Assembly (NCBI GenBank): GCA_030704615.1
Contig: CM060733.1
Location: 43,028,001 to 43,092,000 of the forward strand
DNA: 64,000 nt
From: Takakia lepidozioides
Lineage: Eukaryota; Plantae; Bryophyta
Direction of reading: 5' to 3'
In this document: positions 1-64,000 of the stretch, in pieces
How positions within the stretch are numbered: position 1 is the first letter of the stretch
How the letters are laid out: each line of letters starts with the position of its first letter
Program-made: the position numbers and the translations under genes
The notes under the pieces: model-generated
What the model was told of the DNA's origin: nothing
Databases searched by the model: none
What the model saw: the letters and a program-made list of their open reading frames with translations, nothing else

Positions 1-860
1 AAATAAAGGAAGAGGGGACGGTGGCCCTCAAAGCTTTATTGAATGGAGAATAATAAAGTATCGCAGGGGTAGCAAGGAAAAAATAACCTTGCAGGAAGCC
101 ATGCAGACCAACAATGCATGGGACACTGCCTCGTAACCGGAGTCCAGGGGTAGAGCCTAACAGAAGCTAGAGAGTACTAGAAGCTACCACGTTTCCTTCT
201 AGAATGACCAAAAGAAAGATGAATTTTAGATATAGTATTCCTGAGGCTGCGCTTGTGACGCCAATTGACCTGGGGCTTTTCTCCTTCAACTGGGGACACC
301 ATTGCACTATGAGAGCTCCCAGCACGTGGGGAGGGCGTTGTGCCATGTAACCCGAAGTTCAGAGATTATGGTGCAAAAGAACACCTTCTCCCCATGATCC
401 ATCGAAGGTAGCGATAAGTTGTTGTCTCCATCTTTCAGAATTTCTGTGAAAAGCTGCAACTAGAACACGCCATGCTTTCCGAGCTTCAGACAACATGTCT
501 AAGTGAGCTATAGCTCTAAGACAAGGGGAAGAACCATCAAAATGCACGGAACACCTAGCTTTCCGGACATTCCAAAGAATGCGAGCATGCGAAGCGGCCC
601 ATACAGGGCAGCTGCTCCAAAGAGCGCCGTCATAAAAACGCTTCCCAATCTTGAAAATATCATAATTGATGGATAAGACAGCCTGCGTGTACAAAGTACA
701 AAAGAATTGTTATTTTACAAAGAAAAATGGGACGGTATATATAGTAATAAGCAAGTCAGTGTATAGATACGTCACTGTTAATAGGACCGTATTGGATAGG
801 GGAGTAGTCCGACAGCGTTACTCTGGGGGGGACTTCCAGCTGCGTAAATGCACAGCTTCT
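1..860 (-). mobile_element. Degenerate L1/Tx1-like LINE, 3' end (ORF2 C-terminus + 3'UTR)
   Basis: ORF 359..694(-) contains 'CPVWAASHARILWNVRKARCSVHFDG', resembling the W-x-I-W-x-x-R region after the zinc knuckle of L1 ORF2. The minus strand ends in AATAAA..GGGCCACCGTCCCCT, a 3'-terminal motif that recurs with A-rich tails elsewhere in the window. Confidence 0.65.
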
Positions 861-1033
861 TTTCCCTGCTGGATGGCTCAGATCACTTGAAGATATGGGT
901 GGATGGCTCAGATCCCTAGTATTAAAATAAAAGAAATGAATTTAGAAAAGAAAAGATGACAGGGCGGAAGATCCCACGGATCCCTGCCACGGATCCTGGA
1001 GATATATGACGTGATATTCCATCGGCTAACGTC

Positions 1034-1325
1034 CAGCGATTCTTTTATTGGCCAGATTGCGACCTCAAAAAATAAAATCGAATATTTTGTCGCAAATTGC
1101 CTGTTTTTTCATGGATGAAATCGCCAGACTTCTCCAAATAAAAAATAAATCTCTCAATTTAAAAAAAATAAAAAAATTGTGGATGAATTCGGCAAATATG
1201 GATGATATAAATGGATTAAAGTACAGAGGTGGATGAATTTCAGCGGATGAACAGAATTTATGGCTATTTTTTGTAAGACTCCGTAGCCACTTGTGCTGTT
1301 TTCCAATTCCTTAAGAGAAACCCTG
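1034..1325. mobile_element. hAT-type MITE (family A, ~290 bp)
   Basis: Termini CAGCGATTCTTTTA / TAAGAGAAACCCTG. 8-bp TSD ctaacgtc/ataacgtc (1 mismatch). Clearly homologous to 24452-24724. Confidence 0.8.
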
Positions 1326-2169
1326 ATAACGTCCCTGCAAATAAGAGAAAAAAACCCATAGATTTTTACGTACAGGTATAAATGAGCTTTGGTTCTGATC
1401 AGCAAGGGAGCGACATTGAAATTTGAACCTTTGTTTAATTTAAATTGATTAAAAGGGCCTCTGTCCCTTTCATTAAAAAAATAAAAATAAAAATCTCATG
1501 CCCCATCGAGATCCACATTATTATCAGAATATCTATTACACCATAAATTACAAGGGGGGGGGGGCGGGGGTGGGGTGGGGGTCAAGAGACACCATAAATT
1601 CCGCTTCCTTTTGGAGGCGTCATATATTAGATTATGATACATAAAAGCTCATTCAAATACATTGTAATGAGTCGAACAAACTCGATTCTTTAACTTTGTA
1701 TTGCCATCCAATGCAGCTTGCTCTCTCTCTCTCTCTCTTCATGCGCATTCTCTCTAGTCACAATTTTGTAATGAAGCCAAAAATGTGGTTGTCCAAAATC
1801 TTTTGTACAGTAAGTAGCCAAACATACCTTTTCAAGTATGCAATCGAACCTTTTTTTTATTAAAAAAATATATCTATTTTAGTTTCTGTAGATCACCGTG
1901 TCGCCAGGCAAAAGACTAGTATCCCAACCTAAACTTGATTCTATTAACTTATTCACTTGTACCATACTAGGGGCAAACAAATAACCATTTGAAAAGTGCA
2001 AATGGCTTAATGTGCCACCTGGTTCCATTTGAAAAAAGAACCTCCCAGACACTTGTCATCCACAAAGAAACTTACATGGACATCACAATGCCCTCCCACT
2101 CTAACTTATGTGAGAGCACTTGGTTCTTTTTTAGGCTGTCCCGCACTCAATAACAGCAGTTAGTTGAAA

Positions 2170-2610
2170 CATAGCCCCTCCGGATAAAAGAATAAAAATA
2201 CACATTTTACATCCTAAGGGTATAGATGAATTAGTACCGGATATGGTTAAATACATATTTTTTTTATTGTTTATCCAAATGTATATTTCATATATATGAA
2301 CAATATACTCAACAATGCTTGCTATATATTTCCAAGGGTAACCCAGCTACATAACACAACTTTGCGAGCTCCAAAATCTAAGATTCACATAGAGGAGGAG
2401 GTGGAGCACAAGCTGTGGGATAATGATCATTTTGAGCTCAAACTTACCCACCTCCGAGGTAGTTAGGCTATATGCACATCCTAACACTCCGGTTCTACAT
2501 AGGGCAAAGTTAATTTTCTATCAATAATCCTCCGGTTATATTTTCATGGCGGGTAAGCAATAATGCTAGGTCCGGTTACATTTAAATGATTATACTTTGA
2601 TATACTTTCT
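2170..2610. mobile_element. Degenerate copy of hAT MITE family B
   Basis: Long shared blocks with 41626-42433, e.g. cctccggttatatt..atggcgggtaagcaa..aatgc..gtccggtta. Termini not recognisable. Confidence 0.7.
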
Positions 2611-5600
2611 CTATGCTACTGCACTGTAAGGTACTCCTACCCATGTAGGCCCCTTTGCAGGTATTTCCCAAGTGGGTCCAAGTCAGACCCCAAATGTGAT
2701 AGCCACTTTAGTGGGCGTGGCATGTATTAGCGTTGCGCGGCCCGCATGCAATAGTTAGCTTTATTTGGATGGCAACCTAGCTGTCCAGTCGTGTTTGGTG
2801 GATTTGAGTATTGACCCATGGTATCAATTCACTGGTATGGAAAACCGACCCCAGCTGGTACAAAGAGTTCCACTACCTAGTACCGACCATTGCATCCTAT
2901 ATATACATATATAACGGCCCCAAGGGCTACTATTGAGGCAAGAAGGTGGACACCTTTGTGACACCGATCGGTGGATTACTTGGTATGTGCCCATTACCAC
3001 TCGGCTTCAACTTGGTTGCCAAAAGGGCCCGGCCGCACCGGACTCATTTCTTCAGAGAGCCGCTGGCTAAGTTAGCGACCAGATTAAAAGTTAAACAAGG
3101 GTGTGAACTTACAGGCTTACACTCTATTGGTCTAAAAAATAGTAATTTCAGGGGTCCGGTAATTCCAGGGAGGGAAAACTTTGAACGTGCATTGTCGGCA
3201 GCCATGATGGGTATGCCCAACCATCCATACGATCATATATCATACCCAACGTTCCATACATCCATGTGTATGGCAAGACATGCGGTGTAAGACATGAGTG
3301 CGGGCCGCGGTTGGTCCGCGGTACGCAAAGTGACCGCGTGGCAGGTGCTTTGAAATGAGCAGAGACAGACACGGCGGCACGGACAGGCCAGTTGACGTGA
3401 CGAGGAAGAAAACGACGAGGACCGGCCCCCTCTCTCTTCGGACTTTGGTGCAGCCCTAATAATAGTGCGGCAATCCTCCCCATCATTTGCTGCTCTGCGT
3501 TTCTCGTCCGAGGAATGAAGCGAGCCATGGCATTGACCAGGCATCCACACTCGCTGCTGTGGTACGTATTGTGTAGGCAGGCAGGAAGGGAGCCGGAATC
3601 AGGGATGGGGACTCAGGAGTCGGGAGTCGAGCCTCGGACCCACAGACGCAGAAACGGACTGTAAGTTCCTCTGAATTCCGATTCTCCACTTTTTCCAGAG
3701 ATTCCTCTCGTCAGAGTTAGAATCATAGTCTTGCACAGTGCAATTGTACAAGAACAAGAGTTGGCTTAGCTGACAGCGCAGGAGCATGGCAAGGGAATGG
3801 AGGTGTAAAGTAAGTAGGGTAGATATTTTGAGCACAGCAACTTGCCCCACCTACTCTTGCAATCAAACATGATCCTACCGACGCCCAGACCAGCACACTC
3901 ATCATTCACACCACAACCATCGTTGTGGGTACGGCAAGGCCTTTGATTACACACTCACAGTTCCCAGGATGTAGTTCCATTCTTGCAAATGTAATGAGTG
4001 AAGAGCATTAGTGCTCAACTTCCACAGAGATGTGGGAGTCACTGTACAGTCTCAAGCAAGTGTGGGGAGGGAAGGTATGGAGGGCACAAGTTGTTGGTGG
4101 AGACGATGGTTGCATAAGTAAATGCCCACTGAGACATTTTTTTAGGGGGAAGGGGAGGAAGCCCTGTAAGTCATATTAATGAAGGATGTCCTGGAAAAAA
4201 TAACCAGGACAGGCCGCCTTAAGGCTTACATCTTTGTAAGCGTTTGTATGACTATATTGATTTATTTGTTTTATCTTTTCAAAGGACTGCCGTCAGGAAT
4301 TTTGGAGTGCTCAGGGGTACCCAAAATTCTGATGGTTTGGGGCCCTACAGCAAGGTTGACTTTACCACGTGGCAGGCAGATGGGGCTGGGTCCTGCATTT
4401 GCAGGCGACGGGTTTGTCGATGGGGTCCACAAAAACGGGCTCACACAAAACAGCCCCCGGGAGTTCATGGGTTTTGATGACGTGGCCCCTTTTTCTTTGC
4501 CGGAAGGCCTAAGTAGGAAATCCCTTTTTTTGCAATCTCTGCCTGTAAATAGCTTAGGATGGTTTCATTTTTTTTTCAGGGTAGTGAGTATGAAGGCGAG
4601 CAACAACATGACAAGAGGAATTTTGCTTCCCTCAAAAATTGGGGGTGATTTGGGGTGATTTGGGGTCATGTGATAGAAATGGCCATTTTTACCCCCTTAT
4701 TTTCCCATACAAAGCAACCATTGTGAATTTTTGGAATTTGGCTCTAGATTTTTGGGTGGACATGCTGAAGGTGCCATACAATTAGAATCTGGAGCCTGGA
4801 TAAAAAAATTCTAAATGGTAGGCCATGCCATAACCAATTTTTCACTATAAAAATGAAAATAGTAGAAAAATTTGGCCTAGCATTTTTGTTATAATCTTCC
4901 TAATTAGACCGTCAAATCTCCTAAGATTTTCAAAAGGGGGTGCATGAAATAGGTAGGATCACTTTGGTACAGTTGGGATGTGTGTCAAATGAGAGATATA
5001 TTCTCATCCATGAGGGTAGGTCTGGGTTTGGACATGGCCCACAAAAAACAGGCTCGTAGACCAATGAACTCAAATAACCATGAATGATTAATATTTTTAG
5101 ATGTAGTAGAGTAATATTTTAGATTTTGTGAATAAATCTTCAATAAAATAGTTACATTTCATATCAAGATTTAGAAATATTATAACGTATTTTTTAGTAA
5201 TTTTTTAGTAGTTGTTTTAAAGAAAAAGGAATCCTGGGAGTGACAGCTCACAACTCAGGCCCTTGAGGAGGGGGAAAAATAACCCCCTTTCATTTATGGG
5301 CCATGGAGGCACACAGGAAGATAGTAATTTGCTTTGTTATGCTATAATGTGTTATCATCTTCTAAATTCCACATTTAGGTCTTTATAGCTACTTCAAGTT
5401 TAACCTTAAAGGGATCGCCATTGGGCAAATGTCGCCCTCCAAAAATAAGTGACATAAGACGAGTTAACTCAAGCAACACATCCACATTGTTACATCCAAA
5501 AAAAATGAACCTTATCATATTCACCTTGGTTACCATGTACATCCTAGCAAATTGCGGAGAAATTCACCATACAAGAAGAGAGATTTTAGTGTTTTAGTGG

Positions 5601-7384
5601 GGGTTTTTTCGGGTTTTAGGATTTTGCAAAGTTTGAAATTTGAGCTTTCAAGACCAAGCTCCTTGGGGTTGATTTTTCCTGCTTCTGCTTCCCACATACA
5701 ATGTTGTAAGGTATTCTAGCGAACTATTATGAAAATTTAACGGCAAACAACATTTTGTTTTTATGAGGGTCATTTGTATGTGTTTGAGGGAGGGGTCACA
5801 ATGACCTCCATAGCTTGGCAACTCAAGGTGAACCCGTTCCAAAACTTGAATCATTGACAATGAGATGTTTCACTCAATCCCTTCAATGAGTGTATGAAAT
5901 GCACAATGGAGCCCACCCCTCAAAGGAGGCAATACCCGCATGGGGAAGACGCTCTTATTTAAGCTAGCTTCGGATCGCGTTATATTATAATGCACTACCA
6001 TCGTGAGCCTGGTAAAAAGAAAAATCTATAGAAACTCATCAGGGCCTCTGTCCCTATTCACTATAAAAAAAACAAAAGATATATCTAGATCCAAGGATAG
6101 AATTTATAAAAAATATCACCCAAGTGAGCCCAACTGTGGGCCAATTATGTCTCGCCCACGTCAACTCTGCATGGCCCCTCTTGCATGCTGCCATTTCATG
6201 ACCCTTGTGTTTCCTAAAAATTATGTAGGTGGGAGAATTTGGTAGATCTTAGTAGTTTCAATGTGAGAAGGTGGGCCATGTTGTCACAAGTTAATTAAAA
6301 TGCACTTGGAACCATTAAAAGCTAATAAGATTTGCAAAAAGTACATAGAAAAATTCACTTCCTCCAAACCTGAAACAGGGTTAGGTGTTAAGTAGGTTTC
6401 AAGTGATCACCAGAATTTTTCAGGTCTTACTTTGACTAGAAAAATATTATATAGTTTGCCGGTGTCTCTAATTCCTCTTAACCACATGTATTTTGGTTAC
6501 ATTATTGACCTACAGGCTGGCCAGTAAGTCGACAATAAATTTTATTCAATATCTGATAACATAAATCCTTCTACCTTGTCGGGTGAGATATAATCTTCAT
6601 CCCTTCCCTTGGGCGGTATCCCATGAGCTCTGTGCTCGGCGCCTCATGGCCAAGTTTTTTTTTTTTCTTAATAATAAATACGGGAAGAAGCCCTTGAAAT
6701 GAACTAAAAGGGAGAGTCGCGGGAAAAACAAGCAATTCATCGCATAATTGCTCATCCTAGTTGACGAGACATTCCCTTTATGTTTTGTGCCTTCACAGCC
6801 CCCGGAGGTTATTTTTTCCTCATTGTTCTCCTTTTTTCTATAAATAAATTTCCAGGGCCTCTGTCCCCTGTTCTGTTTTTTTTCAAAAAAAAATGAGATA
6901 TGTCGGTACAAAGGAATATAATTAAATAATTTAAAAATAATAAATACATGGTTATGGTCTGTCCAATATGCTTCTCTAGTACAATGTCGGCGAGGTACAT
7001 TTATCCAAAATGTGATCTAATTGATAGCCATAAATAATAATTATTTTTTTCTTATAAGTTCGAATAGTATTACTGTAAATTATGCATTTATGGCCCCACA
7101 GAGGTTATTTTTTCCTCCTTCTGTCAGCTTTCAATGTGGTAGCGTTTCATTGCTATCCAATACTCAAACCAAAGTGATATATAAAAATCTATAAAACCTG
7201 TAATATTTGATTAAAATCGTATTAAAGATCATTAAAAATAAAACAATATATATTTGTATATATATATATATATATATGCATAATTTCCAAGGAAATACCC
7301 GGCCCTAGCAACTGGGCCTTGAGGGGGAAAATAAATGCATGGAATAAATGCGAGCGATGTAGGACATGGGTGTCAATGTATGTG

Positions 7385-7690
7385 TTTGTTAGCTTCTCAT
7401 GGGTACTGCAAAGAAGCACAAAGATTTGGGCATATATTTATCCAAGGATCTGAATCTAAGTCTGCAAGTCAAAAAAAAAAAAAAAAAGTCTGCAAGTCTT
7501 GTTTACATGCCTAACGACTCAGTTTTAGATGCCCTACTCAGTAATGACTCCCTATTATCATGGGAACAAAGGTTTCAGATTGCATTGGGGGCTGCAAGCG
7601 GTTTGGAATATTTGCTTAAACATTGCTCTTCCTACATTATCCACAGAGATATCAAACCCAGTAATATCCTGCTTGACAGGTACTATTGCA
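7385..7690 (+). pseudogene. Receptor-like kinase (RLK/Pelle) catalytic-domain fragment
   Basis: '[52 protein letters not shown]' matches subdomains V-VIb. No DFG or downstream subdomains, and it is interrupted by a poly(A) insertion. Confidence 0.85.
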
Positions 7691-9144
7691 CAATTGAAGC
7701 AACTCCATTCTCTTTTCTACAATTGTCTATATATACAGCTCTTCTAACATTCCGTAGAGTAACGACTACAACTCTAGACAACAGATTTGACAGGACTTTG
7801 CTGGTTGTCAGCCACCGATGTGACCTGTATGCATTGCATCCCACACTTAAGTTACTGATTGTGCATCAGGAAAGTGCTAATAGCATAGCAATCAAGATTG
7901 GAGCATTGTGCTCATAGCAATGATCAAATTGCAAGTACTGGAATAACGTGTTCATCCATCAATCCTCTTGAAGAAATCTATTTAGATTACTCCAATGTCC
8001 ATGGGCTCAACTCCTTCATCCACATCTTTGCCTTGATCTTGATGTTTCTCCACCGTCTCATCTGTCTCCTCCACATTGAGGACAATATAAGGGGAGAGAT
8101 GTCTTTCTAGTAATCGTCACCTCTTTGGACACCTTGAACCTTGTTGGTGACCCAGCAGCACAGCCACAACAAACCGAGGTGAGGCCGATAGTCCATGATG
8201 TTCTTTCCACCAATTAGCGGTTATTTTGATCTCCTGACATATTGTTGCTCTAAATGATCTTACCCACACCAACAACCTGAATGTCTTGTCCAGGTATCAT
8301 TGCAAGATTCATAAGTTTGAGGAATTGGTCCTTATTCTTAGACAATTCTTTTAGGACCGTGTCTGTCAAAACAGTTTGCCTTCTCTATTTTTTTTCTCGA
8401 TCAATGTATTTAGATCCCCACTTGCTGTCGTATTCTCAATATGCGGTATCAGATTTGTGTCACAAAAAAGTATCAAAGTCATCCTTTGGAACCCCATCTA
8501 CATACAAGAACGATCTATACAACTCCTCCTTGGCAAACTCGTCGACCTCTTCCTGAAAAAAAATGTTATACTGAGCTCACAAAAGTGTGACCATAACCTA
8601 GTCACATAAAAATATATTGAAACGATTTAACGATGTATGTATGCATAACAATTAGGTATAATCAACTCGCAATGAAAACAACTATTACATGTTAGAACCA
8701 AACTCACGTTTAACTCCGCCAGAGTATATGACTACATTAGCCTGCCTAGGCAAGCCCACCTTCTAAATGCCGTTATTTACAAAATTGATTCTCGACTTTT
8801 TCCTGGAACATGAAACAAAGGCATGCGGAGGCGTCATAGATTGACACAGGAAAATGCTTCTTGCCTTTCTCCTTTGGTAAGAAACTTTCTTTATAGCTCA
8901 TTGCTGATTCCTTATTACTTATAGCTTGCTCGAGAGTATTCACGATCAATACATGAACGTACGATCGTACAAACTAGTGATCACCAAAACATTGAAACAT
9001 TAAAAACATAAAGCCACAATTATTTTATTTCTATACAAACTATATGTACATAATTACAATATAGTTCAACATCACGTATCATTACATTTGAAACCAAGTT
9101 CATTGTGTGCGACTAAGTCGTTAGCATGACCTACATTGTAAATA

Positions 9145-9974
9145 GGGGGTTGGTAGGACGTGAGCATAGAGGTGAGCAGAGCTCACGTGAGCACAAACCC
9201 ATGGTCATGGGGATTTTATGTTTTTAAACTGCGGTCACATGAGTTATATGTTTTCAAAAAGGAATTAAACCATTGGCGGATATAGAGACACGATGCATTT
9301 ATAGGGTTTATGTGATGTATATCTATAAGCTCCAAGTTCCACATATCTACAGTTTTGGTATCCTACAAAAGAATAACACATTAGGGAAAGACAAAGTCAC
9401 AATAACCAACAACATCCAAAACACACAAATACCAAATAATAGTTGAACATTTCATATAATGGGGCAAACAATGGGTTTCATTAACGAAAAAAAATCAAGG
9501 TATCGAATTTCGCCAGCAAAATAACGGATTTCGCCATCAAAATAATGGGTTTTGCCAGCGAAATATTGGGTTTTGTCGGCGAAATTTTCAGAAATCGTTG
9601 CGTAGGTCATTATCCTATGGTTTCGTGGGCGAAACAAAATGTGTTGTGCTTGGTTTTGCATATAAGAGACGACGTGAGATTGTTTTATTTCACTAACGAA
9701 TTGTTATGTGCTGCGTACAGAAAAGTTAACCACGGAAATAGGGTGCCCGTCCATATTAATGACTCATTTTGTGCCTATTTCTCCTGTGTCTATGTCTCTT
9801 CGTGTGGTTTGTGCTCACGTAAGCACAAGTATGCTCGTGAGCACAAATTGTACATTTTAGTTTCACTATTGCATCTTTTCAAAGAATATTCTAAGAATTT
9901 ATGGTATATCATCTTTCTGCTCATGTGAGCAGGCTTATGCTCATGTGAGCTTGCTCACATGCTACCCAACCTCC
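9145..9974. mobile_element. Non-autonomous TIR DNA transposon (~830 bp, 8-bp TSD)
   Basis: TIRs GGGGGTTGGTAGGACGTGAGCA / TGCTCACATGCTACCCAACCTCC. Perfect TSD tgtaaata (9137-9144, 9975-9982). Subterminal GCTCAC(A/G)TGAGC palindromes and an internal ~21-bp tandem repeat x4 at ~9508-9590. Confidence 0.8.
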
Positions 9975-10892
9975 TGTAAATACCGTCGACACTCATATAT
10001 CAAAGTTTTTTGACTAATTGACCTTTAAGAAGTTTCATAAGATCGGATCTTGGAATTTTCAAGACAGCTTGCCAGTTTCCCGTAAGCATTGTAATCATAT
10101 TCTCTCTTGTATCAGTTATACCGGAACAAGCTACCTCCGGTTCCTCTTCAACATCAACGAATAACCAACAAAACTGACAATGACAACGACCATCGTTAGA
10201 TTTACGATGGATTGGGAAATATGACATATCTGGCACACCTCTCTGGGTCTCTCAGTCACATTGTGGGAGAGGTCACGTGTAAATTTCCTGAATTCTGTTT
10301 CATAGAATCACCATAAAATAATAAGAAAATACAATAGTTTGTGATCTAATAGTGCAGCTATTGATGGCATACATGTTGAAGTCCATAAATAAACATAAGG
10401 ACATGTGCGGAGACATAATTCTTTTCCACATTCAGACACGCAAATCGACAACCCTCTATCCGATAGTAGTCCCGAATACATATTAGCCAAAATCTATCGA
10501 TGTGGCCCCTTGTCTTGCCTACAAACAAAAATTTGGCACTAGGTGGCATCCTAAGAATATCGCTTCCATGGATGATGTTTTGCATCCCCAGATGCAGTCC
10601 AGAATGTCCAAAAAATGTATTGTCTGTCCGTTCATACTCGCCGTGACGAAAGCGTAGGAAGACTTGTTTAAAAAAATCAATATATGAAGCGAGGCAGTTT
10701 GCTTTGTTTTACCGTCGTTGAGATGTCCCAAACCAAACCGCGGGGCCGTTGGAAAGCCCTCCATGTATATCGAATTTCACGTACTTTTGGTCGCTGGAAA
10801 TTCGCAAAAAATAGCAAAGTGGCCTTTCCTGGAGCAATGATGGGATATGTCAACATATGAAGGCTGGAGAGGAGGGACATGATGTGTCAACA

Positions 10893-13800
10893 ATGGGGGG
10901 TGCAGCAACGGGGGAGGGAAGGTCGCTGGAGTTCACCCCCACTTGGACCGTGGCTACGCTTTGCACCGTCTTCATCCTGCTTTCCTTTACGGTTGAGCGC
11001 TCCATCGATACGCTCCGCAATGTATGTGCTCCCTAATCTCTTCTGCGCTTGCATTCATGCAGTTTGAAATTGGCAACAGCCGACCAGCTGCTTAGGTGCA
11101 AGTTTGTGGACTCAAAGATTTCTCTTTAGATTCTCTTCCATGTCTTGATGAAATTCATTCATAAACTGAAATCGCTGCTGGAAATGCATGGTCTGGGAGT
11201 CCTAAACGCCCGCTTTGCCCGTGACTGCCTGTAATTGTGCCGGTTGCAGACAAACCATGAGAGAATTGGCGAGCATGATCACTGAAGATGATGCACGCAA
11301 ACTCTTCATGATTTGGGACAAGGTCTTTGTTAATGGTTTGTAACATGGCGGTGTTATTATCATACATCTTCTGTATGACATAAGGTCCTTTCCATGGTGA
11401 TTTAAGCTTAGAAGCTTTAATCTTTCCCTTCTTCTGCAACCACAGTACCAAATCTCCCGTCTTAAAAGTCTTTAATTTACCTTCATAAAACTGATCCTTC
11501 CTCCCGAAACAGCTAACTCCTCACAGAGGTGTTCCACAGCGAGGATCAGGAATGCTTGGCAGCACATCTGCATGAGGCGGTACATCTTAGATAATCCCTT
11601 GATCAATAGGCGTTGTTTTTGGGCTGCTTGTTGAGGGCCCCGCAGTCTCTTCCTTGTACCATAAACTCCGTGAGCTTTCCTCATCATTTCATTTCCTCAA
11701 TCTTTTTCAGTCATCTCCATTTGAAGAGCCCCCTATCTATTAAACTGTTTATGAAGTGATGTTCAAGCAGAGCTCAAGGGGTAATATGAAGTGCTCGAAT
11801 CATTCCTCTACTATACGTACCTGTGAGTCCTGCATGTGGACATGCAGTCGATTGAACTCATTGTTAGAGATGGAGATCATACCATTTCTTTGCTGAGGAT
11901 TTTTTGTGGAGCAGGTTTGTATTTGAACTTCAGGAAATACAGAGACTGACACGGAGATGAACACCAAGGTTATGGTGTTATACATTCTGGGAAGGCATCA
12001 GCAGCTTGTTGTCTGAAGCAGCTGCCCCAGTCACGTTCAATTGGTGAACACATTGAACAGCATGAAGCCACCTTGCCATTGTGAGACAGCATCAGGTCAT
12101 TGCTGCACTTGCAGACAGTCAAGGTAGCTACTGACATTGAGAATCAATTGTCTTCTTGCAGTATTTGTGCAGAACTCAGCGCAATGCATTGCTGGCAGCT
12201 TTGGAAAAAATGAAGGATGGTGGGTATATTGGCTGTTCTTGCTCATGTATCTGACTTCTGAATGGTCTTTACTACGGATGAACCCACCCTCATTGCCGCC
12301 AATGCACTCAATTATTGTGAAAATGTTGAGAAAGGTTGTGTCTTTTGATATGTTAGCGCAACAGCTTTTTTACAAACTGTTAATGCATCCCAGCCTGGCA
12401 GCTGGTACGTTTTGCCTGCGCACCTGGCTCTCCCCTTTCAACATGTATTTGACAATATCCTATCTCTGATATGAGTTCATTTTCTTAAAGATCCTCTGGT
12501 ACCCAGCTGACATGAAAACAGCTGAGGGAAACCATCACCAACAATGAGGCAAACACAGAATAATAATGCATATGTATGGATAGTCCTTCTTAACATGCCT
12601 TTTTCAGTCCAGCCCTTCTTCTTACTGTGAAATCTTGGCTTGTTGATCTGTTTGGGTGGGCAGAGCTGATGCTATTGGGATTCATGTCACTGGCAATTAC
12701 AGTGTTGGGTGAACCAGTTTCCAGGATCTGCATATCTACCTCCCTTTATGACAGATTAGTACCTTGCTCCTTGGTGGAGAAGGCAGCGAAGGCAAACAGT
12801 ACCACAGGAAGCTCTCAATCAACGCTTGCACATGGTAGATTGCTCCAAGTGGCAATTTCAGAAGGTTCTCATGGGAGGACACTTGTCGGAGCAAGTGCCA
12901 GCACTTCCATGTGCCCAGAGGTATGCATAATCCATCTGCCCCATGACAAGAATGTAAGAAATATTATTTTCCCCCTTCCCCTTGCAGCTTTGTGACTACA
13001 TGAGAGATGGTAAACTGATTATGGTGCTGGCAAGATTCCTTCATACTTTTTTCTTGAGATGTTATGTTGTTTCTTATGGCATACGAACTCTGGAACGGTA
13101 GTTCAGCCTACAACCATATCAGGCAGGTTTGCAGTCAACTTGACCAAGTTGTGGGTTCCCTTTTCAAACTCATTCTGGCAACTGTCGGTAGAGGCAAATG
13201 TGTCACGGTCGTTAGTCTCAGTTATTTTCCATAGTTGTATGAATGAGAAGGTAGAAGGTCACAAGTTGTCTGATAACAGGACACTCTTATACTTTGGGAA
13301 CTTTTGGAGCTGCAGGGCAAAGAGCCGTTTGTTTCAACGACAAGCCTCAATCAGCTCCATATTTTCATCTTTGTGATGGCTGTTGTACATTTGCTGTACT
13401 CTGCTCTCACTATGCTACTCGCTCTTGTCAAGGTGGAAACTTCGTTGCTCATACCCTCTGGTCTTGTGTTTTCAGGGTCAGAATGAGCAAGACACCTTAT
13501 TTGTTGCATATATCAAAAGGGGGTCTCAATTGTTTGTCCAGAGTAATGTTCTCTCTCTCTATGCAACATTTACGATGAGGTGTATTTTGGTTATCCTGGT
13601 TCTATTGTGCTATTCTACTGTATCCCGTCAGCACTTTGGGCAACCCTTGAACAGTAAGCACTCTGGTGGGGCTGAAAATGCTCACACAATTCATGCCATT
13701 GTTTCGTGCTCTGCAGTAGTCAATGACAAGCATAGTCTAATAAGAGATCTCTGGCACAGTCCCAGTACTGGAGTTCGCCCCTCACAAAATTAGTGGCTGT

Positions 13801-16800
13801 TCCCTTGTTCTGCCAAAACTGGGTGGGGGGTCTATGGCCACAAAGCTATGACGAACAACATCTTATGTGTACATTCTGTCCCACAGTATTCAAGCACAAT
13901 TGAGCGTTTTCTGACGCCTATGTAGTGTCCAGTTTCACCTTTCAACCCTTGGCCTCTATTAACTGCTTGGTCGACATAAAACTCAACAAATTTTATGATC
14001 TCATGCAGTCTCTCTTCATCCCCTGCTTTTCTTCCTTTTCCCATCATGTCGTCACTTCAATTTTCAAGTGCACCATGCTGTACTCTTATACACGTTTCTT
14101 TGAAACCTCACACAGCAGCTTCCTTACGTCCCATCTTGTTTATTTTGATTCTCAGATGTATTTCTACATTCTCTCACCTACTCTTGGAAGGGGTTGCAGG
14201 TGCATGGCTGGAAAGAATGGGAGGCAGAGACCCAAACACTACCCCATGAGAATGATAACTTCGCAGGTACTCTTGGTTTACATCTGAATTATAGAGGAGG
14301 GGTTACCAAGAATTCATAGCATATTGGGAGAGTCTTAGACCTTGGGGATGTGTGAAGTAAAGACCTCATGCAGCTAGCACTGCACACACACAGGAACAGA
14401 TTGTACTCATAAGACGTCGTTTGCCGTAGCCTTACACACAGGAACAGAGATGGTGTAAATGTAGACAGCGGAGGCATTGAACTTGCCGAGAGTTTTGACC
14501 CTGAGAATCGGCACTGTAGGATATGATATGATCTCTTCTCTACAAGTCATCACAGTTAGAGCAAAATACATAGGTTGAAGCCTCACAATTGTCGCACCTT
14601 GGTTGGTTGGAGGACTCCTGTGTTCTCGTATATTCCAGCTCTGAGTTTCAAAGCGCTCCCTTGCACAAAAAATCGTGGCAGGTGAAGGCCAAGTATTTCT
14701 CCATCTGTAGACTGCTTTTATCAGACATCATAGCTAGTTTTGAAGGCCTGGTTTACCGTACCGTAGTAACCATGTCAAACAACAATGTCAAATTGAAGTA
14801 AGTGAACACTTGTGGAGATCAAGCATGCTTGAAAGGCTCTTCAGTTGAATGTCAATTGTGGGATAATGTCAGTGGAACCCAAAGTGTGTTCTATCACCGA
14901 GAAGAACTGCCAAGTACATTGGGTCTTAGTAAGGACATTATACAACTGGTTGATGGATGCAGAGATGATAAAGAATATAACTTACAGCCGACAGTCAACA
15001 TTCGTTCGCTATCACACCTCAAAACCATGGAGCAGATCGAGGTTCCTTGTCTGGGTGGTGAGTGTCTTACCAGGGTACATCCTATTTTCATACTGTTAAA
15101 GAAATGAAAAACCACTTAAAGACCCCAACAACTAACCTGCTGAAGTCCACAGGAGAGACGGGGATAGACAAGTGTTCTCTCCCAGTGAACTATAACTGTG
15201 ATGTATGGTGTAGTTGCTGTGGTATCCCATCCTTTCCAAGGCAGTTATGGGGTTTTTAACCCAAAATGCATAGCCATCATATACAGCTGACAAATTCAGT
15301 TACAGTCGCTGGCTTTAGCATCATTCTAGCAAGCATGAGGTTGATTCCATCAAATGGGGAGATAGAATGTATTCATGCTGTTCCCTGTGAGCGTTGACTT
15401 GCCATAGCCTTACAGCCATTGACCCCACGGAAAACTAACCCCCCGGAGCCTTCTGTGGGGTTCGCACCCGCCAGGGTTTAGCTTATTCCTGCAACTCATT
15501 TGCAGGTATAAACTTCTCTTCCGCAACTGCCATTAAGGTGCTCACAGAGGCACTTGTCCGCATGCAAAGCCGACAGCCCGGCATGTATTGATTTAGTTCT
15601 ATAGCCTAGCATTTACCACTGAATTAACATGCATGGGGAGTGTGCAGGACACAGGAGGCTTCTGTCTGTCACTCTGGGTTGTGTGCAGGGAGATAGAGAG
15701 AGTGTCTAGGGAAGGATTACACTAACAAGGACATCTTGTTCTCTTGTGTGCTAGGTTTGCTTCTTTCGTCAATTCTGGAGTTCTGTGACGCATGCTGATT
15801 ATGTGACCCTGCGTCTGGGCTTCATCACAGTGAGTCCTGATTGTTTTCCTAAGCAAATATCTTTGGTTCACTTTTCGCACCAGTATTACAAAAGGAGTAT
15901 ATTTCTTGATAAACTGCTCAAACAAGAAAAAGACTCCTCAAATAATCACCCCCTGAAGTAAGGGAGCAGTAGAGTGTCCTTCTACAATGCCGACCTCTTA
16001 CACATCTGAGGCCTGTCAAGTTAACAATGCCCTTGTGGATGCTTTTCCTCACTATAAGATGTTTTAATGACAGCGGAACACACACACCCCACTTGGTTTT
16101 GGAAAGGATTCAAAGCTCAGTTGTCTTCTTTTGACTACCATTGGGAGCACTATGGGGAGATGCAATCCGACTGACTGCACTTGGGTTCTGAGAACCTGCA
16201 GAATCATAATACAGGACTCAACTATAACTTCCATAGCTACATGATACGGTGTATGGAGGATGAGTTCAAATCAATTGTTGGAATAAGGTGTGGGCTTCTC
16301 GCAGCTTTGTCACTGTTGCTTCATGATCACTACCTTGACAGGGGTCCTTGGATGAGGTGAAAATGACTGGAGACTCTGGGCTTGTGTGTGCTCCAAATCA
16401 TGTCCCTAAGGTGTCAAGAAATTTAGTAGCAATTTTTTTTTTCTTTTTTTTTTGGTAGTTTTAGGTGTAGATGGCTCACACTCACATACCCCTTGAGACT
16501 CTTGATTTCCATGAAAGACTGTATCAATCCAGTGATGGTAACTGAGACATAAGGAGATGGGGTGGGGGATGGGCATGCCAGTGCTCCATTGTGGGGATTT
16601 GTGGTAATCTTCTTGCTCTTGAACGTCAAAGGTAATGCCCAATTCCTTTTTTTGGAGAGTAGATAGAGATCATTGCATCGTATGAGCAAATTCCAGTTTC
16701 TTTCTGGCATCTTCCCTTGTCTGCAAAGGGCTCTTCTATACTCATGGTACTGTACTTTTCAGTTGATTTTTCTCAAAAGCAGTATTTTATGGCTCTCTTT

Positions 16801-19800
16801 TCGCAATGTTTTGGATGGTTTCTCTTTTATGGCACACAGTGACCTTTCTTGGAATTGTCGGGTTTTAGCTTTCATCATTGTCACCTTGTATTGTTGGCAA
16901 GAATTCCTCTTGTAACCCTCAGATGACGTATCATCCTTGATGTGGTTACATGTATCATATTGGCTCATGCATGTTGGTCAGTGAAGAATCCCGATATCTC
17001 GCATCTGGAATTTTTGCTGCATACCTTCTTTATTTGGCATTGCCAATGATTGGGATTCTATGCAGGGTCCAACTTATACTTCTGGATCTCATTTGTCCCG
17101 GTCGTTGTAAGTATTCCTGCTTCTAATTTTTTACCCGTCCCCAGGTTTTCCCATATTTCTTCCACTGTCCCAGATAGCCAATCCCTCACAGTGGTGTTCC
17201 ATTATGAGGATCAGTAATTCTTAGCAGCATATCTGCATGAGGCATTTGACTCTTAGGCAATCCATTGATCATAATAGTTGTTTTCGGAGGGTCTCACTCT
17301 CTTTCTTGTTTCATGCTTTCCCTTGTCCCATAAGCTCTTTGTGCTTCCGGCAGATGTTATAAAGTATCATTTCTTTTCATTTCTTTTGGCGCTGGAGTTT
17401 TCTTCCACCTTACACTCAAATACTAATGGCGTTCCAATGGGGTTTTAATTTTTTTCCCCGCAAAATAAACTTAATAAAGCTCCAGGGCCACTGTCCCCTG
17501 TTTGTTTTAAAAATAAAAATAAAATAAAATAAAAAATACTAAGCCTGTAACTGTCATTCCTCATCTGGCATACGTCATTATGGGCTTTTTGAATTGATTG
17601 ACTACTAGATCAAGTTCATGTCTGGACTGTTTCATTGCAGAACCTGGGTTGTATTCATGCTGGCCACCTGTCTGAGGCAGAGTATTGCAAATTGTCAGAT
17701 CCGCCTTGTGAACTTCAACAGAGTGGCAACAATTTGGTGACTCCTTTTTGTGGGGATTTCAAATTGCAGCTGTTGCTCGTGGTGGGCGTAAAGCTACAGC
17801 ATGTGATTGCAACGCTAGCTCTGGAGAATGCAGGTGTACAAGGACCCAGTGTAGGTGCCGAGTTGAGACCTAGGAATGAACTGTTTTGGTTCAATCGTCC
17901 TAAGATTCTTCTCACTTTGATCCACTTCATTCTTTTTCAGGTGTGTTGCCATCTCTGTACTCTTTATGTTTGTATTTGGATGACGTCCGTTGTTTTTCTA
18001 ATTTCTTGGAGTTGTCGATGTCAAGTGTAACTGGTCCTCATCTCAGAATGGAAAAGACCTCATGCAGTTTGATAGATGAGAACCTGCCTCAATCTCTTGA
18101 CGATAGGTCATGTTCCACTTCCCATGCTCCAATTCCGAGCATTCTCAATCCATTCACTATAGACATTGTTGATCCACCTCTTCTCAGTGAGTTAGCAAAG
18201 TGTGAGGCATGCCTCAGGTTATACCCTCTGCCAGTTTGAATCTGGGTTGGTAACCCAGAAAGGCACATGCTATAATTAAGGCCTCTGGAGGCCAGAACCA
18301 AGTTATGCAGGTAAGTCCCAGGAGTTGACTGATCCTTCTCAAGCCACGTACGTTACCATTCTTGTGAAAGATTTAACATACTCCTTTGTCTCCCTGTATG
18401 AAAGCTCTGTGTGTTATAATCTGGTCCACTAGTCTATGAGCGCGAACACGCAACTTAGGTTTCTGCCGTAGGTGAAATAGGTCATTGTGTAGGTCCACAG
18501 CTTTTAAGTGATAAAAACCCAAAAGATTCATGGTTTTTCCTGCGGCTCACCATGTTTTAATGTATTCCTAGACCAAGATTAAAACCCGAAAGTGATATGT
18601 ATGATACATACTGTCTGTCGAAGACCTATGACAGGTGCATAAATTGGAGAATTGGCCAGTGACTAACTAGAACACACCTACATGCTATAGTAACTGAAAG
18701 CACAACATATGTAACTAACTGTGTTGACCCACTTGTTCTCCAGAATGCATTTGAGTTGGCAACATTCATCTGGTTCTGGGTAAGGTTTTTCGGCCCTCTC
18801 TATGTCACTCATGAGCAGTGAATGGCCTTGTAGACACCAGACTTGGATCAGATAGTTATATGCACTTTTTTTGTTGAAAATTTTGCATGGAAACTCTTAG
18901 CAGCTAAAAGATAAGGGAAGTCTAGATTGATCAAATGGATGGGACTTAGTCACTGTAGCACGAAGCAGCAGAAACTTACTATGTCTAAGCAACACAATAG
19001 AAAAAGAAAATAAGAAGAAAACAGAATTTGTCATGTCCTTAGGAGGCCTGATGTGTGTATGGTACACATTGTAACAAGAAGATAGAATGCGTGTGGCTTG
19101 GAGATGAAGTGACTCATTTGAAAAGCTGCTAAGCAATTCAGGTCCCATAGCTGAACAGCCTCTCTGCCAAGGACAAGGGAATCTCTACACGACCCTTCAT
19201 CTCATAGTATCTAGGGCAAGGTGGTTTATGATGGATTGCATTCCTATCAATTGGCTGGGCTCCAGCATGACATTCTGTCTGTGATGCAGTGGCAATTTAC
19301 ACTGAAATCATGCTTTTTGGACAGCACCATCTTTGTGTATACACGCCTTGCGGTTGGGTACATGTGCACCCAACTACATTCACATACTCAGTCATAACCA
19401 TTAAGTCAGGAATTACATTTGAGATCACTATGCTTCTGCTTGTATTCATTTCCAGTTGTCTGAGGAGGATGTAGGTGCAGCAATGATGAGAAAGCAAGAG
19501 ATTGTAGATTTTTATGCTTGACAAATTGGCAGTTGGTATAGAGCTCTTGTATAGGATGTGCCATATTTGATATTGGCAGAGACCATCATCACATTGTGAT
19601 CAATATAAAAATGGCCGAAATGTTCCAATCTGAACCAGATGTTTACCTGTCTATGAGGATGTTCATGCACTTTTAATCCCATTGATGTCACAGTCCATTA
19701 GAGGGTATAGCTGTGAAAGAACAAAAAATAATCTCAGATGGTACTTATATTGTCCAACTTGGTGCAGACTTGCTGCACAGGTTTTTTGCAGCTTCAGCAC

Positions 19801-21932
19801 TCTGCCTCTTTATGCCCTAGTTTCTCAGGTAAGGTCAATTTTAAGCTCTGACTCCTACCTTTCCTGTTTTATAGTCTCCGAGACTGTCAATATGCGCCTG
19901 TCTTCCAGTTTTGACTGGATTGTACAATGATGTACACCTGCATATTGGACTCATTTTGTTATACCTGTCATCCCCCTGGAAGTGTGAGGGCTATGTACCC
20001 CAACTTAAAAGACTGATACAAGAGTATAATCATGCCACTAAGGGCAAGGTGTTACTGAATACCACTTTTGAGCCCGATAGATGCTGTGAGGTCCTGGCCT
20101 GTCAACCCCTTGGGTGGAGGGGCTTGTAACCTTGTCAGAAAGATTGTAAGCCGGAAGATGGGCTCGGGTTTGAAGTGGGATGCATACAAATTCCGCACAT
20201 AGAATTTGTGATGGTGTTTTCCCTCTAGCTCCGAGCATTCGGAGGAAGGACGATTGCAGCGGTTCCAGATTCTTTTCCCACCAGGAAACTGGGACACCAG
20301 TTGCCCAGAACTCTCAGCCATAATTGGCGGCAGGGGTGACAAAGGAGTTGAAGAGCCACTTTCGGTGGGGTGGTTCAATGTGGAAAGTAGCAAGGCTGGA
20401 GTTTAGCAGGGTCCAGTGCAAGATAGACCACTTCTGCTGTTGTCGGGTTTCAGTGTGGAAAGTAGCAAGGCTGGCACCCAGAGGGTTCTGGCACCAGAGT
20501 GTTTATTTGCATTTAGCCTGAAGGCATATGGAGGCAGCCTTGCCCTTGGTCAATCTGTCCATAGCAGGTGATACAAACTGAGATTTGAGTGAGTGGATAA
20601 CCAGCCCCAGGTATGGGCACAAATTCACGAATTGGTCCCCCATCCAAAGGCACCCTCCAACTCCATTATTCCGTGCAATGTATCCTTCCAAAGCATCTAT
20701 ATAGATGCCAATGCACTGGTCTGTTGGGTTTGCAGATGGGAACTCACCACAAGAAAGCAATATTCCCTACTCATGTGAATGACGCCATACAAGGATGGCG
20801 TAAGACAGCAAAAAGAAGAGTGAGACATGGCCCCGTCATGCATTCGCATGATGTCTCCCACAGAAGCCATGACGATTTTCCCACTGATAAAATCCCTATA
20901 AGATACAATGACTCTTTGGGTTTCACACAGGCATCGAAGATATTCACACCTCTAGACTTGCCGCAAAACATACTCTTGGAAGAGGGATCTTATTTAAGGT
21001 ACTAAAGACTTCCCTACATGTGCATTGAATAGACTACAGGACAACTATATTGCAATAGGGTTGCAGCTTCAGGGGCATCTGTTACCCTGGGGTGGTTGCA
21101 CCTTGGAAGATCCCCACCTCATATCATGTTTCCTATTGGTAACTGAACTACCATAATTGGCCTGCAAACTGGACCACAGTCGGTTAGAAAGGGAGTGAGA
21201 GTGGGGTCCCAGCATGCAACAGAGTGATTACTATCACTCAAGCTCATTGAGAATTTATTGGCTGAAGGGTCGAGATGTGGGCGGATACATACTGGCACAA
21301 GGCAGGCTTAAACAAGTGATGATGGTGGGTTGGCTCACAGGGGTAATTCACTGCCCGGACATAGACGGACGACACTGCAGGAAGATGCGAGGCGCCAAAA
21401 TGTGTGGGAGCGCAGGACAGCCAGCTATAGGAACGACTGGCTAGCCTCACAAAATGTTGTGGACAGGAGCAAAGGCCTGCTCACAAAGCCACATAGCATG
21501 CCAGAGCCTTCACCCAACCTGTTGGCACTAAGACGCCGCCCACCACCAACGCCTGTTGCACAAGACGGTGACTTATCTTCTTCCCTTTGGAAAACTGTTA
21601 TTGTTTGCCTCCTTTTTCCTTATCCTTGTCTAGTGGTTGTAAATTTCCTTTTTGGAATTTGTGGTAGGAGGGTCTTGCTTTGGTTAGTGGTGATTTGGTG
21701 CTCAGGTCATGTTGTAGTTGGTTGTGCTGAGTTAGTGTAAAAGGGAGGCTTTCCCTCCTCAATTTAGTTCCCAATGCCATCAATTCATTTTTGTGAGGCG
21801 GCTTGAATATCCTTCTTTCATCGCTTACACATGCATCCTCCAGCCATGACTACAGGAACACTTCACCCCCTGGCGACCCCTACAGTGGACAGATTGACTC
21901 CCAGAGAAATCGTCAAAGAGCAAACGGAGTAA
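10893..21932 (+). CDS. MLO: MLO family 7-TM protein, clade I (AtMLO11/14-like)
   Basis: GT-AG exons assembled in frame: 10893-11021, 12162-12219, 12664-12920, 13316-13432, 14200-14266, 14963-15057, 15755-15829, 16202-16287, 16582-16631, 17066-17106, 17770-17940, 18744-18779, 19290-19357, 19768-19828, 20736-20998, then less certain 21341-21567 and 21844-21932 (alternative stop at 21005). Motifs: RSLEFTPTW, ELMLLGF, QLHIFIF, CFFRQF, KLQHVIATLALE, LFWFNRP, TLPLYALVSQMG and CaM-binding GWRKTAKRR. Confidence 0.95.
11325..11500 (-). mobile_element. Ty3/gypsy integrase C-terminal (GPY/F) fragment in MLO intron 1
   Basis: 'GDLVLWLQKKGKIKASKLKSPWKGPYVIQK'. Near-identical to 53470-53650. Confidence 0.8.
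14401..14433 (-). mobile_element. 5'-truncated poly(A)-less retroposon (GTACTCATAAGACG family)
   Basis: 33-bp insert between perfect 15-bp TSDs acacacaggaacaga (14386-14400, 14434-14448). Further copies at ~13800-13882, ~15365-15428, 38700-38741 and 39549-40215. Confidence 0.8.
17222..17535 (+). mobile_element. LINE 3' end in MLO intron
   Basis: Ends AATAAA..GGGCCACTGTCCCCT plus an A-rich tail. The 5' part is similar to 11560-11700. Confidence 0.6.
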
Positions 21933-23553
21933 GATCCGAGGGGATCCACCAATATTTAAGGGCAGCATTTTATGTCATGGCCATGAAAAGCTCAACAAGA
22001 TGAAAAGGAGTGGAACCAAAGCTCCAAACCAGCTGCAAGTCAGGTCTTCCATTGGTACTAATGATGCAACCTGGCACAAACTCACTGAGGAGTATATTTG
22101 CATTTCCTTCAGTCCACAACTCTGGGCTCCATATATCCACCTGTTTGCTGCAACCCACTTCTGGATCCTGAAGAACACAGTCATACTAAATTGCTGCTTA
22201 GGAGGTTGCACAAATATGTCCAGCTCAGGTTGATCGGTGTTTGGACACGAGAATTTCACGATTAGAACTGTCAAAACGCCATGATGTTTGAACTTTTGGA
22301 CAGCATGTAGTACTACGCTTCCAGTTGGAACACTCCAGATCTGTGGATGACCTCTGAGAACAACTCACCAGTCAATAGGTTGAAACTTGAAACTGCCTCT
22401 GCAATACTCGAGAACCATGATCTGAGAACCATGAAGCCAACACAAAATTGATAGGCAGCAAAACTTTATGCTCGTGTGATTTTACAGCATTCCAAGAGTA
22501 GCCACAATCTCTCTGTCTTCAGTGCCCAAAAGTATGTAACATATTCCCCCCCTGCTATCCCCAAGGATTAACTTAACACCTAAAAATACAAAGGATTCTT
22601 AACATTGGCTAACATCATTAAGATGTCCAATCAACAGTTGACTTGCATAACTATGCTACCCAACATTCAGTGAGGACTTGTACAGCAATTGACTCAAACA
22701 TCATCTCAGAACTAACATTGATGTCCAAAACTACTGGTTCGGACTTCAGACTCTGTTCAAATAGGCCGCATTTAGTGGAACACGGTACTGGAACAGTGAG
22801 AGAGAGAAAAAGAGAGAGAGGAGATGGAAACCAAAGTCATCTTTAGAAAAAATCAACAGAGTGATGCAGACTCGCTAGAAAAAAATTCCTTCTCATAATG
22901 ATATGGGAAAGTATGTAGTCTACCGGGGTGGGATGCTTGTATAGAAAGTAGTGTCAAGCACAAATGGACAAGACGCCCTCCGTTGGATCTTGTTATGGTG
23001 CTTCCTGCGCTGACCCAAGAGCATAAAGTTCGCAGGCAGGTATAAATTCAGGTAGGTATGTCTCACCCACATGAATTCCAGAAATCAAGGGCAATGGGGT
23101 AGCCTCGTGTGAGCACTGTGGGAACATTAAAGTGAGGGCGACTTGATAAAGGTTGAGCACCTCCTTGCCCTGTGGATGCGGCCCCCGCTGACCTGCAACG
23201 TGCAGTGGAGCATTAAACAGAGAGCAGTGCAGCATTTAGTAGTGTGCACACTGCACACTGGCTTTCAAGAGAGGCAGCCTCCTCTCCTCCGCATACGATG
23301 GAAGCCCACCTTTGGTTAGTTTTAATTGCAGTACAAGTTTAGAAGTGCTGCGCATGCGTGGGCGCTAATCTGGGCCCACTGGATTTCATTCCCACAATTC
23401 CTCGAATCCATGTCAGATAATCCGGTGCGTACAATGCAGCCTTAGATTTGACCTGACCAGTTGAGCTCGTAAACACTTGTATTGGCCTTCCAGTTCGAAA
23501 AGGCAAGGGGCTGCACATGCAGGATTTTCTCAATATTGTGTTTGGATCCCAAC

Positions 23554-25096
23554 CAGTGTTGTTTTTTGACAGGTAGCCCTACCTTTTTTGTGACAGGTTA
23601 AATTTTTTTTTGACTTTCACTGTGACATACAACTTTGAGAAAATGCCTTTCACATGACAGGTTGACAGATTTTTGACCTTTCACACAATTTTGTCATATG
23701 AAATGGAGACAAAAAATGAAAAGAAGCGTGAATTTAAAAATAAAATAAAACAAAATAAAATGTGAACTTCTTACAACTACAATTAGTGAAGCTCCAGTCC
23801 GTGAATACATATGGTATTGTCTTTACTATTTTCATGGGTTCCAACTCAAACATGTAGCATTTGTACCACTTATTCTCTAGCTATAAGACTTTAGCAACCT
23901 CTTCATACGTAGTAGTCCCAAGCCTCTCTTCTTTGAGAGAGATTCTCTTGGCTTATCAATGAGCTAGGAATACAATATGTCAGTTGATTGTAAGTTAAGA
24001 TTTTGAGTCATGCAGGATGGCCATGTCGAATTTGCAGTGGTTTGAATATGGCACCTTCTTCCACAACAAATGCTTTTGAAACAGGATCAGAGAGGGACTC
24101 AAGAAGAATTTTTCTGGCACTGCTGTGGGTACACCGTGTAAGGGAGAACAAGTCAAACAGGCACTACACGATTTGAACCAACAATTCATTTTGGCCGCGA
24201 GACTCCAATACTTAATTGTGCATTTTACAAGGGCGTATCAAGAGTAAAGACCTAGAAACAAGAAAGCAAGTGCATGCCCACATTATCCAAAATGGATATT
24301 TTCAAATATCTGTCTATTCAACACCCGGTCTCAAGAAAAAAAAAAAAAAAACTAAGAATGGAGGCTGGAGCACGCACAGGAAACAAAGAGGGAGAGCCTA
24401 AGTAAGCTTAGAGGTTTAAGGCTTGAAACACAAAGAAGGGCAGCTGGCACTCGGCGTTTTTTTTATAGGCGAATTTTCGCCAGATTTCGACCTCAAAAAA
24501 AGAAAAGGAATATTCTGTCGAAAGTCCCATGTTTTTCATGGATGAAATTGCCAAATTTCTCCAAATAAAAATAAATTATGGATGCATTTGCCAAATATGG
24601 ATGATATATATGGATTATGGTACAAAAGTGGATGATTTCAGTGGATGAACAGAATGTACTGCTATTTTCTGCATAACTCTGTAGCCACTCGTGCTGTTTT
24701 CAAAATTTCCTAAGAAAAACACTGCTGGCAGTGCTCAGTGAGGCTCCCCTATGTGGATTTACTAGTAAGATTAACAAAAACTACTAACAATTTGTACCTT
24801 TTTTAGCCTCTCCTAGCCTCTAGATGTACTTACTAATAAAATTGCTAATAACTATCAGTAATCTCTGCAGATTTTCTATTCATTTGTAGCTTTCAGGCTT
24901 TGTGAGCCTCTCCTAGGTGGACCAAATTACCCCTAATTATCAGAAATTTCTGCCTTTCTTTTGACAGGCTAATTTTTTTTTGACTTTCACTGTGACAGGC
25001 ATTTTTTTCTCATTGCCTTTCTTTTGACAGGCTCATTTGTTTTTTGCCTTTTTTTGCCTGTCAAATGCCTTGTGACAGGTGCAAAAATCAGCCATG
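23554..25096. mobile_element. hAT-like non-autonomous element (~1.54 kb) carrying a PPR gene fragment and a nested MITE
   Basis: Perfect 8-bp TSD atcccaac (23546-23553, 25097-25104). Imperfect TIRs CAGTGTTGTTTTTT / AAAAATCAGCCATG. Repeated subterminal TGACAGG motifs at both ends. Confidence 0.8.
24452..24724. mobile_element. hAT MITE family A, nested
   Basis: TSD ctggcact/ctggcagt and TIRs CGGCGTTTTT / AAAAACACTG. Homologous to 1034-1325. Confidence 0.8.
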
Positions 25097-26638
25097 ATCC
25101 CAACCCATGCATTGTGGATCTTTCAACAAGTGGCAACTTCAAATATGTACACAGTAATCTGCCAGGAAGTTGGTTGTGAATGAAGACGTCCGATCACAGG
25201 ATTCTGAAAGCGAACTTGTGATTGCACAGTGATGAGCGTTCAATCGCAAATGTTGGAGCAGACGTGCTGCGTAGCGACATATCACAGGAACAGCAGGCAT
25301 CGAGGCACCCATGACGGTAGGCTTCCTCACACGACATCACTCTCTTATATATTTATGTGATGGGAAAAGAAGTATTCAATGAGTGAGATGGTAGTATGCT
25401 GAGATCGATTGTAAATAGATTAACAAAGGGATGGGCAGCTGCTGTCTAGCGTTTAGGTAGAACCCACCTTCCTTGACATTCTGGGGTAGACGAGAGCCGC
25501 CTGTGAGAGGAGTAACATCTCTGACACTTGCTTAAATTAGCTGCCACTGCTTTCCCTTGAAGCTCTCCCGCATTTGTGAGAGAGACCCACGGTCCACCTA
25601 CCCGGTATTGTGCTTCGTGACAACTTGAGTGACGCCACGAACTGCGCAAGCTCAAGAGATGAAAGCTGTGATGAGAGCGCCATTGCAGGGAGTCTTGAGA
25701 ATGAAATTCAATGAGCACTAAAGAATATCGCAGGAACTTGAGTTAAGTATGCAAATGCCGAAGCCACTGTTTGCGCACCACAAACCGGTGCGCGTAGCCA
25801 CCTCAGTTGCTCATCCCATTGTGTCTTCATCACAGTTGGCATCCCTCGCAGATACAACGAGCGCCCGATGTAGGTGCATCTCGCTGATAGAACCGGGCAA
25901 TTGCCCAATCAAGTACAGTAACACGGATTATGACTGCTGTGTATGTTTGTACTGTGCGTAAGTAGATCTGCGTGTCGCTCCTTTCCTTCCGAGGGTAATT
26001 TGGGTAGGTATCTTTCTCCTGCCGTTGTAATGGGCATCCCTTCGACAGGCGATCCCGCAATGGTCGAGATCTCATTTTTGAAAAGGATCCCGCGTACCTT
26101 GGAGCTAGAATGGCGTGGACTCTCCTTTGGCCTAACGTCTTTGTGAGCTTTTGACCCCGCCTTATTGGCTGCTACAGGAATTGCTCCGAATAACGACCTC
26201 GCAGGGATGCCGTGACCGCCTGATTGCCTCCAACCGGGAATGTACTTCCAGCTCTAGAGAAGTTCAGGGCTGAAGAATTGTGAAGCTGAAAGGAGATGGG
26301 AGTGGGATGGGAAATGTGAGGAGGCCTATGTCTGGTCTCTACCACCCGCATTGCACTGTGACACACCCCCTGTTCGATGTTTGGCTCAGCACGGCCAAGA
26401 TCAGCATTCTTACTGTAGATTGTGATCGTCCAATGCAGACGTCCCTGCTATGAATGTGTAAATGGCTTACTGATCGACGACATTGAAAGACTCGTGGGGG
26501 CTCAAAACCATGTAGCGAAACGTACCACTGCTCTGGGTGGTAGCAGCTCACACGATCTACCCCTTTACCCCTTTACACTGGTGTCGACGAAAGTCTTTCC
26601 TCCTCGGAACACTGAACAATGTCAAGAGCTAAGGTTCA

Positions 26639-29600
26639 ATGCCAGGAATTCTAAGCAGCTACCAGATGGGTAAGCAGACCCAACGAAGTCCTCCCGAGTC
26701 CTTCAAGCCGCATAGCAGTGATGGATCAAAGGACACCCAAGCAGAATCAAAGGGGGGGCTTACCGTCGATAAAGTGGAGATCATCTCACACGGGTCGTTG
26801 ACAAAATCATCTGGAAGCCCAGAGCTGTCCAATATCAGTCCGAAAAGTTCCAACTACGTTAGCTCCGGACTTTCAACGAAGTTCAATGTGAGCTCCCCAC
26901 GCAGTGTTTCTTGTATAGTAGCGACTCAGATGAGTCCCAAGTTGGCTCGAAGGCGACATGACAGCGTTGGACCAAGGGTCAGCAACGGTGAGAGGCTTTC
27001 AGACAACAATAACTCTGATGATGCAGAGTACAAGAATGGTCCTATCACCAGCGACGAGCTGCGACAAATTGAACAAGTTCTCCAGTCCTCTGGGTCCCGC
27101 CTGGAGGAGCTCTACAAGAAGGTATGTGCGAGTCTGTGGCAAGTCTCTAATAGTTGATTGGCCTCTGTTGACCCACTGGTAGTGCTTGGTGCTGCCTTAC
27201 AATTTGGTTACTTGGATTGAATTCCGAGGATAGCCATTACTGTATATATGCAATAATTGTTTCTCTCCTTTAATACTTCTCTCCACAATACTTCCTGAAC
27301 TGTCATTAGCCCACAGCTATCCTTATCTGTTCCCCCCTTCTTTCACCCACTTGTTCCATTCATACCGAGTAGAATGTTTACTACACTACTCAACTCCGTA
27401 CCCTAAAACCTAATTCTAATGTCTGATGTCTATTTAATTACTCATGAGCATTGTGGTGGTGAAATATATGGTAGTAGATGTTATTATGTCATTGGCCCCC
27501 CGAAATGTCAGTCCAGTGCCAGCCATCATGACATTAAATGCCCCATCCCCTTGAGGCACGCCTCTCTGTTGTTTAATGAGAAATTGTAAGTGAAAGAAGT
27601 CTGTAATGATAATATCTCTAGGTAGTAATCTAGCACTTTCATATGAAAAAACCAGCCTCACCTGATGCAATACTAAACACATGCCTTGCCCAATCAAGCT
27701 TTAATACATGAATGCTGTCCTGATGCTAAGAACTCCTTCATATTCTATGTACAAAATAAAATGTTATTCAAAATCTGGGGACCTGCCAAGGCATCCTCTC
27801 TGCCCCTATCTCCCTCCCTCCCGTCAGCATGCAGGACTTATAATGAAAGTGAACTGGGTCTTTTTGCCGTCAGTTCTGTATTCAGCCTTAGTTAGATCAT
27901 ATATCATGAGCAATGGGGGACTGTCATGTCCATTTTGAAATCTTGCTGGTGCTTATGGACCTTCCATCCTTCACATGGTACATACTATGCAGAATTTTTT
28001 TCAATTGGTGTCGAAGCTTGGATGTGGCTTTAATGATGAGCCTTGTTGGTGCTACTGACCCTTCAGGTGTCACAATCTGCCTTTAAGGACCATGGCTCAA
28101 TATTCGAGATTTTGGAATGGGACATATTGAAAGAGACAGGTTACATGAGCTGGCTTGGTTTGGCTTTCACATTAGCAGGCTACCTCAGCTCCCACAGCCA
28201 TGAGGAGGTGAATACTCTTACAGGAGATAAATGGGCCACTTTAAGCGGTCAGACAGATCGTATCATCGACCAACTTGATGAACTGAAGCTGTGTCTTGAG
28301 GCTGACAATGACATCTACAAGCTGGCAGCTGGTACTCTTCTATATTGCTGCTCAGTGGTTCGACATTTGGAGCAAAAATCTCATAAGTGAGTGCATCAAT
28401 TGCTTCTTGAAACAACTTTCAATATCACTGTATGCTCTAGACAGTAGGATTCATGTCCTGCCGTATGTTTTGATTCCCGCGGTAGCAGACAGCTCTAAAC
28501 CCAACCATGAATTGCAGTAAAGTCGGCACATGAGTTCAAGTGTGGACAGTGTCATTCCTGAGATCTAATAGAACGAAGCAGACCTTGGTAAACGTTTATT
28601 TTTATGTCTTCCCACTATTTAGTTGTTGGTGTATGGTAACGGGAGTAAATTCCTAAGCAAATATTTGAACAAGCCGTGGCAGCATCTACAACCTAGAAAG
28701 CATGTCTCAGCTTTGGACTGAATCTATTCAATACTTGTCAAAAATTGTCAAATACGCAAAATTTGCTTGTGCTATAAGAGTGTCATTTCTTTTCCCAGTA
28801 TTCGTCTTACTGTATTTTGGCACAGCTTTGTCTGGAACCTCATTGGAAAATTGATGAAAGGGGGCTGAACTTGGCAGGTGCTCATGCTTTAACTCATGGT
28901 CATCACAGGGTCCTTTAAAGCAGCAGATTGACAATTCCATTGCTGAGCTCAAGATTTTACAGGATAATCTCACATTTGCAACACTGGCTGCTGTCGGGAA
29001 CCGTGTTTCTCAACCAGTCACTTCTCTAGGAGCAGCTAGCAAAAGGTCTGGACAGGAGCTATGGTCTGGGAGCGTGGGACTGGACCAGCACATTACTCAG
29101 ATTATGGACTTCATCAAGAAGAACGGTGTGTGTCTTGTTGGCATCCATGGGCAAGCCGGTTTAGGGAAAACAACACTTATCAATGAAGTTGTTGCAAAGG
29201 TTGAGAACATTGAGAAGCGTCTTTTTGCATACATCGAGGTGAGTGAAGATGTTCGGAGGCTTCAGTCATCTCTGCTAGAACAACTTGGGGGTGGCAAGAT
29301 GGAGTTCACCAGTACTGCTCAGGGTCGGAGTGCATTGCTTTATCAGCTGCAAAAGCTGAAACAGAACAACAAGGTGGCCCAGATTGCAATCAGCAATTTG
29401 TTTGATGTCCGCTTAGTTGGAGAGCTCTTCCCCCACAGCCTGGGCAAAGTCCTCCCAGCAAATAGTTGTGTCATTATTACATGTCCTTCTGTAGCGATTC
29501 TCAGCAAAGTTGACCAGCTTTGTCGCTCTGCCATGCCTGGGTACCACTATTTGCCATACAAACTGCCTTGCCTGGCTCCACAACAAGCTAAAGCTCTCTT

Positions 29601-32600
29601 CATTGCTCATGCTGCCTCAGAGCCTGTGAACACCGTAGTGTCTATCAAGGGCATATTCTCCAAGTATGGGGACTTGGCTGATTACTTTCTGCCACTTTGT
29701 GAAGGTCTGCCTGTGGCCTTGAAGGTTGTGGGTTCTTACTTTTCCAATCCTGCCAACCGCAATGAGGAGAATTGGCTGGCTATAGGCAAGCGAATGAAGC
29801 AGGTTTCTGACGAGATGGATTCCTCTGAAGATCAGATGTTTGCCAAGCTGCTGGTACGTTTTGAGAGCAAATTCTACTTCAAAGTTCAAAATACCAGTGA
29901 CTGGATGGCTAATGAACTGACTGGGAAATCTTATTAGCGAAGAAATCTCTCAGGAGTCCACACATCTGGTTTCAATTCTTCAAGCGATCGTGTAATGGAA
30001 CTTCTTTTTAATGCAAACTAACTGGACTCTCACATTGCAAGTCTACAGAAGGCATGACGTATGAGCAGTTTCCAGTTGGAAGGCATTTCAGGAAACACTT
30101 GTCTTCAAGCCTGTGTCTTGGAGGCCCACAGGAAGCTTGATCTTTCTTAACAAGGGGATTAGACCATTACCGATACATGATGCCTACTGGGTATCTCAGT
30201 TCTCAATACATGTACGATAGCACATGAATTGACAGTCTTCGTTTGAGAGTTATATGAGGTTAGCGAGTTACATGATGGTAGCAGGACCAGGATGAACTGG
30301 TGGGTTGGACCTAGTTACATGTTATGCACCTGACGTCAAGCCTTGATCTGATGAATCAACAGCCCGCTTCAGAAGCATGTAACTTGTTTAGATCTCTACA
30401 GAGCAGGAGAAAAATCAGTATTTCCAGTAACTTCTCTTTTTACATGGATGCAGGTCATTTATGAGAAGCTAGGCCCAGCTCAAAAGGAGGCCTTTTTAGA
30501 TATAGCCGCATTTTTTCGGGGCTGGGACTGGAGAATAGTGGAGCGCATTGTCAGGAAGCCTCAGTTGGACACTTTGGTTGACCAGGCTCTTGTCAATGCC
30601 AAGCTGAAAGATGCAGAGAGCATCTCTGGCATTGCTCGGTACACACGATACTCTGAGCAGCCTTGGAAGACAGAGATGGTCATCATGCATGAATTGCTGT
30701 ATGCCATCGCCTGCAGGCGTGCCCAAGGAAACCGCGTGCAGTCTGAGGATCAGACCCACTTGCCAGATCGACTCTTGATGGATGGCCCTGGCATGGTTAG
30801 TCTCGAGTATTCAATTCACACTGATAATGTCATTGTGATATACTGATAGCAGTAGTTCATTAACCAAGTTAGGAGTTAGCTTCAATGACATGAGTTTTCT
30901 CACGCGATGGAGCTCTTCTACTTCGTGTGTGACAATATTTGCAAGTTGTAGTAGCTCAGCATCTGCTTTGGCATCTGATCTACTTTCCAAGCATGCTTGC
31001 AGTGCTCCGTTCTGTGTACTGCCTCTTGCTCAGTGTATTGGTGGCCTTTTCTTATCTTCCATCTTCTCTCGTTTCCTATGTGGAGTTTCGAGTGACAAGG
31101 AGAGTGTGTGAGACAGGAGGTTACCAGGATCAGCGTAGATGATTTGAATTTTGGGGCTGTGCGCAGGAACTAAGTAACATCCAGGGGCTGTCCATCATAA
31201 GCTGCAAAGAACCGTTGCAAGGCACAATGCTCGAAAAGATGCAGGGTCTGCGAGTGCTGATCCTCCATGACACAGGCGTGCGTGGCTACTGCACAAAGCC
31301 GTTGAGCCAGCTCCAGTTCCTTTACTGGGGCCGAAGCCAGGTTTCCCAGGAGGTGCGAATCCCATTTCAGATGGGAAGACTGCGGAAGCTCGAAATGCTA
31401 ATCCTGCGTGCCAATGAGATTGACCTCACTATCAAGGTATGCCCATGTTATCAACATGGTCACTAAAAATTCTGTAACGTCTATCTCAATATCTGTTTTT
31501 CTGGGGGTATGATGTGGTTACACCTGTGTGTGTCAAGGACCATGTCGGTTTTGAGTTAGTTTATGAGTGCATGGTCAAGACCCGAATGCTATTCCAAACA
31601 CTTCCAGAGAAACAGATATGTCAAGTTAGGTCATTTGATTCATGTCAGCACTGAGATTCTGATTTTAGTTATTCTGAAATTCAAATATTTGGCTGGATGC
31701 AGTTTCCTCAACAGCTCAAAGACCTAACCATGATAGGTTGCAACAACCTGGACGAGCTGCAAGATTCTGTACTGCAGCTGACAGGCTTGCTGGAGCTCCA
31801 TCTCATTGGTTGGAACAGGTTGCAAGATCTGACGCAATCTTTCGCCAACTTGAAGATGCTGCGCCGCTTTCGATTGGAGAACTGCCTTAGTATCCGACAG
31901 GTTCCAGAATCAATCGGACAGCTTGCAAGCCTCCGTGAATTGGACTTCTCAGGTTGCACGAACATCACCACCCTTCCCTCAGAGGTTGGCAGCCTTCAAG
32001 CAATGCACAAGCTCAACCTCACAGGATGCAAATGCCTGGTGCAGATACCCAGAGAAATTGGAACCCTGAGAAGCATGACACACCTCTACCTGGGGCAGAC
32101 AGGAGTCACCACCCTTCCGGCAGAGATTGGACAGCTCCGTGCGCTGGAGGAGCTATCAGTGGCAGGCTGTGTCCGGCTAGAGAAATTGCCCAAAGAAATC
32201 GGGCTCCTTGCTTCTCTATTGAGGCTCAATCTGAGCTCATGCACAGGCCTCAAAGAGCTGCCCCGTGAAATTGGCAAGCTGGGCTCATTGCAAAAGCTTT
32301 CTCTGAACTCGTGCTCTTCCTTGTCCCGGCTGCCAGATGAAATTTTTGAGCTGGTGACTCTTCAGGCCTTGGATCTTGACTACCTCAAATTGTTGGCGCA
32401 CCTGCCTGCAGAGATTGGACATCTGCGCTCACTGCAGCGGCTCTCCCTCAATTGCTGCACCAGGTTGAACCGGCTGCCACCTGAAATTGGAAGCCTGCCA
32501 TGTTTGCAGGTGCTCAACCTTGTTGGTTGCACAGGCCTCAAGCCTGAATTGCCACTGGAGATCGAAAAGCTGAGCAAGGAGCACTACGTGTACGTACACA

Positions 32601-32671
32601 GGGAGGATGATGCTGTCATTCTGGAGGGTCCCAAGAACCCAAGCTTCAAGCTCTACAGCATGACCTACTGA
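26639..32671 (+). CDS. Atypical NLR: disordered leader + helical (MLKL/Cbl-N-like) domain - NB-ARC - LRR
   Basis: Exons 26639(or 26666)-27121, 28067-28386, 28878-29853, 30454-30795, 31167-31436 and 31703-32671 join in frame with GT-AG sites. Motifs: P-loop GQAGLGKTT, GLPL-like CEGLPVAL, RNBS-D FLDIAAFF, MHE, and many 24-aa LxxLxLxxCxxLxxLPxEIG repeats. Confidence 0.93.
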
Positions 32672-33591
32672 GTCGATGACCAACATGTCATGTTCCGTTT
32701 GGTGTCTTCAAGCATCCAGACAGCCCACCTCCAGCTAGGAACCCCTTAAGATTGTCAGCCATTCGAAGGTTTCAGTACCTCACAGACGTAGCATGTAGAT
32801 AGTAACAGAGGAGAGTCTTTCCTAAGGCTGTTTTCTCTCGAATGTAATCAGGATTTCAAGTGCTGGCCTGCTCTGATCAGGAGGGAAAACATTTTGAATT
32901 TGAAGGACGATGATGCTGATCAGAGGGAGAGCCTGGGGGAAGGTGCAAGATTGAGGCTGCAGGGTACTGATTCTTACAACCATGTCTTGACTTGTGGTTG
33001 TGTGACCCTGGCAATCTAGCAATATCTTGAGTTGTAAAGCACTAGTTACATTGTGGAATGAAACAAGAAGATGGAGAAGCAACTTCTCATCTTTTGTATG
33101 GAGAATATTCACTTCAATCCATGCTATGTTGAATTGCTTGAGGCCCAGTCAGCAAGCAGACATCTGCTTCAATTGCTCCTTCAATTGTGAAGATTCATCT
33201 GGACAGCCGGAGATCTGAAAAAGGTGGCCTTATGCAAGCTGGAATGTACTCGTGTCCCTGGTATTCATGATTTTACTGCCTTCATTTTCTCCGAAGTCCT
33301 GTTAGGTGTACAAATTATACACCGAAAGGCTTGAGTTTCTATTCTGTAACTGGGGAGCCTCACAAGAACAGAGATATACCTGCAGTGTTTTGCCAAAGAG
33401 AGTAGATTATCTGCACATAGAGTCTACAGAGAATGAGTGAGATTGGACATCGGACCCACAGAGCAGGCCTATAAGACGCTGAGAGATCCAACAACTACGG
33501 CAATTGCTGATAAATACTTATCTGTACCTCCAAAAGACCTCATGATCTAGGTAATAACTGCAATTTCAGTTCAGAAGGGCCATACTGGCGG

Positions 33592-36426
33592 CTATTTTCT
33601 CTCAATAGCACATGGGGTGGGATCCTCGACGGTCTGGCCAGGGAGATGAGACCGACTTGTTGGTTCACCACTAGTTGTTTCTCCGAAGTATGCATCACAC
33701 TCATCAGGGCTGAACGTTGGGTCGTCCGAGCTAGCTTCGTACTTTTGGAGAAGAGGTCTCAGTGACTTTTCGTATTCGGAATATGACACTCTGATACTTC
33801 GGCCTCCTCCAGTCGTGCGTTCGTAGTTGCAAGTAGGTGGTTCGGTATCAGTTGGACCCATCCATGCAGTCATGCGCGCATGAGTGTCTGAGGTTGCGAC
33901 TGCGCTGATCTGGAAAAGCATATCAGGAGGCAAACTTTTTGATTTCAGGCTGCTTGCTGCCTTCTCTGCCTGCATGTCCCCCAGCAGACCAGACCACCCT
34001 GAATCTCTCCGTACTCAACTTTTAAAAATCGCAAGAGGTTCTCCGATTCCGTGCAGGTGCACATTGTAGTTGTGCATTCAAGTCAGTACAACAAATTTGT
34101 AATGTCCTTGATTGCGTCTCTACTCTCTCTTTCTGAACTGTTCTTCTACTATGGGCCCCTGGGCTTCCCGCATGCAGAATATGTTTCTCTGGGACACCTC
34201 ATATATCACTCGAAGTTGGATTGTATAAGTCTCCATATGAATTCTCCATATGCAGAATTCAGACATTTGCGAAACTTTCTACCAGTAGGCTCTGTAAATT
34301 CAGGGGACGTTAAACAAACTTTACGCTTGCGGTAGCCGGTTATCGGAGCTCCGCTTTGTCCTCTTGTTTCCTCTCCATAAGATCTTTGAGCTTCCCGTGG
34401 ACGTTATTTTGAGATCCATTTCTTTATTTCTTTCTGCAACTTGTAAATAGACACATCTTTTGCTCCGCCTAATCTAGCAGCGAAGAAAGTGCATCCTAAC
34501 ATGCGAGATTACAAAGACTACGAACAAACTCAATGGTTGCTGACGATTATACTGAACAATGCTTTACTAATCGATAGTTGAAATCAATCGATCTACAATC
34601 AGAGACGTACTTTGAAGGACTTCACACGCGCTCGTCTTTGAGCAATGCTTTGTTTTCTTAGTTTCTTCTGCACACATAATCCAAATAACTGTCAAGGGAT
34701 ATAATTTGCACATGGAAGAGCGTGAGAATGTTTCCTTAAGATCTTCAATGCCTTGGATGAGTGATAATAATGTTGCTTGAAAATTTGAGATAGTACCTGG
34801 ATGGCTGACTCCTCCTTGACACGTTTATGAAGCTCGGGATACTGGTAGTCGATTGTTTCCAGCAGCCATTGCAGACCGTTATGCAGCTCTTCATCAATTG
34901 TGTCATCACCCTAGACAAATCAAATACCAAATCAAATACCTCCACTAATATGTTTTATTCTCAATTGTACAGTGGCAGAGTTAGACGCAACAATTCTTTG
35001 TCAGGCCACACTAAAGCCTAGTAAGTTTCACCTTGCGAATGTTGTGCTGCAACAAATGGATGATTATTATGAGTGCTGAACAAATATAAGCTACTGTACT
35101 CCTCAGCTCTCTAAAACACACCATCATTCTCTCTGTCATTGTTTGTCTTAATGCAGATTGAGGGATGGATAAATCTCATAAACTGAAATCACTTCTGCGA
35201 TTCTTAACTGGTCGTCAAATGACGATCATGCAAACATTGTTGGCATTTGAGTTAAAAAACCAAATCTCAATGCATATTAGTAACTCGGATAAGTCCAGAA
35301 AGCACAAATCCTAACCATCATAAGCCTCGAACAGCATTTGATGGTCAATCGCATCGTTTGTTAGGTTTAGCATTTAAAAAGATAATGTTGGAGACAAAAC
35401 CTTGAGGAGACAATTACATGCGATGAATGCTTGTACAGAAGTGTTGAGGGGACCACAAGCTGTCAGCAGGGCCCCAAACGGCAAAGCTGATGGAAGATCC
35501 TGCTTCGAAGCAATTATGAGCATAGGCTTCCCAGAGAGATTTGGATCTTTAAAGGCCGTCTCTAGCTCACTTACTGCCTCCGCAACTCTATACTCGTTGG
35601 ATGAGTCAATCACAAATATTGAACCGTAAGCCTGCCCAAGTCACCGAAATGCAACTGATCTATCATCAAATTTAGTAGATTACACACCCACAACTCAGTC
35701 CATGACGATCAAATTGAGCTTTCTCTGGCTCACAGACTTATCAAGATATTTAAGTGCTTCACAACACACGAAGATATAAGAGCGTGACGGCATATTGTTA
35801 CCTCTGCAAAATAATGAGGCCAAATGCCACGGATACTTCTCCCTCCTCCCAAATCATATATATCTGCGTGGAAATCTCTCGACTTCCAAGACTTTTTCGT
35901 GAAACCCCATGTAGGCAAAACGCTGGCTGTCCTCTCTCCTCTGTTGAATTCATCCACCATGATACACACTTAGGAGCAAGTCCAAGCAACTGGAAACGTC
36001 GATCCACTCTCAATTTATGATTGCTATCTCGTTCGTCAACGCACATGCCATTAGCCTGCGCATGGCTGCTTGAACTCAATAACTCCATTACACGGATTAA
36101 ATGCATTTGTCCCTTGTGGCCCGTTTGCTTCTAAAGCGAAGATGGAATGGAAGGCTGATAAAACTGAATAGATAGTTAGTGTTTTGTTGAATTATAAGTC
36201 TAGGTCAAGATTTAATTCTTCAGAATGTTTTGATGTGTTGCTGTCGTGAAGGAGGAAACTACCGTATTGTGGCAAGAAGAGTTGATTTGCCAGCATTGTC
36301 CAACCCCAGCAACACAATCACTATCCTTTTTCGAAAGCAGGGTGCACATACACAAACACAACAATCGCTGCAGCAAGAGCAACCTGCAGTCTGATCCTTG
36401 TTGTGGCCATCGCTTTGCTCTTGCAT
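33592..36426 (-). CDS. ARL13B: ARL13B-like ciliary ARF-like GTPase
   Basis: Exons 36426-36263, 35940-35802, 35631-35401, 34910-34797, 34667-34611 and 33969-33592 join in frame. GLDNAGKST; DLGGGRSIRGIW (Gly replaces the catalytic Gln, an ARL13 hallmark); GLQWLL followed by a basic coiled coil; N-terminal Cys cluster. Start codon uncertain. Confidence 0.88.
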
Positions 36427-36770
36427 GAATGTAGATCTCACAGACACTCATGGCCGAGGCAGGATGGAGAACCTCCACCTTGTTGCAACTCTGTGTGACA
36501 AAGTAACCGCCTTCTACTTAATTGTATTAATCCTTCAAGAGGGATGGACCCTGAAAAGGACAGGTATTTGTATGCCCTTTCAAGGCGGCAATAGCCAGTA
36601 GAAGTAAAACAGTTTTTCAAAGTATGTACGCATACTATGTGCGCATGAAGGAGTAGGATGCCTGAGTTGATGGCTATATCCTAACAGCCATGTCTTTGAT
36701 ATAATGTAACGCTAATGGAGCAGGCTCTAAAGTAAGCAGGAAATAGTAGCAAATGAATGAATGTTGATTC

Positions 36771-39700
36771 TTAAGCCACTCCTGCGACCTGGTCCTGGAT
36801 GCCACACACCATGTTGGCAGGCACAGCCACATCTATCATCTTGGGATACGCAAGTTCCAAATCTGGCACATCCATAGCAACCCATGATCAGAGGAGAAGA
36901 ATATGGATTCCACTGGAGGTGTAGCATTCAGCCAAACAGCGAGTTCATCACTGTGCCCTAAATCTATGGCCCAAGCATGATGGGGACGGTTATGCAAAGG
37001 ACAATGAAGTGTAGCTGAATTAATAAATGTGACAGGAAGCCATGGCTAGTAGATGGTTGCTGAACTTACTGGCCATGATAGTCTTGAATGTCTCCTGCAA
37101 CAAACGCCCAAGAAAGTTAACTGGAGCCAAAGTGTACAAACCACTTATACAGTTTGCACTGACTACATGCCATTTGTGCCTAGACACACGGCCTACAACT
37201 AACAACCTGCAGTGAGCTAGCTGAACAAGCCTCATACGAAAAAGGGGTCGAAGCTTTGCACTAGCCTCATCTTTTGAAAGGCGGGGATTGTAGAGCAGCT
37301 CCTCTCCTACTGTTGTAACCTACCAAAACATATTAAAATCAGAACAAAGGTCAGTCTACTGCCAAAACTTTCAAAGATGCAAACCTCAACCACACCAACA
37401 ACAACAATTTTGCAAAACAACTTATGCTGACCATAAGCATCCGAGTCAAAACTAATGAAGGTTACTTGACTTCTAGGTACAATGGGACCCACACCACGCA
37501 TGTGGGACATTGACATTTTTCCAGCACTAGTTTTCACAACAGAACAAAATAGTAATCTAGCATGCATGTCGACCTTTAAATATTACACAACACCAAGGGG
37601 ATGTCCTCAAACCCGCCCATTGGTCCACACCCTTTTCTTAGAAATCATATAATCGAATTTAGATACTGTCATGATCGATTCAGCCGACCAAGCTCACAAA
37701 AAACGTGAAAAATATGCGCCACTTATCTTTGCTATCCGTCAGCATGGCTGGAACTCTGCCCAAATAGCTACTGTTACCACAGGTGATGAGGGAGGAGTAC
37801 ATAATTCCAGCTTCAATATTCTAAAGCAAAACTTTGATCTTCAACACAACTCTGTTGCAACCTTTCTCCCTTCTCTACAATTTACCGCAATCAGATCTCT
37901 TACATCAATCATCCTTAATAGACGCAAAATTTAAAGCGGAAAAGACGTAATATAGTTGGATCCGATTGATAGAGCCCACCCACAAAAGGGGCAGTAACCG
38001 CAAGGGGAAGAGGCTCTTGTGCTAGCTTCGGCCAGTGTCATCTCTCATCTCTCTCTGTGCATGGGGATCCTGAGCAGGAGTAGCGGGGTAGATAGTGTTA
38101 GTTAGAGAAGAAGACAGGACATAGGACAAAGACAAAAGGATGTCCAGACATAAGGCAGTGTGTGATGCTTGGACGAACTTACAACAAGCTTCCAAGAAGC
38201 ACCAGTGCCTGGATAAGGTGGAATAACTTGTTAGGGGCACTCACAGTTTGTCCTTTGTAGTCATGTGCTGGGTACAGTAATGTGTCCTTTGGAAGCGTGA
38301 AGATCTGTTTCAGTCTTACACAATCAGCTTTTACCAACGAGTCTACGCCTTGATCTTAGACATGTCAGGAATTGCTCATACTTTCTTCACTCGGCAAGAA
38401 AAGGGCTTGAACACAACATACTGGCACTATCTCCACATTTTCGTGTATTGTAGAAGTATGGATACAAAGATAACACAGAAGAAAGAATAGAAAACATACC
38501 ACAAACCATAGCAGCACATATGATATAACTCAAGAAGCCTAGTTCAGACTTGACATAACATTCAATGTGCTTCATATGTTCTGCTGGTACACTTTAAAAT
38601 GCTTCACGCCCTTCATCAGAGCTTTGACAAGGAGAAATTTCCCCATTGCTGTCTCATGATACTTTCTAACAAGACACTTCAAATTCTATGGCAAAGAGGC
38701 GAATGTACTCATAAGACGCTGTTTGCCGTAGCCATGCGCCATCTATGGCAAAGAGGGAACAAGGAAGAGCCAAAAAAATTGAACAGAAATACCGACAAAG
38801 ACGACAACATGCAGATAATGCAAGGGGCCATACATACCTGTGAGTGAACAGACTTGTAAAGCTCCCCTGCATCTCCTCCCTGATACACCATCAATGCATG
38901 AATGGACAAGACTTACACTTCCTTGCAGAGGGCACTTCCTGCCTCATTCCCTGCCTGGGGACTTGTGCAAGCTGTCCCTTGCTTTGCCTATACGACTAAT
39001 TCCCACACTTCTAAGGAAATCTCCAGCTACGTCATTGAGGACAACCTGGGCCAGCCAAAATCCAAAAACTGCTAGCCACAACTACCTTCAACACTGGTCA
39101 GTGGCCAGTATAATCTAGTACTATGTGTTAAGCTGTTTTTACAAGGGCACACGAATGGAAATTAACCTTGCCAGATACAGCAAAAGGTTACAGGCAGGTT
39201 CAAACTCATGCGTTGTCCCCCTACATCAGCAAAATAGAGGGCTTGCACAGACATGAGATCACAGCGGCATCTGGAATCTTACTTGAAAATCAGTGCGCCC
39301 ACAACCACGTATCAGAAGCGCATCTCCTGTAAATGCTCTTTGAGGGTGTGGTTGACTGTGGCCTTCAACAGTCACATATGTCACACAACCTTTTGTGTGC
39401 CCTGGGGTTGCTCTCACCTGTGCCCGTCCCATCGCCTCTCAGTGAAAAGGAGGGGAAACAGGGTCAATGTGTGGGTGGAGAGTGAGGCTTGATGAACTCT
39501 TCGCTTTATGAAGGTAGATATGAAGTGCTTCTTGATTACTCTGCCCAGGAGACAGATTGTACTCATAAGACGTTGTTTGCCGTAGCCTTGTGGCCATTGA
39601 CCCCGCGCCCAGTTTGAGCGGGAACAAAAGGGACAGAACCTACCTCTGTCAGGGGCTGACGTTGGTAGTAAGACTTACCTCCATATAAAGAATTAATCCG

Positions 39701-42700
39701 GGTTTTCCAGATATCCTCTAGAAATCCCTTCACACAAGCATCAATCTGCTGTGTGTGATTTGCCCAAGAACTAGGCCTCAGGAGGGCCTGGGCCTGGGCC
39801 AGGAGACAGAGAGAGAGAGAATGAACTCATTAAAAGTTGTTTGCCATAGCCTTGTGGAGATAGACCCTGTGCCCAGTTTGGGAGGAACAAGAGGGAACAT
39901 TACACTACCTTTGTGGGTGGCTCACTCCAGTCGTGGGACTTACCTCAGTATAAAGAATTCGTTTGGGCTTTCCAGATTTCGTCTAGAAAGCCCTTCGGAC
40001 AACCTTCAATCTCCTGTGTGTGAGCTGCCCAGTGAGTAGGCCCCAACAGGACCAGAGCTTTAAGCTCGGCCAGAGACAGAAAGAGAGAATGTACTCATAA
40101 GACATTGCTTGCAGTAGCCTCGAGGCCATAGACCCTGCACCCAGTTTGGGCAGAACAAAGGGACCAGAAACTACATGGCCATTGAACTCGTGCTCAGTTT
40201 GAGCGGAAAACCAGAGAGAGAGACAGACAGACAGATTCTTTGCTAAAACCATAGCAGCTTTTAACTTCAAGAGACTCGACCCTGAAGTTCTTTAAAGGTG
40301 TTTTCCAAGACATTGCATTCAGATTATTTGCGGCACTTCCATCTCCTCCAACTCACCAAATGATGTCATCCAGATTAGCGTTCTCTCTCTCTCCATCCAG
40401 TGTAAGATATATAGGGGACTCCCGACCCCTGACACATGCGGTTCAATAAGGACTTCTCTGATCGAGTCTTTAGCCCATGGGAACAAACTGCATTTATAAA
40501 AATTGTTTCCCAAAGTCAAGCTGTAGAGAACTACTAACCTCCAAGAACAAGTTTCCAAATTGGATTTTGTCGCCTGCATCCACGCGCACATCTGCTGTGG
40601 CACCACTAGCCTTTGAGATCAATGACTTTACACCAGGCAACTTTGTCTGCACCGGCATTCAAATGTGTGCCTCAATATCTCTTCGTCCACTCATCAACAA
40701 CCCACTACCCCACCCACCTTTCACTCTCATACATGTGCCACCTTCCTCACGGAAGTGATTGGAAATAAATATTTGGTTCTCTGGGTCCAGGTACATCAAG
40801 TTTGGAAGGAACTTCCAGCACAGCGACCGCCTCAACACATGTATCTGAGCCATTTCCAGTGCAATATTTTCCAAGGACAAGATATCTCTTATGTGAAGTG
40901 TAGAAAAATATCACTAGCCACCTCGATCTTGCAGATTACATGTCGTTCTACCTACCTGGCTAATGCATGTGTTACGTATCTTATGTACTAGAAAATGCTG
41001 CCAGTTACCTATCAGATCTGCCTCCGCCCGGTTAATGTTGCGTATACTCATTACCTAGCACAATCACTCACGATCTCCACTTACTCATTGCTTAGCACTA
41101 CTCTTAACTTTGCTGTTCGTATACCATTACGCTCCTCCCTGAAATCATTCTTCGGTGTTGAGGGTCTGCATATAGTCTCTCTCCCAATAGTTGGTTGTAT
41201 CTCATTCCATGCATGGAACATGAGGCTTGCTAGTTTTGTGCCCTTGATCTGAGTAAATCAGTGCTTTCAATAAGTGGGTGGAGATCGTGAGCAACTGTGC
41301 TAGGTAATGAGTAGTCAAAGCGGAGGTAGAATGACATGTAATCTGCAGATCGAGGTGGCTAGTAATATTTCTACACGAAGCCACCTACATTGGACCTCTT
41401 ACCAATGAACATTTCTCTCCAAGAACTTGAACAAAACAAATTACTTTGTTACTTGAAGTGGGGCCCATAAGACATATGTCTCTCAATCTTAAAGCTTTTA
41501 AGTTGTCTGCATATAGTATAGTTGTTTTCCAGCATTGAATGTTCCTATTCATGCAATCAAATTCATTTCAGCATTATTCAGAGTGCAAAGTTTCCTAATA
41601 TGAAACCAAAGCACTAGGTAATGACCAGCGTTGTGTGGGTATATAAACATACCCTCCGGGTCCGGATAAGAAGGAAATTCTACAGCACCTCGTAGATCCT
41701 CTGGGGCCTTCTATGGTCTTTCTTTTGGATACCCAATCTCTCACAGAGGTCTGGTCTTACCCTCCAGATCCAGGTACACTATATTTTCAAAATTATATTT
41801 CACCTCCGGGTAAGCGTATATTGCTGTTGGTGAATATTGAAGGGTATAAATAAATAGTAAACAAAGTCATTTATACCCTGAGGGTATAATAAATACCGGG
41901 TATGGTTAAACGGATATATTTTTATTTCTTATTCATTTGTATACTAAGATATACTCCACGATGCTTGCAATATTGACAAAATAATCGAGGGATAACCTAG
42001 CTACACAGCACAACTTTGCAAGGCCCAAAAAAGTGATATTTGTTGTGGAACAGCTGCCGATCTGCAAGTGCCGCAAGCGATGGGCCTTGGCCAAGCTTGA
42101 ATAGGCTTGGCAGGTGGTGCAGAGTGGTGGGGCCCATCAATTACCACCCGCAGCTGAGGTGGCCCAATGGGTTACCTAGGTTGGAGCAAGGTAATGATTA
42201 CCCGTCAGGGATATACCCTTTGAGCTAACACTTAACATACCTCGGGGGCAGGGTATATCCACACCCTAACAATCCGGTTATATATAGGGTAAGGGTAATT
42301 ATCTACTAATCACCCTCCGGTTATATTCTAATGGCGGGTAAGCAAAAATGCCCAGTCCGGTTATAGTTAAATGCTTATACCCTTATATACCCTGCGGGTA
42401 TGTCCGGGTATAGGATATACCCCCACAACACTGGTAATGACCATCATTGCTGGCCAGAAAGGAGAGAGGAGAGATCACATCTAAGAGCCTGTACTCATAC
42501 TTCTGTTTTATTGACGTACCTTGAGAATGCCCGTACCAGTTACATGATCAGCATGAACATGTGTGTTTAGGGCATAGACCAGCTTGAGTCCCAGCTCTTT
42601 CACAAGATTTATATCTCTATCCACTGTTCTGTCCACTGGATCCACTAGCTGCACATTCCATCCAACTGTCAGAATTGTTACCAGGGCTTTTCAACTAAAT

Positions 42701-43487
42701 AGCTCTACTAGAAGGCACATCTGGAAAGCCGTGGGAAACCCTGCCCTATACAGATCCCGGATAATCCAACAGTTCAGCCACTGACCAACTGAGCTGCCAA
42801 GGCATATGAGGGAATGGCTTAGTACACAATGCCAAAGGAAACCAAAGCAGATATTCAAGTTGGTAAGCCAAGCTGGTTTTGATACACTGTCATAGAAATT
42901 CGCAACAATCATTGCCCAACGTGCCTCAATTCTGCAGTGGGAAATCTGCTCCGGTCACTGGCTTCTGCATCCTCATTGATGAGAATAAAGCACCAGAGGA
43001 ACTTGAACCCTAGGCTCGCAGAACTCTGCGAAACCAGTAGGCTTCGCAGAACCATATCTGATACACTTGACAGTTGTGTCGACCTTGCAACAATAATAGC
43101 AATCTTTCTGTACTCGAATGAATCATCCTTCCACAACACATGCTCAGGTTTCAATGATTTGGACAAACCGTCATGTAAAACTATTACTCCCAATTCTATA
43201 TCAACAGCATCGTGTGCTTACTTTTTCTATATCTGTGAAACACTGAGAAGCGAGAAGACTCTCACCACAGCTGGTCGTTCAGGATGTGCAATGTCAGCGA
43301 GCAAATAAGTGTAAGTGGACGATTCTTTCTCAAAGAGCTGCCTAAACAGCAAGTTTGCACCCATTGTTGCAGAGTCACCTGGCATGGCTTTCGAAACCCT
43401 TCTGGCCAAGATGGATGCAGGTGGCAGAGAACAATGAAACTTGGGAGTTCCTGGGTACACAGCTCTGACAAGTCCCTGCGCTTGCAT
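36771..43487 (-). CDS. ETHE1: Persulfide dioxygenase ETHE1 (GLX2-3), mitochondrial
   Basis: Exons 43487-43266, 42648-42520, 40646-40539, 39417-39283, 38879-38838, 38304-38245, 37319-37266, 37094-37070 and 36862-36771. Motifs: [70 protein letters not shown]-terminus looks like a transit peptide. Confidence 0.96.
37565..37935 (+). mobile_element. RLE-type (restriction-like endonuclease) non-LTR retrotransposon remnant in ETHE1 intron
   Basis: 'IIEFRYCHD' (frameshift) then '[28 protein letters not shown]', resembling the E..KxxKY RLE C-terminus. Confidence 0.6.
38700..38741 (-). mobile_element. 5'-truncated poly(A)-less retroposon (GTACTCATAAGACG family)
   Basis: 42-bp insert between 15-bp TSDs tctatggcaaagagg (38685-38699, 38742-38756). 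Confidence 0.8.
39549..40235 (-). repeat. Head-to-tail tandem array (~270-bp unit, ~2.5 copies) of the same retroposon family
   Basis: Units begin (on +) at ~39549, ~39812 and ~40080 with GA-rich stretches followed by (A/T)TG(T/A)ACTCAT. The two full units share GACTTACCTC..TATAAAGAATT and TTTCCAGA..TCTAGAAA. Confidence 0.8.
40898..41376. mobile_element. Foldback/MITE with long inverted arms in ETHE1 intron 2
   Basis: 40898-40953 and 41045-41085 are reverse-complementary to 41272-41376. Possible 3-bp TSD GAA. Confidence 0.75.
41626..42433. mobile_element. hAT MITE family B (808 bp)
   Basis: TIRs CAGCGTTGTGTGGGTATAT / ATATACCCCCACAACACTG. Perfect 8-bp TSD gtaatgac (41618-41625, 42434-42441). 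Confidence 0.9.
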
Positions 43488-45392
43488 AGGGAATACAATA
43501 CACACTACGTAGTCAAAAGCCGTCGACACCGTTAGGTGAACACTGCCCTCCTTCCTGCACCCTTTCACCACCCGGCGATCAACTCATCACGCGAAAAAAA
43601 CACAACTTCACCAGATCCGCCGGTCAGACAAAATATCTACAAAAGTGGAGAGTGAAGCCACGTACACTTGTAATGCCGTGTCTCTGCCCCCTCGGCCCCA
43701 CTATAGACTTTCTTGCTCTCAATGTGCATTCATTCAACAGCCAGGGATGCCATACCTCACACAAGGACAAGAGAGTGGCAGCGCCGCTCCAAAATTCCTC
43801 CAAAACAAGCCTGCTTTGCAGCATTCAATCCTGCAAGCACGCCAAGCAAAGCTCCATCCTCCTCGCCGATCTCCTCCGCTCCCCTCACCATCTCCGTCCC
43901 AACCCCGCACTTGCGACCTCCGGGTCACCCCAGCCCACCCGTGTCCCTGTCCCGATGTCCCCGATGTCCCCGTCCTCGTGTCCACATCGCATCATGTCCA
44001 TGTTCTGTGGGCAAATTATTGGGGCGAAACTCTGTCTGTGGAAATAACTAAGACACCTGTCATAAGGTAGGTGGCTGGCACAAACATTATTGGAATAGAA
44101 CTTACCTAGGCTATCAATATTTCAAATAATTAAAAAATGAGAATATACTAGGAATAATATAAGAACTTAATTCACACATGCGATATCTGACAGGATGGTT
44201 GGCTGGTTTCCGGAATGCCAAATCTTCCCCACCCCGTCTCCGGAGTGACATGCAACTGAAGGGAGTGTAACTCCAGTCAGGGTGACATGGCTTACTAGGC
44301 TCGAGCATAATAGAATTAAAAAGGAATCACAGCTACGGAAAAAGACAATTATTTCCTGTAGAGCGTGAAACATTCCTCGAAGGAGTGTCTATGTAACTAC
44401 CTTCTGGCCTACATGAACACTGCCTACGTACCTACCTGTCTGCCTAAGGGGCACAGCGAGAGAGATGGAGGGGGCTTGGCGGTCTCACAATGAGAGATGG
44501 AGGCGATGGAGTGCGAGTGATGGCGGACGGGCTGCTCGGCTATGGACCTTGCTTACATTCGCATTGCTAGTCTTTGTAGGGTCTGCGGGAGAAAATCCGT
44601 GCACATGCTTGGCAAGTGGCAGCAGGCGAAGCTTTAGCTGCAGCGTTGTGACGGCGGTGTACAAGTTTCAAGCTTGGGATTCTGCTGTATATGGAAGTGT
44701 GATTTTTCTTCCTGACGATCGCACGAGGTATGCATGTAGACTTCTAGAGCTTGTAATGCGGGTTGTATATTTGTGGGCGTTTCTTGGGCTCGGACCGATG
44801 ATCTCCATTGCATGTTGTAACGCAAGGAACATTGGCTTCGGCGAATTCGAAACTTGCAGATCGTAACTATCAATCATGGCTCATTACAGCTGATGGTCCG
44901 TCTGCAGATATCCTTCAGTAGATATCTCTCAGTTGCACGGCGAATAATACTTTCTGGACAGCGAGACACTTCCCTTTCTAGAGCAGTTTGGATCGCCGCA
45001 TTTTGTACTAAATAGCTGTCGTGTCATGTCTTATTAGGTTCTCCTGTCCTTTCAATGTTTTCACTTTCAAGCCCCCTGAGCCTTTACAGTTCGGGAGGGA
45101 AGAGCAACATCAGAAGTCAACCATATTTATACATACCGCAGGCTGCATTGCTTTCCGCGAAATGGAATTCTCCTCGTTTTGTCTGTCTACTTCCTTCTGC
45201 CTCTCTTTCTAGCCTTGGGGCAGTGAGTGCATCTGGAGGATTGGCAGAGCTAGAATAGCGTCTGGAAGAGTAAAGCTTGTCTAATTGACGAAGTCAAGTG
45301 ATCCCTGCACTAAGTGAAGAATTTGGCGTCGCATATATATGACGGTTTCGTTCGTTGTTTTCGTTCAGGGGCTTTCAAATTAGTACACAGAC

Positions 45393-48300
45393 ATGGCGTT
45401 GCCAAAGCATATGCGGCAGGAGAAGCGGATACCATCTTTTTACCTCATGGTGGCTGGTGCTGTTTGTGTTGCCTTCTTTTTTATCGCTATCTGGGTGTAC
45501 AGTGCTCCCTCGGAGGTGCCAGAGCAGACTGGAAGCTCCAATGCAAATGACAAGAACTCAGGCGAGTCCACAGATTCCAAAGCTCAGGTGTTCGAAGATA
45601 CTCCTGGTGACTTTTCAGAGAGTACTGAAGACAGAGTGACAGATGATTCTTCAAAATCAACAGATTCTCAGCAAAATAGGGATGAAGGGAGTGGAGAGAG
45701 TGAGGAGAAGGCACGCCTCGAGCAAGTACAGAAGCAGGACAAGCAGATTGAGCAAGGACTAGAGTCTGAGAGTACAAAACAAGATTTAGCTGAGCAAGAC
45801 AAGCAGATTGAGCAGGGACTAGAGTCTGAGAGTACGAAAGAAGATTCAGTCGAGAAAGATTCTGCTGCTGACACAGAGCAGGGCTCCAAGACAGGCCAGA
45901 AAACTGATGAGGAAATTCCTGTGGGAGTCCAGCAGTCAGAGTTATCAACAGAAAACAAGGATGTGGGAGCTGGATGGGACACCCAGTCTAAGGAGTCAAA
46001 GGAGGAGTCTCAAATCAATCAGGAAGTTTCGCAAGGTGAGTCCAATCCTTCAACCGAACCTTTGACTGACAACACTCCAAAGGAGGCAGATCAGGCAGCG
46101 CAATCAGAGGGGGATAAGGCAGGGCCTTCACAGGAAGATGAAAAAATTGAGCAAGCGCAAGAGGCTTCAAAGACCCCTATTGTACAAGAGGTAGTTGACA
46201 GTGAAGCAAGCACAGATGCGGCTGAAAAGTACAACTGGAGGATTTGCTCATGGGGAGGTGCTCAGGATTACATTCCATGCCTGGACAATAAGAAATTTCT
46301 GGACCACTATAGACCCCGTAAGCACTATGAGCACAGGGAGCGGCATTGTCCCTCTGAGGAGGATCTACCAAAATGCTTGGTTCCTCTTCCTAAAGGATAC
46401 AAGGCATCAATCAGGTGGCCTCAGAGCAGAAATGAAGTGAGCTCTTCTTCTTCACCTCTATCCTGAAGGGTCAGTAGTGGGCTCTGATAAGTACTGGGAT
46501 TGATAATACTCTGATAATCAGAGAAGAGGCATGGGGCTTTATTGAATGAGAGTCTCGAGTCTTTGGAAAACACTGACTTGTTGAATCTCTCCGATGATCT
46601 GTGTACACACACTGAGTCTATTTTGCAATAGTTGGGAAGGCAGTACATTAATGCCTTAATTGGTCACATGGTTGGGTGCAGGTGTGGTATGCTAATGTGC
46701 CTCATCCAGGTCTGGTGTCGTACAAGAAAGATCAAAACTGGGTGAAGAAAACTGGGGAGAAGCTTGTATTCCCTGGCGGTGGGACTCAATTCAAGAATGG
46801 AGCGGGCCATTATATTGATTTTGTGGAGAAGGTGAGACCTCTTAGCACTGTGGCATTGTTTACTTTCCGTTTTGTGTTTTTTTTAAATCTTATCTGAGAC
46901 AGACTATATTAACCCAAGTTCCATTTGTCGCCGCCATGGCTGATTTACTCTGGTATTTGTGCTGTTTTCTGGCCTTTCTGTCTTTGTGACACTCTCATGC
47001 GATGATTTAAAGAATCAGCAGCAACATGTAGGGACTTTTGCTGAAAGGTGATTTCATTTATTAACAGGCACTTCTCTTTCTCCTACCAGATTGTGCCAGA
47101 TATAGCCTGGGGAAAGCACACACGTGTATTACTGGATGTTGGCTGTGGAGTGGCCAGCTTTGGAGGTTATTTGTTTGAGAAGGACGTCCTGGCAATGTCA
47201 TTTGCACCCAAGGACGAGCATGAAGCCCAAGTGCAGTTGGCATTGGAGAGAGGCATCCCTGCTTTCTCATCAGTCATGGGCACACAGCGCCTGGTGTTCC
47301 CCAGCAATGTGTTTGATGTGGTGCATTGTGCCCGCTGCCGTGTGCCTTGGCATGTGGATGGTATCACTCCTTCCCAGAAGCTTTTCTGTACTTTCAGCCT
47401 TGAAATCCAGCAACATTCTTAAAAAACTGTACCCACTCAGAAAATGGTGAAAGGCATCATTTATGTAACATGTCCTTTAGAGAACTTCCTGCCTTCATGA
47501 ACTTATCATATGTTGTTTGAAATCTTTGCTAGTTTCAGACTTTGGGTTCATGTATGAAGCTCATCTTCATGGCAGTCCAATTGACACCTAACCTGTGTGC
47601 TGCTTCGATTTTCTTCAGATTGCTCACATGTTTTCCAGAGAGAGAGCTGTCTCCGTTAGGCTTAGTATACCCTTGGGTTGATTTTCTATGAAGAGGGAGA
47701 GAGATAGACTGTCAGACACCATACATGTGGTTGTGTAAGTGCCATGTGCCTGTGTAAATTTCTGGGCTGCCTCTTTCAATATTGACATTTTGTTGAATTT
47801 ATGTTGTTGATAGGTGGCATGCTGCTTCTAGAGCTGAACCGGGTACTACGGCCAGGAGGCTATTTTGTGTGGTCAGCTACACCTGTGTATCAAGACAACG
47901 AGGAGGACCAACAAATATGGAAAGGTTATATGTTTGACACCCTTTCGTAGATGAGGTGTAGTCAGTGAACCGCCGGTATTTATGAAGAGTTGCGGGACTT
48001 CTGCAGTAAGTAAATAGACTAGTTGGCTTCTTTATCTTCTTTTCCGACCCTGGATTCCTCCATAGTGGCAAATTGTATGTGACATTCTGGAGCCAATTCT
48101 TGCTGCTGGTACATTACTTGATGAAGTCTTCTTCTATAGTTTTCCATTGGCTCGTTGGATATCATATTAACTAGAAGCCCATTAGTGGCCAGTGTATTGC
48201 TCTTCACCAAAGAGAAACAAGAAATAGATGCTAAGCCCTCATCTTTGTATCAGTTTTGCTTATCCAGAGAAAGAGAGAGAAAGAAAGAAGCTTTATACCA

Positions 48301-50798
48301 TCCACTGAAAGCCCATGAGAGTTCATGAGAAAAGAGTTGATGACAAGAAAACCCTTGAAAACCAGGCCTGAAGTTCTGCAGGAAAATGGAGAATTCCTAG
48401 AAGGCAACGTCATCTGACGAACTGTTTGTGTATGTTCAGATACAACTGCAATTGCAGCCAAAATGTTCTGGACTATGCTGGCAAGGACAACGGATCACGA
48501 AACTGGGATTGGGGTTGCTATCTTTCAAAAACCAAAGGACAATGTTTTGTATGAACGCCGCAAAAGTGCAGATCCCCCACTTTGTGCAGATGATGACAAG
48601 CCTGATGCGGCCTGGTGAGTGCACCTTAACTGAATCTCGGAGTGTCCATCAAGTTTGCCAGTTAGCAGTTAACCAATTTGATTGTATAAAACAGTCTAAA
48701 TATTGCAATTTGAGCCTCATAATGGCTTCAGAGGTGTTCAATTTGGGGCAAGGAAATCATACCATCCAGAGCTTTCTGAACCACTGTGCAGCATAGTGAA
48801 GCAAAGATCACACATGAAACCCAGTTCCCCCATCCTCATACCACAAATAAGGTAGTTCCTACTGCCACGCCCTACTCCAAACTTGCAGATCACTGAGAAT
48901 GGACCAGCAGGCTGCTAATGCGTAGGTGAGTGGGTTGCAGGTATATTCCGATGAAGGCATGCATTCACACAATACCGACTGGGGAAGGGGCCCGTTCTGA
49001 TTGGCCAGAAGAGTGGCCACTGCGAGTGATGGCTATACCCACCTGGCTAAGTAACTCTGAGAAGGGTATTTACGGGAAACCAGCAGCTGATGATTTTCGT
49101 TTAGACACTGAGCATTGGAAGCGTGTGGTTCAGAAGTCCTACCTGCAGGGGCTGGGCATTTCTGACTGGAGTACTGTTCGGAACGTCATGGACATGAAGG
49201 CCGGTTATGGCGGGTAAATTATATCTGCAATAACCCTTTTGGCTATTCTCTATATGCCCTTCAATAGATCAAATGGTGCAAAATTAGATTCAACATGTAC
49301 CCTCTCCCTCTGTCTCTCTCTTGAGCCATGAAGTCAGGCAGAAAACTTCCCTGAACTTGTTTCCGGTCTGTGACATGGGAGAGGCCATCATGGATGACCT
49401 CAAGGGTTTACCCACCCTCGGCACTAGACTGAAATTTAAAGTCAGGGCGGGAAGCCTACCTTTGAACAGCAAACAGAAGCAGAGAGGAAAGGGGGCTTGC
49501 AAATGCCCGTTGTGTGGGCAACCTGAAGACAATATTCACTTTCTCATTCATTGTTCTGGGAGCCATGTGTGTCCTTCATTTAAACTACAGCTGAGAAAAT
49601 AACCCTGTAAAGTAAGTACCGTTGACAAGCAACCATCCCTGGCTGGGATTGGCAGGGAGTCCCAGTAGGCTCACCCCTGCGTGCTAGCTCTCTGACCAGA
49701 TGTAGCAGTGGTAGTGAAGTACAGACTGATTAGTCTAGTGTTCTGTTGAGTGCTAGTCTGATTAGTCCAGTGCTCTGGGCCTGCACAAACCATTCTTCAC
49801 GCAATGTATTCTTAATGGAACTAATGAGACTGTCTATTGCAAGTAAACCTTGTACCCATGTCTATAACCAGCTGGACACTGGAACCTTCCCTCATCTATG
49901 CACTTAGTGGAGTTTATTTCTGAGCAGATTGAATATTCAACACAAGTGAAGGTTGGGTTTCTGATCTGTTACGATGCAAGTGTACCCTTCCTTTGTCCAG
50001 TAGTCAATATTTACAGTGAGGGGTTTCTCAAGGTGTGGATTACTCATTGGTCAACCTTGTTTTGGATCCATAAGGTTTGTTGCATCTGTAAACGTTAAGG
50101 TTCTGAGATGTTTGTTTGGTTGACCAGATTCGCAGCAGCTCTCATATCACAACGAGTATGGGTGATGAACATAGTACCGATCAGTGAGCCAGATACGCTC
50201 CCTATCATCTTCGATCGAGGCCTGATAGGAATGTACCACGATTGGTGTGAGCCCCACAGTACTTATCCCCGCACCTACGATTTGATGCATGCTGACCACC
50301 TCATCAGCTCCATCAAAAAGTACGTCCCTATGACCTCTTCTACTGATTTCTTTGTAGATATGGGTTTTAGTTGGCTGGCATGGTTTGTTTTGTAAGGTTT
50401 CAGCACAAGCATCTGGATGATTGAACAGGGGGATGATGGGTATGGTTCATTTGGATAGTAGGAAGGTCATTCTTGTGAAAAACAGATGCCTCTCTGAAGA
50501 TATATTGGGAATATTTTATCATGAATTTGTAATGCGGTCCTTAGTCATTTTCTCCTCTTCCCATACACTAAATCAAGTGTAACCTCGCTGCAGATGTAGC
50601 ATCTTGAATTTGGTGATGGAGATGGATCGCATCTTGCGGCCTGATGGATGGGCAATCTTCCGTGACAACGTGGCAGTCCTGAAGGAGGTAGAAGAAATTG
50701 TGAGGTCACTGCACTGGGATGTGGTCCTCAAATATTCCAAGGATGAGGAAGAGCTTCTTGTAGCACAAAAGAAATTTTGGCGGCCAGAAGCTTCCTAG
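45393..50798 (+). CDS. Probable pectin/SAM-dependent methyltransferase PMT (DUF248, PMT24-27-like), type II Golgi membrane protein
   Basis: Exons 45393-46436, 46682-46831, 47090-47360, 47814-47924, 48440-48614, 48941-49213, 50128-50319 and 50594-50798. N-terminal TM and acidic stem. Motifs: [64 protein letters not shown]. Confidence 0.95.
45733..45846 (+). repeat. In-frame 60-bp tandem duplication in PMT stem
   Basis: [15 protein letters not shown] occurs twice with a 60-bp period. Confidence 0.9.
49325..49600 (+). mobile_element. LINE ORF2 C-terminal zinc-knuckle fragment in PMT intron 6
   Basis: '[12 protein letters not shown]...[17 protein letters not shown]' matches the CCHC motif of non-LTR ORF2. 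Confidence 0.7.
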
Positions 50799-52088
50799 GA
50801 AGCCAATTTGGTGTGACTCTTTCTGGAAGTGGCGTTCATACTACAAGTACACAGGGGGTAGCCTGCTCTCTCTGCTGGTGTCCTGGCCACCTCCTGGTTG
50901 AATTATTGAAGACATTGTGACAAAGGGCATTTTGAGTGTTCCACATAATGTCTTCATCGGGTTTTTCATTAGAAGTAGTAGCTGGTACTCTGACTCGTTC
51001 TACATGGGAAGGGTTCTAGTTTCTGCTTTTGAATCCCCTTCATAGAAGGGTAGAGTTGGATGTTATTCTTGTGGTTGGCCACGCCAAAGAACTTTTTATT
51101 CCAATCAAACACCTCTTTATTGCAACAGATATAGATAACAAGTACTATATCTTAGCCGGCTAAGTAGAGCGAGAAAGAGCACTGAAGGATGTGATCCTTC
51201 ACTTGTTAAGGCAAAAGAGCTGGAGGTGGTAGTCTTTTGAATTCAAAGTACAATGTAACAGTCTCTATTATAATTGCTGCATAGCAATTTCCCATTGGCT
51301 GAATTGTGTATGGAGATATGGTGTTCAGCCATCTTGGTTTCCTCTGCATTAAGCTGGTGCGGCTGCACCATGTACAGTTTGCTGTGCTTGTCCTGTGGCT
51401 ATAGACTGTAAATGCATCAGGCAGTTTGTGCCGTATGTGGATGCCTCATACTCGGCTTTGCAATCTAGGTGAGCATTCTGCAGACCTCATCCACTGCAAA
51501 TCAGTTCTCTTCAATCTTAGGGTTGGGTTCTTCAGAGACACACCACACTCCTCAAGAAATTTATGACGCTTGTCTTGTCATAGAGCATGAGATTCCTTTG
51601 ATTGCAAAACACAGGCCTTGGCACCCAGGGGCAATTGCAGCTAGTAAAAGTAATGGCTTGTCTGTAGATGTGCCCTCTCAGAATTTTCCTCTCTCCAAGT
51701 TTCAGTATGCTTACTACAAGCCGCTGAGGAGAAGGCATCAATCTTGATAGCAGAGGCTGTTATGCCTCAGAAACGGCCAGCAAAAGTATATATCACCAAC
51801 GTGGCAGAGTTGTGAGTACCCACGTATTAGTTGGGGAGATCGCACAGGGGAGAAGATTGGAAGAATATGTGTGTAGGGCAGATGTGAGGTTGTGCGCGTA
51901 GAGAGATTCAAGGAGCAGACTGGGGAAGAGCAGGATTCTCAGAGTAGTACTGTCTGGAAACCTGGAAAGGAGACGCACAATTACGAGCAGACATTGGTGG
52001 AGAGCACACCAGGTCGGAGAAAAACATTGTGCAAGAAAGTCCTGAACGATATTTCTGTTGTGGTAGAGATATAGGAGAGTATTACAGT

Positions 52089-54806
52089 ATGTCCCTTGCA
52101 ACCCCACTTTCTTCCTGTGCGACTGTCAGCTTTGCTGTGCCTGAAGCGGCCGGGGCTGCTTGGACACCCAGGCCTCTGAAATTAAACTCGTTTGTAAGGT
52201 CTAGATTCCCTTCGCAAGCAGCCGGTTTACGACATCTGAGGCGAGCACTTGGAGGGAGGAAGTTTCTTAAACCGAGTGCGAGTAATGGATCGGCCGTGAA
52301 AGCAACCTTGGCGGCTGAAACTGCTTCTACTAGAGTTGATTTATCAGAATTGAAAACCGATTTGCTTGTAAGCTTTCATCTCTCTGCTGGAGCTACTCTA
52401 ATTCTTGTGTTTTATGTGGAGCGCCTACTTGTTTGAATTATGCAGCGAATCGTTCTTAGTGTAGCCATCGACATTCCCCTCATCCTCTATGAGGGTATTG
52501 TAGCCCACGCTGGCCAGGTTCGCCATACTATGTAGATGGTCAAATGTGATGGTGAGGTGCAAGTGAAGGTATTAGGGGAGATACCATTGTGGTATTACAC
52601 GCACAGAAGATATCGATGCATTTGTCAAGATGTACACGGCATGTCTCAATGCACCTCCATGATGACGCAAATCTGAGGGCAAAGAAAGGAGAGGCGACTG
52701 ATAAGCAGGCCTGAAGATTTATCAACGTTGAAGTCTCGATTCACGAGTGGAATCTAACTTTCTAGCGAGCACCAAACCCTTTTCAGTACCGTAGTATTTT
52801 ATTTCCAGCCATAAGCGTTGCAGGTTTTGCTTCAAGTGCCTGCCCTTATTTCATGCAGGAGGATTTGAGACGAGGAGTTCCTGTCACGTGAATAATGCTC
52901 TAACCCGATCATGCATGGGGTTTGGTTGCAGAGTATACTAGCAGGACTTGACAGAGGGCTGTTAGCCAGCGCCAATGACGAGGTGGCTGCAGACATTGCA
53001 GCTCGCAAGCTTGAATCAGCGGGTGATGCAATTGAGCTGTTAGACGACTTAGACCTGCTGCAGGGTAGATGGCGCCTGATCTACACTAGTGGTTTTATCA
53101 CTGGCAGTCTTGGAGGGCAGCGACCAGGACCACCTGTTGGTCGCCTTCTACCGCTCACCCTTGGCCAGGTTGGTTTTGTCCTTTCTCCTTCCTTTCCGTT
53201 GTTGGAAGCTGCAAGTTTCTACCTCCTTAGATCATAATTTGATATGCACAAGCACTCACTCACATAATTTAATATACAAAAGTCTGTGGGAGTCAGGTGC
53301 ATAACAAGGGAAAGTGTTTACTTTTCTAAGATATTTTGTGGACACAGAAAGAGAGGTGTGTGAGGCCCAATTCTATGTGAACTTGTGGCCTTAGTACCCT
53401 GTATCCAGATTGGATGGAGTCAAAAATGGGAAGTTCACTGTTGAATGGAGGCATTAACTCTACCAAGCATCTCTTTGTTAATGGTTTGTAACATAGCTGT
53501 GTTGTTATCATACATCTTCTGTATGACATAAGGTCCTTTCCATGGTGATTTAAGCTTGGAAGCTTTAATCTTACCCTTCTTCTGCAACCACAGTACCAAA
53601 TCACCTGTCTTAAAAGCCTTCAATTTACCTTCATCAAACTGATCCTTCCTCTTCATCTGAATTTTGGCCATGTTATCTGCTGCATCAGCACGTACTTCTT
53701 CCACATGATATAGTTCATGTTTCCTTACTTTAATTTAATCCTCCAATTCCATTCTCCTCCCCCATTCAGTTCTTTCATCATAGATGTGCTAAAGAACCAC
53801 GTGTATAGAACTCCGTCGTCCGATCCAGGGTAAGAGGAAATCTCTTTATAGTGGACACCCTAGGAATGATTCATGTTGAAAGGAGTTTACTACAACCCAA
53901 TGACGATAGAAAATTCTCCTATATATGATCGGCAAAGTTGAATGAGGTTGGAGTAACCTTTAAACTGGAAGAGAGGGGCGAGTGATGAATCTGGATCTAA
54001 CCCTCACTACCATAATACCCACAATGTGTGGTGATTGGATGTAAGGTCTATTTGAAAAGCTCAAGCAGATATTTGAAATAATTAGGTCACCTACCAAGAA
54101 AATTCCATCATGAATGTTGTGGGCCATTTGGCAGGTGTACCAGAGAATAGATGTGGCAAGCAAGGAATTGGACAACATTGTGGAACTACGCATTGGCACG
54201 CCCTGGCCTCTTCCACCTTTAGAAGTGATTGCCACCTTAGCCCACTCCTTTGAGTTGACTGGTAAGTACCCTTTGCTTTTGCTATGCATCTGATTATTTC
54301 ATGGTGGGAAAACAAACACATTACCACTGCTTGCCCTTACCCTGTCTAACAATTCCAATGGAGATCAGTAGGTGAATTTGGTGTTCTAGGTAATGAAGCT
54401 GTGTCATGTGCTACATGACCATCTTGTAGCAGTATTTCCTTCGACTAGATACCATGAAATGGCCTTCTTCCCAGTCTACAGAGATCCCCATCCCCTGTCC
54501 AGATAGGCTCAAGATGGAGGCGGAGGAAGGTTGAGCAATCCTCGACTTACCTGATGATTGGGTTGGATGTGTGCCTCTCTGAGTGTCACAGGGGGGACAG
54601 GTATTCGCATAGTCTTCGAGAAAACAACTGTCAGGCCTAGTGGCAGTCTCTCACAATTGCCTCCATTTGATCTCCCACCGTTGCCCGACTTCTTAAGGCA
54701 ATCCTCCAATGTCCGTGGTGGTACTTTCGAATCCACCTACCTTGATAATAACTTTCGTATTAGCCGAGGCGACCGTGGGGAGCTTCGTATTTTTGTTAGA
54801 GCTTAA
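52089..54806 (+). CDS. FBN6: Plastid lipid-associated protein / fibrillin (FBN6-like)
   Basis: Exons 52089-52367, 52932-53168, 54135-54261 and 54592-54806. Transit peptide, then AGLDRG, LQGRWRLIYTS, RPGPPVGRLLPLTLGQ, TYLD..RISRGDRGELRIF. Confidence 0.92.
53435..53770 (-). mobile_element. Ty3/gypsy integrase C-terminal fragment in FBN6 intron 2
   Basis: ORF 53435..53704 'FKTGDLVLW...KLKSPWKGPYVI...GRVNAS'. Confidence 0.8.
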
Positions 54807-57800
54807 GTTGCCTTGTTGTTTTCCATATGAAATTGTACTGAAGCCACCTGGGATGTTGTAATGTTGTGACCTACAAAAGTTTCTGTTCTGACAATTGGAA
54901 AAAGTTGTGTGTATGTGTCAAATTCTTGGAGGCATTCACCTCCTTTGCAAAACTCTCCGAAAAACTTATGAAAAGCTCATGAAGTATTCCATATGTGCCA
55001 CTTTGCCCTTCTTTCTTTCATACAACGTCCCACCTGGTTTTCTTCATCCAATCAAGTAGATCACACTCAATAAACTTCGAAGGATTGGTACATTGAGATG
55101 GCAATTGCACTTGGGTTGCATCACCATCACTATCTACACCGATGTCCTTGGTATCTCATTGTATGCATTTCTCCGGTTGATCTTTTCTCCTCATGCAATC
55201 CGCATATGTCTCGGCTTTTACCCAACACTCACTTCCCGGCTGATGGGGCCAAATGGTGCATCCAAAGGAGTACACAGAAATGAACTACATTAGCAAAATC
55301 TACAGTGGCCTATGTCCCCTATTTCAAAAAAGAAGGGAAGAAAATTGATTTTCACGGGCTCACTAGGCATAGAAGGACTCTAGGGTCAAACATGAAAGAT
55401 AGGGGCGCTAATGTGGCAACGAATGTTTGGTGCCGCTACTCAGGGTAGCCTTGGTGCTCTCATCGGCCATTTGTCGTCAATTAAACCCATCAAAACTGTG
55501 ATTAAAAGAAATGACACGTGGATAGGTAAACTGGGGGGGTGGATGCAGACAATGGATGTTCAACACTTCTTGGTCTTATGTGTTGAAGTGTTCTGCACTC
55601 ACTCTGTGATATATTATGCTTCGTAACACATGTGAGGGCACCATCAGGAGGGTCTGTCCCAATATGGATGTGGCTTGATTTTTCAATATCAATTATTTAA
55701 ACATGTTAAGAATAGTAATATGCCTCAAGGGTAGATCACTATAGCATGGATGTGTGGGATCTGGCCTAATAATAATATATGATGTCTCATTTGGGAGGTG
55801 TAAATTATGGTTCCATAGGGCACAACTTTGTGACACCACTCCGTGGATTGAACCCACAACCGCTTTTGAGGTGGTATGCGGGCATTACCACTGGGCTACA
55901 ACGTGGTGTGGCCGTGGCCTATTGCTGCTTCGACCTGCTACAGGGCCAGATGATGGTTTGTCGGAGGTCAAACCCATGTGCAGGGGGGTTGGAGCAGAAA
56001 CCGCAGGCGCATGCACCGTCAGACCCGTGTTGAATGTGGAGCTAGGGGTAAGCCCCAATTCAATATTCCAAGGATCTGTGGAAGCGATGGGAGCAGTACC
56101 AAGGGGCTGGAGTAAGCGCTCTGCTATGGGGAAGACCAGATTATCTGCGAGTGCGGATAACAATGGGATGGCCTGTGGATGACACGGGGGTGCACTTGGG
56201 AAAACAGACATGGGCGGAACTAACCCCTCCGTTGCCAATTCGGTGTTCCCTGCCAATGACTGGCGTTCAGGGGTCACCAACGTTGACATAACCTCAGCCT
56301 GTGTCGTCGGCAGAGGACTAGTCGAAACAGCTGCAAATTTGCTGGACCTGGCAGTTAGATCCACCATTCTTGGCACATCCTCCCTCTCCACGTGGGAAGC
56401 AGAGACAGCGAGGGCATCAGAGTATTCCCTTGGGGAGTCTAAAAGAAGACTGTGAGGCAAAACAGTATGAGAGGGGATGGAATTGACATCAACTTCCGCA
56501 AGGGGTGTGTACAAACCTGCCGTCGGAGATTCCACTTGAAAAGTCTCTGTATGAGGCGCTTGAAGGTCTTCAACCTGTGAGGGTGTTGGCGACGCCATCC
56601 ATGATGCATGGTGGGATAACTGCGATAAATTGAAGGCATCAACGTCGATGTGGGAAAGGTGAGGGGCATATGGTGATACTCGTCGCTCATGTAGTTCATG
56701 TCTTCTCGCCAACAACACCTTGTTTGCTCGCAAGACCTCCTCCATGGCATTTTGAACTCCAACATCAGCTGCCTCAGCCTCACCTATCACAGAAACAAGC
56801 GCTTGTGTCTTAGCTTTGACCCCCGTGATCCCGTGATCCCCCGATCCCCGACTATAAAGTCTGCTCCCCCATTTATCTATTCTAATTCTGATCTTCACAA
56901 TGACAGACTCTTGAAGAGGCAAAGCATGCACTTACTCAAAAGATGCACGTAGCGTCCCAAATCAATGTGCTCCCGCCTAAACAATAGATCCTCCCAAGCC
57001 CTGACTGCATGTCGTATCCCTTCGGCATCGTTGCCCTTGCACCACAAAACTTGGAAGTCGGCCGTTTCCGTTGCTGTAAATTCATGAAACGCTCGGGCAC
57101 GCACCAAGCGCAGAAATGCTCGGCAGAAGTCGACGATCTGCATTTTGTCCTGCATTGTACCATATCTAAGTTGTCCCTCTGCCAGGAGCACTTCTTTCAA
57201 CATACTTTCCTGATTTTAAAAATTCCCAAACGTCCGCCAACCTCCATGCAAGAAGAGTTCAAATCCATGATAGGGAAGTTTGTGAGCAGTCTGCGGTGCA
57301 AAAAGCATCATGATATGACTAGGGCAGATGTCGTGCCTTAAATTGGCCAAATGATACAAGTGTGAAACAGGGGGTCGTGGGTCCATGGTAGAAAAAACTT
57401 GGAGGGGAACAGGGACTGGAGGCAATCGGGCTGGACATTGATGTTTCAGCTAGGTGACAATGGCATCAGATCCCTCGGCAATTCTTAGGAGAGGGAATTC
57501 AAGAAGCAGACGTCGAACGTCCTGCTCCTCCAGCAATAGTTCAACAATATCAAACTGGAGATCTAGAGATGAGGGGGGAGCAGTAGAGGGGGGAGCAGAC
57601 CTGAAAGAAGTCAAGGGAGCAGAAGAGGGGGGAACAAAGCAAGGGGGACATGACGTGGGGGGACCTGATATGGGGCGAGCAGACTTGTTTGCAGCAGAGG
57701 CGGGGGCCGGCGGGGCGGGGCAGGGGTAGATGATGAGGGGGAGCAGAGACAGGCATGATGGGGGGAACAGCATTCACCGGACAGGAGGGTGTTACGAAAG

Positions 57801-60800
57801 AATTACTCTTCTTTCCCACAAGGTAGCTCTCAAAATCTTCCAACTCCAGCCCAATGGATAGGGCACAAGGAACACCGTCTTTGTAGGTGCTCCATGCCCG
57901 CACTGATTTCCGCACAGCCTCAATTTCTCCCGCGGAAGCATTGATCTGCAGGCAAAAATGCAACACAGAATCAGCGTTTACAAACCGGGGGCAATTTCTG
58001 GGATAATATTGGGGGGAGCAGATGGCCATAAACTGAAAAGGAGATTGGGGGGTGAAGCAAACCTGTTCTTGTAGAAGCCATCTTCTCCAACGGCATTCAG
58101 CCCTCTCCACTCGCATTGCAAACCCTCCACTCCATGCGAAATTCACAAATGCATCCCAGAATCTTTCATCATTCTAGTCAGCAAAATTGGAAGGGAAAAG
58201 TCCATGTTGCAGGAGTATAAATGTTCCAGGAGGAGTGATCGGGTGCGGTGTGTCGTGGTCGACGTCCATGGCCCCATCCCCTGCAGGAGGCCCGAGCTCC
58301 CAGACTGCTCCCCCTCGTCGTCATGAGTAGTCTAGTGCTCCCCCACATCTGCGTGTCTTCGTTGTTTTCTGGACTGGCCCCCCTGACTTTGAGACGGATC
58401 CCCCCCATGTCCGATCCCCCCCATTTCTGCTGCTGGCTGCTCACGGCTGTAGGAATACTTTTTCTTTGGCTTTCTACTCCAAGTGACAGCGAGTGTGACA
58501 GCGAGTTTAGGCCGCACTTTGGCTTGTCTCTCACGGGCGGAGGGTAAAATAGTAACAATCTTAACTTTTTTTGCCCCCATCGTTGGTTTGGTGCGCTCAA
58601 AATCGGTGTCAGACCCACTACGGCTACTCCTCTTGTGAGGGGCAGCCGCTTGTGATGTTGCAGGAGCATCAGGCTTCCGTTTTCTCGCTCCTTTGAGCTG
58701 CTGCTACCGATCAGTAGGGGACGGTCATCTCCTGGTACGCGCCGCGCTTCGGGGTTTGTACACCCTCTCAACCTCTCCGCAAAATGAGTAACCTGCTTCG
58801 GGAACTCGGCAGCGGGCCAGGGTTTTAGTGGCAACTCAACCTCATCCCAACCATCCACCATGTTCAACCAAGAACAACCCTCCCCATCAATGACATGCCT
58901 ATTCAACCTAACCTTATCCTTCATAGTCGCCCACAAAACTTGCACTTATAGGGATTCCTTTATTTCGGGCCATCACAAACTCTGAGGTCCGCCTCTGCCT
59001 CCACTATCATCTCATCCCACTCAGTTGGTGTATACCAGAAAGGAACCTCGTCCCATTTCTTAGGCTTGTGCCAAAAAACCAGCATACCATCCTCAGGGGG
59101 AACAACCTTAGGCCTAGTCTTCGCCATCGGCAACAAGCACACGACGCTGAAATACACAAAAGAAAAAGCAAGGAACAGAAGCCAGAGAAAACAAGGAAGA
59201 GCACACGGATTGCAACGAACAAAAGGAAAACACAAAGCATAGACAGCAAAGAGGATATGAGTAGAGCAGCTGGAAAACCACAACGAAGAGCCGCCACCGA
59301 AGAGTCGCTTCGCGAGGAAGACATTCCGCAAGTACAGTGTACCTAGGGGAGCGGGCACATGGGGGAGCAGGGGATCAGTCGATGGACACGTGGCGACAAC
59401 ACCGAAGTGGGGATCACTGATGTCGACACGTGGGAAGATCTGGGCTGTCATAAGGGGGAGCAGGCATGGGGAGATGTGAAGGGGGAGCGAACCCCTAGCC
59501 ACTCCCAGAACATGGGGATCAAAGTAGGGGGACCAGACACGTGGGGGGATGTTAGTAGAGGGGAGCTGACATGTGCGGAGAGTACTAGATGTGACATGCA
59601 TGGCGATTTTGTGGTCATGGAGATGACATGTGGGCAGCGAAGACAGGGGGAGCGCGGGGGGGGGGGGGGACCAGACAGTGGGGGAGCAGAAACTCGGGAG
59701 GGATTAGATGTTTGGGGTTTTGCAAGTGAGGGATGGAGGGAGGGAGACAACTCATGAGAGGAAGGGGACCAGAACTGCAGGGGCAGGGAACATGAGAAGA
59801 GACCGTTGTGTAGGACGAGTAAAACACCATGCTAGGTCGAAAAAGAAATCCCTATAAGTGCATGCATTATGAGCTGGCCAGTATACAACCATCTTGGACT
59901 CTGCAACCTCCATCAATCCTATTCAACTGCTCGATACCCAACCATGTTCGATTCTACAACACACAAATGTTTATATTTCAATCTAGCAAGGTAAGTAGTA
60001 TGAAAAAACAAACACGAAGTTGAGGCTGAAGTTTAATATGCGAAAGGTACTATAGTTATAGATCCTCATCCCCCGACACATGGGATTTGGTGCAGCCTAC
60101 ACCAATCCTGTCAGTTTTCAAAACAACAAACAACAAACAAGAAAGAGGCAAACAAGAAAGAACAACAAAAGAAGAACAAGAACAAGAAGAAGAGAAGAAG
60201 AAAACCCCCTGTACGCATTGTATGCAAGACGTGAGTCGCAAAAGAATCACAATTGCCGTACATCACACACGATTGAGGCCCTGGCAGGTCATCCCAAACC
60301 CATCAAAGTAGGAGCACGAACAAGCACGACAGCTGGAAACCCTCAACCACACAGATGGAGAACCCTACCTCCACGACGAAATGAAGAGCACATGCAGGTC
60401 CACGTGGTGCGATACCCACTGTTGGAAATGGAAGGGATTGGGGGATTGATCGAAGGGGGATCAACGCAGGAGATCGGCGGCAAGACCAGGGAAGGGGATG
60501 GACGATCGGGGGAGTGCCATGCAGTGGACCATCGTGCAAAACTATCAGACGGCGGGGGGACGGCCACATCACGTTGAAGACGCCCAAGGGGGATCAGTCC
60601 CTGGGGGGAGCAGGGGATCGGGAACGGATCGACATTGGGGGTGCTGGCACGTGGTCGAGGGGGATCGACGGCGTGGCGACGGCGTGGGGTCGGGATCGAC
60701 GACGAGGGGACCGCGACGTGGCCCACGGGTCATGGAGGGCATCGTGGAACAGCACGTGGCGGAAAATGTGGGGAGGGGGATCAGTCCCCGAATTGGAGGA

Positions 60801-60889
60801 GGGGATCAACCGAGGCGGGGGGAGCGACAGCGCGGGGATTGCGCCGTCCATGGTCGAAGGCCCGGGGGACCACGCCTGGGCTCGGGTGT

Positions 60890-61810
60890 AGGTAAGATTG
60901 ATGCGCAGGGGATCAACGGTTCGAGGAGAACCACGTGGCACACAATTGGGAGTGGGGGATCACTCCCACCCTGGACGGGTGATCAACCCAGTTGCGGGGG
61001 AATGGCTCCGATGGGATGAGGGGATCAACAGCGGGGGGGGGGGGGGGGGGGGCGCCACGTGGCGGTGGACGTGCCATGGGGCCTTCATCCGGCCATTGTC
61101 CATCCACTGCGCGGGAGGATGGCGGGGGGATGAGGGGCGGATGACCCAGAACATCCATTGTTTTTGAGGTTGGATGGATGTGCAGGGGATCGACGGTTCG
61201 GGGGAGCAACACGTGGCGGGCGATTAGGGGTGGGGGATCAAGCCAGGTCCGGGGGAGCGGCGACGTGTCAGGGGATCACACCGTGGATGGGACGAGGGGA
61301 TCGGCGGCGGGGGGGGGGGGGAGCGCCACGTGCCGTCCGATGGGTGGAGGGGATCAGTCACCGCATTGGACAGGGGATCAACCCAGTGTCATCGCCCCTT
61401 CATCCGGCCGTCGTCCATCCCTTGCGCGGGAGGATGGCGGGGGGATGAGGGGCGGAAGACACACAACATCCATTGTTTGTGAGGTTGGATGGATGCATAG
61501 GGGATCGACGGTCCAGGGGAGCAGCACGTGGCGCGCGATTAGGGTTGGGGAATCACTCCCGGTCCGAAAGGGGGATCAAGGCACGTCGGGGGAGCGGCGA
61601 CGTCTCGGGGGATCGGGCCATCGATGGGAATAGGGGATCGACGGCAGGTGGAGCGGCACGTGGCCTGTCACTGTCATCGGGCCTTCCGGCCGTCATCCAT
61701 TCCCTGCGGGGGAGGATGGCGGGGGGTGAGGGGCGGATGACACACATCATTCATTGTTTGCGAGGTTGGATGGATGCGCAGGGGATCGACGGTCCGGGGG
61801 AGCCGCACGT

Positions 61811-61812
<2 letters not shown>
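60890..61812. repeat. Degenerate ~270-315 bp tandem repeat
   Basis: Block (GAGGTTGGATG)GATG..CAGGGGATCGACGGT..CACGTGGC recurs at ~60895, 61166, 61481 and 61762. Confidence 0.85.

Positions 61813-61813
<1 letters not shown>

Positions 61814-61857
<44 letters not shown>
61814..61857. repeat. (AG)n microsatellite
   Basis: About 22 AG units. Confidence 0.95.
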
Positions 61858-61859
<2 letters not shown>

Positions 61860-62726
61860 TAATTCTATGGAAAGCGTGTCCCAATAACATCGGATAGTGG
61901 GAACTTCCATTTATGATTCAGAGGAGTTTCTATGCAGGTTGACCATTAGGCATAGAACAAGCCTTGTAGGAGTTCTCATATCTTCACATTAGGGGCACAC
62001 GCTTGGTAAGGCTAGGCTATCTTCATCTGGTTGTGACAAGGGCTGCATGGTGAATATACGGCATCTTGTCTTCAATGGCTTAGAGTAATAACGATTCGCT
62101 GTGCGTAGTGAATAAGCAGTTTACCATTGCTATCAGTAGGTTCTTCTTCATTTTTGCAGGGCATCACGGTTGTCCGCTTTTATATGAAAGGTGCTTGTGG
62201 GTGGTGTAGCCTTCCGTGGTTGAAGCTATTGCTCTCAGCTACTCCATTGCTGGTTTGCACAGAAAAATTCAAGGTCACCAATCTTCAGTTATAAGCGTAG
62301 AAAAGAGGCTCTGTGGATTGAGGGTTGGTCGAACCGACCGACATGCTATAACATAGCGGCGGGCACAATCTGGTGATGGTTCTAATATCAGTGAACGCAT
62401 TGGGAGTCCAGGCCGTGAATACAATGGGTATTATTTTCATGATCATTTAAGCTAATTCCTACTCAAGGAGATAGAATTGCTACTATATTTGAGAATAAGT
62501 ACTGTAGGAGCTTGGGATCATGTTTCAGTATAAAGTAAGTTTTGGATGTCCGAGTGATACAGGATCGCAGGGTCGAATCATGCACAATTGTTTGAATCAG
62601 GCCCATCTTCTGTGACCACTTCTTGAAAGAAGACCAGGAGATGGGGGCAACACGAACTTTTTTGGCACGAGTGGGGATGTGAGGATAGTATGTAAGGGTT
62701 GACAACTGAACAAGGCACTGTACATT

Positions 62727-64000
62727 TTGAGCCAACAAGGGATTTTGGCAGAGTCCAATGCTTACATCAGTCTCTTGCAGGAGTGCATCAAGATGAAAGG
62801 TCTAACAGAGGGAAAGCAGGTGCATGCCAACATTGTCCGAAGTGGCTTCCAGCCAAACATCTTTCTGCTGAACACCCTTGTCAACATGTATGCAAAGTGC
62901 GGGAGCATGAGGGATGCACGCCATGTATTTGACAAAATGGCTGAACGAGATATGTTTACTTGGAATATAACGATAGCAGGATATGCCAAGCACAGGTGCA
63001 GTAGGGAGGCTTTTGAGATCTTTGAGCAAATGCAACGGGAAAGGGGTGATGCCAGACAAGGTCACATTCATTTGTGTTGTCAACGCATGTGCCAACCTAA
63101 CAACCCTGGATAAGGCCAAAGAGGTCCATGCTCACATCATCAAAGCTCAGATTGTGCCAGATTTTATTCTGCAAGTGTTCAATAATATGGTTCAACGAAA
63201 TGTAGTCTCATGGAATGCAATGATCACAGGGTATGCTCAGCATGGGTGTGGTAGAGAGGCTTTGGAGATCTATGAGGAAATGATACAGGAAGGGGTGATG
63301 CGGACAGGGTCACATTTATTTGCATTCTCAATGCATGTGCCAGCCTGGCAGCCCTGGAAAAGGGAAAATGGTCCATGCTGACATCATCAAAGCTGGGATT
63401 GGACCAGATATCATTCTGGAGACTGCCTTGGCGAACATGTATGCCAAATGTGGGAGCTTGAAGACTGCACGGAAAATGTTTGACAAAATGGCTCAAAGAG
63501 ATGTGGTCTCAGGATATGCCCAGCATGGGTCTGGTAAGGCTGCACTTTGGAGATGTATGAGCAAATGAGATGGGAAGGGGTGAAGCCTGACAGAGTCACA
63601 TACATTTGTGCTCTCAATGCATGTGCCAGTCTGGCAGCCCAAAGAGGTTCATGCTGGTGTTGATAAGGCCAGAATTCTTCCAGATATTATTCTGGAGAGC
63701 GCCCTTGTTGACATGTATGCCAAATGTGGGAGTATGAATGATGCACGCCAAAGTATTTAACAGTATGGCTCAGCGAAATGTGGTGTCAGGGAGTGCAATG
63801 ATAGCAAAAATGCTCAACATGGATATGGTAGGGAGGCATTTGAGATCTATGAGCAAATGATATGGGAAGGGGTGATGCCTGATAGGGTCACATTCACTTG
63901 CATTTCTCAATGTGTGCCAGTCTGGGAGACCTGGAAAAGGGCAAAGAGGTGCATGTTGACATCATGAAAGCTGGAATTGGGCTAGATTCCATTCTAGAGA
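62727..64000 (+). pseudogene. PLS-class PPR gene, frameshifted (runs off window end)
   Basis: Repeated 'GKQVHA', 'NMYAKCGS..ARHVFDKM', 'SWNAMITGYAQHG..EAL' and 'PDKVTF..NAC' motifs spread across three frames with deletions and stops. Confidence 0.85.

Follow-up and report, generated by a model that had tools for sequence, protein, structure and literature searches.

A six-exon NLR gene

The window, meaning the whole 64-kb stretch of DNA that was analysed, carries an NLR gene of six exons and about 1119 codons, with no stop or frameshift in any of the six. In order, the exons encode a leader, a helical bundle, an NB-ARC domain, and an array of leucine-rich repeats (LRRs). They are laid out as follows:

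26639 to 27121, forward strand: exon 1, an open reading frame with the start codon and a Ser/Pro-rich leader of 161 codons
28067 to 28386, forward strand: exon 2, the helical N-terminal domain, with introns 1 and 2 spanned by spliced contigs
28878 to 29853, forward strand: exon 3, linker helix, nucleotide-binding domain, and ARC1 of the NB-ARC (Pfam, AlphaFold2, and Foldseek)
30454 to 30795, forward strand: exon 4, the ARC2 or winged-helix domain, with a weak Pfam match to WHD_ROQ1 at residues 10-49
31167 to 31436, forward strand: exon 5, where the LRR region begins, its donor backed by a spliced contig in both RNA runs
31703 to 32671, forward strand: exon 6, the LRR array and stop codon (Pfam LRR_14, 1.2e-35)

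The query of each search was a single exon or a naturally spliced relative such as P0013. Every intron runs from GT to AG. The exon 1 donor lies at 27122, and a spliced contig joins 27121 to 28067; exon 2 ends in phase 2, and its split codon is completed by 28878. Collinear spliced relatives back the exon 3/4 and 4/5 junctions, and the ones found in Physcomitrium patens, Sphagnum, and Marchantia paleacea match all six exons in order and abut exactly at the exon boundaries. The reading frame and splice sites are intact, as the initial annotation had described them.

Conservation varies along the gene. In exon 1, it is limited to the last 40 or so residues, while identity to relatives is 47-69% in exon 2 (which matched no family in a Pfam search) and 68-86% in exon 5. 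Exon 4 is 114 codons long in each of the 41 loci that include it, its 15-sequence alignment is free of gaps, and its RNBS-D motif is TNL-like (F-L-D-I-A-A-F-F). Exon lengths match in the covering loci for exon 4 (342 bases), exon 5 (270), and exon 6 (966); exon 3 has 975 bases in the nearest subclade and is slightly longer in others. No second NB-ARC gene was found in the window by tblastn, a search that an NLR of strongly diverged sequence, or one split by many introns, could escape. Among the large open reading frames of the window, the only matches were a methyltransferase and a kinase fragment.

The gene is transcribed and spliced in two runs from two studies. RNA contigs fall on exons only. 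They cross introns 1, 2, and 5 and cover 30464-30651 in exon 4, and others lie in exon 6; wherever a contig representing the gene overlaps the assembly, there are 0 differences.

Motifs of the nucleotide-binding domain

In the usual description, a plant NLR is a switch between ADP and ATP that hydrolysis resets. Pfam recognises exon 3 of the window gene as NB-ARC (PF00931, 2.1e-12, 47.3 bits against a gathering cut-off of 23.5), and the relative P0013 spans positions 2-223 of the 248 in the profile. The motifs are the following:

29149 to 29175, forward strand: P-loop GQAGLGKTT, a canonical GxxxxGK[T/S], with G-K-T kept in every relative read
29371 to 29406, forward strand: Walker B, K165-D176 (K-V-A-Q-I-A-I-S-N-L-F-D), with a model strand at 168-172
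29380 to 29382, forward strand: Q168 of Walker B, private to the window copy
29392 to 29394, forward strand: S172 of Walker B (AGC), private to the window copy
29395 to 29397, forward strand: N173 of Walker B, family-wide
29464 to 29487, forward strand: RNBS-B (S-C-V-I-I-T-C-P), Arg absent, with a model strand at 197-202
29704 to 29715, forward strand: the GLPL motif, here G-L-P-V, which aligns to GLPL of ADR1, NRG1, and Roq1
30607 to 30675, forward strand: a conserved stretch of 23 residues before the MHD position (K52-E74 of exon 4)
30685 to 30693, forward strand: MHE replacing MHD, only in the window's subclade

The initial annotation had reported a canonical P-loop, a deviating Walker B, an RNBS-B without its Arg, and an MHE preceded by an extra stretch, and each of these is present. 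By a rough estimate, the stretch may add some 15-20 residues to what canonical winged-helix domains have, in keeping with the WHD_ROQ1 match reaching no further than residue 49 of exon 4. Of the MHD motif itself, the histidine is retained and the Asp position is Glu. The canonical Walker B consensus is KRFbbbbDDbW (PMC9519389), and its hhhhDD core is replaced by I-A-I-S-N in the window copy and by I-A-[IV]-D-N in relatives. Similarly, the hhhTTR of RNBS-B, with its Arg, is replaced by I-I-T-C-P.

An AlphaFold2 model of exon 3 (mean pLDDT 70.8, with 80-91 in the core and 83-91 over residues 130-210) has strands at 85-90, before the P-loop, and at 168-172 and 197-202. In this model, S172 falls at the C-terminal end of the second strand, the site of the Walker B Asp, and P203 directly follows the third, the site of the RNBS-B Arg. 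The best Foldseek matches are the NB-ARCs of the plant NLRs ZAR1, WRR4A, Roq1, and NRC, with a probability of 1.00 to ZAR1, Roq1, NRC, and Apaf-1 (the STAND/AAA+ fold with ARC1) and E-values of 2e-11 to 1e-10 against ZAR1, WRR4A, and Roq1. When P0013 is aligned to Roq1, D-N lies under D-D and T-C-P under T-T-R. On the model and this alignment, the motif register is real and not an artefact, and no canonical acidic Walker B was found elsewhere in the protein.

A different placement came from phmmer, which set L-F-D-V under the L-D-D-V of NRG1 by way of a four-residue gap. It was rejected because of the strand positions, the gapless fit to the Walker B consensus, and the P0013-Roq1 alignment. 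When solved NLRs were aligned by HMM, the alignments were interrupted between the P-loop and GLPL. For exon 4, a profile search of solved structures gave 0 matches at E <= 1 and none aligned across the MHD region; the AlphaFold2 model of this exon alone (mean pLDDT 53.7, below 50 over the stretch before MHD) was too poor for use.

Ancient and private substitutions

The comparison set comprised 45 related loci, which gave 27 other distinct exon-3 proteins, together with named moss and liverwort proteins. Sphagnum, Physcomitrium, and three liverworts are represented, as are many metagenome contigs associated with mosses. In exon 3, the nearest is 82% identical to the window copy, and none closer was found in this set. 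Some relatives are broken: exon 4 of L042 contains a stop, and L044 and L045 are fragments with stops.

Read across these sequences, the substitutions fall into three layers: family-wide and ancient, subclade-wide, and private to the window copy. In the first layer, Asn occupies the second Walker B position in all relatives read, and the RNBS-B Arg is absent from all of them except P0025, the most divergent. The motif is T-C-P or T-C-S in mosses, T-S-P or S-S-P in liverworts, and T-S-R in P0025 only. The 23-residue stretch before MHD is gapless in 15 of the 15 aligned moss copies, with several invariant positions, and the named proteins of mosses and liverworts have it too. The second layer is MHE, which occurs in the window's subclade only; the remaining members of the family retain MHD. 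In the tree, the window groups with an 11-row clade (support 100/99).

The third layer lies within Walker B. All 27 other exon-3 proteins and all named moss and liverwort proteins have R-I-A-[IV]-D-N, whereas the window copy has Q-I-A-I-S-N, with two of the six family-diagnostic residues changed. Five changes at otherwise invariant columns are private to it (L101I, L125V, R168Q, D172S, and T315S), and the only non-conservative ones, R168Q and D172S, both lie in the five-residue Walker B strand. D172S involves two nucleotide changes, GAC to AGC, and R168Q lies four codons upstream.

The dN/dS ratio between the window copy and its relatives is about 0.10, a value for which dS is saturated (pS 0.61-0.78 against the nearest relatives); it is 0.07 for the unsaturated pair L001-L004 and 0.11-0.14 in exon 6 where dS could be estimated. 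In relatives, the codons for D172, N173, D176, T201, and C202 show synonymous turnover. A relative-rate test found the window lineage unaccelerated and sometimes slower. The intact 1118-codon frame is compatible with at most about 0.01-0.02 neutral substitutions per site, the probability of no stop being about 0.07 at 0.02. None of the signs of a pseudogene (stops or frameshifts, a missing transcript, relaxed constraint, or excess rate) was seen in the window copy. Since it is transcribed and spliced, its codons are intact, its dN/dS is near 0.1, and its rate is not raised, it is not a decaying pseudogene. While D172 and R168 were lost, purifying selection appears to have continued on the remainder of the protein.

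These results change how the four deviations are to be read. The initial annotation took them as marks of an inactivated copy, but relatives share the motifs, which purifying selection has maintained while their codons changed synonymously, so most of the apparent inactivation is a conserved state of the family or subclade. Only D172S and R168Q remain as changes private to this copy, and weak or absent hydrolysis is still plausible. The role of scaffold or regulator suggested in that annotation is a conjecture. It had also proposed that orthologues be searched for the same substitutions; the Asn and the stretch before MHD were in every relative read, and the loss of the Arg was common to all but P0025. 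The contrary picture, of orthologues with normal motifs beside a silent copy evolving at a dN/dS near 1, was not found in full, as the relatives are non-canonical at the second Walker B position and the copy is expressed and constrained.

The nucleotide switch and known systems

On balance, we think it probable that this is a functional, transcribed gene of an ancient moss-liverwort NLR family that kept nucleotide binding with little or no hydrolytic reset and that the window copy has gone one step further. The family's switch would be built unlike that of a canonical plant NB-ARC, with hhhh-D-N, no RNBS-B Arg, and an extra winged-helix stretch before MH[D/E]. Since the P-loop, GLPL, and the histidine of MHD remain, binding is probably retained. 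The residues usually assigned to hydrolysis have been replaced, the second Walker B Asp by Asn, so the family would probably bind and exchange nucleotide with little or no reset by hydrolysis. D-to-N at the second Walker B Asp is the standard experimental change for probing hydrolysis (PMC6713354), and in ZAR1 the RNBS-B Arg, R297, is salt-bridged to the MHD Asp, D489 (motif roles: PMC6713354, PMC9519389). The window copy has, in addition, D172S at the Mg-coordinating Asp and R168Q at a neighbouring Arg that is otherwise invariant in the family. Most likely, its protein binds nucleotide with poor hydrolysis or none; weak or absent hydrolysis is plausible for the whole family and more strongly so for the window copy.

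The family, and perhaps the window copy, could instead still be a working ATPase that uses other residues for catalysis or sensing, namely D176 (at +4), R178, H186, and K190, which follow Walker B, and R216. All five are invariant across the family. Conservation in the domain peaks in the 20 residues that follow Walker B, many of which are charged and invariant. D-N and T-C-P have also persisted through the moss-liverwort divergence, a strong constraint that suits an active site better than an inactive one. However, the D-to-N change is the very one used to probe hydrolysis, the candidate residues would have to reach the gamma-phosphate, and the window copy also lacks the Mg-binding Asp, which makes this an unlikely explanation.

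A recent loss would concern the window copy only. D172S could have abolished the function of a gene or allele that is transcribed yet unselected, as might be expected from two private changes within one Walker B strand at residues invariant in all other members, and broken relatives do exist. The intact frame, given the low chance of escaping a stop after only 0.02 neutral substitutions per site, stands against this, as do the correct splicing and the lack of excess amino-acid change on the lineage. The two nucleotide changes of D172S also suggest continued selection, unless they were a single dinucleotide event, and we regard recent disabling as rather improbable. An assembly or sequencing error at codon 172, with the family Asp in the real gene, is very hard to credit: S172 is read from the genome assembly only, the RNA contigs falling outside 29392-29394, but two adjacent wrong bases would be needed, another private change, R168Q, stands four codons upstream, and every contig of the gene matches the assembly where they overlap.

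The reading of a conserved, weakly hydrolysing family can be extended. Mosses and liverworts split more than 400 million years ago. It is conceivable, though doubtful, that a helper-like NLR lineage dropped ATP hydrolysis before that split and became a binding-only or one-shot switch, checked by an extended winged-helix wing. If this were true, the window copy would be a natural test of the minimal ATPase site in such a receptor, and the Ser at the Mg site could make Mg/ATP binding dependent on phosphorylation.

Walker B and RNBS-B are among the most invariant motifs of plant NLRs (PMC9519389). Here, in mosses and liverworts alike, a family under strong purifying selection has Asn in place of the second Asp, and most of its members lack the RNBS-B Arg. 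Such a family is a natural setting in which to ask if NLR regulation requires hydrolysis; it occurs in the tractable models Physcomitrium and Marchantia, and the window copy adds a second natural variant, without the Mg-binding Asp. No published description of the motifs of this bryophyte D-N family was found in the limited literature covered, which is weak evidence of novelty.

Compared with canonical plant NLRs (PF00931; for example, ZAR1, Roq1, and NRC), the window gene has the same fold, domain order, P-loop, GLPL motif (in the form G-L-P-V), MHD histidine, and LRR array. It differs in Walker B (S-N, or D-N in the family, against D-D) and RNBS-B (T-C-P against T-T-R) and adds the conserved stretch before MHD. 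The RNL helpers ADR1 and NRG1 are among the best Protein Data Bank sequence matches for its ARC1-ARC2 part, and the T-S-R of NRG1 is the form seen in P0025. Both groups are conserved rather than fast-evolving, the LRR of the window gene being under purifying selection. However, NRG1 aligns with a D-D Walker B where the family has D-N, and the reading frames of exons 1 and 2 gave no Pfam match at E <= 1 to the RPW8 domain that an RNL would carry.

In NARY, as in the window family, degeneration is lineage-wide and goes beyond one broken copy. Its motifs are L-I-V-L-E-D-V and L-V-G, unlike those of the family, and it lies head-to-head with a partner NLR, whereas the searches of these 64 kb turned up no other NB-ARC gene. 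NARY is also young (Solanaceae), while the state of the window family dates to the moss-liverwort ancestor. The CC(Cbl-N)/MAEPL NLRs (PMC11218826) likewise occur in non-flowering plants and have a helical-bundle N-terminal domain. Their MAEPL motif is generally at the very N-terminus, whereas the bundle of the window protein, which has no Pfam match to Cbl-N, is preceded by the 161-residue leader.

The named relatives are proteins of Physcomitrium patens (P0018), Sphagnum fallax (P0014), Sphagnum troendelagicum (P0021), and Marchantia paleacea (P0022) and of the further liverworts Apopellia endiviifolia (P0023) and Calypogeia fissa (P0024). All six are collinear with the window protein over exons 2-6 and 57-64% identical to it in exon 3, where identity reaches 82% in relatives from metagenomes and other assemblies. 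They share the D-N-type Asn, the lack of the RNBS-B Arg, and the stretch before MHD, but unlike the window copy they keep R168 and D172 and have MHD instead of MHE.

Gene structure and motif register

The initial annotation described an NLR at 28878-30795, with an intact P-loop and inactivated-looking hydrolysis and sensor motifs. This region covers exons 3 and 4 of a gene with six exons and about 1119 codons, referred to here as the window copy (residues are numbered within exon 3).

Exons of the window copy
26639-27121, + strand: exon 1
28067-28386, + strand: exon 2
28878-29853, + strand: exon 3, Pfam NB-ARC (PF00931), 2.1e-12, 47.3 bits, above the cut-off of 23.5
30454-30795, + strand: exon 4, weak Pfam match to a Roq1-type winged helix
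31167-31436, + strand: exon 5
31703-32671, + strand: exon 6, strong matches to Pfam LRR families

The reported intact frame and splice sites are borne out, with GT..AG at all introns and no stops across the six exons. Exon-only contigs identical to the window occur in two public runs from two studies and skip introns 1 (27122-28066), 2 (28387-28877), and 5 (31437-31702) at precisely the sites predicted. The RNA label of both runs is a guess, but the spliced joints show that the transcript is processed. The contigs do not bridge junctions 3/4 and 4/5; for these, confirmation comes from spliced relatives whose equivalent segments abut exactly. S172 is read from the genome assembly, as the RNA contigs leave codon 172 uncovered.

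One contig, from the run labeled X1, has a word depth of about 100 at 29300-29368, compared to about 3-7 for the window copy's other contigs. Over about 69 bases it matches the window at 90-95%, with differences at 29313, 29326, and 29335, and past 29368 it turns into unrelated sequence. It is closer in DNA than any fetched relative (85% maximum). It could stem from a paralogue nearer to the window copy, from a fragment of a gene within a different transcript, or from alternative joining at the GT at 29369.

Elsewhere in the window, + strand ORFs at 45393-46466 and 7399-7917 match a putative SAM-dependent methyltransferase (Pfam Methyltransf_29, 9.5e-19) and a protein kinase fragment (Pfam, 2.5e-8). 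No second NLR is found by Pfam among the large ORFs of the 64 kb. At 56001-62000, G+C reaches 0.52-0.59, GC and AT skew are both strongly positive, and several long ORFs on both strands have no Pfam match.

Motifs of the window copy
29149-29175, + strand: P-loop, GQAGLGKTT
29371-29406, + strand: Walker B, K-V-A-Q-I-A-I-S-N-L-F-D
29464-29487, + strand: RNBS-B, S-C-V-I-I-T-C-P
29704-29715, + strand: GLPL, read G-L-P-V
30607-30675, + strand: 23-residue stretch ahead of MHE
30685-30693, + strand: MHD, read M-H-E

An AlphaFold2 model of exon 3, built from a 13-sequence alignment (mean pLDDT 70.8; residues 130-210 at 83-91), places strands at 85-90, 117-120, 168-172, 197-202, and 223-228. S172 is the last residue of the third strand, the place of the Walker B Asp, and P203 directly follows the fourth, the place of the RNBS-B Arg. 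The best Foldseek matches of the model are ZAR1, WRR4A, Roq1, and the NRCs, followed by Apaf-1 and ORC/Cdc6. When P0013, a natural spliced relative, is aligned to Roq1, D-N falls on D-D and T-C-P on T-T-R, and window residues K165-F175 fit the consensus KRFbbbbDDbW (PMC9519389) without gaps. Taken together, the model strands, the Roq1 alignment, and the consensus fit confirm the register, and the P-loop, S-N, T-C-P, MHE, and preceding stretch stand as first read. A phmmer alignment with a gap setting L-F-D-V against L-D-D-V was considered a misalignment. No solved structure aligned across exon 4 at the MHD region, where the AlphaFold2 model is poor.

A motif state shared across mosses and liverworts

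Exons were searched singly by reference, and natural spliced relatives such as P0013 served as multi-exon queries. In a word search, exon 3 matches 12 protein clusters with identities of 62-81%, made up throughout of exon-length ORFs predicted on metagenome or Logan contigs; the fetched cluster contigs and a JGI metagenome scan together give 45 loci. Exon structure is constant wherever loci cover it (114 codons in exon 4, 90 in exon 5, about 322 in exon 6). P0013 also finds named full-length proteins of mosses (Sphagnum fallax, Sphagnum troendelagicum, Physcomitrium patens) and liverworts (Marchantia paleacea, Apopellia endiviifolia, Calypogeia fissa), collinear with exons 2-6, 57-64% identical in exon 3, and still 55-70% in the LRR. 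Nothing in a profile word search scores between this family, termed D-N for its Walker B, and the 1e-8 limit, and solved NLRs score just 20-40 bits or so; the family is therefore a well-separated, long-lived clade. The Ser/Pro-rich leader of exon 1 (26639-27121) is poorly conserved, with only its last 40 or so residues aligning in the nearest relatives and no match in the family's liverwort proteins.

A single JGI metagenome, Ga0116227, holds at least five distinct members in four deep subclades (L016, L026, L032, L038, L042), and the named Sphagnum proteins belong to two of these subclades. One protein each was returned from P. patens and Marchantia paleacea, compared to multiple Sphagnum members. 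Sphagnum seems to have several old paralogues.

The initial annotation read the deviant motifs as inactivation of this gene, which holds only in part. Rather than normal motifs, every relative reads R-I-A-[IV]-D-N-[LIV]-x-[DE] at Walker B, making the second-position Asn universal, liverworts and the divergent P0025 included. At RNBS-B, mosses have T-C-[PS] and liverworts T-S-P or S-S-P, with T-S-R in P0025 only. This most divergent member (471 aa, Logan assembly; exon 3 48% identical) combines T-S-R with the D-N Walker B and the pre-MHD stretch. Since it has D-N yet keeps the Arg, D-N came first and the Arg loss later. The pre-MHD stretch occurs in all relatives, gapless in 15 aligned moss copies with several invariant positions. 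MHE is limited to the window's subclade (12 rows, support 100/99), and every other member has MHD. In ZAR1, the Arg of RNBS-B pairs with the Asp of MHD in a salt bridge (PMC9519389), and the change to Glu may matter less once the Arg is gone.

Other changes are private to the window copy. Among 27 other distinct exon 3 proteins, 125 columns are invariant, and the window deviates at five (L101I, L125V, R168Q, D172S, T315S). Both non-conservative changes, R168Q and D172S, lie within the five-residue Walker B strand, and D172S (GAC/GAT to AGC) needs two nucleotide changes.

Nucleotide handling and constraint

ADP contacts in NRC1 come from the Lys/Thr of the P-loop, from GLPL, and from the His of MHD; hydrolysis is attributed to the acidic Walker B residues, and D-to-N is the change used in probing it (PMC6713354). 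In I-2, replacing the second Walker B Asp is reported, in an account in PMC12405136, to lower hydrolysis and cause auto-activation. By analogy, the D-N family most likely binds nucleotide with slow or no turnover. The window copy, without the Mg-binding Asp as well, should be weaker still. The conserved winged-helix stretch adjoining MH[D/E] is a candidate for holding the receptor off. The main rival to slow turnover is that D176, R178, H186, and K190, which follow Walker B, and R216 could form a substitute catalytic set; all five are invariant.

Relatives vary codons synonymously at D172, N173, D176, T201, and C202 while keeping the residue, so the constraint acts on the non-canonical residues themselves. 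By the Nei-Gojobori method, dN/dS of the window against relatives with estimable dS is 0.10-0.15 over summed exons (0.04-0.17 for exons 3 and 4, 0.11-0.14 for the LRR exon), values that are long-term averages of both lineages because dS is saturated (pS 0.61-0.78); the unsaturated pair L001-L004 gives 0.07. With these ratios and a spliced transcript, the gene is not an unexpressed copy with dN/dS near 1. Tajima relative-rate tests with two outgroups find that the window lineage has not accumulated amino-acid changes in excess, and it is the slower one in several comparisons. About 4% of random substitutions across 1118 counted in-frame codons create a stop, so the intact frame leaves room for no more than about 0.01-0.02 substitutions per site of neutral drift. 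Decay is detectable in the family, as moss-associated metagenomes hold broken members: L042 (match at 3001-3975 plus downstream) carries a stop in its exon 4, and L044 and L045 are partial, with stops (3001-3678). The window copy does not have the appearance of a pseudogene in decay, although function could have been lost very recently.

Comparison with known systems

The whole protein, LRR included, is strongly conserved across mosses and liverworts, which is more typical of conserved signaling or helper NLRs than of sensors that evolve fast. In the ARC region, RNLs rank among the best sequence matches. No RPW8 domain is found in the window copy. NLRs in which the P-loop is canonical and both Walker B and MHD depart from the canonical form are already known in angiosperms; NARY is one example, a modulator acting together with NRCX (PMC12405136). 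Chia et al. classify the NLRs of bryophytes according to their N-terminal domains, and Walker B, RNBS-B, and MHD deviations are not discussed there (PMC11218826). What is new is the combination of D-N, no RNBS-B Arg, and an extended wing, how old and how widespread this state is in bryophytes, and the additional, private D172S.
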